Shown here: piece by piece, positions 1 to 64,000 of the stretch
Layout: the number at the start of each line of letters is the position of its first letter
Numbering within the stretch: position 1 is the first letter of the stretch
Origin: Anaeramoeba ignava BMAN
Lineage: Eukaryota; Protista; Anaeramoebae
Length of the DNA: 64,000 nucleotides
Assembly (NCBI GenBank): GCA_028826165.1
Contig: JAPDFW010000141.1
Span: 1 to 64,000, forward strand
Reading direction: 5' to 3'
Notes under the pieces: generated by a model
Database searches by the model: none
What the model was told of the DNA's origin: nothing
The model's input: only the letters and a program-made list of their open reading frames with translations
Program-made: the position numbers and the translations under genes

Positions 1-858
1 TACTTTTTATAATGAATTATGTGTTGCACCTGAAGAACATCCTGTTTTATTAACTTATTCTCCTTTAACTTCCAAAAAGATAAAGAAAAAATAAGTGAAA
101 TTATGTTTGAAACATTTAATGTTCCTGCTTTTTATCTTGCTAATTCTTCAATTTTATCATTATTTGCTTCAGGAAGAAAAACTGGAATTGTTTGTGAAAT
201 TGGAGATCAATTAACTTCTGTTGTTCCAATTTATGAAGGAATTGATTTAGAAAATTTAACAATTACAAATAAATTAGGAGGAAAAGATATAACTAATTAT
301 TTAATGAAACTTTTGAATGAAAAAGGATATTCATTTACAACATCTGCTGAAAGAGAAATTGTTAGAGATATTAAAGAAAAACTTTTGGTTATATTGCATT
401 AAATTATGAAGAAGAAATTAATCAATCAAATTCACTTGAAAAAGATTATGAATTACCTTCAGGTCAAGTTATTAGAATTGGAAATGAAAGAATAAAAAGT
501 TGTGAAATATTATTTCAACCTAATTTAATTGAAAATGAATCAATAGGAATTGATAAAATGATTTATCAATCAATTATTCAAAGTGATAAAGATATTCAAA
601 AAGAATTATTCAATAATATTATTTTATCAGGAGGTTCAACAATGTTTTCAGGAATTAAAGAAAGAATTGAAAATGAACTTAATAAATTAATTCTGAAACA
701 ATAAATTTAAAAGTTATTGCACCACCTGAAAGAAAATATTCAGTTTGGATTGGAGGATCTATTTTATCTTCTCTTTCTACTTTCCAAAAATATTTGGATT
801 ACAAAAGAAGATTATTATGAATTTGGGAATAAAATTATTCAAAGAAATATTTTTTTAA
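1..858 (+). CDS. Divergent actin / actin-like protein, copy 1 (5'-truncated by the window edge; several frameshifts, possibly a pseudogene)
   Basis: Actin motifs [45 protein letters not shown] and [22 protein letters not shown]; near-identical to the copy at 930-2139; frame breaks near 75, 388, 695 and 790. Confidence 0.85.
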
Positions 859-929
859 AAAATTAAAAAATTCATTTTTTTCATTTTTTTTTAAAAATTT
901 TTCAATTTTTAAATTTTTATTTTTGAAAA

Positions 930-2139
930 ATGATCATTTTTCATAACTCAATAAAAGAAGATTCAATAAATTATAAGAAAAATCCTTATTTTGATTCTGA
1001 AAAAAAAAAAGATGATGACTATGAAGATTATCAAGTTGTTCCAATAGTAATTGAAAATGGATCATTTTATATTAAAGCAGGATTTGGAGGAGATGATGCA
1101 CCAAGAGCAGTTTTCCCAACAATAGTTGGAAGACCAAAAAATCCACAAATTATGGTTGGAATGGGACCAAAAGATGTTTATGTTGGAGATGAAGCTCAAT
1201 CAAAAAGAGGAATTTTAAAACTTAATTATCCAATTCAAAATGGAATTATAATTAATTGGGATGATATGGAAAAAATTTATCATCATACTTTTTATAATGA
1301 ATTAAGTGTTGCACCTGAAGAACATCCTGTTTTATTAACTTATTCTCCTTTAACTTCCAAAAAGATAAAGAAAAAATAAGTGAAATTATGTTTGAAACAT
1401 TTAATGTTCCTGCTCTTTATCTTGCTAATTCTTCAATTTTATCATTATTTGCTTCAGGAAGAACAACTGGAATTGTTTGTGAAAGTGGATATGAAATTAC
1501 TTCTGTTGTTCCAATTTATGAAGGAATTGATTTAGAATATTCAACAATTACAAATAAATTAGGAGGAAAAGATATAACTAATTATTTAATGAAACTTATG
1601 AATGAAAAAGGATATTCATTTACAACATCTGCTGAAAGAGAAATTGTTAGAGATATTAAAGAAAAACTTTGTTATATTCCATTAAATTATGAAGAAGAAA
1701 TTAATCAATCAAATTTACTTGAAAAAGATTATGAATTACCTAATGGAGAAATTATTAAAATTGGAAATGAAAGAATAAAAAGTTGTGAAATATTATTTCA
1801 ACCTAATTTAATTGAAAATGAATCAATAGGAATTGATAAAATGATTTATCAATCAATTATCAAAAGTGATAAAGATATTCAAAAAGAATTATTTAATAAT
1901 ATTCTTTTATCAGGAGGTTCAACAATGTTTTCAGGAATTAAAGAAAGAATTGAAAATGAACTTAATAAATTAATTCCTTCAAAACTAAATTAAAAGTTAT
2001 TGCACCACCTGAAAGAAAATATTCAGTTTGGATTGGAGGATCTATTTTATCTTCTCTTTCTACTTTTCCAAAAATGTGGATTAAAAATGAAGACTATAAA
2101 GAATTTGGGAATAAAATTATTAACAGAATATTTTTTTAA
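930..2139 (+). CDS. Divergent actin / actin-like protein, copy 2, with a ~30-aa N-terminal extension (frameshifts near 1360, 1985 and 2065)
   Basis: [85 protein letters not shown] and [14 protein letters not shown] across ORFs 930-1379, 1388-1993 and downstream. Confidence 0.9.
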
Positions 2140-2323
2140 ATTAAAAAGGAGAAAAAAAAAAAAAGGAGAAAAATAAAAAAAATTTTTTAAATTATTAATA
2201 ATTTTTATAAATTAGTCAATTTATTTTTTAATTAAAAAAAAAAAAAGCAAAAAAAATTTTTTTTTTAATTTTTTTTTTTTTTTTATTTTTTTTTTCATTT
2301 TTTTTTTCTTTTCTTTAATAAAA

Positions 2324-4294
2324 ATGATTTTATTGGATCCTACTAACAGAATTCTTTTTGATTTAATTGTTTCACGAATTAAAAAGTAAATTATAAATTT
2401 AAATTATTAAATAATCAAATATATAAATGCAAACAAAAATTTTTATTATAAATTATTTTTCGCTTTTAATTTACAATTTAATTATTTACTTTTATATTAA
2501 ATTTAATTATAAATATAAATATAAATATAAATATAAATATAAATATAAAATTTATAAAATATAAATATAAATATAAATATAAATATAAATATAAATATAA
2601 ATATAAATATAAAATATAAATAAATAAAATATAAATATAAATATAAATATAAATATAAATATAAAATATAAATATAAATATAAATATAAATATAAATATA
2701 AATATAAATATAAATATAAATATAAATATAAATATAAATATAAAATATAAATATAAATATAAATATAAATATAAATATAAATATAAATATAAATATAAAT
2801 ATAAATATAAAATATAAATATAAATATAAATATAAAATATAAATATAAATATAAATATAAATATAAATATAAATATAAATATAAATATAAATATAAATAT
2901 AAATATAAATATAAATATAAATATAAATATAAATATAAATATAAATATAAATATAAATATAAATATAAATATAAATATAAATATAAATATAAATATAAAT
3001 ATAATTATAAATATAAATAAATAGTCCTGAAGAAAGAATTCCTTGTGATTATTTGATGGCAGATTTTGATGGAGTTCTTTATCATGTTCTTTCACTTAAA
3101 GGACAAACAGATATTTTGATCATCTCAATTAGTATTAAAATTTATGATGATCTTTGCAAATATGGAGCTGATTCAATTTTACACAATTTATATGGTGAAA
3201 ATATCATTGAAACTGAGAGAGGTTATAATATGACTATTCAAATTCCTTTGACTGGGATTAAAGTTGCACCTGGTATTTATTATTAAAATTAAAATTATAA
3301 TTCATTTATAAAATTAAAAAATTAAAATTATAATTCATTTATAAAATTTAATTATAATTATAATTCAAATTCAAAATTAAAATCAAAATTAAAATTATAA
3401 TTAAAATTAAAATTAAAATTAAAAAATTAAAATTATAATTCATTTATAAAATTTAATAATTAAAATTAAAATTAAAATTAAAATTAAAAATTAAAATTAA
3501 AATTAAAATTAAAATTAAAATTAAAATTAAAATTAAAATTAAAATTCAAAATTAAAAATTTAATATTAAAAAGAAAAATACGCTTCCAAATTCGCAAGAC
3601 TCAAAAGAAATTTATTCAGTGCTCCATTCAGATATGTTTTTGAAGGAATTGCAAAAGGAGAAACATTCAAAGAACCAGTTTTCCAAATTACTTATAGAGA
3701 AGATGAAAGTTTCTTTATAGTTCCAGGACAAGGACAATGCACAATTATCTTTTCAATGTGTTTCAAAGATATGGGAGATCAAGTTTTATCAAGAGTTTTC
3801 CTTCAAGTAAGAGAAAAGAAAAGAAAAGAATTTTTAATTTTTAATTTTTAATTTTTAATTTAATGTCTTGTTGATTAATTTTTTTTTTCATTTTTTATTT
3901 AATGTCTTGTTTATATAAATTTTTGATTTAATTTTTAAATTAGGAATTTGCAAATACACAAAAAGCAGTAAGAAATGCTCCTCCTGTTACATTTTCACCA
4001 AATCCACCAAGAGAAATTTCTTCACTTAGATTATCACCCAAACCAGAAATCACATATATTTCTCTTGTTTTGTTCCAACGTCACATTGATGGACCCAAAA
4101 AAGCAACTGCACTTGATCTTGTTCCAATGATCCGAAATTATCTCCATTATCATATTAAATGTACCAAAGCTTATATTCATATCAGAATGAGAGCAAGAGC
4201 TGAAAGTCTTCTTAAAATCCTTAACAGAGCTAAACCTGAACCAATTAAGAAAGTCCGTAAAACTATTTCTGGAAGAACATTTAGACAGAAATGA
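2324..4294 (+). CDS. ARPC2: Arp2/3 complex subunit 2 (p34); 4 exons at about 2324-2385, 3025-3271, 3574-3806 and 3944-4294
   Basis: MILLDPTNRIL, ADFDGVLYHV, YREDESFFIV, DQVLSRVFLQ|EF, RNYLHYHIKCTKAYIHIRMR and LKILNRAKPE...KTISGRTF; GT-AG introns join the frames. Confidence 0.95.
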
Positions 4295-4586
4295 TTTGAT
4301 TTCTGAAAGTTCTTTTTTAATTGATACAAGATTTCTTCACTTTGATTTCTTTCTGCTGTTTTTCTGCCTTTTTTTTTTTTTTAATTTTGATTTGATTTGA
4401 TTTGATTGGCTTCTTGATTTTTTTTTACCAATTCCTTTTAAAAAGGATTTTTCTTTTTTTTCTTTTTTTTTCTTTTTAATTTCCCTTTTCTAACTAAAAA
4501 CAAAGCAAAATTCTAACAAAAAGAAAAGAAAATAATTTTTATTTTTAAAGAAAAGAAAAAAGAAAACGAAAAAGAAAACAATTTAT

Positions 4587-6165
4587 TCAACGAAAATAAA
4601 TTTCAACTTCTTCAACTTCAAATTCATCTTCTCCAGCAAGAAAAATTTCAGAAAAAGATTGATTTAGATTTTGATTTGAATTTTCATTTAGATTTTGATT
4701 TGAATTTTGATTTGAATTTTGATTTGAATTTTCATTTGAATTTTGATTTAAATTTTGATTTAAATTTTCTTTTAAATTTTGATTTAAATTTTGATTTGGA
4801 ATTTTTTGATTACACCAACCCTTTTTTAATTGTGGATCCAAACTAAGATCACTAAAAAAACCACCAAAAACAGGACCTCTATTCAAATCATAAAGAATAT
4901 TAAAAGATTCATTTTCAGAATTTTTGGCAATTTTGATCGGCGAAGTTATTCCAGGAGCTTCAAGCAAAAACAAAAACGATTTAGGATCTTCTTTGCATCC
5001 CCAATTATCAGCAATAATAAAGTCCCAATCTGAACGGTTTGATGACCAACCAACAGAAGAATATCCTCCAAAAACAAATCCTTGTTTGGATTTAATCAAA
5101 ATCAACATTTTCCCTTTATTACCACATCTCTCATGAAAAGTTGAGCGTGATTTCCCGTGGAGATTTGTTGAATATCCAAGTCGCATCAACGGAAAAAGAA
5201 AGGATCATTGATCCACTTTCGCAAATAGTTTGTTTGGGAAATGTTGTCTTTGATAATCAAGCTTTTTTTGAATGGATTTCCTCGATGAGCAAAAGTTCGA
5301 AGTTTTTTTTCCTTATATTTTTTAAATAAACTTTTCCGTTCTTGTGGTGATTTGTGAAAAAGTATGATATCCTTCATAATTTCTTCTGGGATGATATTGT
5401 AGCTTTGTATCTGTTCAACTTCCTTTTTTTGCATGTCGCAGAATCGGATATCTCCAATAAATCTTGTGATCTTTTCTTGGATCAAATCTGCCTGCTCTTT
5501 TGGAATTTGATCTGGTGAACCGTTAATTGGAAAACGAAGTTTTTTTTGAGTCCATTTCAGAATTGTTTCGAAAAGTACAATTTCAGGCACAAAACTAAGA
5601 AAACCAGGGTTTCTTATAATGCAAAGGATTTCTCTTGTTGTGAATTTTAGAAAGTTCGCATTTTGAGAAACTTCTTCGAAATTCGCAAAAATAAAATCAA
5701 GACATTTTTGGATCAAATCTTGCATATTCATTCTGAAAGCAAACTGGAAAACATCAAAAATGTTATCAATTGCCAGATTTTTGCGGACAAAAGAAGCAAG
5801 AAAATTGAGAACTTCTTCATCCAAAAGCAATTTTTGCTTGCAATTAAAATTTCAATTGCATTTTCAGGATTAACATTCATTATCCCTGTGTAAATGTAAT
5901 TCAGAATGAGTTCCATTGATTCAGAAGAAATATCGTTGAGTTCCACTTTTGATTCGTGATATTCTTTCATTTTGGTTCGAAATAATGCTCCGAAATAATC
6001 GCTTCTTGAAGAAAGAATTGCTTTGTGACATTTGAAAATTTTTTCCGTATTTTCGTTTGTTTCTGAAATTTTAATTTCGAAATCACAAAGATCGTTTTCT
6101 TTTGCTATTAATTCTGAAAGATCTTTTGAAAGTTTTGATGTGTTTGTGTAAGATTCTAATGACAT
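4587..6165 (-). CDS. BTB/POZ-BACK-TLDc domain protein (split by two apparent frameshifts near 5825 and 5187)
   Basis: BTB: CDFEIKI...FKCHKAILSSRSDYFGALF...LILNYIYTG. BACK: EIVLFETILKW...IRFCDM. TLDc: LHGKSRSTFHERCGNKG...VFGGYS...GPVFGG...FEVEEVEIY. Confidence 0.88.
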
Positions 6166-6414
6166 TAAAAATCAAAATAAAAAATAATCAAAAAAAAAAA
6201 TGAAATTTTAAATTGGAAAGAATTTTTTTTTTATTTTCAAAAAAGTGAAGACTTATTTTTTTAAGTAAAAAGAAAAGAAAAGAAAAGATAAAGGAAAGAA
6301 AAAGAAAAGATAAGGAAAAGATAAGGAAAAGATAAGAGTTCCAATTTTGATTAAAAATTTAGATCAAATAAAAAAACAAATTTTATTAAATCTCAAATTT
6401 TTAAGTTTTAACTC

Positions 6415-9020
6415 TTTTTATTATTAAAAAATTGGAAAATATTTTTATTAACATTATAAAATTATCTAGATCTATTTTAAATTATAATTAATAAATAAAT
6501 TATTTTATATTAATATTTTTAAATTTATTTATTAATTAATTTATATTTATTTTTAATTAATTTTATTATTAAAAAATTGGAAAATATTTTTATTAATATT
6601 ATAAATTTATTTAAATCTATTTTAAATTATAATTAATAAATAAATTATTTTATATTAATATTTTTAAATAGATTTATTAATTAATTTATATTTATTTTTA
6701 TTTAATTTTATTATTAAAAATTGGGAAATATTTTTATTAACATTATAAATTTATTTAAATCTATTTTAAATTATAATTAATAAATAAATTATTTTTATAT
6801 TAATATTTTTATATTGATTTATTAATTAATTTATATTTATTTATATTTAATTTTATTATTAAAAAATTGAAAAATATTTTTATTAATATTATAAATTTAT
6901 TTAAATCTATTTTAATTTATAAGTAATAAATAAATTATTTTATATTAATATTTTTGAATAGATTTATTAATTAATTTATATTTATTTATATTTAATTTTA
7001 TTATCAAAAATTGAAAAATATTTTATTAATATTATAAATTTATTTAAATCTATTTTAAATTATAATTAATAAATAAATTATTTTATATTAATATTTTTAT
7101 ATTGATTTATTAATTAATTTATATTTATTTATATTTAATTTTATTATTAAAAATTGGAAAATATTTTTATTAACATTATAAATTTATTTAAATCTATTTT
7201 AAATTATAATTAATAAATAAATTATTTTATATTAATATTTTTGAATAGATTTATTAATTAATTTATATTTATTTATATTTAATTTTATTATTAAAAATTG
7301 GAAAATATTTTTATTAATATTATAAATTTATTTAAATCTATTTTAAATTATAATTAGTAAATAAATTATTTTATATTAATATTTTTATATTGATTTATTA
7401 ATTAATTTATATTTATTTTTATTTAATTTTATTATTAAAAAATTTGGAAATATTTTTATTAATATTATAAATTTATTTAAATCTATTTTAAATTATAATT
7501 AATAAATAAATTATTTTATATTAATATTTTTGAATAAATTTATTAATTAATTTATATTTATTTATATTTAATTTTATTATTAAAAAATTGGAAAATATTT
7601 TATTAATATTATAAATTTATTTAAATCTATTTTAATTTATAATTAATAAATAAATTATTTTATATTAATATTTTTAAATAGATTTATTAATTAATTTATA
7701 TTTATTTATATTTAATTTTATTATTAAAAATTGGAAAATATTTTTATTAACATTATAAATTTATTTAAATCTATTTTAAATTTATAATTAATAAATAAAT
7801 TATTTTATATTAATATTTTTGAATAGATTTATTAATTAATTTATATTTATCTTTATTTAATTTTATTATTAAAAATTGGAAAATATTTTATTAATATTAT
7901 AAATTTATCTAAATATATTTTAATTTATAATTAATAAATAAATTATTTTATATTATTAATATTTTTAAATTGATTTATTAATTAATTTATATTTATTTAT
8001 ATATTTAATTTTATTATTAAAAATTTGAAAATATTTTTATTAATATTATAAATTTATTTAAATCTATTTTAAATTTATAATTAATAAATAAATTATTTTA
8101 TATTAATATTTTTGAATAAATTTATTAATTAATTTATATTTATTTATATTTAATTTTATTATTAAAAATTGGGAAAATATTTTATTAATATTATAAATTT
8201 ATTTAAATCTATTTTAAATTATAATTAATAAATAAATTATTTTATATTAATATTTTTGAATAGATTTATTAATTAATTTATATTTATTTATATTTAATTT
8301 TATTATTAAAAATTGGAAAATATTTTATTAATATTATAAATTTATTTAAATCTATTTTAATTTATAATTAATAAATAAATTATTTTATATTAATATTTTT
8401 AAATTAATTTATTAATTAATTTATATTTATTTATATTTAATTTTATTATTAAAAAATTGAAAATATTTTATTAACATTATAAATTTATCTAAATCTATTT
8501 TAATTTATAATTAGTAAGTAAATTATTTTATATTAATATTTTTAAATAAATTTATTAATTAATTTATATTTATTTTTAATTAATTTTATTATTAAAAATT
8601 TGAAAATATTTTTATTAATATTATAAATTTATTTAAATCTATTTTAATTTATAATTAATAAATAAATTATTTTATATTAATATTTTTAAATAAATTTATT
8701 AATTAATTTATATTTATTTATAATTAATTTTATTATTAAAAATTGTAAAATATTTTTATTAATATTATAAATTTATTTAAATCTATTTTAATTTATAATT
8801 AATAAATAAATTATTTTATATTAATATTTTTATATAGATTTATTAATTAATTTATATTTATTTATAATTAATTTTATTATTAAAAAATTTGAAAATATTT
8901 TATTAATATTATAAATTTATTTAAATCTATTTTAATTTATAATTAATAAATAAATTATTTTATATTAATATTTTTGAATAAATTTATTAATTAATTTATA
9001 TTTATTTATATTTAATTAAG
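6415..9020. repeat. Tandem satellite, ~145-bp unit, ~18 copies, almost entirely A/T
   Basis: The landmark ttattaaaaattggaaaatattttt...aaatctattttaa...aataaataaattattttatattaatatt recurs at about 6427, 6573, 6718, 6863, 7007, 7151, 7294, 7438, 7585, 7727, 7872, 8019, 8165, 8309, 8452, 8595, 8738 and 8882. Confidence 0.93.
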
Positions 9021-9231
9021 AACGAACCGTTAATTTATTTTTTTTTTGATTTAAAAAATAAAAAAAACCGTTAAAAAAAATATCAAAAAAAAAAATTAAA
9101 TTAAAAAATTTTTTCTTTTCTTTTCATTCATTTAAAAATAAAATAATTCAATTCACTTTTCTTTTCTTTTCTTTCCTATTTTCTTTGCTATTTTCTTTAT
9201 TATTATTATTATTATTATTAATAAACAGAAT

Positions 9232-12200
9232 ATGAATAAATCACGTTTTAGACTTATTAGAGCAACATTAAAAAAAATAAAACCACCAAAAACAGCACAA
9301 CCAACAAGAAAAAAAGAAGAAAAAAAAGATCAAAAAAAACAAACATGCAGAAAAAAACATAAAAAAACATTAATTCTTCAAAAAGCAAAACCAAAACCAA
9401 AATCAAGAAAATCACGTAAAAGAAAAAGTGAAGCACCAATATTAATTGAAGATTCAAAAAAAGATTCAAAAAAAGATTCAAAAAAAGATTCAAAAAAAGA
9501 TTCAAAAAAAGATTCTAAAAAAGATTCAAAAAAAGATTCTAAAAAAGATTCTAAAAAAGATTCAAAAAAAGATTTAACACAAAATTTAACACAAGATTTA
9601 ACACAAAATTTAACACAAGATTTAACACAAAATTTAACACAAGATTTAACAAAAGATTTAACACAAAATTTAACACAAGATTTAACACAAGATTTAACAA
9701 AAGATTTAACACAAAATTTAACACAAGATTTAACAAAAGATTTAACACAAGATTTAAAAAAAGATTTAACACAAAACTTAACAAAAGATTTAACAAAAGA
9801 TTTAACACAAGATTTAACACAAGATTTAACACAAGATTTAACACAAAATTTAACAAAAGATTTAACAAAAGATTTAACAAAAGATTTAACACAAAACTTA
9901 ACAAAAGATTTAACACAAAATTTAACACAAGATTTAACAAAAGATTTAACAAAAGATTTAACACAAAATTTAACACAAAATTTAACACAAGATTTAAAAA
10001 ATGATTTAACAAAAGATTTAACAAAAGATTTAACACAAAATTTAACACAAAATTTAAAAAATGATTCAAAAAATGATTCAAAAAATGATTCAAAAAATGA
10101 TTCAAAAAATGATTTGAAAAAGATTTGGAAATTGATTCAAAAAATGATTCGAAAATTGATTTGGAAATTGATTTAAAAAATGATTCCCAAATTTTGGAAC
10201 CAAATCCTAAAATTCCAAGAGTACGTAAAACCAGTGAAAAACCTGCAAAAGTATTCTTACGAATTCGACCATTTGCAAAATCAAACCCAGAACAACTTGA
10301 AATTTTTGCAGAAAGTAAAACAATTCAAGTAATCGATCCAACACACAGAAACGCAACATCAAAATTCTCGTTCAATCACGTATTTCGAGCCAGAAACACC
10401 ACAAGAAACAGTATTTGAAACATCAACACTTCCATTGATTCGATCAATAATAACAAGTCCACTTTCTCGATATGCAATGGTTTTTGCCTTTGGAATAAGT
10501 AATGCTGGCAAAACTTTCACAATACAAGGAAACTCAGAATCACCAGGAATTCTTCCAAGATCAATAAGCACTGTTATGAACTCAATAAACAAGATACAAA
10601 ATCCAGAACAATTTCAAGATCCAAAAAATTCCTCTTTGGATCATATTATTGAGATAAATGAATCTTTTTATTACGAAGTCTCAGTATCTTGTTTTGAGAT
10701 TTACAACGATAAAATATTCGATCTCCTCTCTGAACAAAACGGCTCTTAAAAAAGTACATTCACGTGCAATTTCTCTACAGATCAAGGAGAACCATTTGGG
10801 ACAAATTGTGATACCTGAACTAACCGAGACGCAGATAACAAGTGTTGAGGAAGCAGAAAAACTGATCCAAACAGCAAGACAAAACCAGCATATTCACAGC
10901 ACAGCAATTCATAGCGATTCCAACAGATCTCACTCTGTTTTCCAGATGAAAATCATTCGAGTTCCGCGCGATCCAAAAACGGGCGCAAAAATCCTCGACA
11001 TCGACTCAGTCACTTGCTCGTATCTCTCAATAGTAGACCTTGCTGGTTCCGAGCGCATCAGCAACGCGCAAACAACAGGACAACAACTTAAAGAGACAAC
11101 GAATATAAACTTGTCCATCATGGTTCTGCGCAGATGTATTGATGTGATGTGCAAAAATCAAACACTTAAAAATAAACTTGTTATTCCTTATCGAGAAAGT
11201 GTTCTTACTCGGATATTCAAGGATTATTTCCAGAGTAACTCCACAATATCAATGATTGTTTGTGTCGACCAAAACGCAAATAATTATTACGAGACAATCC
11301 ATACACTCAAACTCTCAGCTACAACTCAACAACTTGTTATTCCTCAAACTGCAGAAATTTCTCACTTCCAAAAAAACTCAAATTTTCACCAAAAACAACA
11401 TCCTTTCAACTTAATGGATAATTCTCCTCTCAAAAGTTTGCGGATGAAAAAATTAAACAAAAGCAACAAAAAAAACGATTTTTTCTCCAAACAAACCTTA
11501 TCAAACATCCGCAGCGATCCCAACCATTCTAATGATCTCAACGACTCAAATGATTTCATCAATGATTCGGACACTTCTCTTCAAATGGCAACTATTGTCG
11601 AATCTATCCAAAAGCAAATCGACCAGATCAAATTCCAGCTCCAATCAAACGAACTCAAAACCGTCCAAATTGAAACAAAAGTGCGCAACGAAGTTTCAAA
11701 TGAAATGGAAAATCATCTCAAAAAAATTGAGAGTTTGTATCAATCTCAATATCAAACACAAAGTATGATTTTACAAGAAAGATTTGATCGCAAGTTTGAG
11801 ATTTTGAACAAGAAATTCGAAAAACTACTTTCTTCAACTTTCCAAATGCAAAATCAAAATCAAAATCAAAATCAAAATCAAAATCAAAATCAAAATGAAA
11901 TTGAAATTGAAAATCAAAATGAAAATCAAAATGAATCCTTTTTGGATGTTGATGATCTTATCTATCAAAATAATCCAAGAGAAATTTCTCAAGTTGATGA
12001 AAACGAACTTTCTCTTCTCAAAACAAGATTTGATGACTTGATGGAAGAGTACACTCAACTTCAAGAGGAAATGAACACATACAAATTTTCTCTTTCTCAA
12101 AAAGATGATGAAATTTCTGAACTCCAAAAATTACTAAGTGAAAAAACAAAAGAAAACGAACAACTCCAATTACAAATTCAACAATTATCTGAGTATAAAG

Positions 12201-13600
12201 AGTTGTATTCAAATCAAAAAATTAGAATGGATCGAATGGAAAAATTTTATCAAAGATTGCAATTCTCAGCTCGAAAATTATATTTCGAAGCAAAAAAGAA
12301 GGAAGATGTTTTACCAAGTATTCTATTATTGAAGAATACTATTGATAATTATGAAACAAGTTTAGAAAGTGATTTTGAAGATGATGAAATGAAAGAAGAA
12401 GATAACAAAATGAAAGAAGAAGAAAACAAAATGAAAGAAGAAGAAACAAAATGAAAGAAGAAGAAAATGAACAAAATAAAATTTCAGAAATTAATCTTAA
12501 AATTGATACCAACATGAAAGATCAAGAAATTTCAATCCAACAAGAAAACACACAACAAAAAATTTCCATTCTTTCTAATCCAATTCAAAATTCTCAAAAA
12601 ACTCCAAAAACTCCAAGAACTCCAAGAACTCCTAAAACTCCCAAATATTTAACTCCATTTTTACCAAATTCAAGTTCTTCTTTTAAAGATTTAGGAGATG
12701 ATCAATTTTCTGAATCTGATTTTTTCTCACTTGGAGCAACTCCAATTTCCCAAAGCAATCAAAAACAAAGCAATCAAAAAATCCTTAATCAAAGCAATCA
12801 AAAACAAAGCAATCAAAAAATTCTTAATCAAAGCAATCAAAAACAAAGCAATCAAAAAATTCTTAATCAAAGCAATCAAAAACAAAGCAATCAAAAAATT
12901 CTTAATCAAAGCAATCAAAAACAAATTAATGAAAATATTTCAAGAGAAAGTATCGATTCTAAAGATATAGATCTTGGTTTAGCTGATGAAGATTTCACAC
13001 AAACTGATATCGATAAAGATCTTTTCCAAGATTTAGAACAAAAAACTCCTATTTATCAATCTCCTTATGTTCAAACAAAATCTGCAGATTATCATTCTGA
13101 AAATGAACAAGAAAATACTCCAATTAAACAAGAAAATGAAACAACAAAAACAACCGAATCAAAAAATCCTCCAAATTCAAATACTATTAAAATTATTCAT
13201 AAAAATAAAAATAAATCCAAAAATAAAAAAAATAAAAATAAAGACAAAAAATCTAAAAACAAGAAAAGAAAATCAAAATCTTCTTATCATTCTTCTACTT
13301 CAAGTTATTCAACTGATAATGAAGATTCTGGAGATGATGATTATAAAGTTAGTCCACAAAAGAAAAAGAGAAACAAAAAAACTAAGAAAAGTAACAAAAA
13401 TAACAAAAAAACAAGAAATTCTAAAAATACAAGAAATACAAGAAACAGTAAAAAAGAAAAAGAAAAAGAAAAAGAAAAAGAAAAATTTAAGAAAAAAAAG
13501 CAAAAATAATAAACAAAAAAAACCTCCAAAAACAAGAAAACTTCGTGGTATTTCTAAACGAAATGAAGGTTATGATTATCTTGATCAAGATTCTGATTAA
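9232..13600 (+). CDS. Kinesin motor protein, probably kinesin-6 (KIF20/MKLP-like), with a repetitive N-terminus and coiled-coil tail (several frameshifts)
   Basis: KVFLRIRP, FSFNHVF, P-loop FGISNAGKTFTIQG, FEIYNDKIFDLL, switch I SNRSHSVF, switch II VDLAGSER and IPYRESVLT. The subfamily call is inference from the P-loop and switch region. Confidence 0.88.
9450..10120 (+). repeat. Coding 12-nt tandem repeats (KKDS, then DLTQ/NLTQ/DLTK, then KNDS) in the kinesin N-terminus
   Basis: gattcaaaaaaa and gatttaacacaa / aatttaacacaa units are visible directly. Confidence 0.9.
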
Positions 13601-13687
13601 TTAATTAATTTTTTTTCTTCTTGATTTCTTTAATTTTTTTTTATATTGAAAAAAAAAAACTTTAACTTTCTTTTTAAAATTTTCTTT

Positions 13688-16600
13688 TTAAAATTTTCTT
13701 CTTGTTGTTGTTCTTGTTTTTGTTGTTCTTGTTGTTGTTTTCTTTCTTTCTTCTATTCTTTTTTCATCAAATAATTCTTGAAAAAATAATATTCTGGAAT
13801 TTGGATGAAGTTGATAATAATCATTAAAAAAATCAAAATCAAAATCTTGAGAATCTTTTTCAACTAAATCTCGATATTCTTTTTCATCCATTTGATCTGT
13901 ATAAAGAAATTTAATAAAGAAATTCATTGCTTCAAATGATTTTTCAGTAAAATCTTTAGTTCTATTAGAATCATCTTTTATCAAAATGAAAGTTTGTCGA
14001 AATAAATTACTTCTAGCTGCAAGAACTAATTTATGAGCTTTAATTTGTTTTCCTTCAACTTCAATTATAAAATCTTTTTGATTTTCATTTAAATTTTCAT
14101 TTAAATTTTCATTTGAATTTTCATTTTGGATTTTATTTTCTTTTTCATCATCATCATCATAATAATAAAGTTTCCCAATATCTTCTTTCAAATCTCTCAT
14201 TGCAATATTATTTATTCCACATTCCTTTAAAATATCTTTAGTTTTCTTGTTTTCTTCTTTTTCTTCTTTTTCTTTTTTTTCTTTTTTTCCCTTTAATTCT
14301 CCTTTATAAATCCAAGTTAAAACATTTTTAATCTCATTATCTGTATATTTCATTAAAATTTTTTCAATTTCTTCTGCTTTTTTTCCTGTTCTTGCTTCAA
14401 TAATCAATTTATGAACTCCAAAAGTTGAAATTTCAAAATCTACCAATTGTTTTTCGATAAACAAATTATGGAAATCGTCTTTAAATGAACTATGTGTACT
14501 GCTTAATATTTTCAATTCTTCATTCTTACTCTTTGTCCCATAATCAAGAAATTGTCCTTTATTAAAAATTTCATCAAAAATTTTAAATTTTTCATTCTTT
14601 GTTAAATTGTTATGACTTTCTATATCGCTCAAATTTTTTTCAATCTTTTTCAATTAATTTTATTTTAAAAATATAAATATATATATATAAATGTATATAA
14701 TTTAGAATTTGTTTTCTTATAAAATTCACTTACTAAATAAATTTAAATTAAAAATTAAAAATTCATTTTAAAATTAAAATTAAAATTAAAATTAAAATTA
14801 AAAATACCCATTGTTCCTCCATTTTTTAATATTAGTACAATCATCTCAAGTGTTACAGATTCATTTTGAAGAAGATAAGATAATGGTGTATACTATAAAA
14901 ATAATGAAAAATCATAATTTATTTATTTTTTTATCAATATCATTTCAAATTTATTCAATCAAAAGAAAAAAAAATAATTTACTTTCTAAAAAAAAAAGGA
15001 ATATTTGAATTATTATTATTAATTTTAATTTATCAAATCTTAATTTACATACTATAGTTGTTGTTGTTGTTGTTGTTTTAGAAAAAACAAAATTTATTTT
15101 TCAAATTTAATTCAATTTCTTTAAATTACATGCTAATTTTATTCAAAAATTAATTCTTTTTCCATTTTGTATTTTAAAAAAAAATATTTATGATTATTCA
15201 CAGCCTAAATTTTAAATCAAAACTTTTAATCCACATTTTTTCTTTCTTTTTTTTCTTTCTTAATTACAGTAAATTTTTTCAAATTAGCTCCATTAACTAT
15301 CATTAATTCAAGAGATTCAATTGTAATTGCTGGATTTTGACATAAATAATGAAGTGGAGTATACTTTTTTTTTATAAAAAAAATAAAAATAATTATTATT
15401 AATGATTTATATTTGAATTATTAAATTGTTTTACAAACTATTTATTTTATTTCAAATATAAAAATATATTATATTATATTAATTCAAAATCAATCTTATT
15501 TTTATTTTTTACATCCTAAAAAAAAATTTTAATTAATTTGAAATGAAAAGGAAAAAAAAAGATATACAGAAAATGCATTAATATTAGCATTGTTTTGAAG
15601 AAGAATAGCAATCATTTCGGGTTTTAAACTTTTGTTATAACATAGATAATGCAATGGTGTAATCTTATGTAAAAAAAAAAGATGATTTAATTTTTATATA
15701 ATTTTCTTTTTCAAAGAAATTTATTTTAAATTATTTTTTGAAGAAATACAACCTATTCAATAAAATATTAATAAAATAATAAATTCCACTTTTTCCTCTT
15801 TTGTTTTTAGAATATATTTACATACTATTTTATTAATTTAGTTAAAATCCCAAAAAAAATAATAAGAAGAATAATAGAATTTTTTTTTACATGAGAATCT
15901 TTCGCACGAATTCCATATTTAATTAATAATTTAAGCATTTCAATAGTTATTGATGGATTTCGACATAAATAATGAAGTACTGAACACTAATTTTTTTTTT
16001 TAATTATTATAAAAAATTTAATTTTGTTTTTTATTATATTTACTCCCTATTTTTTTTCTTATTTAAATACTTTTGAAGGAAATTACTATTAAAATTAAAA
16101 TTATACTTCCTAAAAAATTCATTTATTAAAAAAAAAACTATTTTTAAAATTTTTTTTCAAAACAAAATGATATAAATAATTTACAGCCTATATTATATTA
16201 TATTTTATTTAATATTTTTTTTTAAGAAAATAACTGATTTGAAATGATTTCCAAAAAAATTTATTTACAGTTCTTAATTTCAAATTAACTCTATATTTAA
16301 TTAGAGTTTCTATCATTTCTAATTTTAAAGCTGGGTTTTGGAAAAGAAGTGAACATGATGTATTCTAAAATTATTAAAAATTAATATTTGAATTATCTCT
16401 AATAACAAAATAATTTACTAAATCCTAAAAAAAAATAATTGATAGATAAATAATTATTTTTATTTTAATTTTTAATTTTTCTTACATTCTAAAATTGGTT
16501 TTTTTTTTCCAAAATTAATACTTTTATTTAAATAAAAAGAAAATTACAAGCTTTATTAAAGTTTAAATTTTTTAATTTTTGAAAATTTTTGAAAATTTTG

Positions 16601-18728
16601 AAAATTTTTAGAATTTTACAATCTAGAAAGGAAAAATGAAAAAGGAAAACAATTCATATTTATTATAATTAAATTTTCTCAAATTCAATCAATAAATACA
16701 TTTTGAATATCAAATTTATATTTTTTTTCTAACATCATAACGATAATATTGTTAGTAACCAAAGGATTTGAACAAATTAAATCAATTCCAGAAATCTAAT
16801 TTTAAATTCTCAGTTAATTTCCTTATTTTTTAAAAACTTTTTAAAAGAATTTTTTTTTATTATTATTGTTTACAGCCTAAATATGAAAAAAATTAAATTT
16901 CTTCAAAAGCAAAAAAATTGTTTTATTCTTCTTTTTCTTACTTTCTAAAAAAAAATGTAAAACTATTTATAAGAAAATTTTGGAATAAATTTTGTTTTAA
17001 ATTTTACAGTCTAATTAATTTATTAATATAATTATTTATTGAAATTTAATAATAATAATTATTATTATTACTCCCTAAAGATATAATATTAATATTTAAC
17101 AAAAAAAAAACAAAATGAATTTTTTTGTTTTACATATTTCGCATTAAAATCTAATCCTGAATCTAATAAAAGTTTAATAATATCTTCACTAATAGAATGA
17201 CTACATAATAAATGAAAAGGTGTAATCTAAAGGAAAAATTTTTGTTATTTTTATTATTAAAAAAAATTAAATGAAATAATTTTTGGTCTTTACATTCTAA
17301 AATTAAGAGAAAAAATTTGTTTATTTGGATTATTGTTATTTTATATTTAACAAAAATTACTCTCTTTTTATTTTTATAATTCCAAAAAAATTTTATTAAA
17401 AAAATTTCATATCAATTTAAAAATGGAATTACAAGCTTTTTATAAGAAAAAAACATTAAATTAATAAATAATTTTTTTTGGAATGATTATAAAAAGAAAT
17501 TTAATAAATTACTCCCTTTTATATTTATTAATTTTATTATTAATTTTATTATAAATTTTATTATTAATTTTATTATTAATTTTATTATTAATTTTATTAT
17601 TAATTTTATTATTAATTTTATTATTAATTTTATTATTAATTTTATTATAAATTTTATTATTAATTTTATTATAAATTTTATTATAAATTTTATTATTAAT
17701 TTTATTATAAATTTTATTATAAATTTTTACAAAAGGAATCATAAAATCAGCTTTATATTTTATTGCTAAATCTATTAATTGTAAAGTTAAATTTTTGTTT
17801 TGGCATAATTGGTAAAATGGAGTTGACTTATTTATAAACAAAAAAATGAAATGTAAATAAAAATGTTTTTTATAAACATTTTGTTAAAATTAAATTAAAA
17901 TTACTTTCTTTTAAAGAGAAATTAAAATTAATAATAACAAAATTTCTTTTAAATTTTACTCTCTAATTAAAAATTATTTTTATATCAAATTCTTTTCACT
18001 TTTCTTCTTTTCTTTTCTTTGGAAATTTTACTGGCTTTAAAATTTATAAAAATTTATTAAAATTAAAATTAAATTTTAAATTAAAATTATTTTAAAAATA
18101 ATTACAGTTTTATGATTAAAATTTGCCCCTTTTTCAAGAAGAAAATTTGTTAATTCAAATGTAATATTAGGATTTTTTGCTAAATAATATAAAGGTGACA
18201 TTTCCTAATTTAAAAATTTTTTTTGTAAATTTTTTCTTTGTGAATTTTTTGAATTGTAATTTTTTGATTTACATTCTAAATTTAAAATTTAAAATTTAAA
18301 AAAATTTTTTTTCTTAAATTTTTCTCTTTACATTTGGCACTTTTAAATTTTCAATTCTTTTAAAAACCAATTCAATCATTTCTTTATTAACAGATTCATT
18401 TTTACAAATAGAACATAAAGCAGATCTTAAATTCTATAAAAGTAATTTAAAAAATATAATAAAATTAATTAACAAAAAAAAAAACGAAAATTAAAAAATT
18501 AATTTTTTCACAATCTAAAAAAAATTTAATTTTGTTTTGAATTATTTTTTCCAATTTTAAATTTTGATATTTCTTTAATTTTTAATTTCAAACTGATTCA
18601 TATGAATTTTTTTGAATAGAAGAGATTATTTGCTCAATAATTTTTAAATCTGAAGAATTTTGAAGAGTTTTAAAATCATCAAGAGTTATATCTTTATCTT
18701 TAATAGGAAATTGAGGAAATTGAAGCAT
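13688..18728 (-). CDS. Ankyrin-repeat + BTB/POZ protein, ~41 exons including ~29 microexons
   Basis: Exon 1 is 18728-18594 (MLQFPQFP...). Ankyrin exons are 18433-18332, 18204-18106, 17826-17731, 17226-17134, 16795-16700, 16364-16269, 15986-15891, 15663-15568, 15363-15268 and 14892-14808, giving SPLYY/TPFYQ/TPFHL/SVLHY/TPLHY/TPLSY...LL.xGA.xN motifs. The last exon runs from about 14619 to 13688 and carries BTB (DFIIEVEGKQIKAHKLVLAARSNLF...FFIKFLYTD). All junctions are GT-AG. The junction into the last exon is the least certain. Confidence 0.88.
14730..18514 (-). other. Array of single-codon microexons (AG|NNN|GT)
   Basis: 18514-12 ATT; 18275-73 AAT; 18034-32 CCA, 17962-60 AGA, 17907-05 AAA; 17515-13 GGA, 17435-33 CTT, 17363-61 AGA, 17296-94 AAT; 17074-72 GGA, 17010-08 ACT, 16944-42 AAA, 16876-74 GCT; 16622-20 ATT, 16550-48 CTT, 16488-86 AAT, 16424-19 GATTTA; 16187-85 GCT, 16109-07 GAA, 16046-44 GGA; 15824-22 TAT, 15752-50 GTT; 15515-13 GAT, 15437-35 TTT; 15204-02 GCT, 15132-30 CAT, 15051-49 TAT, 14985-83 AAA; 14732-30 TAA (phase 1). 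Confidence 0.85.
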
Positions 18729-18833
18729 TATTATTATTATTATTAAGAAAAAAAAAATGAAAAATATTTTTTAAATTAAAATTTTAAATTAAATTACGTC
18801 ATTCAAAATGATTTAAACTGAATTTTTTTTAAT

Positions 18834-18862
18834 TTTTTCATTTTTTCATTTTTCTCATTTTT
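18834..18862 (+). promoter_or_regulatory. Tandem TTTCATTTT initiator-like core promoter motif (one example; present upstream of essentially every host gene)
   Basis: Three TCATTT copies lie 12-40 nt upstream of the tRNase Z ATG; the same strand-specific motif precedes the other host genes. Confidence 0.6.
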
Positions 18863-18873
18863 TTAATTTATAA

Positions 18874-19770
18874 ATGAATTCAAACAGAAAAAAATCACAA
18901 CTTTATGAAATTTTTTGGCAAACAAATTGGAAAATTCCTAACACAAATTTAACATTATTAGGACATTCAAAAGCAGCAGAAAAAACAGGATTTATAATTC
19001 CACAATTAGGAATATTTCTTGATGCAGGAATTCAAGGATATCACGAACCACATTACATTTTCATAACACATTGTCACAGCGATCATACATTTGGATTACC
19101 GATGCTTTTAACGGGAATTCAGTCCAATCCAAAAATTTATGTCCCTAATGGAACTGAAGATTTATACACAAATTTTATCAAAAGCACGTTTGAATTATCA
19201 ACAGGAGGAAAAGATATTGATTTATCGTTTTTCAAGATTTTGGGAGTTAGTCCAAAAGACAGTTTTGCATTTTCTGCAAAAACAAGAAAATTTGAAATAC
19301 AAGTTTTCCAGTGTGATCATACAGTGCCAACTGTTGGTTATGGATTTAGTGAAAAAACAACCAAGTTGAAGACTGAATATCATGGGTTGTCCGGCAAGAA
19401 AATCAAAGAAATGAGAGAGAATAAGGAGGATATTTTCATTGAAAAAATCAATAAGTTTCTTTGTTATCTTGGTGATACAACTCCTCTTGTTTTTGAACTT
19501 AATCCAGAAATCTTGCAATATTCAACAATCATAATTGAATGCACTTTTCTCAGTCAAGAAAACCAAAAAAATGCTGCTGAAAGAAAGCATATTTGTTGGA
19601 ATGATTTGCTTCCTTATGTTGCCAAGAATCCAAATGTTACCTTTGTTTTGATTCATTTTAGTTTTAGAAGTTCTGATGAAGAAATTCTTGAATTTTTTGA
19701 GAAGGAAAAAAAGGCGAATGATTTAAAAAATTTAATAGTTTGGTTAGATTATCAAACTGAGATTAAATAG
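18874..19770 (+). CDS. Short-form tRNase Z (metallo-beta-lactamase fold), intronless
   Basis: FLDAG, FITHCHSDH (HxHxDH), HTVPTVGY, KLKTEY.GL.G..I (TM-type arm), YLGDT, IIECTF, RKHI and LIHFSFR. Confidence 0.88.
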   Translation: MNSNRKKSQLYEIFWQTNWKIPNTNLTLLGHSKAAEKTGFIIPQLGIFLDAGIQGYHEPHYIFITHCHSDHTFGLPMLLTGIQSNPKIYVPNGTEDLYTNFIKSTFELSTGGKDIDLSFFKILGVSPKDSFAFSAKTRKFEIQVFQCDHTVPTVGYGFSEKTTKLKTEYHGLSGKKIKEMRENKEDIFIEKINKFLCYLGDTTPLVFELNPEILQYSTIIIECTFLSQENQKNAAERKHICWNDLLPYVAKNPNVTFVLIHFSFRSSDEEILEFFEKEKKANDLKNLIVWLDYQTEIK

Positions 19771-19882
19771 AACTAAAATTTAATTAAAAAAATAAAGGAA
19801 AAAGAAAAAATATTTTTTTTTTTCATTTTTTCATTTCATCAAAAAAAAAATTGTTTGTTTCTTTTTTGTTTTTTTTTTAAAA

Positions 19883-20812
19883 ATGGGATCATCAGAAAGT
19901 AAAGAAATGTTCATTCCACCAAGTAATCCTTCATCTAAAACTAAAAACAAATATCTTCAAGCAATAGAAAATCAAGCTGAAGCTTTAGCATTAATAGATT
20001 CAAAAGGAAATTATGAAGGGTTTAACAAATTATATATTGAGTTATTTGGGTTTGACAGCCTAGAAATAGCAACAATAACACTAAGAAATTTATTAACATT
20101 AAGCAAAGAAGAGCAACCTCAGAATCAAGAGGTTTCACTTCAAGCAATCAAGCTAAAAATTGGAAAAGCGTTATCAGAAGGCGAAAATCATTATCAATGG
20201 ATTTATCAAACAATGAGTGATAAAGATCTTGAGGTTTTTGTTTGGATCAATCCAATTCGTTTGAAGGATTCACTTTATTTGCAAGTTCTTATTCGTCCAA
20301 AAGGAACTGAATCAACCGTTTCAAATATTGATGAAAGTTTGATTGATGTCCAAGTCTCAGCAAGAGAAATTGGTGATTTCTGTTTGCAAGAAGCAGTTCG
20401 AATTACGAACTCAGAAATCGGTCACTTATCTTTTATTAATAAAAAACAAGATCTATTACAAACTTATGGATTTTCCAAAAATGTGATGGAACAATGTAAT
20501 ACTCTTAAAAAACAACTTGTTTTCAATTTGCCTAATACTGGATTGTGGGGTGAATCTGTTCGCCAAAGAAAACCTGTTATTACAAATGACTATTCTAAAC
20601 CTAATCCTTATAAAAAGGGTGTCCCTAATGGTCATGTTCCTATTTCAAGATATATGTGTGTTCCTGTTTTTCGAAATGAAGATAAAAAGAGAGTTGTTTT
20701 AACTGTTGGTGTTGCTAATAAAAAAGATCCTTATACAATGGAAGATGCTCAAAATATTGAGGATTTAATGTATAAAATGTGGCAAATTTTTCAGAAGAAA
20801 TACAATTTATAA
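19883..20812 (+). CDS. N-myristoylated PAS-like + GAF sensor protein, intronless
   Basis: MGSSES myristoylation motif; PAS-like ALIDSKGNYEGFNKLYIELFG; GAF GLWGESVRQRKPVITNDY...KKGVPNGHVPISRYMCVPVF...VGVANKKDPYTMED. Confidence 0.82.
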   Translation: MGSSESKEMFIPPSNPSSKTKNKYLQAIENQAEALALIDSKGNYEGFNKLYIELFGFDSLEIATITLRNLLTLSKEEQPQNQEVSLQAIKLKIGKALSEGENHYQWIYQTMSDKDLEVFVWINPIRLKDSLYLQVLIRPKGTESTVSNIDESLIDVQVSAREIGDFCLQEAVRITNSEIGHLSFINKKQDLLQTYGFSKNVMEQCNTLKKQLVFNLPNTGLWGESVRQRKPVITNDYSKPNPYKKGVPNGHVPISRYMCVPVFRNEDKKRVVLTVGVANKKDPYTMEDAQNIEDLMYKMWQIFQKKYNL

Positions 20813-20891
20813 TTTTTCTTTTTTTTTCTTTTTAAATTAAAAATCCAAAATAAAATTTTTTTTTCATTTTTTCATTTTTTCATTTTAAAAA

Positions 20892-22989
20892 ATGATTGAA
20901 AAACTTAATTTTAATGATGATACTTTATTTAATGAATTAATGAGAATTGTTGAATCTTTAAAAGTTTTTTCAAATTCAAATTCAAAATCAACACAAACTT
21001 CTTCAAAAAGGATACTTATTGGTAATATGATTGTAGATGTTTCTTCTCCATTTATTACTTTAGAAAAAAGCATTTCAGAACTTTTAAAGAAAATTCAACG
21101 TTTTTATTTTGAAATGAATGAAATGGTAGACAATATAATTTATTTATAATTTTATTTAGAAATTTATTTAGAAATTTATTTAGAAATTTATTTATAATTT
21201 AATTTCTAATTTAATTTATAATTTAATTTATAATTTATTTATAATTTATTTATAATTTATTTATAAATTTATTTAGAAATTTATTTATAATTTAATTAGA
21301 AATTTATTTATAATTTATTTAGAAATTTATTTATAATTTAATTTATAATTTAATTTATAATTTAATTTATAATTTATTTAGAAATTTATTTAGAATTTTA
21401 TTTAGAAATTTATTTATAATTTAATTTAGAAATTTATTTAGAAATTTATTTAGAGATTTATAATTTAATTTATAATTTTATTTATAATTTTATTTATAAT
21501 TTAATTTATAATTTAATTTAGAAATTTATTTAGAAATTTATTTATAATTTAATTAGAAATTTATTTAGAAATTTATTTATTATTTAATTTATAATTTATT
21601 TAGAAATTTATTTAGAAATTTATTTAGAAATTTATTTATAATTTAATTTAGATTTATAATTTAATTTATAATTTAATTTACAATTTTATTTATAATTTTA
21701 TTTATAATTTAATTTATAATATAATTTATAATTTATTTATAATTTTTAATTTTAATTTTATTTATAATTTTATTTACAATTTAATTAGAAATTTATTTAT
21801 AATTTAATTTATAATATAATTTATAATTTATTTATAATTTAATTTATAATATAATTTATAATTTAATTTAGAAATTTATTTAGAAATTTATTTATAATTT
21901 ATTTGAAATTTATTTATAATTTAGAAATTTATTTAGAAATTTATTTAGAAATTTATTTAGAAATTTATTTATAATTTATTTATAATTTATTTAGAAATTT
22001 ATTTAGAAATTTATTTAGAAATTTATTTAGAAATTTATTTAGAAATTTATTTATAATTTATTTACAATTTTATTTATAATTTATTTATAATTTATTTTAC
22101 AATTTATTTATAATTTAATTTATAATTTAATTTATAATTTAATTTATAATTTTATTTATAATTTAATTTATAATTTTATTTATAATATAATTTATAATTT
22201 TATTTATAATTTAATTTATAATATAATTTATAATTTTATTTAGAATTTTTATTTATAATTTAATTTATTTAGAAATTTATTTATAATTAATTTAGAATTT
22301 TATTTATAATTTAATTTAGAAATTTATTTATAATTTATTTAGAGATTTAATTAGAAATTTATTTATAATTTAATTTAAAAATTTATTTATAATTTAATTT
22401 ATAATTTAATTTATAATTTGATTTATAATTTAATTTATAATTTTATTTTTTTATAAAATTCAGCAAAAAAAATATTCATCAGATGGTATTGTTTCATTGA
22501 GTTCATTCAAAAAAATATCAGACTCAAAAATCATTGAAACATTAAAAGAATTTCATAAAATGTTAAAAGATAAAACTGAAAGCATTAAGAAAACCAAAAG
22601 CAGAAATGGATGTTATTGCTTCTGAAATTTTTGGAATGAAAAACACTGTAACACAAACTATGAATATGGTTAATGATGAATCTGAACAAATTTCATCAAA
22701 AAACAAATTATTTAAGAAGAAAAATGAAGAATTTCAACATTTTCAATCAATTTATAATGAAAAACTTAAAAAATTCATTCAAAAAAAACAAGAATTAAAT
22801 GAAAAAGATAATGATAACCAAAAAAAAGAATTTTGGCTTCAAAAAAAAGAAAAAGAATTATTGGAATTGGAAAAAAGTTTAGAAACAAAACAAATGGCTC
22901 AAAAAGCAACTGCTCAACGTTTAAAAGATTGGGAAAAACAATTAAGATCAAAAAATAAGCATTTAAAAAAACCAGAAAAGAAAAAATAA
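20892..22989 (+). CDS. Coiled-coil hypothetical protein, 2 exons (20892-21125, 22464-22989; one frameshift near 22597)
   Basis: Donor ATG|gtagac and acceptor ttcag|CAA flank a 1.3-kb AT microsatellite intron; the C-terminus is E/K/Q-rich and heptad-like. Confidence 0.7.
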
Positions 22990-23228
22990 CTTTAAATTTG
23001 AATTAATTAAAATCTATTATTTTTTTTTTAATGTATTGATGATTCCAAGAAAAATTTTTAAAAGTAAAAGAGCAAAAATTAAAATTAAAAAAGCAAAAAA
23101 AAAAAATAATAAAAAAATTTAAAAAAAATTAATTTCCATTTTTTTCATTCTTTCTCTTTTCTTTTAATTATTTCTGTTGTCTAATATAATTCTTATAATT
23201 CTTCTAATTCTTATTTTTATTATTCAAA

Positions 23229-26200
23229 ATGACAGAAACAAAACCAAAAAAACAAAAAAATTTAAAAATATTTTTACAACATCAACCAAATGGAACTGAA
23301 TTAAATAAACTTTGGAATCAAAGAAAAAAAGTATTTTATAAAAAATTTTTTAAATTAATTTAATATTTAATTTAAAATCTATTTTAGAAACATGAACTTG
23401 GTTGGTATTTTGATTTTGCAAGTTTATTTATAAGAAGTTATTATAGATGGAATCCAAATTCTCAACAATTTTTAGTTGATGGTTCTTCAAGATTCGAACA
23501 AATATTTCTTCAAGAACAAATTAAAGAAGCTGTTTTATTAGATTTAGCTCAACCTCCAAGTTTTGTAAGAAGAACTTCGTTTACTTTATATAGTTTTCAA
23601 GAGGATTTTAAATGTAAATTATAAATAAAATTATAAATTAAATTAAATTATAAATAAAATTATAAATTAAATTATAAATAAAATTAAAATCAAAATCAAA
23701 TCAAAATCAAAATCAAAATTAAAATTATAAATAAAATAAAAATTAAATTATAAATAAAATTATAAATTAAATTATAAATTAAATTATAAATAAAATTATA
23801 AATAAAATTAAAATATAAATAAAATTAAAATTATAAATAAAATTAAAATTAAAATTAAAATCAAAATCAAAATCAAAATCAAAATCAAAATCAAAATCAA
23901 AATCAAAATCAAAATTAAAATCAAAATAAAATAAATAAAAATAAAATAAAAATCAAAATAAAATCAAAATCAAAATCAAAATTAAAATCAAAATAAAAAC
24001 AAAATAAAAATCAATTAAAATCAAAATTAAAAATCAAATTATAAATAAAATCAAAATTAAAATCAAAATAATTAAAATCAAAATATAAATTAAAATCAAA
24101 ATCAAAATCAAAATTAAAATCAAAAACAAAATTAAAAATCAAAATCAAAAACAAAATTAAAAATCAAAATCAAAATCAAAATCAAAATCAAAATCAAAAT
24201 CAAAATTAAAATTAAAATTATAAATAAAATTAAAATTAAATTATAAATAAAATTATAAATAAAATTATAAATAAAATTATAAATAAAATTATAAATAAAA
24301 TTATAAATAAAATTATAATCAAAAACAAAATCAAAATTAAAATCAAAATCAAAATTATAAATAAAATTAAAATCAAAATTAAAAATTAAATAAAAATCAA
24401 AATCAAAATCAAAATCAAAATCAAAATCAAAATCAAAATCAAAATCAAAATCAAAATCAAAATCAAAATCAAAATCAAAATCAAAATCAAAATCAAAATC
24501 AAAATCAAAATCAAAATCAAAATCAAAATCAAAATCAAAATTAAAATCAAAATCAAAAACAAAATCAAAAACAAAATTAAAATTAAAATCAAAATCAAAA
24601 TTAAAATCAAAATTAAAATCAAAAATAAAATAAAAATCAAAATCAAAATCAAATTTATATATAAAAATATTTTAGTATTTCTCGGAGAAAAACAACTCCA
24701 TTTCTCACACATGTTCAAAAAAGATTTTATTAAATCTAAATCTGATATAAGTGACTCAAATGATGAATTAACACATTCATCAGAAGAAACACTATATTTA
24801 TCAAATCAAATCCAAAAAAAATTTGATTTTAGAAGTGCAATTGCTTTTGATGTTGTTCTAATTCTTTCAAGATCAAAATTTAATCGACAAGGATTATTAG
24901 AATCTCAATTTTTTGAATTATTATTGGGTTGCTTAAAACTAACAAATTTATTTCTAGAACAAACAAGAAGATTAGAAGTAAAAAATTAAATTTGTTTTTG
25001 AGATTTTTTTTTTCACATTTTTTATTTTCTCGTTGTTTAAAAAGATATTTGATAAATCTTCATTGATTGCTGAACCTGTTCTTGTTAACGATTTACTTCT
25101 TATCAATTTCCTCATTTCAAATATTTTGGATTCTTTTTCATCTTTTTTGAATCCTTATGACGAGGTTATAGAAAAAAATTCTTCACCACAAATCCAAAAA
25201 TACACTAATTGGTTTAAAGATTATCAAGTTTTTGATTCTTTAATCGGTAACTTGATTATTTTTTTTTAATTTGTTTAATTAATTAATTTTTTTTCATTTG
25301 AAAATTTTAAATCTTAGAAACTTTGGAAAAGTTTATTTATCTCGGTCAAACAACAATTCTAACATCAAAACATTATGAAATTGAATTGAAATTCTTGAAT
25401 ATTTTTGATTTATTTATGAGCTATGGAATGCTATCAGAAAATGATGCCAAAAGTTTTATTGATAATTTTGTCTCATCTTTCAAACCAAAAGACTCTTTAC
25501 TAGAAACAATTATGGATCAAGAAAAGAAACAACAGGAATATTTTAGTTTGTTTACAACAGAAACAGTTCCTGATATTTATAAAACAAATTACTTTGATTT
25601 TTATGAGAGAAAAAAGAATGATTCTGGAAAGGATAATTTCTTATTCATATCTTTATATCAAGCAAATATTTTGGAATTCCAAACAAAAATGAGAATTCTT
25701 CAAGTGATCCAAAAATTCAGTCTTTCTAAATCTCCAATTCAACAGATTTTGTTTTCAAATCAATCATTTGACTATTTAACAGATTTTGTACTTTGGGTTT
25801 CAATGACTTTTCCAAGTCAATGGATAGAGAAATATATTAAATATGAAAAACAATTATTAAATGAAAATCTAAATCAAAATCAAAATTCAAATGAAAATCT
25901 AAATCTAAATCAAAATTCAAATGAAATTGTGAAAAATAAATTTCATGCAAAATTCCAAATATATTTTGGATACTCAACCCATAAAAAAATTTCTGTAGAA
26001 ATCCAACTAATTTCTCCATCAGGAAAACCAGGAATATTCTACACAAAGATATTTCTATTTAAATATTTCAAATGGTAAATTAAATTAAATTAAATTAAAT
26101 CAAAAAAGAAATGGATGAACTAAATAGGATTTTTCTTTTTCTTTTTCTTTTTCTTTTAATTGAATATTATGCTCTATTTATATGTAAATATAGGTATGAA

Positions 26201-29200
26201 TCTCCATGAGCGTATTCAACCAAAAGCAATTTTCCAACATTTTACGCAAATGGATATTCCTAAGCCATCTAATTTTCAAGCACCTTCAAATTATCATCTT
26301 CAGCAATTATTATATCAATTAAATGAAATTTGTTTTTTGAGTCTCCAAAAAAATCAAAAATCAAAAATGGAAAGTAATTTAGAAAGTAAAATTCAAGAAA
26401 AACTTACTCTGAAAGAGAATATCATTATAGCATGTCTTAGAATCTTCGATGATAATTTCCATCCAACTTCTGTAAATAAAAAAATTAGAGAATTTCTATT
26501 ATCAATCGATCCAGAACCTCAAATGCTTGTTTTGCATTTTCTGATTGATCAAATTGGAAATGAAGAACTTCCAGTTTTAAGACAAAATGGGATTTGGAAA
26601 ATTTTATTTTCGAGATATTTTTATCATCATTTCAACAAAGTGTGTTTATTCAAATTTAAAAATTTAAAAATTTAAAAATTTAAATATTTCTTTTTGTTTT
26701 TCAGTTAATGAAATCACAAGAAGGAAACGAAATTTTATTGCAGATACATAAAATTTTGCTTGATTATTTTTCTTACATTCTGCAATATGATCCAAATGCA
26801 GAAAATCTTGAATTTTTGACTGATTTTATGATCTCAAACAAGAAACAACTTGGGATTGTTCAAGATTGCTTCCTGATATTAACGCACAATTTACAAACAA
26901 ACCTAGAATCAACACAGTCACTATTCATGGAAACAAAAGGATTGGAAACAATCTCACAAATGGTTGATTATTATCGAATTATCCAAGAAGAATATAATAT
27001 GCAAATCAAAAGATGGGAACAAGAAAAATCAATGGATGAAAAAAATGAAACAAAATTAATAGCAATGGAAATGCCTGAATTTGGATATGATGAAGAACAG
27101 TTTTATCAGACACGAAAAGTAGCATTCAATGTGCTGGATATGATTCTTTTCTCTGATAAAATGCTTGCGTTTGGAGCAGAAATTGAAACACTTGTTATGG
27201 CACTTTTTGAACTTCTTTTAGAACCACAAGTTAAAAATTATTCTCTTCATCTCCTTTCAGGATTTTTAAGAAGTAAAGGCAATCAAAAGAAGCCAAATTA
27301 GTTGGGATTGCGTGAATTTTTATATCAAGAAATTGCAAGAAACAGGAGAATTTTTGCACAAATTATCAAGTGAAAAAAGTGAATATAAATATATTGTTAG
27401 TTTGATTGGAGAAATGCTCAAATACTGGGCAGCAGCAATTTCCCAAGGAGATCGACATCTCCAGAACCGTTTTGTGCGTGCAAAAAGCTTTGAGGTTGTT
27501 TGTGGGTTTTTGAAACACGATGTTTTGCGAGACACTTTGATTAATGAAATTTTCCGAATTTTGATTGCGTTACTTCTCGAAAGCACAGAAAACCAAGGCA
27601 TTTTCAACGAACAAATTGGATGGGAAAACCTTTGCTTCCTTGCTTGTGAAATCACAGTCTCGGAAAACGGAAATTTTTGATCTTTTGTTCCAAATGCTTG
27701 TTGGCGAATCTGATTTTGATTTGGAACATAATTTTATCATAAAAAATCCAGGAGTTGTTCTTGTTTTATTCCAAGTATTCTCACAATTTCTAAAATCAAA
27801 AAAATCAAAATCAAAATCAAAATCAGACAAGATCATGAAAGATGATGAAGAATATTTCCGAAGATTAACAAAGACTTTTGAAGAAATGTGCCGCAAATCA
27901 ATTAACAACACATCGATTTGTTGTGAAAATGGATTGGTTTATTTTTTATTAAATTTGATTCCATACACAAAATCACGAGATGTTTCACAAATGGTGTTAG
28001 ATCTTATTGGAGTTCTTGGATCGCATCGAATCACAGTCAAAGAATTAAAATTGATGTTCTCCTTGCTTAAGAGTGATTCAAGCAAGATGCGTCCACCATT
28101 TTCAACACAAATGTTAGAGAAAATGCTGCAAATCATTTCAATAGAAAAAGAAGAACCGAATAGTTTTTTTGATTTTAATGGAAGAGATAGTTGCATTGAA
28201 GTTCCTTCTTTGTATCCATGGCCATCAGCAAAAGGATATTCATTTTGCACTTGGATAAGAGTGGAAAGTTTTACTTCACCAATTTACAAACCAAATTACA
28301 AGCCAAGAGTGTTTAGTTTTCTCAGCAGTCATCATGGGATTGAATTGTTATTTTCACCACTTGTTGTTGTTGAAACCCAGAGTTTTATGAAAAAGCAGAA
28401 TAAGTTGAATTCAAATTCAAATTTAAATATAAATTCAAATTCAAATTCAAATTTAAATATAAATGAAGTTAAGGATGCGGAAGTGAATGTGGAGGTTCGT
28501 GTTATCATTTCCACTCAAGTTGAAATTGCAAGCTTTCCTTTAAAAATACCTATTTGCAAATGGTTCTTCTTATCGATATCACATTCAAGTAGTCGATGGG
28601 TATCAAACGGCACAATCTCTATTTTTATCAATGGCGATTTAAAGAAGGAAAGATCTTTAAAATATCCAAAAACGCGGAAAGCATTTCGCAAAAACAGGAT
28701 TGGATCAAATTTCGATATCAATCCCAAAAATATTGAAATAGGAGTGAATCCTTTTTACGGACAAATGGGAACTTTGTATTTTTTTGATGATGTTCTTGGT
28801 TTGTCTGAAATGAAAGGGATTTATAAACTTGGAGCAAGATATAATTCTCATTTCTATGAGTGTGAAATTAGTGATTATCAAAGTGATGAAGATATTGCCT
28901 TGGTTTTGAATGGAGCACTTTCAAATAAGATATTTTTGTATTTGAGCAGTCAAGCTACTGAGCAAGGATTTTGTTTTGATGATTCTCCTAATAGTATTTT
29001 GAAGAGTAAAGCAAAATTGAGAGGGTTATTTAAATGTATTTCTACAAAAATTGAAGATATTGTTTATTGTATTGGTGGAATGCAAGTTTTATTACCCTTA
29101 ATTTTGCAGATTGATCAACAAGAACCAGAAAATTTCAAGGATTTAGACGAAAGTGAAAATAATGATGAAAATAATGAAAATAATAATGAAAATAATAATG

Positions 29201-32200
29201 AAAATAATAATAATAATGAAAATAATAGTTTTAATCCGCCAAAAAAGTAGAAACTTTTGCACTTTAATCTTCACATTATTAACAAATATTTTGATACATA
29301 ACAAAAATAACCAAAACGATATGGTCAATTCATCAGGATTTTCAATGATATCATATCTTCTCAAGAAAATTCATCCAAAACACATTCCAAGCAAAATATT
29401 CATTCCAATCCAAAAATTAATATCAGAATCTGCGAACAAAAAATTGCAAAAACATTTATTATTCAATTTACTGATGGATTTTGATTTATGGATATATTGT
29501 CCACTAAGCATACAAAAAACAATTTTGTCAATATTCTCGAAAAAAATACTGTATATTAGAAAGGAAGAAGATGTTGATTTAAGTGTTCGTCACTTGTTTG
29601 ATTTAATGAGAAATTACTATTGGATAGAACCTGCAAAATATTCAAGAGGAAAAGAGAAGAAAATTGAGACAATAAATGGGACGGCATTAGGACAAAGACC
29701 CAAAAAAGAGGATATTTTGGAAATTAGAGAGCAGCTATTACGACTTGCTGAAATGCTTATGAGTTGTGTTGTTGAATTTAAATCTCTTGGACAAAATTTC
29801 AAGTTTTTAGTTGTGAGCTTGTTTATTGAAGAAGAAAAAGAATTTTCACTGAAAATATTGAAGATGATACAAAGACTGATGAGTAAAAATCGAGAAAAAT
29901 ATGTTGATGTTTTACAAGAAGTTGATTTTATGGATATTTTCATATTGTCAATGGATACTGAAGATGAAAAGATCCGAGAGGAAAGTTTGAGAATTGTGAA
30001 AATGCTTGATGAATTAAGTGTAGAAATGGAACAATATTCTGGATTGAAGAAAAAAAGAAAGCTGATATCAAGAGTTAGTGATCGAATTGGATATCATTTA
30101 ATTCACAGAATTTTGAAAAAATATAAGTTAACAAAAGAAATTGCAGAATGTTTAGAAACACTTATTAGAAGAGAGATTCCTTCAAAATCAAAATTTGGTA
30201 AAAAGGAAGAAAGACGAAGATTGAAATTTGAAAATTTCCAAATTTTTAGTACCCTTTTTAGACTTATTGGAACAAGTTTGAATTCTTTGGGTTCGGAAGT
30301 TGCTGAAAGATTGAGATTAATGATTCTTCAATCACCACAATCTAAAGAGAAAATTATTGAATATTTTGAATGGCAACGATGGGTTATTGAACTTATTGAG
30401 ATGGTTATTAAGAGTTCTCGGCAAGATTTAGAAGAAAATGAAAATGAAAATGAAAATGAAAATCAAAATTCAAAATTAAAAATGAAAATGAAAATGAAAA
30501 TAAAATTGAAAATGAAAATCAAAATCAAAATCAAAATCAAAATCAAATTGAAAATGAAAATCAAATTGAAAATAAAATTGAAAATCAAAATCAAATTGAA
30601 AATCAAAATCAAAATCAAAATCAAATTGAAAATGAAAATGAAATTGAAAATCAAAATCAAAATCAAAATCAAAATGAAAATGAAAATGAAATTGAAAATC
30701 AAAATCAAAATCAAAATCAAAATCAAAATGAAATTGAAAATCAAAATCAAAATCAAAATCAAAATCAAAATGAAATTGAAAATCAAAATCAAAATCAAAT
30801 TAAAAATGAAAATGAAAATGAAAATCAAAATCAAAATAAAAATCAAAATCAAAATAAAAATCAAAATCAAAATGAAATTGAAAATGAAATTGAAAATCAA
30901 AATGAAAATCAAAATAAAATTGGAAATCAAAATGGGATTAAAAATGAAAATCAAATTGAAAATAAAAATCAAATTGAAAATAAAATTGAAAATAAAAATC
31001 AAACTAAAAATCAAATTGAAAATCAAAATAAAAATCAAAATCAAATTGGAAATGAAAATGAAAATCAAATTGAAAATCAAAAATCAAATTGAAAATAAAA
31101 TTGAAAATAAAATAGAAAATAAAATTGAAAATCAAAATCAAAATCAAAATCAAATTGAAAATCAAAATCAAAATCAAAATCAAAATCAAAATCAAATTGA
31201 AAATCAAAAATCAAAATCAAAATCAAAATCAAATTGAAAATGAAATTGAAAATAATGAAAATCAAAACAAATCACTGTTTGTAAATCAAATCGGTGAAAT
31301 AGCAGTTAATATAATTAAAGAATTACACATATATGCTCTCTTAATAATGAAAGATGGATGGAAACATGTTGAACGAACAGTCTGGTTTGTAAAAGTATTT
31401 TATTTCCCAAAAAAAATCGCATTCCAACAACTTCTTTTATTTCAAATATTCGATGACATAATTGATGGATTATCAGGAATATTCCAGAAAAAAAACCAAA
31501 GAAAATCACGACAAACAGAATTAAGTGACACATTTATAGAAAACTTGTTCCATTTGTTAGTTCTAGTTGATTCTTTTCTTAACGATGGAGACAAGCACCT
31601 TATGGTGCAACCAAAAGAAGAAAGAGAAGTACAAGATGAATTGCATGACATTTCAACAGAAAAAGATGGAGAACAAGAAAAACAATGGTTTCGGATAAAT
31701 GAACAAAGCGATGAAGAAACCACCAAAAAGAAGATTGGAAATGATGAATGGAGATTTTTTTTATTGAGTAAAAAAATAATAGGATTTCTTGATTTGATCA
31801 ACTTTTTCGACAAAAATGGAGTTTCTTTTGGAGACAAATCCTCATCGGCCACAGCAGCTGAAATTGTTGTGGTTCTGATGCTGAATCTTGTGCGGATGAA
31901 TGTGGGGATTGATGAAGAAATATACCATTTGGATCTTCTGATGAAATTTCTAGTTGGACCTTTACAATTAGTTTCTTTATCAGAAAAAGTTCGACATTTG
32001 GCAGTTTTTGTTTTCTCGATTATTTTCACTTTCTACACAAAAGAAACCAATGATCTCACAACAAACGAGCTTAAAAATCTCCCACGAATAGATGTTTCGG
32101 ATCATCTTCGCGATCGAAATCCACAAAACAAATTTTCTGTTGAAACGGAAGAAAAGAGAACAGCCGAAGTTGACAGTCAATCTTCAGGACAAAAACAGCA

Positions 32201-35200
32201 GCAAAGCAAGAATCAACAAGCACAAAGACAGACACATAGAGAGCTCTGTGTAAGAAGAGCAGGGATGTATTTGTCGTATTTGCACTTCTTGGTTTTGAAG
32301 ACGAAAAACTTTGTTCTTGAATATCCACAGAAACAATTGCGCACACTTGCTGTTCAAAAGGAGATGCAGACACTCCGCGCACAGAATCTTGGAGCAGAAG
32401 ATATTGTGGAATTATTTGCACACCCGAATTGGAAATTTGCATTGATCAAATGCTTTGAAACAGAGTGCGGAAAAATTGCAGTTGAACAAATGGGAAGACA
32501 AATGACATATCAAGAACGAGTTCAGCGCGCAACATCAGGCTTGAAGGAGCAGTATCAAGCGGATCATTTAGAGCGCAAGAAGACTTCTGATCGGATCAAG
32601 AAGAATGCGCAGAAGACAATTTCGCTATTAGTTTCACGCGAGCGCGAAAGACGGGGAATTAAAGATTCGACTTGGACATATAAGCAAGTTGATGTTGCTC
32701 AACGATGTCGCAGTATTTTGCATGGAATTGTTCATGGTCGAGGTTTGTGGTCGAGAGACCAAGAGTCGTCGACAGATATTCACTGGCAATTAGACTCGCG
32801 AGAGATGTTTTTAAGGATGAGAAATCGCATGAAACAAAATTTCAATTTTAATAATCATAAAGAAGCTTCATTAAGACGTGATCTTGGCGGCCCAATTGCA
32901 GAAACAGAAATGCGTATCGAGACCCAGATCAAGCTCGCACAACAAGCTAAGCGATCTCTTTCTACGATTGAACGTGCGCTTGAATCCCCTGATGTTCTTG
33001 ATGCAGACCAAAACCCCAAACAAATTCGCGAAACCCCTTTAAATGAAGTTGAAAATTCAAAAATTACAATTAAATCAGATCATGAAAAGATCTTTATTGA
33101 TAGTGATTTTGATCATGAGGATTCTGTGAAAAATGCTGTTATTTTTTCTTCTAAATGTGTTTTTGTTAAGCCTTTGTTTAAGGAAGAGGGTATTTTAGAG
33201 ATTACTTCTAGGACGATATCATTTTTAATCAAGAATCAAGAAGAAGAAAATTTAGAAGAAAATTTAAATTCAAATCAAAATTCAAATCAAAATTCAAATC
33301 AAAATTTAAATCAAAGTTCAAAACAAAATTCAAATCAAAATTTAAATCAAAATTTAAAAGAAAATTTAAATCAAAATTTAAATCAAAATTCAAATCAAAA
33401 TTTAAATCAAAATTCAAATCAAAATTCAAATCAAAATTCAAAAGAAAAAGGAAAAAGTCGCGTTTGGCAAGCTTCTTCAGTAGTTGCAATCTTCCCAAGA
33501 AGATTCTTACACCAAAGAACAGCAATTGAAATATTCTTCTCAACAAGAAAAACAATAATGATCAACTTCCCAACAATAGAAATAAGAAAAAAAGCACAAA
33601 GAAGATTAAGGGCAATTGAACCAGAAAAACTAACAGGATCTTCATCATACTATGCACAGCAAATACGGAACCTGAAAGCAGTAGCAGATCGAACAAGAAA
33701 ATGGAGAAGAAGAGAAATAACGAATTTTGAGTATTTAATGGATCTAAACACACTTGCAGGAAGAACATACAAAGATCTGTCACAGTATCCGGTATTCCCT
33801 TGGGTGCTCGCAGACTATGAGAGTGAGGAACTTGATCTCAAAAAACCGCAGACGTTCCGTGATTTATCAAGACCTGTCGGTGCACTTGACGAGACCCGAT
33901 GGGTTGGCTTGCAGAAAAAGTTCTCAGCGTTCCCAGAAGACATGGCGCCCTTTCATCATGGCTCGCACTACTCGAACCCAGGAATTGTACTTTGGTTTCT
34001 CCTGAGATTGGAGCCTTTTACAACGCTAGCTGTCAAGTTTCAGGACGACAAGTTTGATAAACCCGATAGGCTGTTTTCATCCATCCAACTTGCATGGATG
34101 AATTGCAACAAAAACCCCGCAGATGTTAAGGAGTTGATTCCAGAAATGTTCTATCTACCTGAGATGCTTAGAAATGAGAATTGTTTTGATCTCGGAATCC
34201 AACAAAATAAGATTCAAGTTGGAGATGTTGAGCTTCCCCCATGGGCCTCAACACCAGAGATATTCGTCCGTAAGCACCGCGAAGCTCTTGAATCAGACTA
34301 TGTCTCTGAGAATCTGCACCATTGGATCGACCTTATATTTGGTGTTCGACAACAGGGATCTTTAGCTGTCGAATCACTTAACGTTTTCCATTCGCTCACT
34401 TATTCCGATCTTGTTGACTTCGGCACAATCCCAGAAAACGATCTGGCATCGGTGTATGCGCAGATAGAGAACTACGGCCAGACACCAAAGCAGCTTTTCC
34501 GCAAGCCGCATCTGCAAAGACGCACTCGTGTGCAGATAGCGTTTGAGAATTTTGTGTGGAGTTCGAATTGGATCAAAAACGATCTCCAACATCTTTATGT
34601 CCAACTTTCAACAGACCCGCTTCTTTTCCTGCATCTAATCGAACTTGGGAAGTCCTTAGCATTTTTAGGCTCGTATAACAAACTAATTGTTTTCGATGCG
34701 GCAATGAAGTTTCGATTGTTTGATTGTATCCCAAACACATCGCCAACATCACCGTTCCCCTTTAGTTTCGATGTGGACACAACAACAACAAAGCATCAAC
34801 GGGCTCATTTACCGTTACGTCGCCACGCAAATTTGCGGCGGTTCCCAAATTTCTTTACACTTGCACCAGATGCGCAATCATTCATCTGCTGCGGATTTTG
34901 GGACAACTCTTTCAAGATCATCAACATCGACACATCACGGACTGAGCAATCCATCACGACCCACAAAAGCCCAGTCACCTGTGTCGCGCTCGCAGGAGAC
35001 ATACTCGCCACAGGCTCAATGGATACAACAGTCGCCTTGTGGGAATTTGATTCCCATCGCGGAAGAGTATCGACTTCTCCTATTCATATCCTTCATGGCC
35101 ACAACGACTCCATTGTCTCTCTTGATTTGAGCATCATCTTCGATCTTGTCGTAACAGGTTCTTCTGATGGCACTTGTATGTTCTTCTCCCTAACAGAAGG

Positions 35201-35576
35201 CAAGCATATCCGCACGCTTTCTGTTGCCAAAAAAAATACTCCAGTTTCACTTGTTAAAATTTCCGTTGCCGGAATTATTGTTGTTTATTCAGAATCAAAT
35301 TGTAATTTGTCAGCTTTTTCTATCAACGGTCATCTTCTTGCTTCTCTTGATTCTCCTCATGATATTTCTTCTATTGTTCTTCTCAAAAATTCTCCTTTTC
35401 TTGTTTGTTCCACTTTTTCAGGTTTTGTTCAATTTCGTTCTTTGCATGATCTTACTTTGGTTCGTTCTTTTGATGCAAAGAGTCCTGTTGTTTCTTTGGC
35501 TTTATCTTTGAATGAAACTTTTGTTCTTGCTGGAACTCAAGATGGAAGATTGTTTTTTGGGTTTTCACTTTTTTAA
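23229..35576 (+). CDS. BEACH-domain protein (neurobeachin/NBEAL-like: ConA-like, DUF4704-like, PH, BEACH, WD40); multi-exon 5' part, several frameshifts
   Basis: FFDFNG...WPSAKGYSFCTWIRVE; CIGGMQVLLPL; LLMDFDLWIY; RRFLHQRTAIEIF; ITNFEYLMDLNTLAGRTYKDLSQYPVFPWVL; HHGSHYS; DVKELIPEMFY; LHHWIDLIFG; NYGQTPKQLF; WD40 repeats. Exon 1 starts MTETKPKK at 23229. Confidence 0.92.
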
Positions 35577-35699
35577 ATAAAAAAATAAAACAAATTTAAA
35601 TTAAATTTAAATTAAAATTTAAATAAAAAAATAAATTAAAATTTAAATAAAAAAATAAATTAAAATTTAAATAAAAAAAAAAAATAAATTTAAATTAAA

Positions 35700-36125
35700 A
35701 AATAAAAGAAATTTAAATTAAAAAATAAAAGAAAAAGTGGAACAAATTTTAGAACAAATTTTAAATTAAATTTAAATTAAAAAATAAAATAAATTTGAAT
35801 TAAAAAATAAAACAAAAAGTGGAACAAATTTTAGAACAAATTTTAAATTAAATTTAAATTAAATTTTTAAACAATTTTTAATTAAAAAATAAAAGAAAAT
35901 TTGAATTAAAAAAGAAAAGAAAAAGTGGAACAAATTTTAGAACAAATTTTAAAACAAATTTTAAATTAAATTTTAATTAAAAAATAAAATAAATTTAAAT
36001 TAAAAAATAAAACAAAAAGTGGAACAAATTTTAGAACAAATTTTAAATTAAATTTAAATTAAATTTTTAAACAATTTTTAATTAAAAAATAAAAGAAAAT
36101 TTGAATTAAAAAAGAAAAGAAAAAG
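35700..36125. repeat. Short intergenic tandem duplication (4 copies of AAAAGTGGAACAAATTTTAGAACAAATTTT, ~190-bp higher-order unit)
   Basis: The motif occurs at about 35733, 35816, 35921 and 36015, between convergent genes. Confidence 0.75.
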
Positions 36126-36288
36126 AAATAAGAATTCTACAAAATACATAATTAATTAATATTCCTTTTTTTTGATTCAATTCTTTTTTCTTTTCTTTTC
36201 TTTTTTTTTTTCAGAAAACAAAACAAAACAAATCAATTAAAAAAAATTCAAAAAAAAAACTTATTGCATTAATCTTTGTTTTTTTTTT

Positions 36289-38834
36289 TCAGAAATTAAC
36301 TGAAAACGGTAATTTCCTTGTTATAGCTTCTATTGGTTGAGGAAAAGGTTCAATTTCTCCTTTCATAAAATCATTTAAACTAAGAAACTCATTCAATTCA
36401 GTTTCATAAATTAAACCATATAAATTTGATGTTTTTGGAATTAACCATTGAACATAACATAAATAATTTGGTGATTCTCGATGAAAATTTTTAATAATTG
36501 CAAAAATTTCCATTCCATTTTCAAGTCTCATTCCAACGCAATCTCCTCTTGATACTGTTATAATATCTTTTTTTTGATCAAAATTTTCTAGTGAATTTTG
36601 ATCTTTATTTTTAACAAGATTTTTAACAAAATTTTCAACAAGGTTATGATTTTGGTTTTGGTTTTGATTGTTTCGATTATATTTATGATTTTGATTTTGA
36701 TTTTGAATTTGATTTTGATTTTGATTTTGATTTTGATTTTGATTTTGATTTTGATTTTGATTTTGATTTTGATTTTGAATTTGATTTTGATTTTGATTTT
36801 GATTTTGATTTTGATTTTGATTTTGAATTTGATTTGATTATGATTTTCCATTTGGTTGTAATTATAGTTACGATTATAGTTATGATTATGTTTGTGGTTA
36901 TGCTTTAAAATTTGATTCAAAATTTGATTTTGAAAATTATTTTGATTCTCAACAGAATTTTGATATTGATTTTGATTTTGATTTTGATTTTGAATTTGAT
37001 TTTGATTTTGATTTTGATTTTGATTTTGATTTTGATTTTGATTTTGATTTTGATTTTGAATTTGATTTTGAATTTGATTTTGATTTTGATTTTGAATTTG
37101 ATTTTGATTTTGAATTTGATTTTGAATTTGAATTTGATTTTGATTTTGATTTTGATTTTGAATTTGATTTTGGATTTGATTTTGATTTTGGATTTGATTT
37201 TGATTTTGATTTTGATTTTGAATTTGATTTTGATTTTGATTTTGATTTTGAATTTGATTTTGATTTTGATTTTGATTTTGAATTGTATTGAAGGTTTCAG
37301 TTATATTTTTTTCAATCTTAATATTTGTTTGTGGTTGTGATTGTGCTTGTGTTTGTATTTTTGTTTGTCTTTGGTTTTTGCTATTTATTTTTTTTTTGTT
37401 TTTTTTAGTTTTTTTAGATTTAATTTTTTTATTTTTTTGGGTTTTATGTTTTTGTCTTTTGTTATTTTGTTTCTTTTGTTTTTTGGGATTTTGATTTTGA
37501 ATTGGATTTTGAATTGGATTTTGAATTTGATTTTGAATTGGATTTTGATTTTGAATTTGATTTTGAATTTGATTTTGAATTGGATTTTGAATTGGATTTT
37601 GAATTGAATTTTTAATTAAATTATTTTCTTTTTCTTTTTCTTTTTCTTTTTCTTCATGTAAAATTGAATTTAAAGTTTGATTTTGGTTTTGACTTAAATT
37701 TAAACTTTCTTCTTCATGTAAAATTGAATTTAGAGTTTGAATTTGAATTGGATTTTGAAATTTGAAGAATTTTGAATTGAATTTTGAATTGGATTTTGAA
37801 TTGGATTTTGAATTGGATTTTGAATTGAATTTTGAATTGGATTTTGAATTGGATTTTTGAATTGAATTTTGAATTGGATTTTTAATTAAATTATTTTCTT
37901 TTTCTTTTTCTTTTTCTTTTCCTTTTCCCTTTCCTTTTCTTAACAAAGTATTAGCACTTTTAACATCCTTTTCCTTTGAATTAAATTCAAAATTTTTCAA
38001 ATAACCAAAATCTTGACTATGAAAATGAGTAGAATTCCCATCTTCTACTTGATCTAAAGTATCCATTTGAATATTTTTTGATTTCAATTCTTTATAATCT
38101 TGAAGAATTTGATCAATAGAATAACTTATTTCTTGGGGTTGCAAAGAATTACTTATCAAAGCCTCCCGCGAGTCTTGAGAGGGCAAACGATGTAGCAAAT
38201 CAGAATAGATAGGCTGCTTTGAAGGTAAGTGATTCTTGTTTTGATCTACTACTTGGGAATCCTGTTTGGAAATTTGGGGGGTTTGATTTATATTATTGAC
38301 AAAAACCCCACAAACATCATTATGCATCTGCTCCAACGGCGGAAAGACCGTAGTTTTTTCTCTAACCGCTTTTGCACGCGAAGTACGTCTTGTTTTCATT
38401 TCTCGTGAGTGAACTGAACTGTCACCAATAATTGACGGAATGATGTTTTGTGGAGAAATTTGGTCTTGCATTTCATTAGGATGAAGAACAGAATCATCAG
38501 CACCTCTTTTTTTATGCTTCTTCTTTTCTCCACTCGAATCATTCTTTGTGTGGCTTGTGACTTTGGATACACCGTCTTTCTTGCGTGACTGGGATTTATG
38601 TTTTATTTTTTTTAGCTTTGTAGGTCGATCAGTTCCATGTCTTTTTCTAAAAACTGCGCATGCATTGCAATAGTGTTTGCCATCTACTTTGCGCCACAAT
38701 GGCGTGTTTTTTGTTTGGCAATTTGGATTTGCGCACACAATGTGTTCAGGTACATTTGTTACTGTTTTTCCGCTCGTTTTTATTTCTTCTCTTGTTTTTC
38801 CATTTGTTTTCATTTTTTCAGTTTTTTTTGACAT
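36289..38834 (-). CDS. GATA-type zinc finger transcription factor with a long N/Q-rich region (frameshifts in the repeats)
   Basis: [16 protein letters not shown]...[17 protein letters not shown] followed by a basic tail; the C-terminal segment lies in ORF 36289-36531. Confidence 0.85.
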
Positions 38835-39236
38835 TTTTAAATAATATAAAATAATATAAAATAATATAAAATAATATAAAAGAAATTAATTAAATTTATT
38901 AAAATTGTTTTTTGGGGTTTTGAATTAAGTTATTTTTAATAAACAAAGAAATAAACAAAAAAATTTTATTAAAAAAAAAAAGAGAAAAAAAAAATGAAAA
39001 AAAAAATTTATTATTTTTCTCCTTTTCTTTTTCATTTTTTTCATTTTTTTCCTTTTTTCTTTTTCTTTTTTTTCAATTCATTAATTTACATTTATTTGTC
39101 ACTTTTTTTAATTTTTAATTAATTTTTGATTTAATTTTTGATTTTATTTTAATTTATTTAAATTGTTATTATTTTCCAAAAAAAAAAAAAGAAATTAAAT
39201 TAAATTTTTAAAATTTTTAAAATTTTTCTTTCTGGA

Positions 39237-41187
39237 ATGATGCTTCGTTTAGTTAAAATTGTTTTAACAGATTTAACATCTCAAACAAGATCAAAAACAC
39301 CCCCTTTAATTCAAAAAGTTGCTTTTAAAGGAAATCAATTAAAATTTTATTTGTCATCTCCAAAAAAATTAGAATCCAAAAATAATTTGTTTGGTTTAAC
39401 AAATAGTTCTTTTCCTTATTTTATTTCTGAACACGAACATACAATTTCGAATGATAATTTTTTAAGTTATCCTTTTACAAATCGATTAAATGAATTAAAT
39501 GAAATAAATGAAATAAATGAATTAAATGAATTAAATGAATTAAATGAAATAAATGAATTTAATGAATTTAATCAACTAAATCAACTAAATCATTTCAATC
39601 ATTTCAATCAAATAAATCAACTAAATCAACTAAATCAACTAAATCAAATAAATCAACTAAATCAACTAAATCAACTTCCTTTATTTACAGAAAATGGAGA
39701 AAATCAAATCATTAAAATGAAAAAACAAATAAAAGAAAATCAAAATCAAAATCAAAATCAAAAAAAAAATCAAAATCAAATTCAAAATCAAAATCAAAAT
39801 CAAAATCAAGATCAAATTCAAAATCAAAAAGGAAATGAAATACAAATGGAATTTAAAAATATTAAAAATATTAAAAATACTAAAAATATTAAAAATATTA
39901 AAAATATTAAAAATATTAAAAATATTAAAAATATTAAAAATACTAAAAATATTAAAAATACTAAAGATATTAAAAATAACAGAAACAAAATACCAAATGT
40001 TGGTCTTCAAAATGTTGGTAATTCTTGTTATTTAGCAGCAACAATTCAATCTCTTTTTCATTCAAGTTTTGCTTTCATTGAAGCTTGTGGATCTGTTTCA
40101 AAAAATTTCCTCAAATTATTCAAAAAATATAAAAAATCTTATAATTTTTCAAGCATTTCATTAACTGAATTCAAAAATTTTATTTCACAAAAAAATATTC
40201 AATTTGACAATACTTTACAGCAAGATGCACATGAATTACTAACATTTTTACTTGATTCTTTTTTAGAAGAATACAAAAACTCAAATACAAATATAAATAC
40301 AAATATAAATACAAATTTAAATTCAAATACAAATACAAATGCAAATTTAAATACAAATTTAAATTCAAATTTAAATTTAAATTCAAATACAAATACAAAT
40401 AAAAATTTAAATTCAAATTCAAATACAAATACAAATTCAAATATAAATTCAAATACAAATTTAAATTCAATATTAAATTTAAATCCAATATTAAATTTAA
40501 ATCCAAAATTAAAACAATTTTTAACTCAATTTGTTGGACAAATTAAGAGTGTTGTTCAATGCTCAAAATGCAAAACTCAATTCATTTCCAAAGAGCCTTT
40601 TCTTTCTTTATCTTTACCAATTCCTCACAGAGACAAAAACGATAAATCAATTATTACACTTCAAGAGTGCTTCCAAGAATTACTCAAAATTGAAAAATTA
40701 ACAGGAGCAAATATGTACAATTGCTCTGTTTGCCAATCAAAGCAAATATGCTCCAAACAACTGTTTCTGAACCAAATCCCAAAAACACTAGTTATTCATT
40801 TGAAAAGATTCAAATTTCAAGAAGTTGAAAAAAAATCATTTTTAGATTTTTATTTTGCATACAAAAAAATCCCAAAAATCAGCTCCTGTTTTTGAAACTT
40901 TGAAAATTGATTCAACAATCAAATTCCCAGTTTCAAATTTTGATCTTGTTAAGGAAAATATTGTTTCTGACAAAAAAAAGAACTTGGGTTTGATTTATAA
41001 TCTTACTTCAATTATTCATCATTTTGGAGTTTATGAACATGGTCATTATATCTCTCAATGCTTTGATAAAAATTCCAAAAAATGGATCGAATTTAATGAT
41101 AATATTGTTAATGATTCTTTTCAATTCAAGAATATTTCTTCTTCTGCTTATATATTATTTTATGAACTTTCCAATTCAAATTTTTAG
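39237..41187 (+). CDS. Ubiquitin-specific protease (peptidase C19); frameshift near 40875
   Basis: Cys box GLQNVGNSCYLAATIQSL, QQDAHELL, CSKC, EPFLSLSL, CSVC, LVIHLKRF, and His box HHFGVYEHGHYISQC...WIEFND...AYILFY. Confidence 0.93.
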
Positions 41188-41423
41188 TTTGATTATTATT
41201 GATATTTTTTTTTTATTGAATAAAAAATTAAAATTATAAAAATAAAAATAAAATAATTTTTGTTTTGTTTTGTTTTTTTATTTGAAAAGTAAAAGAATCA
41301 AAATGTGTTTTTTTTGTTTGAAAAGGAAAAAAAAAAAGGAAAGAATTTGAAAAAGAAAAAAAGAAGAAAATTAAAAGAGAAAAAAAAAAATTTTCTTTTC
41401 GGGAAAGAAAAAAATGAGAAAAA

Positions 41424-44010
41424 TCACATTTTCTCAAAATGATTAGAAGGAACGAAACCCTCTCTACCATCTTCAGTAGCAACATACCACCAATCGCCTT
41501 GGTCTTCAAGAAGCAATACAACTGTATCAACAGTGAAAGACATTTCACCATCATTAGTAGCTTCGAAATCATAAATAGCTTGGGCGAATTGGTTTTGTTT
41601 TTCTTGAGGTTCTTCTTGGGGTTTTTGGGGTTCTTCATAAGTTTCTTGAGGTTCTTCATAATTTTGAGGTTCTTCATAATTTTGAGGTTCTTCATAATTT
41701 TGAGGTTCTTCATAATTTTGAGGTTCTTCATAATTTTGAGGTTCTTCATAATTTTGAGGTTCTTCATAGTTTTGAGGTTCTTCATAATTTTGTGGTTCTT
41801 CATAATTTTGTGGTTCTTCATAATTTTGTGGTTCTTCATAATTTTGTGGTTCTTCATAATTTTGTGGTTCTTCATAATTTTGAGGTTCTTCATAATTTTG
41901 TGGTTCTTCATATGTTTGTTGTACTTCTTCTGTTTTTTGTGCCCAACTTGTTACAACAGGCTTTGGTGGTTCTTCATATGTTTGTTGTGGCTCTTCATAT
42001 GTTTCCTCTTTTGGTTCTTCATGTACTTCTTGTGTTTTTTGTGCCCAACTTGTTTTCACAACAGGTTTTGGTGGTTCTGGTTGTGTTTGTTGTACCTGTT
42101 CTTGTGGCTTCCAACGATCAGCCACTCTTCCACGAGGTTTCTGAACAGGTTGTTGTTGATGAGGTTCGGGTTTTGGGTTTGTAAAACGCGAGCGAATATT
42201 ACCGACATTTCCTTGTTGAGTTTGAACAGCATTTCGTCGTTGTTGTTCCTCTTGTCTTTTCTTCCACATCTGCGATTGCTGCTCGCGTTGCTCCTGTTCG
42301 TGTTGGATCTGTTTGAGTTGTTCTCGACGTCTTCGAGCCACGAAGTCGTTTTCATCATTGCCTGATTGTCGTTGGGAAATCTTTGCGGTTTCTTCACGTT
42401 CTTCTTGTTCTTTTTGAAGATCTTCAATTTGTTGTTTTCTTCTTTGTTCGATTAATTGATCTCCTACTTGATCTTCTTCGTGTGTTTTTTTCTCTAAACT
42501 GTAGTTTTTGAATCCCGATGACATTTGGATTCCTGTGCCTTCTTTGTAGTATTTTGGTTGTGTTTGTCGTTGTCTTTGTGCAAAGTGTGGTTTGTCATAT
42601 ACGCTTCTTTGATAGTTGCTTGTCACTTTTTCTTTTTTTACAAAGTCTGGAAGTTCCATTCTTTTGGGTTCATCTTCGTCTTGATCTTTTGTTGTGAATT
42701 TTTGATTGACTCTTGTTGTACTTTTGAAGTCTGTTTTCAATATAAAATTCAATTAAATATAAAATTAATTTATAAAATTTAATATAAAATTTATTTATAA
42801 AATTTAATATAAAATTTATTTATAAAATTTAATATAAAATTAAATATAAAATTAAATATAAAATTAAATATAAAATTAAATATAAAATTAAATATAAAAT
42901 TAAATATAAAATTAAATATAAAATTAAATATAAAATTAAATAAAATTAAATATTAAATTAAATATAAAATTAAATATAATATTATATAAAATTAAATATA
43001 AAATTAAATATAAAATTAAATATAAAAATTAAATATAAAATTAAAATAAAATTAAAATAAAAAAATTAAAAAATTAAATATAAAAAATAAATATAAAATT
43101 AAATATAAAATTAAATATAAATAAATTAAAATAAATATAAATTCAAAATTAAATATAATATTATTAAATATAAAATTAAATATAAAATTAAATATAAAAT
43201 TAAATATAAAATTAAATATAAAATTAAATATAAAATTAAATATAAAATTAAATATAAAATTAATTATAAAATTAAATATTAAAATTAAATATAAAATTAA
43301 ATATAAAATTAAATATTAAATTAAATATAATATTAAATATAAAATTAAATATAAAATTAAATATTAAATTAAATATAAAATTAAATATTAAATTAAATAT
43401 AATATTAAATATAAAATTAAATATAAAATTAAATATAAAATTCAAATTCAATTTCAAATTCAAAATCAAATTCAATTTCAAATTCAAATTCAAATTCAAT
43501 TTCAATTTCAATTTCAAATTCAAAATCAAATTCAATTTCAAATTCAAATTCAAATTCAATTTCAATTTCAATTTCAAATTCAAAATCAAATTCAATTTCA
43601 AATTCAAATTCAAATTCAAATTCAATTTCAAATTCAATATAAAATTCAATTTCAAATTTAATTTCAAATTCAAATTCAATTTCAAATTCAATTTCAAATT
43701 CAATTTCAAATTCAAATTCAAATTCAAATTTAATTTTCAAATAAATTAAATTAAATTTAAATTAAAATTAAATATAAAATTAAATTTCAAATTCAAATTC
43801 AATTTCAAATTCAAATTCAATTTCAAATTCAAATTTAAATTAAATATCAAATTCAATTTCAAATTCAATTTCAAATTCAATTTCAAATTCAAATTCAAAT
43901 TCAAATTCAAATTCAAAATTTGGTTCTTAATTTAATTTTGTTATTAATTTTGATTATTAATGGGTTTTATCTTTACTTGATTCTGTTTCCCAATCATCAT
44001 CATCATCCAT
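41424..44010 (-). CDS. Cortactin/Abp1-like protein: N-terminal acidic DDW motif, coiled coil, YEEPQN repeats, C-terminal SH3; exons 44010-43977 and 42730-41424
   Basis: Exon 1 MDDDDDWETES joins in phase 1 (A|gtaaag ... cag|AC) to NFKSTTRV...; SH3 reads AQAIYDFEATNDGEMSF...DWWY...GFVPSNH. Confidence 0.8.
41630..41915 (-). repeat. 18-nt coding tandem repeat (EEPQNY)n, ~14-15 copies
   Basis: ggttcttcataattttg[a/t] units on the plus strand. Confidence 0.92.
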
Positions 44011-44452
44011 TTTTTTTGGTTTAATTTTTGAAAGTTTTAAAAATTTGCTCATTTTTAAATTTAATTTAATTTTAATTTAATTTGAATTTAAATTTAATAT
44101 TTTTTGATTTTGATTTTGATTTTGATTTGTTTTTAAAATAAAAGAAAATAGAAAATAGAAAATGAAAAAATTTTTTATTTTTAATTTTTTTTAATTAAAA
44201 TTTTTTTTTTGCCTTCTTTTATTAATTTAAAATAATTTTGACTAATTTAAATTAAATTATTAGTAAGTTTAATTAAAATAAATTAAAATAAGTTAAATTA
44301 AATTAAAATAAAGTGCCAGCTGTTTATATAATTGTTTTTTTTTGTTTTTTGTTTTTGAAAAATTTTTTTTCATTTTTTGATCTTTTATTTTTTTTCTTTT
44401 TTTCTTTTTTTCATTTTATTCTTTTTCCTTTTTTTTCTTCTTGTTTAATTAA

Positions 44453-47400
44453 ATGACAAAGTGTTACTTATTTTTTGTCTTTATTTGTCTAATTTTTTTA
44501 TGTTTTTCAACTTTTCATTTTATTTCTAATCAATTTTTCAATCCAATCATCAAATCAATTTCATCAGAATTTGATCACAAATCAAATTATATTCCAAAAA
44601 ACAAAATTCCAAATAATCCAAAAGAAAAGGGATTAAATTTTAATTTAAATTTTGATTTAAATTTTAATTTAGAAACAAAAAAAAAAGAAAAAATAAAATT
44701 GTTGAGAAATTATTCTCAAAATAATCAATTGAATTTAGAAAATAAAATATATTCAAATCAAGTGAGAGCAACAGAATTAAATACAAAATTCAATTCAAAT
44801 ACAAAAAATTTTCCCAATTTTGTAATTTTTAATTTCAATTTTAAAAAAAAACAAAAAAACATTTTAATTCCAAAAAGTTATTTTTTTTAAAAAATTAAAA
44901 AATTATAAGAAAAATGAATTACAAAATACAAAAATAATTAAAGCAACATTATTGAATTATTTTACACATTTTGTAACTCAAGGCTCTTCTATAAATTTTA
45001 ATGCAACTCCTATTTGGAATCAAGGTAATTAATTTAAGAAAATAAAAATAATTTGAAAAAAATGGAAAGTTTTTTTAAATTGCAAAATTATAAACCTTTT
45101 ATTTGAATCCAAATCAGGGATTGAAGGTGATTTAGAAGTTATTGGTTTAGCTGATACTGGAATTGATACTGATTTATGTTTTTTTCATGATGATAATCCA
45201 GGAAGTTTTCTTCCAATTAATGAGATTAATACAACTTGTCATAGAAAATTTAATTCATATTTTCTTGAAGGAGGAAATGCTTCTGATTATATAAATGGAC
45301 ATGGAACATTTGTTGTGTGTTATTCTCAATATTAAATATTAAATTCAAATTCAAAAAACAAATTCAAAATCAAATTCAAAATCAAATTCAAAATCAAAAT
45401 CAAAATCAAAATCAAAATCAAATTCAAAATCAAATTCAAAATCAAATTCAAAATCAAATTCAAAAACAAAATCAAAAACAAATTTAAAATTAAATTCAAA
45501 ATTAAATTCAAAATTAAAATCAAAAACAAATTCCAAAAACAAATTCAAATTCAAAAACAAAATCAAAACCAAAATCAAAATCAAAATCAAAATCAAAATC
45601 AAAATCAAAATCAAAATCAAAATCAAAATCAAAATCAAAATCAAAATCAAAATCAAAATCAAATTCAAAATTAAAATCAAATTCAAAATCAAATTCAAAA
45701 TTAAATTCAAAATCAAAATCAAAATCAAATTCAAAATTAAAATCAAATTCAAAATTAAATTCAAAATCAAATTCAAAATTAAATTCAAAATTAAATTCAA
45801 ATTCAAATTAAAATTCAAATTTAAATTTAAATTCAATTTAAAATTTAATATAAAATTTAGGCAGGATCAATTGCTGGCTCAACAACAAATTCTTTTAAAG
45901 ATTACAATGGAATGGCTCCTAACGCTAAATTTGCTTTTACAGCATTATCTTCAGATGGAAAAAATATCCAAATTCCAGAAAATATTTCAAGTATTCTTCA
46001 AAAATCTTATTCTTCAGGTAATTTGTTTTTTTTTCTTCTTTTTTATTGGAAAAATTTTTTTAAAAAAAATATTAATTGATATACGTTCCACTTTTTTTAG
46101 GAGCAAGAATATTTTCTTTTTCTTTTGGAATAAATTCAACTTGTTATGATATTTTAAGTCAATCAGTTGATGATTTTTCATGGCAAAATAAAGTATTCCA
46201 AAAAAAAAATAAATCGGAAAAAAATTTTTGAAAAATCGGAAAAAAAATAAATATATAAATAATTTTTTTTTCTTTTTCAGGATTTTCTTTCGATTACTCC
46301 TGTTGGGAATCAAGGAGAAAATGGAGACTTTTCAATTATGTCGCCTGCTTATTCTAAAAATTCACTTAGTGTTGGTTCTGCAATGGCTTCATATGAATCA
46401 TTTGAAATGGAATATTCTCGTGAAAATATAGAAATTCAAGTCAATCAACAAATAACAACTAATTTATTACAATCCGATATACCTCCTTATATTTGGATGC
46501 TTCCTGAAATGAAAATAGAACAAGAAGTAAAAACAACACTTTTTTTAGATAATAAATTTATTTTAATTAAATTAAATTAAATTGAATAATATTATTTTTT
46601 TTTGATTTAGATTGTAATTTCAGATCCTCAAGATGCTTGTTCTGAAATTTTACAAGATTATTCTAATAAAATTGTTCTTGTTTATAATGGAAATGTAAAA
46701 AAAAAAAGAATTAAAATATTAAATGAAATATTAAATGTTGATAATGATAATAAAAAATAGTGTGATTACAGTACAAAAATCCAAAATGTTAATTCAACAA
46801 ATGCTTCAGCTGTTCTTGTGAAACAACTTCCTAATAATGATCTTGTTGTAATGACAACAGATCCACCAATTATTGTTGATATTCCTTCTTTAATGATTTC
46901 TGATGATGTTGGACAACTTTTAATCAATGCATCTTCTTATGGAGAATCAATTATCATTCAATCCAAAAAACAAAATTATTCGTCAAATGAACAATATCAG
47001 AACAGCAATATTGCTGGGTTTTCTAGCAGAGGACCTACTTTGGATGGGAGATTTAAACCAGAAATTGTTTCACCTGGAGAATTTGTTTTTTCATCAAAAT
47101 CACATGGTTTTGAAAATGATTCAAATTTGAGATGCGATATATCTCAAACAATTAAAAGTGAAGGAACATCAATATCAGCATCAATTGTGTCAGGATTGGC
47201 TGCATTAACAAGACAATATTTCAGAGAAGGATTTTATCCTTCAGGATATAAAGTAATTCCAAAAAACAAAAGATGAAGAAAAGTTTTTAAAAAATTAAAA
47301 ATACTATTTTTTATTCAATTATAGAATGCAAGTAATTCTTTTCTTCCATCAGCTGCATTAATAAAAGCCATGCTGATAAATTCAGGACGGAATATGGATG

Positions 47401-49470
47401 GACTTATTCAAATTGAACAAGGTTTTTATTTTATAATTTTAATATTAATATTTTTATTTTTATTTTTATTTAATATTTTTCAATTTAGATTTTGTAAAAC
47501 TTGAACCATTACCTCCTCCAACACCTTATCAAGGATTTGGGCATGTTCAGCTTGATTCTGTTTTATATTTTAATACAAGCTCTTTTAATTTGTTTGTTAG
47601 TGATGAATTTTCACTTTCACAAAATGAATCAAAAGTTTTTTGTTTTGATGTTTATAATGAATCTATTCCTTTGAAAATTACTCTTGTTTGGACTGATTAT
47701 CCTGGAGATATTCTTCCTTTTGAATATCCAGCTCTTGTTAATGATCTTGATCTTATTGTTACTGATCCACTTGGGAATCAATTTTTTGGGAATATGCTTG
47801 AAACAACAACATTAAATAAATATCTTCTTGATTCCTTAAATAATGTTGAGCAGGTATTAATTAAGAAGATCAATTCAAATCAATTTATGAAATTTATGAA
47901 ATTTATAATATTTAAATCAATATTTAATTTAATTTAATTTTAATTTAATAAATCAATATTTAAATTTAATTTAAATCAATATTTAATTTAATATTTTAAT
48001 TTAATTTAATTTTAATTTTTATTTAATTTAATATTTAATTTAATTTAATATTTAATATAATATTTAATTTAATTTAATATTTAATTTAATTTAATATTTA
48101 ATTTAATTCAATATTCAAATTTAATATTTAATTTATTTAATATTTAAATCAATATTTAAAATTTAATAAATCAATATTAATATTTAAATCAATATTTAAA
48201 ATTTAATTTAAATCAATATTTAATATTTAAATCAATATTTAATATTTAATTTAATTTAATATTTAAAATTTAATTTAAATCAATATTTAATTTAAATCAA
48301 TATTCAATATTTAATTTAATATTTAATATTTAATTTAATATTCAATATTTAATATTTAAATCAATATTCAAATTAATATTATTTAATTTAATACTTAAAA
48401 AAAAGGTTTGGATACTCCCACCAAAATCATTAATCACAGGTAGACACGTAGTATCAATAATCGGAACTAATATAAAACAAGCACCACAACCATTCTCACT
48501 TGTTGTTACAGGAGGATTTGCAGTTGGATCATTCTGCGGACCAGCAACATGTCCAAACAATTGCGCAAATCAAGGAGTTTGTAACAACGGGATATGCATA
48601 TGCAATACGGGATTCTACGGGAAGGATTGCAGCTTATTGACATACAAAGTGTCTACTGATCACGACTATGCAGGAACAATAGCACCCTTTGAATGGAAAT
48701 TATACCATTATGAAACACCCGATGAGATCGAAGGTTCACTTAAAAATGAACCAATTACTTTCGTTCTGAAAAATTGGGGAAATTCGGGAAATATTAAATT
48801 TTATATAAAAATTGGAAAACCTCCAACTCTTTATGATTATGATTACATCTCTTTATTCGCACAAGCAAACCAAGAAACCCAAATTGAAATTTCACCTGAT
48901 GATATCACAACAGACACTGAATATCATATCGGAATCTACGGTTTCTGTTGTGATTTCACTCAGTATTCCGTTGAAGTCGTCTACCAAGACTCTGATTCAG
49001 GTCTTTCAACAACTTCCACAATTTCAATCATTGTTTCTGGATTTTTTTTACTCCTCGTTTTCCTCGCTTGCGCCATTTGGCTCAAAAGTAAAGACAAAAA
49101 AAACCTCAATTTCGCTAGATGTTGGGGTCAGAAATCTTGTTGCAAAAAGAAATACAAAAAACGGAATATGTCTTCTGAAAATCTCTCAAAAATTAGTGAT
49201 CGTAAACATTCTTCAATTGACCCAAATGAGATCCAAAATGAGATCCAAAATGAATTTCAAAATGAATTTCAAAATGAATTTCAAAATGAATTTCAAAATG
49301 AATTCCAAAATCAAATCAAAAATGACCCAAATAATCATGAAAACAAAAGTGATAAAAATTCTCTTAATCTTTCTCCTTTTAAGGATTTTGAAATTGAAAT
49401 GGATATTAAAATTCCTTCAAAAGATACTTCTCCTTTTGATACAGAAGTTATGGAATTCCGAGAAAATTAA
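44453..49470 (+). CDS. Membrane-anchored subtilisin-like serine protease (S8, KP-43/TagC-like) with PA insert, EGF-like domain and C-terminal transmembrane helix; ~11 exons
   Basis: Hydrophobic N-terminus; catalytic motifs LADTGID, NGHGTFV and EGTSISAS; SPAYSKNSLSVG; FSSRGPTLDGRFKPEIVSPG; LKITLVWTDYPG...LVNDLDL; NNVEQV; EGF CPNNCANQGVCNNGICICNTGFYGKDC; TM IIVSGFFLLLVFLACAIW. Confidence 0.9.
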
Positions 49471-49598
49471 ATTGATAATAAAAAAAAAGAATTTGAATAA
49501 AAATTTTTTAAAAAAAAATCAAAAATTTAAAATTAAAAATTTCATTTTTTTTCTCTTTTCTTTTCTAAATAGAATTTTAAAAACAAATTTTCTTGGAA

Positions 49599-51590
49599 AT
49601 GAATAAAAAGAAATTTAATAAGAATCCAAAAAATAAATACTTTCATTTTGCTAAAAAAAAAAAAAAATTAAAATCAAAAGAAAAAAAGAAAAAAAATAAT
49701 CAAAATCAAAATCAAAATCAAAATCAAAATTTATCAATCCGTCAAATAGATCAAGATAATGAAGAACATTTTTATGATGATTTCTCAATAATTTGTTTAA
49801 AAAATTTCAATTCAAAACTGAAAGAACATTTGATTTTTAATTCAAAAGAAGAAAATGAGAAAATAAAAAATGAATCAATGAATTGGTTTGAAAATGAATT
49901 TCATTTAAATAAACCTTTTTATCAAATCAAATTTTCAAACGAGGCACATAAATTAAGAGTTGATAATGCTGGTGGTTCTTCTTTACAATCCGAATCACTT
50001 TCTTTTGAAATTTTACGCAGAGAACTTGGAGTTAAATTAGTTGCAAATGGTTAAAAACCTTTTAAATCCAAATTAAATATTTATTTGAAATATTTAAATT
50101 AATATTTAAATCAAATCCAAAATATTCAAATTAATATTCAAATTAATATTTAAATTAATATTTAAATCAAATATTTAAATCAAATCCAAAATATTTAAAT
50201 TAAATTCAAAAAATATTTAAATTAATATTTAAATCAAATATTTAAATCAAACTAAAATATTTAAATCAAACTTAAAAAATATTTAAAAATATTTATTTAA
50301 ATCAAATCCAAAATATTCAAATTAATATTTAAATCAAATCCAAAATATTTAAATTAATATTTAAATCAAATCCAAAATATTTAAATCAAATATTTAAATC
50401 AAATCCAAAATATTTAAATTAATATTTAAATCAAATCCAAAATATTTAAATTAATATTTAAATCAAATCCAAAATATTAAATTAATATTTAAATCAAATC
50501 CAAAATATTTAAATCAAATCCAAAATATTTAAATTAATATTTAAATTAATATTTAAATTAATATTTAAATTAATATTTAAATTAATATTTAAATTAATAT
50601 TTAAATCAAATATTTAAATCAAATCCAAAAATATTTAAATAAACTAAAATATTTAAATTAATATTTAAATTAATATTTCAAATCCAAAATATTTAAATCA
50701 AATCCAAAAATATTTAAATCAAATATTCAAATCAAATCCAAATCAAATATTTAAATTAAATATTTAAATCAAATCCAAAATATTTAAATTAATATTCAAA
50801 TTAATATTTAAATCAAATCCAAAATATTTAAATTAATATTTAAATCAATATTTAAATCAATATTTAAATTAATATTTAAATTAATATTTAAATTAATATT
50901 TAAATCAAATCCAAAATATTTAAATTAATATTTAAATCAAATATTTAAATTAATATTTAAATTAATATTTAAATCAAATCCAAAATATTTAAATCAATAT
51001 TTAAATCAAATCCAAATCAAATATTTAAATTAATATTTAAATTAATATTTAAATCAATATTTAAATCAATATTTAAAATATTTAAATCAAATATTTAAAT
51101 CAAATCCAAAATATTTAAATTAATATTTAAATTAATATTTAAATCAAATCCAAAATATTTAAATTAATATTTAAATTAATATTTAAATTAATATTTATTT
51201 GGAATATTAAAATTAGAACTCGAAATTGAATACGATCTTGAATACAATAAAAAAACTACAGGTCCCAAAACTGATTACGCTTGCAAAATAGAAAATACAA
51301 TATTTGGAGTGAGTGTAACTAGAACACAAGAAAAATATCAAAATGGAAATTTTTCTAATGAAAATGCTTCAAAACTTTTTATGAAAAAACTTAAATCAAT
51401 ATTATCTTCAACAATTCACGTAAAATATCCACAATTTGATCATCAAATTTTACATATTTGGACATCAGATGCAAAAACTATTCCAATACTTAAAGAAGTT
51501 TTTAGTCAAATTGAAGATTCATTAACTAGAAATTGTACTGTGCTTATTACTTTAGCTTCTGATGAATCTTCATCTTTAATTTTCAAATGA
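49599..51590 (+). CDS. AAC4-like protein (Dictyostelium AAC-rich mRNA clone 4 family); exons 49599-50049 and 51217-51590
   Basis: NAGGSSLQSESLSFEIL...KLVAN|ELEIEY...KTDY...FGVSVTR...KKLKSI...QILHIW; phase-1 GT-AG intron 50050-51216. The family assignment is from recalled motifs. Confidence 0.7.
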
Positions 51591-51689
51591 ATAAAAAGAA
51601 AAATTTTTTCAATTTAAAATTTTAATTCAAATTTTTCAATTTTCATTTTTTTTCTGTTAATTTTTCTGTTAATTTTTTTTTATTTAAAT

Positions 51690-52058
51690 ATGGCTTTTCA
51701 AGATTCTCAACTTGCTGAACTTTTTAGTAACGATTTTATTAAACTTATTGAATCAGAAAATTTATTAACAGAATTTAGATCTGAAGCAATTAAATCTACT
51801 TTTCAACATTTAATTCCACTTGAAAATGTTGTAAAAGCAAATCAAATTTCAAAAGAAGGTCTTAGATCTCAATTAAACCAAATTCTTTATGATTCTGTTT
51901 TCCAAAAAGCAATGAGAGAAAAGTTGAATGATAAACTTGTTGATTTTGTTGAGCAAAATCTATCTCAAAAATTAACTGAATTTTTATCTTCAAAATCAAC
52001 TCAAACAACAATTAAAAAACCAGAAAATAAATTTCCTGATTTAGAAAAAGATAATTGA
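51690..52058 (+). CDS. Small helical hypothetical protein (weak BOD1/Shg1 resemblance)
   Basis: Clean 122-aa ORF with typical codon usage and an upstream TCATTT motif. Confidence 0.6.
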   Translation: MAFQDSQLAELFSNDFIKLIESENLLTEFRSEAIKSTFQHLIPLENVVKANQISKEGLRSQLNQILYDSVFQKAMREKLNDKLVDFVEQNLSQKLTEFLSSKSTQTTIKKPENKFPDLEKDN

Positions 52059-52143
52059 ATTATTTTTATTTAAAAAAATTTTTCTTGAATTGGAATAAAA
52101 AGAAATTTTTCAAATTTTTAATTTTCAAATTTTTTTAATTTAA

Positions 52144-55100
52144 TTAACAACATCCTTTTCTTCCAGTTGATTTTGGTAAAGATGGTCGAATTTTTTGATT
52201 TGAATTTTGATTTTTTTGTTGATCATCAGTTATATTTTTTGGAATTTTTTTACCTTTTTTTTTAATAGATTTTTAAAATAGATTTTGAAATAGATTTTTA
52301 AATAGATTTTTAAATAAATTTTAAAATAAATTTTGAAATAGATTTTTAAATAGATTTTTAAATAAATTTTTAAATAAATTTTTAAATAAATTTTTAAATA
52401 AATTTTGAAACAGATTTTGAAATAGATTTTGAAATAGATTTTAAGATAGATTTTTAAATAAATTTTTAAATAAATTTTTAAATTAAATAGTCTGGAATAT
52501 TTACCAACTTGGTAAAATAATTCATCAATAAATTCTCCAGTTTTTGCTGAAGTTTCAATAAAAATAAGATTATTTTCAGTTGCAAAATCTTGTCCAACTT
52601 GAGATTTAACTTGTCGTTTTTCTGATAAATCTAGTTTATTACCAACAAGTGCAATAACTAACAAGTTGCAAAATAACTTTAAATAGATTTTAAAATAGTT
52701 CAGGTTTTGCTTTTTCTTTCATTTCGTTTATCCATTTTTTAGCAATTTCAAAAGAACCCTAAATATTTGGAATTGATTTGGAATTGATTTGGAATTAAAT
52801 ATTTATTTGATTTAAATATTATTTTATTTAAATATCTTTTTGATTTAAATATTATTTGATTTAAATATTATTTTTTGATTTAAATATTTTTGATTTAAAT
52901 ATTATTTTGATTTAAATATTATTTTTTGATTTAAATATTATTTTGATTTAAATATTATTTAATTTAAATATTATTTAATTTAAATATTTGGAATTGATTT
53001 GGAATTAAATATTATTTTATTTAAATATCTTTTTAATTTAAATATTTTTAATTTAAATATTTTTGATTTAAAATATTTTTGATTTAAAATAAAATTTATT
53101 TTAAATTTAAATATTATTTTGATTTAAATATTATTTTGAAATATTATTGATTTAAAAAGTCAGGATTTGTTCGAATTTCGGGATTTTGCCGAATTCTTCT
53201 TTTTTCTTGCCCCTTTCAATAAAAAAAATTGCAAATCTTTAATTAATTTTCAATTTCTGCTTTTTCGATTCCCGAAAGGGGAACAATTTTTTTTTCAACC
53301 ATCAAATTTTTTAAATGTGTTTTAAAAGAAAAAACTGGACACATTAAAAAAGTGGAACAAAAAAACCGAATTTTTTTAGATGTTTTTTTCGGTTTATTTT
53401 GAATCAAAAATCATTTTTTTTTGAAAAAAAAAAGTTCACCTTTCGAGAAAATCCCGAAAAAAAAGAAAAAAGGAAAACAAAAACCTTCTCATTCAAAAGA
53501 GGAAAATGAAAATGAAAATCAAAATCAAAATCAAAATCAAAATCAAAATGAAAATGAAATTCATTTGATTTGGGAATTCTGGGAGAAATACTCTTGAAAT
53601 TTTTTGATTAATGGTCCTTTCCTTAAAGTACTAGTGTTATGAATTTTTCTCTTTTTCATTTCCGTGCGAATTTCTTTCATATGCTTACTCCAAATTTCTC
53701 CCTTGACAATCTCTTCCCAAGGATCGTTTTTTCCAACTATGAAGCTAGTTTGAATTAAATCCTCTTTTTTATTGTACTCCAATTTTCCCTTCATATTTTG
53801 TTTCAGATTGTTTTCTTGATTGAAGATCTTTTTTTCTTCTTCTTTTTCAGTTGAATTCAAAACAATACCTTTTTCAAGACCATTTTCTTTTGGGGAAAGT
53901 TCGATTTTAGGTTTAATCGGAAAGTTCAAAAATGAGCAAATTTGGTTATTTTCTGGATCAGATTTCACCTTTTCAGAATTTGTTTTCTCTAAATCTTTTT
54001 TCTGGATATTTTCATTTTGATTGTTATTATTATTATTATTAGTATTATCGTTATTCTGGTTATCGATTTCTAAATGAAAAAACTGTTTTTCTTCTTGTGT
54101 AAGAATTCCTAAATGAGGAGATTCCTTTTGATTTGTTTCTTGAGAATTTGTGAGTATCAATTGAGAGTTTTCGATCTTTGTTTGATTCATTCTTTGGTTT
54201 TCTTCTTTCTTAATTTGTGAAGAGAAATGTGATATTTGGACCTTTCCTTGATTTATATCCAAGGAATCATTGGAAGAAAATGGTATCTCGATCTTTCTTT
54301 TTCGCTGTTTCTTTGATTTTTTCTTATTGTTATTTTTAGGTTTTTCTGCTGTTAGATTTTCCTTTCTCTTATTATTAATTTCCGTTCGAAAATGTTCATC
54401 CTCCTTTCTTAATAATTCCACCATTTGAAAAAGATCTGGTTTTGTATGATGACATTCGTCGTTTAATCGACGGTTATATCTTTCTAAAGAACAATTTGTT
54501 CTTTTCACAAATTCAGGATCATCAAAATTGGACCATAGAAAAGGAGGAAAGAGTTTGATCCAGGTTCTTTCAAAATAGTCAAAAAAATCTTCATAGTTGG
54601 GGAACTCTTGTTGAAGTTCTGCTATTTTTGTTGGAATTTGATCATGAGGAACCAAACAAAGATCATCAATTCTCTCTAAAAGAGCTGAAGAAGTATCTTT
54701 ATCCTTGAGCTGAAATTTTTTCATCTTTTCTAATCTTTTGACCAGGGCCTGTTTAAAGTGGAAATAGCAACCCTTCAAAATTTGTGGTTGAAAAACTGCC
54801 TTGATACTACTTTGAAGAGATTTCTCAAAATCACACATAAAGCATTGAGGTTTCCATCTTTGCTGAAAAAGCGATTGAATGATCCGAAAAGCTGCAGTAT
54901 ATAATGTGTGAATTTTATTAGTTAAAGCACAATACACAACAGGAACAAAGGAATTGGTTTCAGCATCGACTGTCATGAAGATTACAATTTGTTGAAAAGG
55001 TTTAGCGGCACTTAAGAATGTCCCATCCACAAATACTTGTTGATTTTGATATAGAATTTTTGCTAATTCATCTGAAAACCAAATCATAATCTTTTCCTCT

Positions 55101-56523
55101 TTTTCGCATTGGATATTTATAGAACATCGCAAAAATGTTGACTTATTTAACGTGCGAGAATAAGGATCCTTTTGAATCAGTTGGATTGCATCTTCCGTCG
55201 AATTATTTTTTCTGATCTCTCGAATTCGGTAGAAGCAAAGCTTTTGATTGGGAATCTGAACAACATTGTTATTGTTTTTAGCCCATTCTTCACTTGTTTC
55301 CTTAGCAATTTTGAAAATTTTACTTGGTTGAGTTTTGGTTTCAGCAAGATTTTCAACTGTTTCCCAGAAAGGTCCTGGACCAGATCGATTTTTACTTAAT
55401 TCTTGACATTCTTTCGAATGATTCTGACCGCCATATGGAACTCCATTCTTCCATCTCATAGTACCCCGACATTTAGGATCGGAGCAGGTGAAATATATTG
55501 TATCATTGGTTTGTTTATTGTGATGGTAATAAAATCCTGCATGAAAATAACGACCTTTGTTTTGTTTCATCTGAGATAATTGTTTGAAAAAAAAAAAATA
55601 AAAATAAAATTAAAAAAATGTTCGTTTTCGGTTTTTCGAATTTTAATTTCCCCTTTCTTGTTTATTTTTAACGACTAACAATAAAAAAAATTTCTCCTTT
55701 CGGGAATTTTCCGAATTCGGCAAAATCCCGAAATTCGAACAAATCCTGACCATACCATATTATTTTGATTTAAATATTTTTTTGGATTTAAATATTTGGA
55801 ATTGATTTGGAATTAAATATTTTTTTGAATTAAATATTATTTTTTGATTTAGATATTTTTTTGGTTTAAATATTATTTTGATTTAAATATTATTTTGATT
55901 TAAAAATGGGCTTAAATATCTACTTCATTTGTTATATCATAAACAACAAGAGCAGCAACTGCATCTCGATAATACATAGGAGTAATACTCCAAAATCTTT
56001 CTTGACCTGCTGTATCATAAATAATAAATTTTATTTCTTCATCTTCAATTTGAACAATTTTTTCCAAATTATGAACTAAATTTTACATTCATTTTAAATT
56101 AAAATTAAAATTAAAATTATAATTATAATTAAAATTAAAATTATAATTAATATTAAAATTAAAATTAATATTTAAATTACAATTAAAATTAAAATTATAA
56201 TTAATATTAAAATTATAATTAATATTAAAATTAAAATTATAATTAATATTAAAATTACAATTAAAATTAAAATTATAATTAATATTAAAATTAAAATTAG
56301 AATCAAAATTAAAATTAAAATTAAAATTATAATTAAAATTAAAATTAAAATCAATATTAAAATTAAAATCAATATTAAAATTAAAATTAAAATTAAAATT
56401 ACCTCCAATAGTAGGGAATTGATATTGAAAAAATTCATCATTTGCAAAACGAAATGTTACAGATGTTTTTCCTACTCCAGAATCTCCAAGTAAAACCAAT
56501 TTATGTGATTTTGTAAAAGACAT
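52144..56523 (-). CDS. Rab5-family small GTPase; exons about 56523-56403, 56075-55924, 52758-~52698, 52657-52505 and 52253-52144; intron 2 carries a MULE
   Basis: [28 protein letters not shown]...[14 protein letters not shown]|[29 protein letters not shown] and C-terminal GCC. The exon 3/4 junction lacks a GT donor. Confidence 0.85.
53159..55756 (-). mobile_element. Mutator-like (MULE) DNA transposon with 38-bp perfect terminal inverted repeats
   Basis: gtcaggatttgttcgaatttcgggattttgccgaattc (53159-53196) is the exact reverse complement of 55713-55750; subterminal TTTCGGGA/TCCCGAAA motifs; GC content steps up relative to the flanking intron. Confidence 0.92.
53561..55570 (-). CDS. MULE transposase (FLYWCH-like zinc finger + DDE catalytic domain), 669 aa, intact
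   Basis: [11 protein letters not shown]...NH; FVDGTF; FMCDFE; GCYFHFKQA (CxxH); FFDYFERTW; [10 protein letters not shown]. Confidence 0.93.
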   Translation of the reverse strand: MKQNKGRYFHAGFYYHHNKQTNDTIYFTCSDPKCRGTMRWKNGVPYGGQNHSKECQELSKNRSGPGPFWETVENLAETKTQPSKIFKIAKETSEEWAKNNNNVVQIPNQKLCFYRIREIRKNNSTEDAIQLIQKDPYSRTLNKSTFLRCSINIQCEKEEKIMIWFSDELAKILYQNQQVFVDGTFLSAAKPFQQIVIFMTVDAETNSFVPVVYCALTNKIHTLYTAAFRIIQSLFQQRWKPQCFMCDFEKSLQSSIKAVFQPQILKGCYFHFKQALVKRLEKMKKFQLKDKDTSSALLERIDDLCLVPHDQIPTKIAELQQEFPNYEDFFDYFERTWIKLFPPFLWSNFDDPEFVKRTNCSLERYNRRLNDECHHTKPDLFQMVELLRKEDEHFRTEINNKRKENLTAEKPKNNNKKKSKKQRKRKIEIPFSSNDSLDINQGKVQISHFSSQIKKEENQRMNQTKIENSQLILTNSQETNQKESPHLGILTQEEKQFFHLEIDNQNNDNTNNNNNNNQNENIQKKDLEKTNSEKVKSDPENNQICSFLNFPIKPKIELSPKENGLEKGIVLNSTEKEEEKKIFNQENNLKQNMKGKLEYNKKEDLIQTSFIVGKNDPWEEIVKGEIWSKHMKEIRTEMKKRKIHNTSTLRKGPLIKKFQEYFSQNSQIK

Positions 56524-56960
56524 TTTTTTTTCTTTTAAATTTTAAATTTTAAATTTTAAATTTAAAAGTTTGTGTTTGTTTTATAATAATAATTAAAATA
56601 AATTTGATTTTTTAAAAGAAAAAGTGAATTAAAATTGGAAATAAAAAAAGAAGAAAAAGAAAGCAAAAAAAAATAAAGAGAGAAAGAAAGAAAAAAATGA
56701 AAAAAAAATGAAAAAGATTTTTTGGTTTTTTTTTTTGTTTTTGAAAAATTTTTTTCTTTCATTAATTTTTCATCAAAAAGAAAAGAAAAGAAAAGAAAAG
56801 AAAAGTAAAAAGTAAAAAGTAAAAAGAAAAAAGCAAAAAGTAATGAAATGTCTTGTTCTGTTTTAATAAGTTATTTTCCAAAAAAATAATAGATCCTCAA
56901 TTTCAATTTCAATTTCAATTTCAATTTTAATTTTAATTTTAAAATTCCTATTTTTGAATT

Positions 56961-58094
56961 TTAATTAAAATTCGAACTCCAAAAATTTTGTTGTCTTGTT
57001 TGAACTTTTCGGAAAACATTTTGAAAAGGATTAACTTTAGCTAATTTAAAATAATTAAAATTAAAATTAAAATTAAAATTAAAATAATAAATAATAATTT
57101 TGATTAATAAACGAACATGTATTTGTTGATTTTTCTGGTTGTAAAACACCATTAACAGTTATATTAGAATCAGTTTTTTTTTGAATTTTTGTTCCACCTC
57201 CAATTACACCAGTAATTTTACCTAAAAAAAAGAAATTAAAATAATAAAAATAAAATGAGAACCAAATTAAAATTAAAATTAAAATTGAAATTAAAATTAA
57301 ATTTAAAATCAATATTGAAATTATAATTAAAATTAAAATTAAAATTAAAATTAAAATTGAAATTAAAATTTAAATTTATAATTAAAATTAAAATTAAAAT
57401 TAAAATTATAATTAATATTAAAATTAAAATTAAAATCAAAATTAAAATTAAAATTGAAATTAAAATTAATATTGAAATTATAATTAAAATTAAAATTAAA
57501 ATTAATATTTAAAATTAAAATTAAAATTAAAATTAAAATTAAAATTAAAATCAAATTTAAAATTAAAATTAAAATTTCATATTAAAATTAATATTTAAAT
57601 TTATAATTGAAATTAAAATTTCATATTAAAATTAATATTTAAGTTTATAATTAAAATTTACCAGTTTTTTTTACTGGTTTTTTTTTCTCAGTTCCAAGTG
57701 ATAAATCTACAAGAGAATCAACACCATCCCAAATAGAAGATTTTTTTTTTGGGTTTTCATAAGTTTCATTTTTTTCTTGAATTTGAACTTCCTGTTGAAT
57801 ATTTGAATTATTTTGTTGAATTGGTTTAATAGGTTGCATTGGTTGCATTGGTTTCATTGGTTGTATAGGTTGCATTGGCTGCATTGGTTGCATTGGTTGA
57901 TATGGTTGTGTTTGATGAATTTGTTGCTCTTTATGATTCACTGTTTTTTCCTTTTTATTACTTTTTGATTGATTTTTTCTTCTTGGTTCAAAACTCTCTT
58001 TGCGTGCTCGAGGATTGAAATCATTATCTGGGTCTTGTTGTCTTGTTGTTTTATTTGTTCCTTCATATTGAACTCCAAATGGATCGAAATCCAT
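56961..58094 (-). CDS. Small endocytic-adaptor-like protein (DPF, DFNPR, LVDL and NPF motifs); exons 58094-57662, 57221-57117 and 57040-56961
   Basis: Two phase-1 GT-AG introns join MDFDPFG...DFNPRA...SLVDLSLG...KTG|KITGVIGGG...NT|SKVNPFQNVF...*. Confidence 0.65.
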
Positions 58095-58344
58095 ATTAAT
58101 AATTTTTTTATTATTATTATTAAAAAAAAAAAGAAAATGAAAAAAATGAAAAAAATGAAAAAAAAAATTTAATAAATAATTTAATTGGGAAAAATATTTT
58201 TTTTCTTCTTTTTTTTTTTAAATTAAAAAAAAACCCCAAAACAAAAACAAAACAAAATTAAAAACAAAAACAAAAACAAAAACAAAATTAAATTAAAAAT
58301 TAAATTAAAAATCCAAAAATTAATTTTTTGATTTTATTTATTTA

Positions 58345-60808
58345 TCAATTTTTATTATTAGGTATTTCAATTCCCTTTATAATTTTTGATTTCTCTCTTT
58401 CTTCTTTTGTCATTAAATGACCAATTCTTGAATCAATTTCCAAAATTTGGAATTGAGGAATTTCTGAAATTTCTTGAATAGTTGAATGAAAATCATGCAA
58501 TTTCCCAGTTTTTGCTTCATATTTTAATGTTTCTCCTTTTGCCCAAGGATCATAAAGCAAAACTGATTGTTGTTTTTGATTTTGACTTCTAATTTCAACA
58601 TATCCTACAATACTTCTACTGTGTCCTGAATGTTGTAAAATCAATGGTGGTATTTCTTTATCTTGTTGTCTTGTGATATAATAATTTTTTACATAATCAA
58701 ATAAATAACTATGTTCTAAAATTTGATCTCTTTTTGGAAATTCATATATTTTGATTGGAATTCCAAAAAATTGAAAAAATGTTGCAAATTCAGTTGTTCC
58801 AATCCATGTATTTTTTCTTGATAAATAATTTAATGCTTTTGCTCCTTCTGGATCAAATCCTTCTCTAAATTTTTACATGAAATATTTAAATCAAAATTAA
58901 TATTTATATTAATATTTAAATTAATAATTAAATTAATATTTAAATTAATAATTAAATTAATATTTAAATTAGTATTTAAATTAATATTTAAATCAATATT
59001 TAAATCAAATATTTAAATTAATATTTAAATTAATAATTAAATTAATATTTAAATTAATATTTAAATTAATATTTAAATTAATATTTAAATTAATATTTAA
59101 ATCAAATATTTAAATTAATATTTAAATCAAATATTTAAATCAATATTTAAATCAAATATTTAAATCAAATATTTAAATCAAATATTTAAATCAAATATTT
59201 AAATCAAATATTTAAATCAAATATTTAAATCAAATATTTAAATCAAATATTTAAATCAAATATTTAAATCAAATATTTAAATCAAATATTTAAATTAATA
59301 TTTAAAATTAATATTTAAATTAATATTTAAATCAATAATTAAATCAAATATATAAATCAATATTTAAATTAAATATATAAATCAAATATTTAAATTAATA
59401 TTTAAATTAATATTTAAATTAATATTTAAATCAATATTTAAATTAATATATAAATCAATATTTAAATTAATATATAAACTAATATTTAAACTAATATTTA
59501 AATTAATATTTAAATCAAATATTTAAATTAATATTTAAATTAATATTTAAATTAATATTTAAATTAATATTTAAATTAATATTTAAATTAATATTTAAAT
59601 TAATATTTAAATCAAATATTTAAAATTAATATTTAAATTAATATTTAAATCAAATATTTAAATTAATATTTAAATTAATATTTAAATCAAATATTTAAAT
59701 TAATATTTAAATTAATATTTAAATCAAATATTTAAATCAATATTTAAATTAATATTTAAATTAATATTTAAATCAATATTTAAATTAATATTTAAATTAA
59801 TATTTAAATTAATATATAAAATCAATATTTAAATTAATATATAAACTAATATTTAAATTAATATTTAAATCAAATATTTAAATTAATATTTAAATTAATA
59901 TTTAAATCAATATTTAAATCAAATATTTAAATCAATATTTAAATCAATATTTAAATTAATATTTAAATTAATATTTAAATTAATATTTAAATTAATATAT
60001 AAATTAATAATTAAATCAAATATTTAAATTAATATTTAAATTAATATTTAAATCATATTTAAATTAATATTTAAATCAAATATTTAAATCAAATATTTAA
60101 ATCAAATATTTAAATCAAATATTTAAATCAAATATTTAAATCAAATATATAAATCAAATATTTAAATCAAATATTTAAATCAAATATTTAAATTAATATT
60201 TAAATTAATATTTAAATTAATATTTAAATTAATGATTGATTTACTTCCAAGATTTTTTAATTATATCTTGAAGTTGAGAAATAGATGAAATATTTAAATG
60301 GTGTGAATCAAATATTTCTTTATAAACTGGATAATTATATAAATGAGTTAGCATCATCTGAATATTTTTATAACCACAAGCCCAACCATAATCACTTTTA
60401 GTTGATTGAAAATGATTTGTATTTGTACTAAGAAACATTGTACAATCTGGTTGGGATTTTTGATCTTTTTCATAAGTATTTTTCATCATTTCAAGAATTC
60501 CAGAAGTTATAATAGTTTCTTTTGGAAATGATTTTGGATTTAAAAATGATCCAAAATTTTTAATTGAATTGAAAAATTTTCCAAATTCATTTTTATTTTT
60601 ATTTTTATTTTTGATTTTTATTTTGATTTTGATTTTGATTTTGATTTTGATTTTGATTTTGATTTTGATTTTGATTTTGATTTTGATTTTGATTTTGATC
60701 TTGATTTTGATCTTGTTGTGATAATTGATGAGCTAAAAGATGAGATTCAAGTTCTGATAAAGGAACAAATGAATAACATAATTCACAAAAAAATGTGTCT
60801 TTATCCAT
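58345..60808 (-). CDS. ZUP1: ZUFSP/ZUP1-family deubiquitinase with an N-terminal zinc finger; intron 58865-60244; frameshift near 60605
   Basis: CELC...HLLAH; DYGWACGYKNIQMML; SWK|EGFDPEGA; WIGTTE; PPLILQHSGHSRSIVG; LLYDP. Confidence 0.88.
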
Positions 60809-60978
60809 ATTTTTATTATAAAAAAGAAGAAAAAAAAAGAAAGAAAAAAATGAAAATTAAATTTTTTTTTTTGTTTTTAAATTTTTTTTTGTATTTGTTT
60901 TTATTCTTAAAATTTTAAAAATAAAAAATTTCATTTTTATTTTTTCTTTTTTCTTTTTCTTATTTTTAATAAAAAGAA

Positions 60979-63900
60979 ATGTTAGAATTTATTGAAGAAA
61001 CAAAAACAGAAACAAATTCAATATTAAATAAACTTTTACAAAGTATTGAAAAAGAAGAAATTGAAGAAATTGAAAAAATCATTTCGGAACATAAAAAAGC
61101 AGAAAACTTAACTGAACCACTTAATCTTAATACACCACTTCATTTTGCATGTAAATTAGGAAAAAAAGAAGTTGTTGAATTATTTTTGAAATATGAAGCT
61201 GACGTAAATTTTCAAAATGATGATAATCAAAATTGTTTGCATATCGTGACTATGAATTCAAATTCACCTCAAATAATTAATCTTTTATTATCAAAAGGTG
61301 CTCAGATTTTTAAGGATAGATTTGGTAATTCTCCGTTAATTTATTCTTTATCTCGGAATATTAATCTTGAATCAATTAAATTACTTCTTGAAAATGGTGG
61401 AAATATTAATGAAACTGTAAATAATTTTTGAAATGAATTCAAAAGAATATTAAATTGAATTGAATTAAATATTGAATTGAATTGAATATTGAATTGAATT
61501 GAATATTAAATTAAATATTGAATTGAATTGAATATTAAATTGAATATTGAATTGAATATTGAATTAAATATTGAAATGAATATTGAATTAAATATTGAAA
61601 TGAATTGAATATTGAATTGAATATTGATTTGAATTGAATATTGAATATTAAATATTGAATTGAATATTGAATTGAATTGAATTGAATATTGAATTGAATT
61701 GAATATTAAATTGAATATTTAATTGGAATTGAAATGAATATTGAATGAATATTGAATTGAATATTAAATTGAATATTGAAATATTAAATATTGAATTGAA
61801 ATTGAATTGAATATTGAATATTGAAATGAATGAATATTGAATTGGAATTGAATATTGAATTGAATATTGAATTGAATTGAAATCAAAATTAAATAAATAT
61901 TGAAATTGAATTGAATATTTGAAATTGAATTAGGTAAAATTGAATATTAAGTGAATATTGAATATTAAATTGAATATTGAATTGAATATTGAATATTAAA
62001 TTAAATTAAAATTGAACAAAATATTTGAATACAAATTAAATATTAAATATGAAAAATTGAATTAATTGAATGAATGAATTGGAATTGAATTGAATATTGG
62101 GAATTGGTGAATTGAATGAATTGAAAATTGAAATTGAATATTGAATATTGAATCGAATATTGAATTGGGTGAATATTGAATATTGAATCGAATGAATTGA
62201 ATTGAATCGAATTGAATATTGAATATTGAATTGAATATTGAATATTAAATTGAATATTGAATTGAATATTGGTGAATATTAAATTGAATATTTGAATATT
62301 GAATCAAAATTGAAATGAATATTGAATATTGAAATTATTGAATTGAATATGAATATGAATATTGAATATTGAATATTGAATTGAATATTGAAATTTGAAA
62401 TTGAATATTGGAATTAAAATAAAATTGAATATTGAATATTGAATTGAATATTGAAATTGAATTGAAATTGAATATTGAATGAATTGAATTGAATATTGAA
62501 TTGAATTAAATATTGAAATTGAATATTGAATTGAATATTAAATTGAATATTAAATTGAATTGAATATTGAATTAAATATGAATATTGAATATTTGAATTG
62601 AATTGAATATTGAATTGAATATTAAATTAAATTGAATATTTGAATATTGAATTGAATATTGAAATTTGAAAAATTGAAATTTTTAATTGAATATTGAATT
62701 GAATATTAAATTAAATTTGAATTGAATTGAATAAAATTGAATTTGTTGGATTTTTTAATATTAAATTTGTTTAATTTTTTAATATTAAATTTGTTAATTT
62801 TTAATATTAAATTTGTTAAATTTTTTAATATTAAATTTGTTGGATTTTTTAATATTAAATTTGTTAAATTAGGATAAGAAAAAAACTCCCTTGTTATTTA
62901 TCGCAATCACAAAAACAAAAGATATTGAAATTTTAAAATATCTCATTTCAAAAGGTGCAAACCCAAAAGAAATTAACAAAGATGTATCCCTTCTAGAATT
63001 AGCAATACTTTCTCATTCATCAATAGAAATCATTCAATTCCTCATCAATTTAGGAATAGATCCAAAAAGAAAATCCAGAAAAGGATTTGATTCTCTATTC
63101 CACGCTCTTAAAAACAAAAGCGAATATGAAGTTATCAAATTATTGCTTTCATACGGATTTGAAATTATGCCAAAAGACTTAAACAGAGATACACCAATCC
63201 AAAATTGTATAAGATCCAAAACAGAAATCAAAATATTAGAATTGCTTTTATCTCACACAACAAAGGAAGAAATTGAGAATTATCCAAAAGAAAATTTAAT
63301 TCAGTTTGCTCTTTCATGCAATGCATCAATCGAAGTTATTGAAAAATTGATTAGTTTTGGTGTGCCAATTAACGTAGAACATCCAACAAAAGGAACAGCT
63401 TTAAGACAAGTCTTTGAAAGGCAACTCGAGAAATCTTATATTAAAATATTGCTTGAAAATGGAGCCTTGGTCAAAGAACCCAAAAATGACGAAGAAACCA
63501 AACAAGCTTTGCAATCAACTCTTCACTCAATCATCAAATCCACTTCTGAAACTTCCTTTGTGGATTTACTACTTAAAAAAGGAGCAGTTGTTTCATCAGA
63601 ACTTATTCCAGATGCATTAAGAAATTTCCCAATGTTCGAATACATTTGCCAATTCGCGCAGCCTGATATCAAATGGGAAAACTACACATACCAATTTTTC
63701 ATCTTTAGTAAAAAAAGAACTTTGGAAGAAGTCAAGTTTTTTGCTTCACTCTTCAAAGATATCAATGTAATCGATGATACAGAACGCACACTTCTTCATT
63801 ATGCTTGCAGAAACAGGTATTTCACACCTGAAATGCTGGAGTTTTTGATTTCAAAAGGCGCAGATATAAATAAGATTAATGATTCAAGAGATACTCCTTT

Positions 63901-64000
63901 CCAATTATTTTTAACTAGCAACACACCCAAATTCTATGAAAAACATGTTGAACAATGCAAAGAAATGATCCAAATTTTTTTGAAAAACGGAGCAAAAGTG
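60979..64000 (+). CDS. Ankyrin-repeat protein (runs off the window); intron 61417-62872
   Basis: NTPLHFAC...YEADVN, GNSPLIY...NGGNINET|DKKKTPLL...SKGANP and RTLLHYAC...SKGADIN...DTPF; open frame from 62873 to the window end. Confidence 0.88.

Follow-up and report, generated by a model that had tools for sequence, protein, structure and literature searches.

Results

The minus strand of the window (the whole stretch of 64,000 nucleotides that was analysed, from the anaerobic amoeba Anaeramoeba ignava) carries an ankyrin-BTB gene from 18728 to 13688, present in GenBank as KAJ5066504.1 (652 aa). The initial annotation had called this gene hidden and had placed it at 14730-18728; it was in fact already annotated, minus its microexons, and it continues to 13688. 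All 28 proposed microexons, 27 triplets and a single 6-nt exon, were found at their coordinates. They form ten clusters (1, 1, 3, 4, 4, 4, 3, 2, 2, and 4 exons), located in the loops between repeats, and the intron sizes were recovered as well (Table 1). Each microexon is no longer than 15 nt and has GT-AG introns on both sides; the introns between them measure 52-90 nt (median 69 nt), except for a single one that repeat expansion has brought to 215 nt. KAJ5066504.1 includes 0 of the 28, and translation of the large exons alone reproduces the GenBank protein exactly and in frame. Splicing in every microexon and using the annotated last exon gave a 40-exon model of 2046 nt, which translates into 681 aa without an internal stop, the uninterrupted ankyrin protein that had been predicted. 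Ten ankyrin exons had been counted; ten are indeed repeat-sized, and a further N-terminal exon brings the larger exons upstream of the BTB exon to 11. Ankyrin repeat exons are 93-102 nt long and phase 0, with one symmetric exon per repeat. The last ankyrin exon may be joined to the BTB exon either by the annotated 251-nt intron or by way of a phase-1 triplet (14732-14730) and an acceptor at 14619.

At the protein level the product is ordinary. Ank_2 scored 66.8 bits (P0001; Pfam cut-off 27.3) and the BTB/POZ domain 44.4 bits (cut-off 20.5), which is the domain content of ankyrin-BTB proteins (Pfam PF12796/PF00023 plus PF00651), a large family in Anaeramoeba. No hydrophobic stretch was seen at the N-terminus by inspection. 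We take it to be a probable Cullin-3 substrate adaptor and its inter-repeat loops to be presumable binding loops. The novelty is the gene structure, not the protein.

Table 1. Exons and other features of the ankyrin-BTB gene, in order of transcription.
Feature	Coordinates	Strand	Comment
Exon 1, start codon and N-terminal cap, 135 nt	18594..18728	-	matches KAJ5066504.1 residues 1-45
3-nt microexon Ile	18512..18514	-	least certain of all; weakest donors, both introns
Degenerate ankyrin exon, 102 nt	18332..18433	-	
3-nt microexon Asn	18273..18275	-	
Ankyrin exon, 99 nt	18106..18204	-	
Three 3-nt exons: P 18034-32, R 17962-60, K 17907-05	17905..18034	-	loop length 12
Ankyrin exon, 96 nt	17731..17826	-	
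215-nt intron, expanded by AT-only tandem repeat	17516..17730		
Four 3-nt exons: G 17515-13, L 17435-33, R 17363-61, N 17296-94	17294..17515	-	loop length 13
Ankyrin exon, 93 nt	17134..17226	-	
Four 3-nt exons: G 17074-72, T 17010-08, K 16944-42, A 16876-74	16874..17074	-	loop length 13
Ankyrin exon, 96 nt	16700..16795	-	
I 16622-20, L 16550-48, N 16488-86, 6-nt exon DL 16424-19	16419..16622	-	loop length 14
Ankyrin exon, 96 nt	16269..16364	-	
A 16187-85, E 16109-07, G 16046-44	16044..16187	-	loop length 12; conserved Gly from cluster
Ankyrin exon, 96 nt	15891..15986	-	
Two 3-nt exons: Y 15824-22, V 15752-50	15750..15824	-	loop length 11
Ankyrin exon, 96 nt	15568..15663	-	
Two 3-nt exons: D 15515-13, F 15437-35	15435..15515	-	loop length 11
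Ankyrin exon, 96 nt	15268..15363	-	
A 15204-02, H 15132-30, Y 15051-49, K 14985-83	14983..15204	-	loop length 13
Last ankyrin exon, 85 nt	14808..14892	-	phase 1 at end
Possible phase-1 triplet exon	14730..14732	-	needs acceptor at 14619
Last exon, BTB/POZ domain	13688..14556	-	annotated acceptor 14556; open frame to ~14650

Comparison with shuffled sequence had been set beforehand as the test of the triplet pattern. On the minus strand of 14850-18500 there were 26 AG-N3-GT sites against 3.1 ± 1.7 in 500 dinucleotide shuffles (maximum 10), so the observed density was not matched. The plus strand of the same interval contained none, and AG-GT at all other spacings from 0 to 15 occurred 0-4 times each. 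A recount bore out that no phase-0 triplet of the gene is a stop and that the third base is always A or T. When ten ankyrin genes were taken together, 187 sites at spacing 3 stood against 4-13 at other spacings, and 0 of the 187 triplets was a stop where approximately 18 were expected from the intron rate of 9.4% (P ~1e-8). GC content by codon position was 0.40/0.21/0.03 in the triplets and 0.39/0.29/0.10 in the large exons, compared to 0.10 in introns. Preferred codons were used 166 times versus 159 expected, a bias no stronger than in the large exons, and in phase-1 arrays the wobble position was shifted to the middle base of the triplet.

The genome scan for chains of 3-nt sites, which had likewise been proposed, returned 415 matches. 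A reversed-pattern control gave 186, inflated by coding repeats, and a 4-nt pattern was therefore chosen as control; its chains occurred at five places only, all of them simple or coding tandem repeats. The survey of the layout in DNA covered 20 loci. The pattern was present in three independent assemblies.

Loop length was counted in residues, starting at the G of GADVN and ending at the T of TPLH; its canonical value is 12. In the ten ankyrin genes 35/48 junctions had the canonical length with their microexons and 0/48 without them. The position of the first intron was identical in 48/48 well-anchored junctions: the repeat exon ends eight residues past the G of the GADVN motif and is followed by 1-5 single-codon exons, or up to 10 per loop in paralogues. 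Junctions with fewer exon-borne residues had more microexons (rho -0.67, P 3e-7, the junctions not being independent), and 26 of the 32 with ten exon-borne residues had two. Several loops are over-long if all triplets are included (13-19 residues). For the gene described here, the earlier proposal that the microexons restore canonical spacing held in 2/8 clusters between typical repeats, and A-E-G does supply the conserved Gly; the other clusters give 11, 13 or 14. The microexon residues sit at the beta-turn after the GADVNA motif. AlphaFold models of one paralogue folded equally well with the loop residues (pLDDT 97.3) and without them (97.1).

Proteins derived from transcripts of two paralogues contain the residues. 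The EukProt protein P0170 has QE, KV, YM, and MF where the annotation (P0144) has nothing, and P0169 has the extra residues KT. Genome patterns predicted from QE, YM, MF, and KT matched once each, as single-codon exons in the expected gene (control 0), and the matches lay in order, adjoining a BTB exon. The first pattern for YM had no match and was matched after the intron range was widened; two patterns for KV found no match, its introns probably exceeding the permitted range. Single-codon exons thus reach the mRNA of two paralogues, at four loops, as the transcriptome-derived proteins demonstrate. Residues were present at every comparable loop of P0170 and P0169, where transcript assembly shows the main isoform only, and no skip isoform was observed. 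One transcript lacked a whole repeat that its gene model has. Homologue searches retrieved no transcript-derived protein of the KAJ5066504.1 gene itself. Run X1, the only one found, contained 0.27 of the words, close to 0.31, the value expected if just the exons were present, but GC-biased DNA would give the same, and the run was given no weight.

In A. flamelloides (37% average protein identity) the intron position, the triplets, and the layout are as in A. ignava, while intron sizes are very different: triplets are spaced by approximately 103 nt, and the plain introns of the P0070 gene measure 103 and 107 nt. The A. flamelloides strains are nearly identical, and their comparison is uninformative on constraint because even the introns are ~97% identical. 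Many intron-free ankyrin arrays coexist with the layout in the A. ignava genome, so the layout is not required. Three or more protein contexts that are unrelated to one another have it at a loop, and other families contain arrays of 15-36 triplets. In arrays elsewhere the introns are 89-94% identical and the triplets variable, and paralogues with 15-30 units have a flanking exon that is 98-99% identical. The introns of the KAJ5066504.1 gene are no more alike than shuffles (mutual identity 0.58 vs. 0.61), so that a duplication origin is not visible there.

Discussion

Stop depletion, codon-like composition, loop length, A. flamelloides, and the transcript proteins of paralogues all support the triplets as real single-codon exons, as first proposed. 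It is very probable that they are included in the mRNA of the KAJ5066504.1 gene, whose main product is most likely an ankyrin-BTB protein of ~681 aa with the triplets normally included. The public models of many Anaeramoeba ankyrin genes lack these loop residues.

For the reading as a whole we lean, on balance, towards constitutive single-codon exons, intron-by-intron splicing, and codon-wise evolution of the loops. The triplets would be spliceosomal exons, mainly constitutive, that spell the tip of the hairpin loop after each repeat exon. Splicing would proceed by intron definition, the short AT-rich introns being removed one after another, and 3-nt exons would therefore need no recognition on their own. 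We infer that the layout began in the Anaeramoeba ancestor with a phase-0 intron at the loop, after which intron-plus-codon units, and also whole repeat units, were duplicated in tandem or lost. Over evolutionary time, binding loops could gain and lose single codons without frameshift. Weighing against this reading are the loops of the KAJ5066504.1 gene, of which just 2 in 8 have the canonical length, its introns with no more mutual likeness than shuffles, the missed KV pair, the intron-free arrays, and the AlphaFold models, which did not separate the included from the skipped form. An adaptive role is conjectural.

Combinatorial skipping is an unlikely alternative that still deserves weighing. 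A single gene would then, much like Schistosoma micro-exon genes (MEGs) or Dscam, give rise to a whole library of ankyrin-BTB adaptors that differ at their loop tips and might for example recognise proteins of symbionts, parasites or viruses. Extended to the loops of ankyrin-BTB, TLDc, and other BTB proteins, edited residue by residue through variable skipping, such a splicing-based diversity generator is equally doubtful. Because the 28 exons are all of phase 0 and lack stops, the reading frame would survive any choice among them; they also lie at the loop tip, which is variable in ankyrin binders. The over-long loops, the in silico folding of the skipped paralogue, the transcript without a repeat, and arrays in other families that look too long for a fixed loop point the same way. 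However, most loops hold the exact count for canonical length, as in the 26/32 junctions above, and the two transcript-derived proteins show inclusion throughout, with no skipping in what are main isoforms only.

It is rather less probable again that the triplets are included but neutral, introns having multiplied at an indel-tolerant loop to no use for the cell and persisting for no other reason than the efficiency with which an intron-defining spliceosome excises short introns. The intron-free ankyrin genes and the ready duplication of intron-plus-codon units fit this, and the pattern would be explained if repeat duplication had spread a single ancestral intron position. Yet the layout was kept in two species with very different intron sizes, and it appears in unrelated protein contexts.

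We consider it very unlikely that the triplets are non-coding, as skipped or intermediate recursive-like splice points in an mRNA that is as annotated. The public model does join the large exons directly and in frame, and the skipped form folds in silico, but exons this small are missed by standard aligners (PMC8831610). Stop depletion, codon-like composition, the middle-base wobble of phase-1 arrays, loop-length compensation, and the residues in paralogue transcripts all argue against it. Recursive splice sites differ as well: AG directly abutting GT was not enriched, with 4 cases vs. 187 at spacing 3. Chance in a region of ~85% AT, or an assembly artefact, is negligibly probable and was rejected on the shuffles, the 4-nt control, A. 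flamelloides, the paralogue pattern matches, and the three assemblies.

The suggestion that no described gene is alike stood in that we found no layout of consecutive single-codon exons in the literature searched, which was mostly outside subscription journals; the gene is nevertheless one of many with this layout here. In DARPins, the two residues after the Asp at the turn that holds the microexon residues are randomised binding positions. DARPin libraries (PMC8683736) share the site after GADVNA with the Anaeramoeba genes, but they are engineered and the likeness is an analogy only.

Isolated microexons of plants and animals are similarly no longer than 15 nt, flanked by GT-AG introns, conserved, and often unannotated; exons as short as 1 nt have been validated, and a neighbouring pair of 5 and 12 nt has been reported (PMC8831610). 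They number one or two per gene, whereas the Anaeramoeba gene has 27 three-base exons in runs of up to 4, at the same position in every repeat, with 10 residues in a paralogue and ~30 exons in other families. Schistosoma MEGs have exons of 6-81 nt, mostly 15, and introns of 0.1-5 kb, and they encode secreted proteins with a signal peptide and isoforms by alternative splicing (PMC10526429). In both systems, very short exons with lengths mostly divisible by three follow one another in runs that automatic annotation misses, and in-frame variation by skipping is possible in both. The Anaeramoeba exons of 3 nt and introns of 52-90 nt fall outside the MEG size range, however; the loop that these exons complete lies within a folded ankyrin domain, and there is no homology. 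The ROCO LRR and NB-ARC-TPR receptors of Ectocarpus (PMC3341825) likewise form a large family of repeat-domain binders with a symmetric exon for each repeat, but what varies in Ectocarpus is the repeat exon as a whole, while in Anaeramoeba the inter-repeat loop is further split into single codons.

Consecutive three-base exons, 27 of them in a gene and recurring in a gene family and two species, make an extreme gene architecture even if all are constitutive. It offers a natural system for the limits of exon size and density, the order of intron removal, and protein change by intron-plus-codon duplication. Aligners and gene finders have a blind spot here, which may conceal the same layout in other protists. 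Were skipping variable, the genes would represent receptor diversification at single-residue resolution and might provide a unicellular eukaryote with an intracellular repertoire of ubiquitin-ligase adaptors.

Exon structure and annotation of the ankyrin-BTB gene

The last exon of the minus-strand ankyrin-BTB gene (hereafter the window gene) matched a 652-aa database protein of Anaeramoeba ignava, KAJ5066504.1, at 99% identity. Eleven larger exons and the last exon from 14556 reproduce this protein residue for residue, with all microexons omitted; the gene that the initial annotation had regarded as hidden is thus already annotated, though without its microexons. Pfam detected ankyrin repeats and a BTB domain. 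The 28 short exons initially proposed (27 single triplets plus a 6-nt exon) were all located where they had been placed, in clusters of 1, 1, 3, 4, 4, 4, 3, 2, 2 and 4, separated by GT-AG introns that span 52-90 nt, except for one of 215 nt, and splicing all of them yielded an uninterrupted ankyrin protein of 681 aa with no stop. Shuffling also agreed with this reading: on the minus strand of 14850-18500, AG-N3-GT occurred 26 times vs. 3.1 +/- 1.7 in shuffled sequence (maximum 10, 500 shuffles). Spacings other than 3 (AG-Nn-GT) gave 0-4 sites each on this strand, and the plus strand of the region contained 0 AG-N3-GT sites.

How the ankyrin part joins the BTB exon is uncertain, because the annotated intron between them (251 nt) far exceeds the usual 51-100 nt and a candidate phase-1 triplet together with an acceptor at 14619 would cut it into 75 and 110 nt. 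A metallo-beta-lactamase-fold ORF (Lactamase_B_2), which we take to be RNase Z-like, lies head to head with the window gene, 145 nt from its start codon; kinesin motor and MULE transposase ORFs were also observed in the window.

Coordinates of features in the window and in the A. ignava genome (G000; C, contig; L, locus)
Feature	Location	Remarks
Candidate phase-1 triplet	window 14732-14730; acceptor 14619	before BTB exon
Metallo-beta-lactamase-fold ORF	window 18874-19770 (+)	
Kinesin motor ORF	window 10658-12454 (+)	
MULE transposase ORF	window 53561-55570 (-)	
QE, YM and MF pattern matches	C93:694555, 695282, 695628	BTB exon at 696133
KT pattern match	C66:114154-114303	BTB exon at 114314
P0059/P0169 repeat mismatch	G000:C66 about 113-114.7 kb	
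BTB coiled-coil genes with phase-0 arrays	L031 (C1:409-413 kb), L048 (C57:593-598 kb), L045-L047	near-identical introns (89% and 94%)
BTB-TLDc genes	L032-L034, G000:C1:942-943 kb and 1057-1073 kb	7 to 30 phase-1 triplets, one TLDc-domain loop

Coding statistics of the triplets

Pattern searches covered the A. ignava genome of 42.8 Mb in 147 contigs, with the window on contig C142. The layout recurs genome-wide: a scan for a chain of three AG-NNN-GT sites returned 415 matches; the control chain with 4-nt sites matched at five places, only simple or coding tandem repeats. Ankyrin genes of the same microexon build were present in 10 of 20 loci fetched. Triplet statistics were calculated from the gaps between large exons in the window gene and nine of the ten ankyrin genes. 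Spacing 3 accounted for 187 sites and each other spacing for 4-13. None of the 187 triplets was a stop, against 9.4% of intron triplets (P about 1e-8). GC content by codon position was 0.40, 0.21 and 0.03 in the triplets and 0.39, 0.29 and 0.10 in coding exons, with 0.10 in introns; triplet composition is codon-like, unlike that of introns. Ankyrin arrays also occur in this genome in many open frames of 450-2000 aa that lack introns, which form a natural control set. Two related ankyrin genes, L035 and L039, have a common very long loop with 10 and 8 microexons of differing residues.

Loop lengths

In uninterrupted ankyrin repeats of bacteria and Anaeramoeba, the GADVN glycine and the TPLH threonine are mostly 12 residues apart. 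Each large exon was anchored separately at 48 junctions. Large exons alone supplied 8-11 residues per loop and 12 at none of the 48 junctions; with microexons included the loop was exactly 12 at 35 of 48, and most of the remainder were longer. The first intron lay eight residues past the G in every case (48/48). Fewer residues from the downstream exon went with more microexons (rho -0.67, the P value being optimistic because the junctions are related). In the window gene, the eight typical loops, of 9 residues each without microexons, became 12, 13, 13, 14, 12, 11, 11 and 13: two reach 12, the other six do not. Loops of 9-10 rather than 12 are present in many annotated A. ignava ankyrin proteins, among them P0002, P0003, P0021, P0052, P0062 and P0096, and give a quick signature of missed microexons.

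Conservation in A. flamelloides

In annotated A. flamelloides ankyrin proteins with short loops, the loop intron holds the triplets predicted by the deficit. In P0070 (triplets E and N) and in P0014 (triplet F) this completes a loop of 12, and other proteins give longer runs. Spacing 3 is specific here as well (48 sites vs. 3-9 at other spacings), with neighbouring sites ~103 nt apart, scaled to the short introns of this species. Two strains share 41 of 42 triplets, their introns also being ~97% identical; the sole difference (L057:14648 vs. L058) is non-synonymous, Ser/Tyr.

Inclusion in transcripts

Proteins predicted from transcriptome data of A. ignava (EukProt) were obtained by cluster look-ups. 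One of them, P0170, is identical to genome model P0144 apart from four loops, each of which is two residues longer (QE, KV, YM and MF); another, P0169, has KT where P0059 has none. Patterns built from these residues (AG-codon-GT, intron, AG-codon-GT, intron, next exon) were searched in 42.8 Mb. QE, YM and MF each matched once, in order, on a single strand and just upstream of a BTB exon, and KT matched once, directly upstream of another; control patterns gave 0 matches in 42.8 Mb. Two patterns for the KV pair, with introns limited to 45-78 nt, gave no match, and the ~300 nt of space remaining there fits longer introns. From the transcriptome-derived residues and their unique genomic matches it follows that consecutive single-codon exon pairs are present in spliced mRNA of A. 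ignava. Homologue searches found no transcriptome-derived protein of the window gene, and we infer microexon inclusion in its own mRNA. P0169 also lacks one whole ankyrin repeat of P0059 and has N-terminal repeats absent from it; skipping of a whole repeat, an adjacent gene, or a mistake in annotation or assembly could account for this.

Two points favour combinatorial skipping: no subset of microexons shifts the frame, and in AlphaFold a paralogue folds just as well when the microexon residues are removed. We nevertheless consider such skipping unlikely, given that most loops carry just the needed number of microexons and that the residues are present in both transcript-derived proteins. That the arrays are a neutral by-product, a reading supported by the many intron-free ankyrin arrays of this genome, appears rather improbable. 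Non-coding or recursive splice sites are contradicted by the statistics, the loop lengths and the transcript-derived proteins, and are very doubtful. A chance pattern can practically be dismissed on the shuffle counts and the 4-nt control chain.

Proposed splicing and origin of the arrays

The layout, its statistics, its conservation and inclusion in paralogues are established here; we propose that each short AT-rich intron would be recognised on its own and removed in turn. A 3-nt exon is too small for two spliceosomes at once; with introns removed one by one, the triplet would always be joined on one side to longer RNA. The arrays may go back to a single phase-0 intron that lay at the loop in the ancestor of Anaeramoeba, after which units of an intron and a codon, as well as whole repeats, were duplicated.

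Other A. ignava gene families still show the duplication step. In BTB coiled-coil genes, the introns are 89-94% identical while the roughly 30-36 phase-0 triplets between them vary; near contig ends, relatives show a short P-P-K-E-E-P type run ahead of ankyrin exons. Four tandem TLDc paralogues, their flanking exon 98-99% identical, have 15, 16, 25 and 30 triplets; these phase-1 arrays encode stop-free D/Y/F-rich loops, and GC is low at the middle base of their triplets, where a shifted wobble would place it. In the window gene itself, intron similarity has fallen to background level, which marks its arrays as old.

Single very short exons, down to 1 nt, are known and are routinely missed by aligners (PMC8831610), and one exon per repeat is known in Ectocarpus receptors (PMC3341825). 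Closest in working are the Schistosoma MEGs (PMC10526429), which differ in exon and intron sizes and are not homologous. The searched papers contained nothing linking microexons with Anaeramoeba and, in line with the initial annotation, no described gene with runs of single-codon exons. We rate the Anaeramoeba layout as a new, extreme form of micro-exon genes. The product of the window gene is presumably a Cullin-3 substrate adaptor, in which the microexon residues would be the tips of the binding loops.
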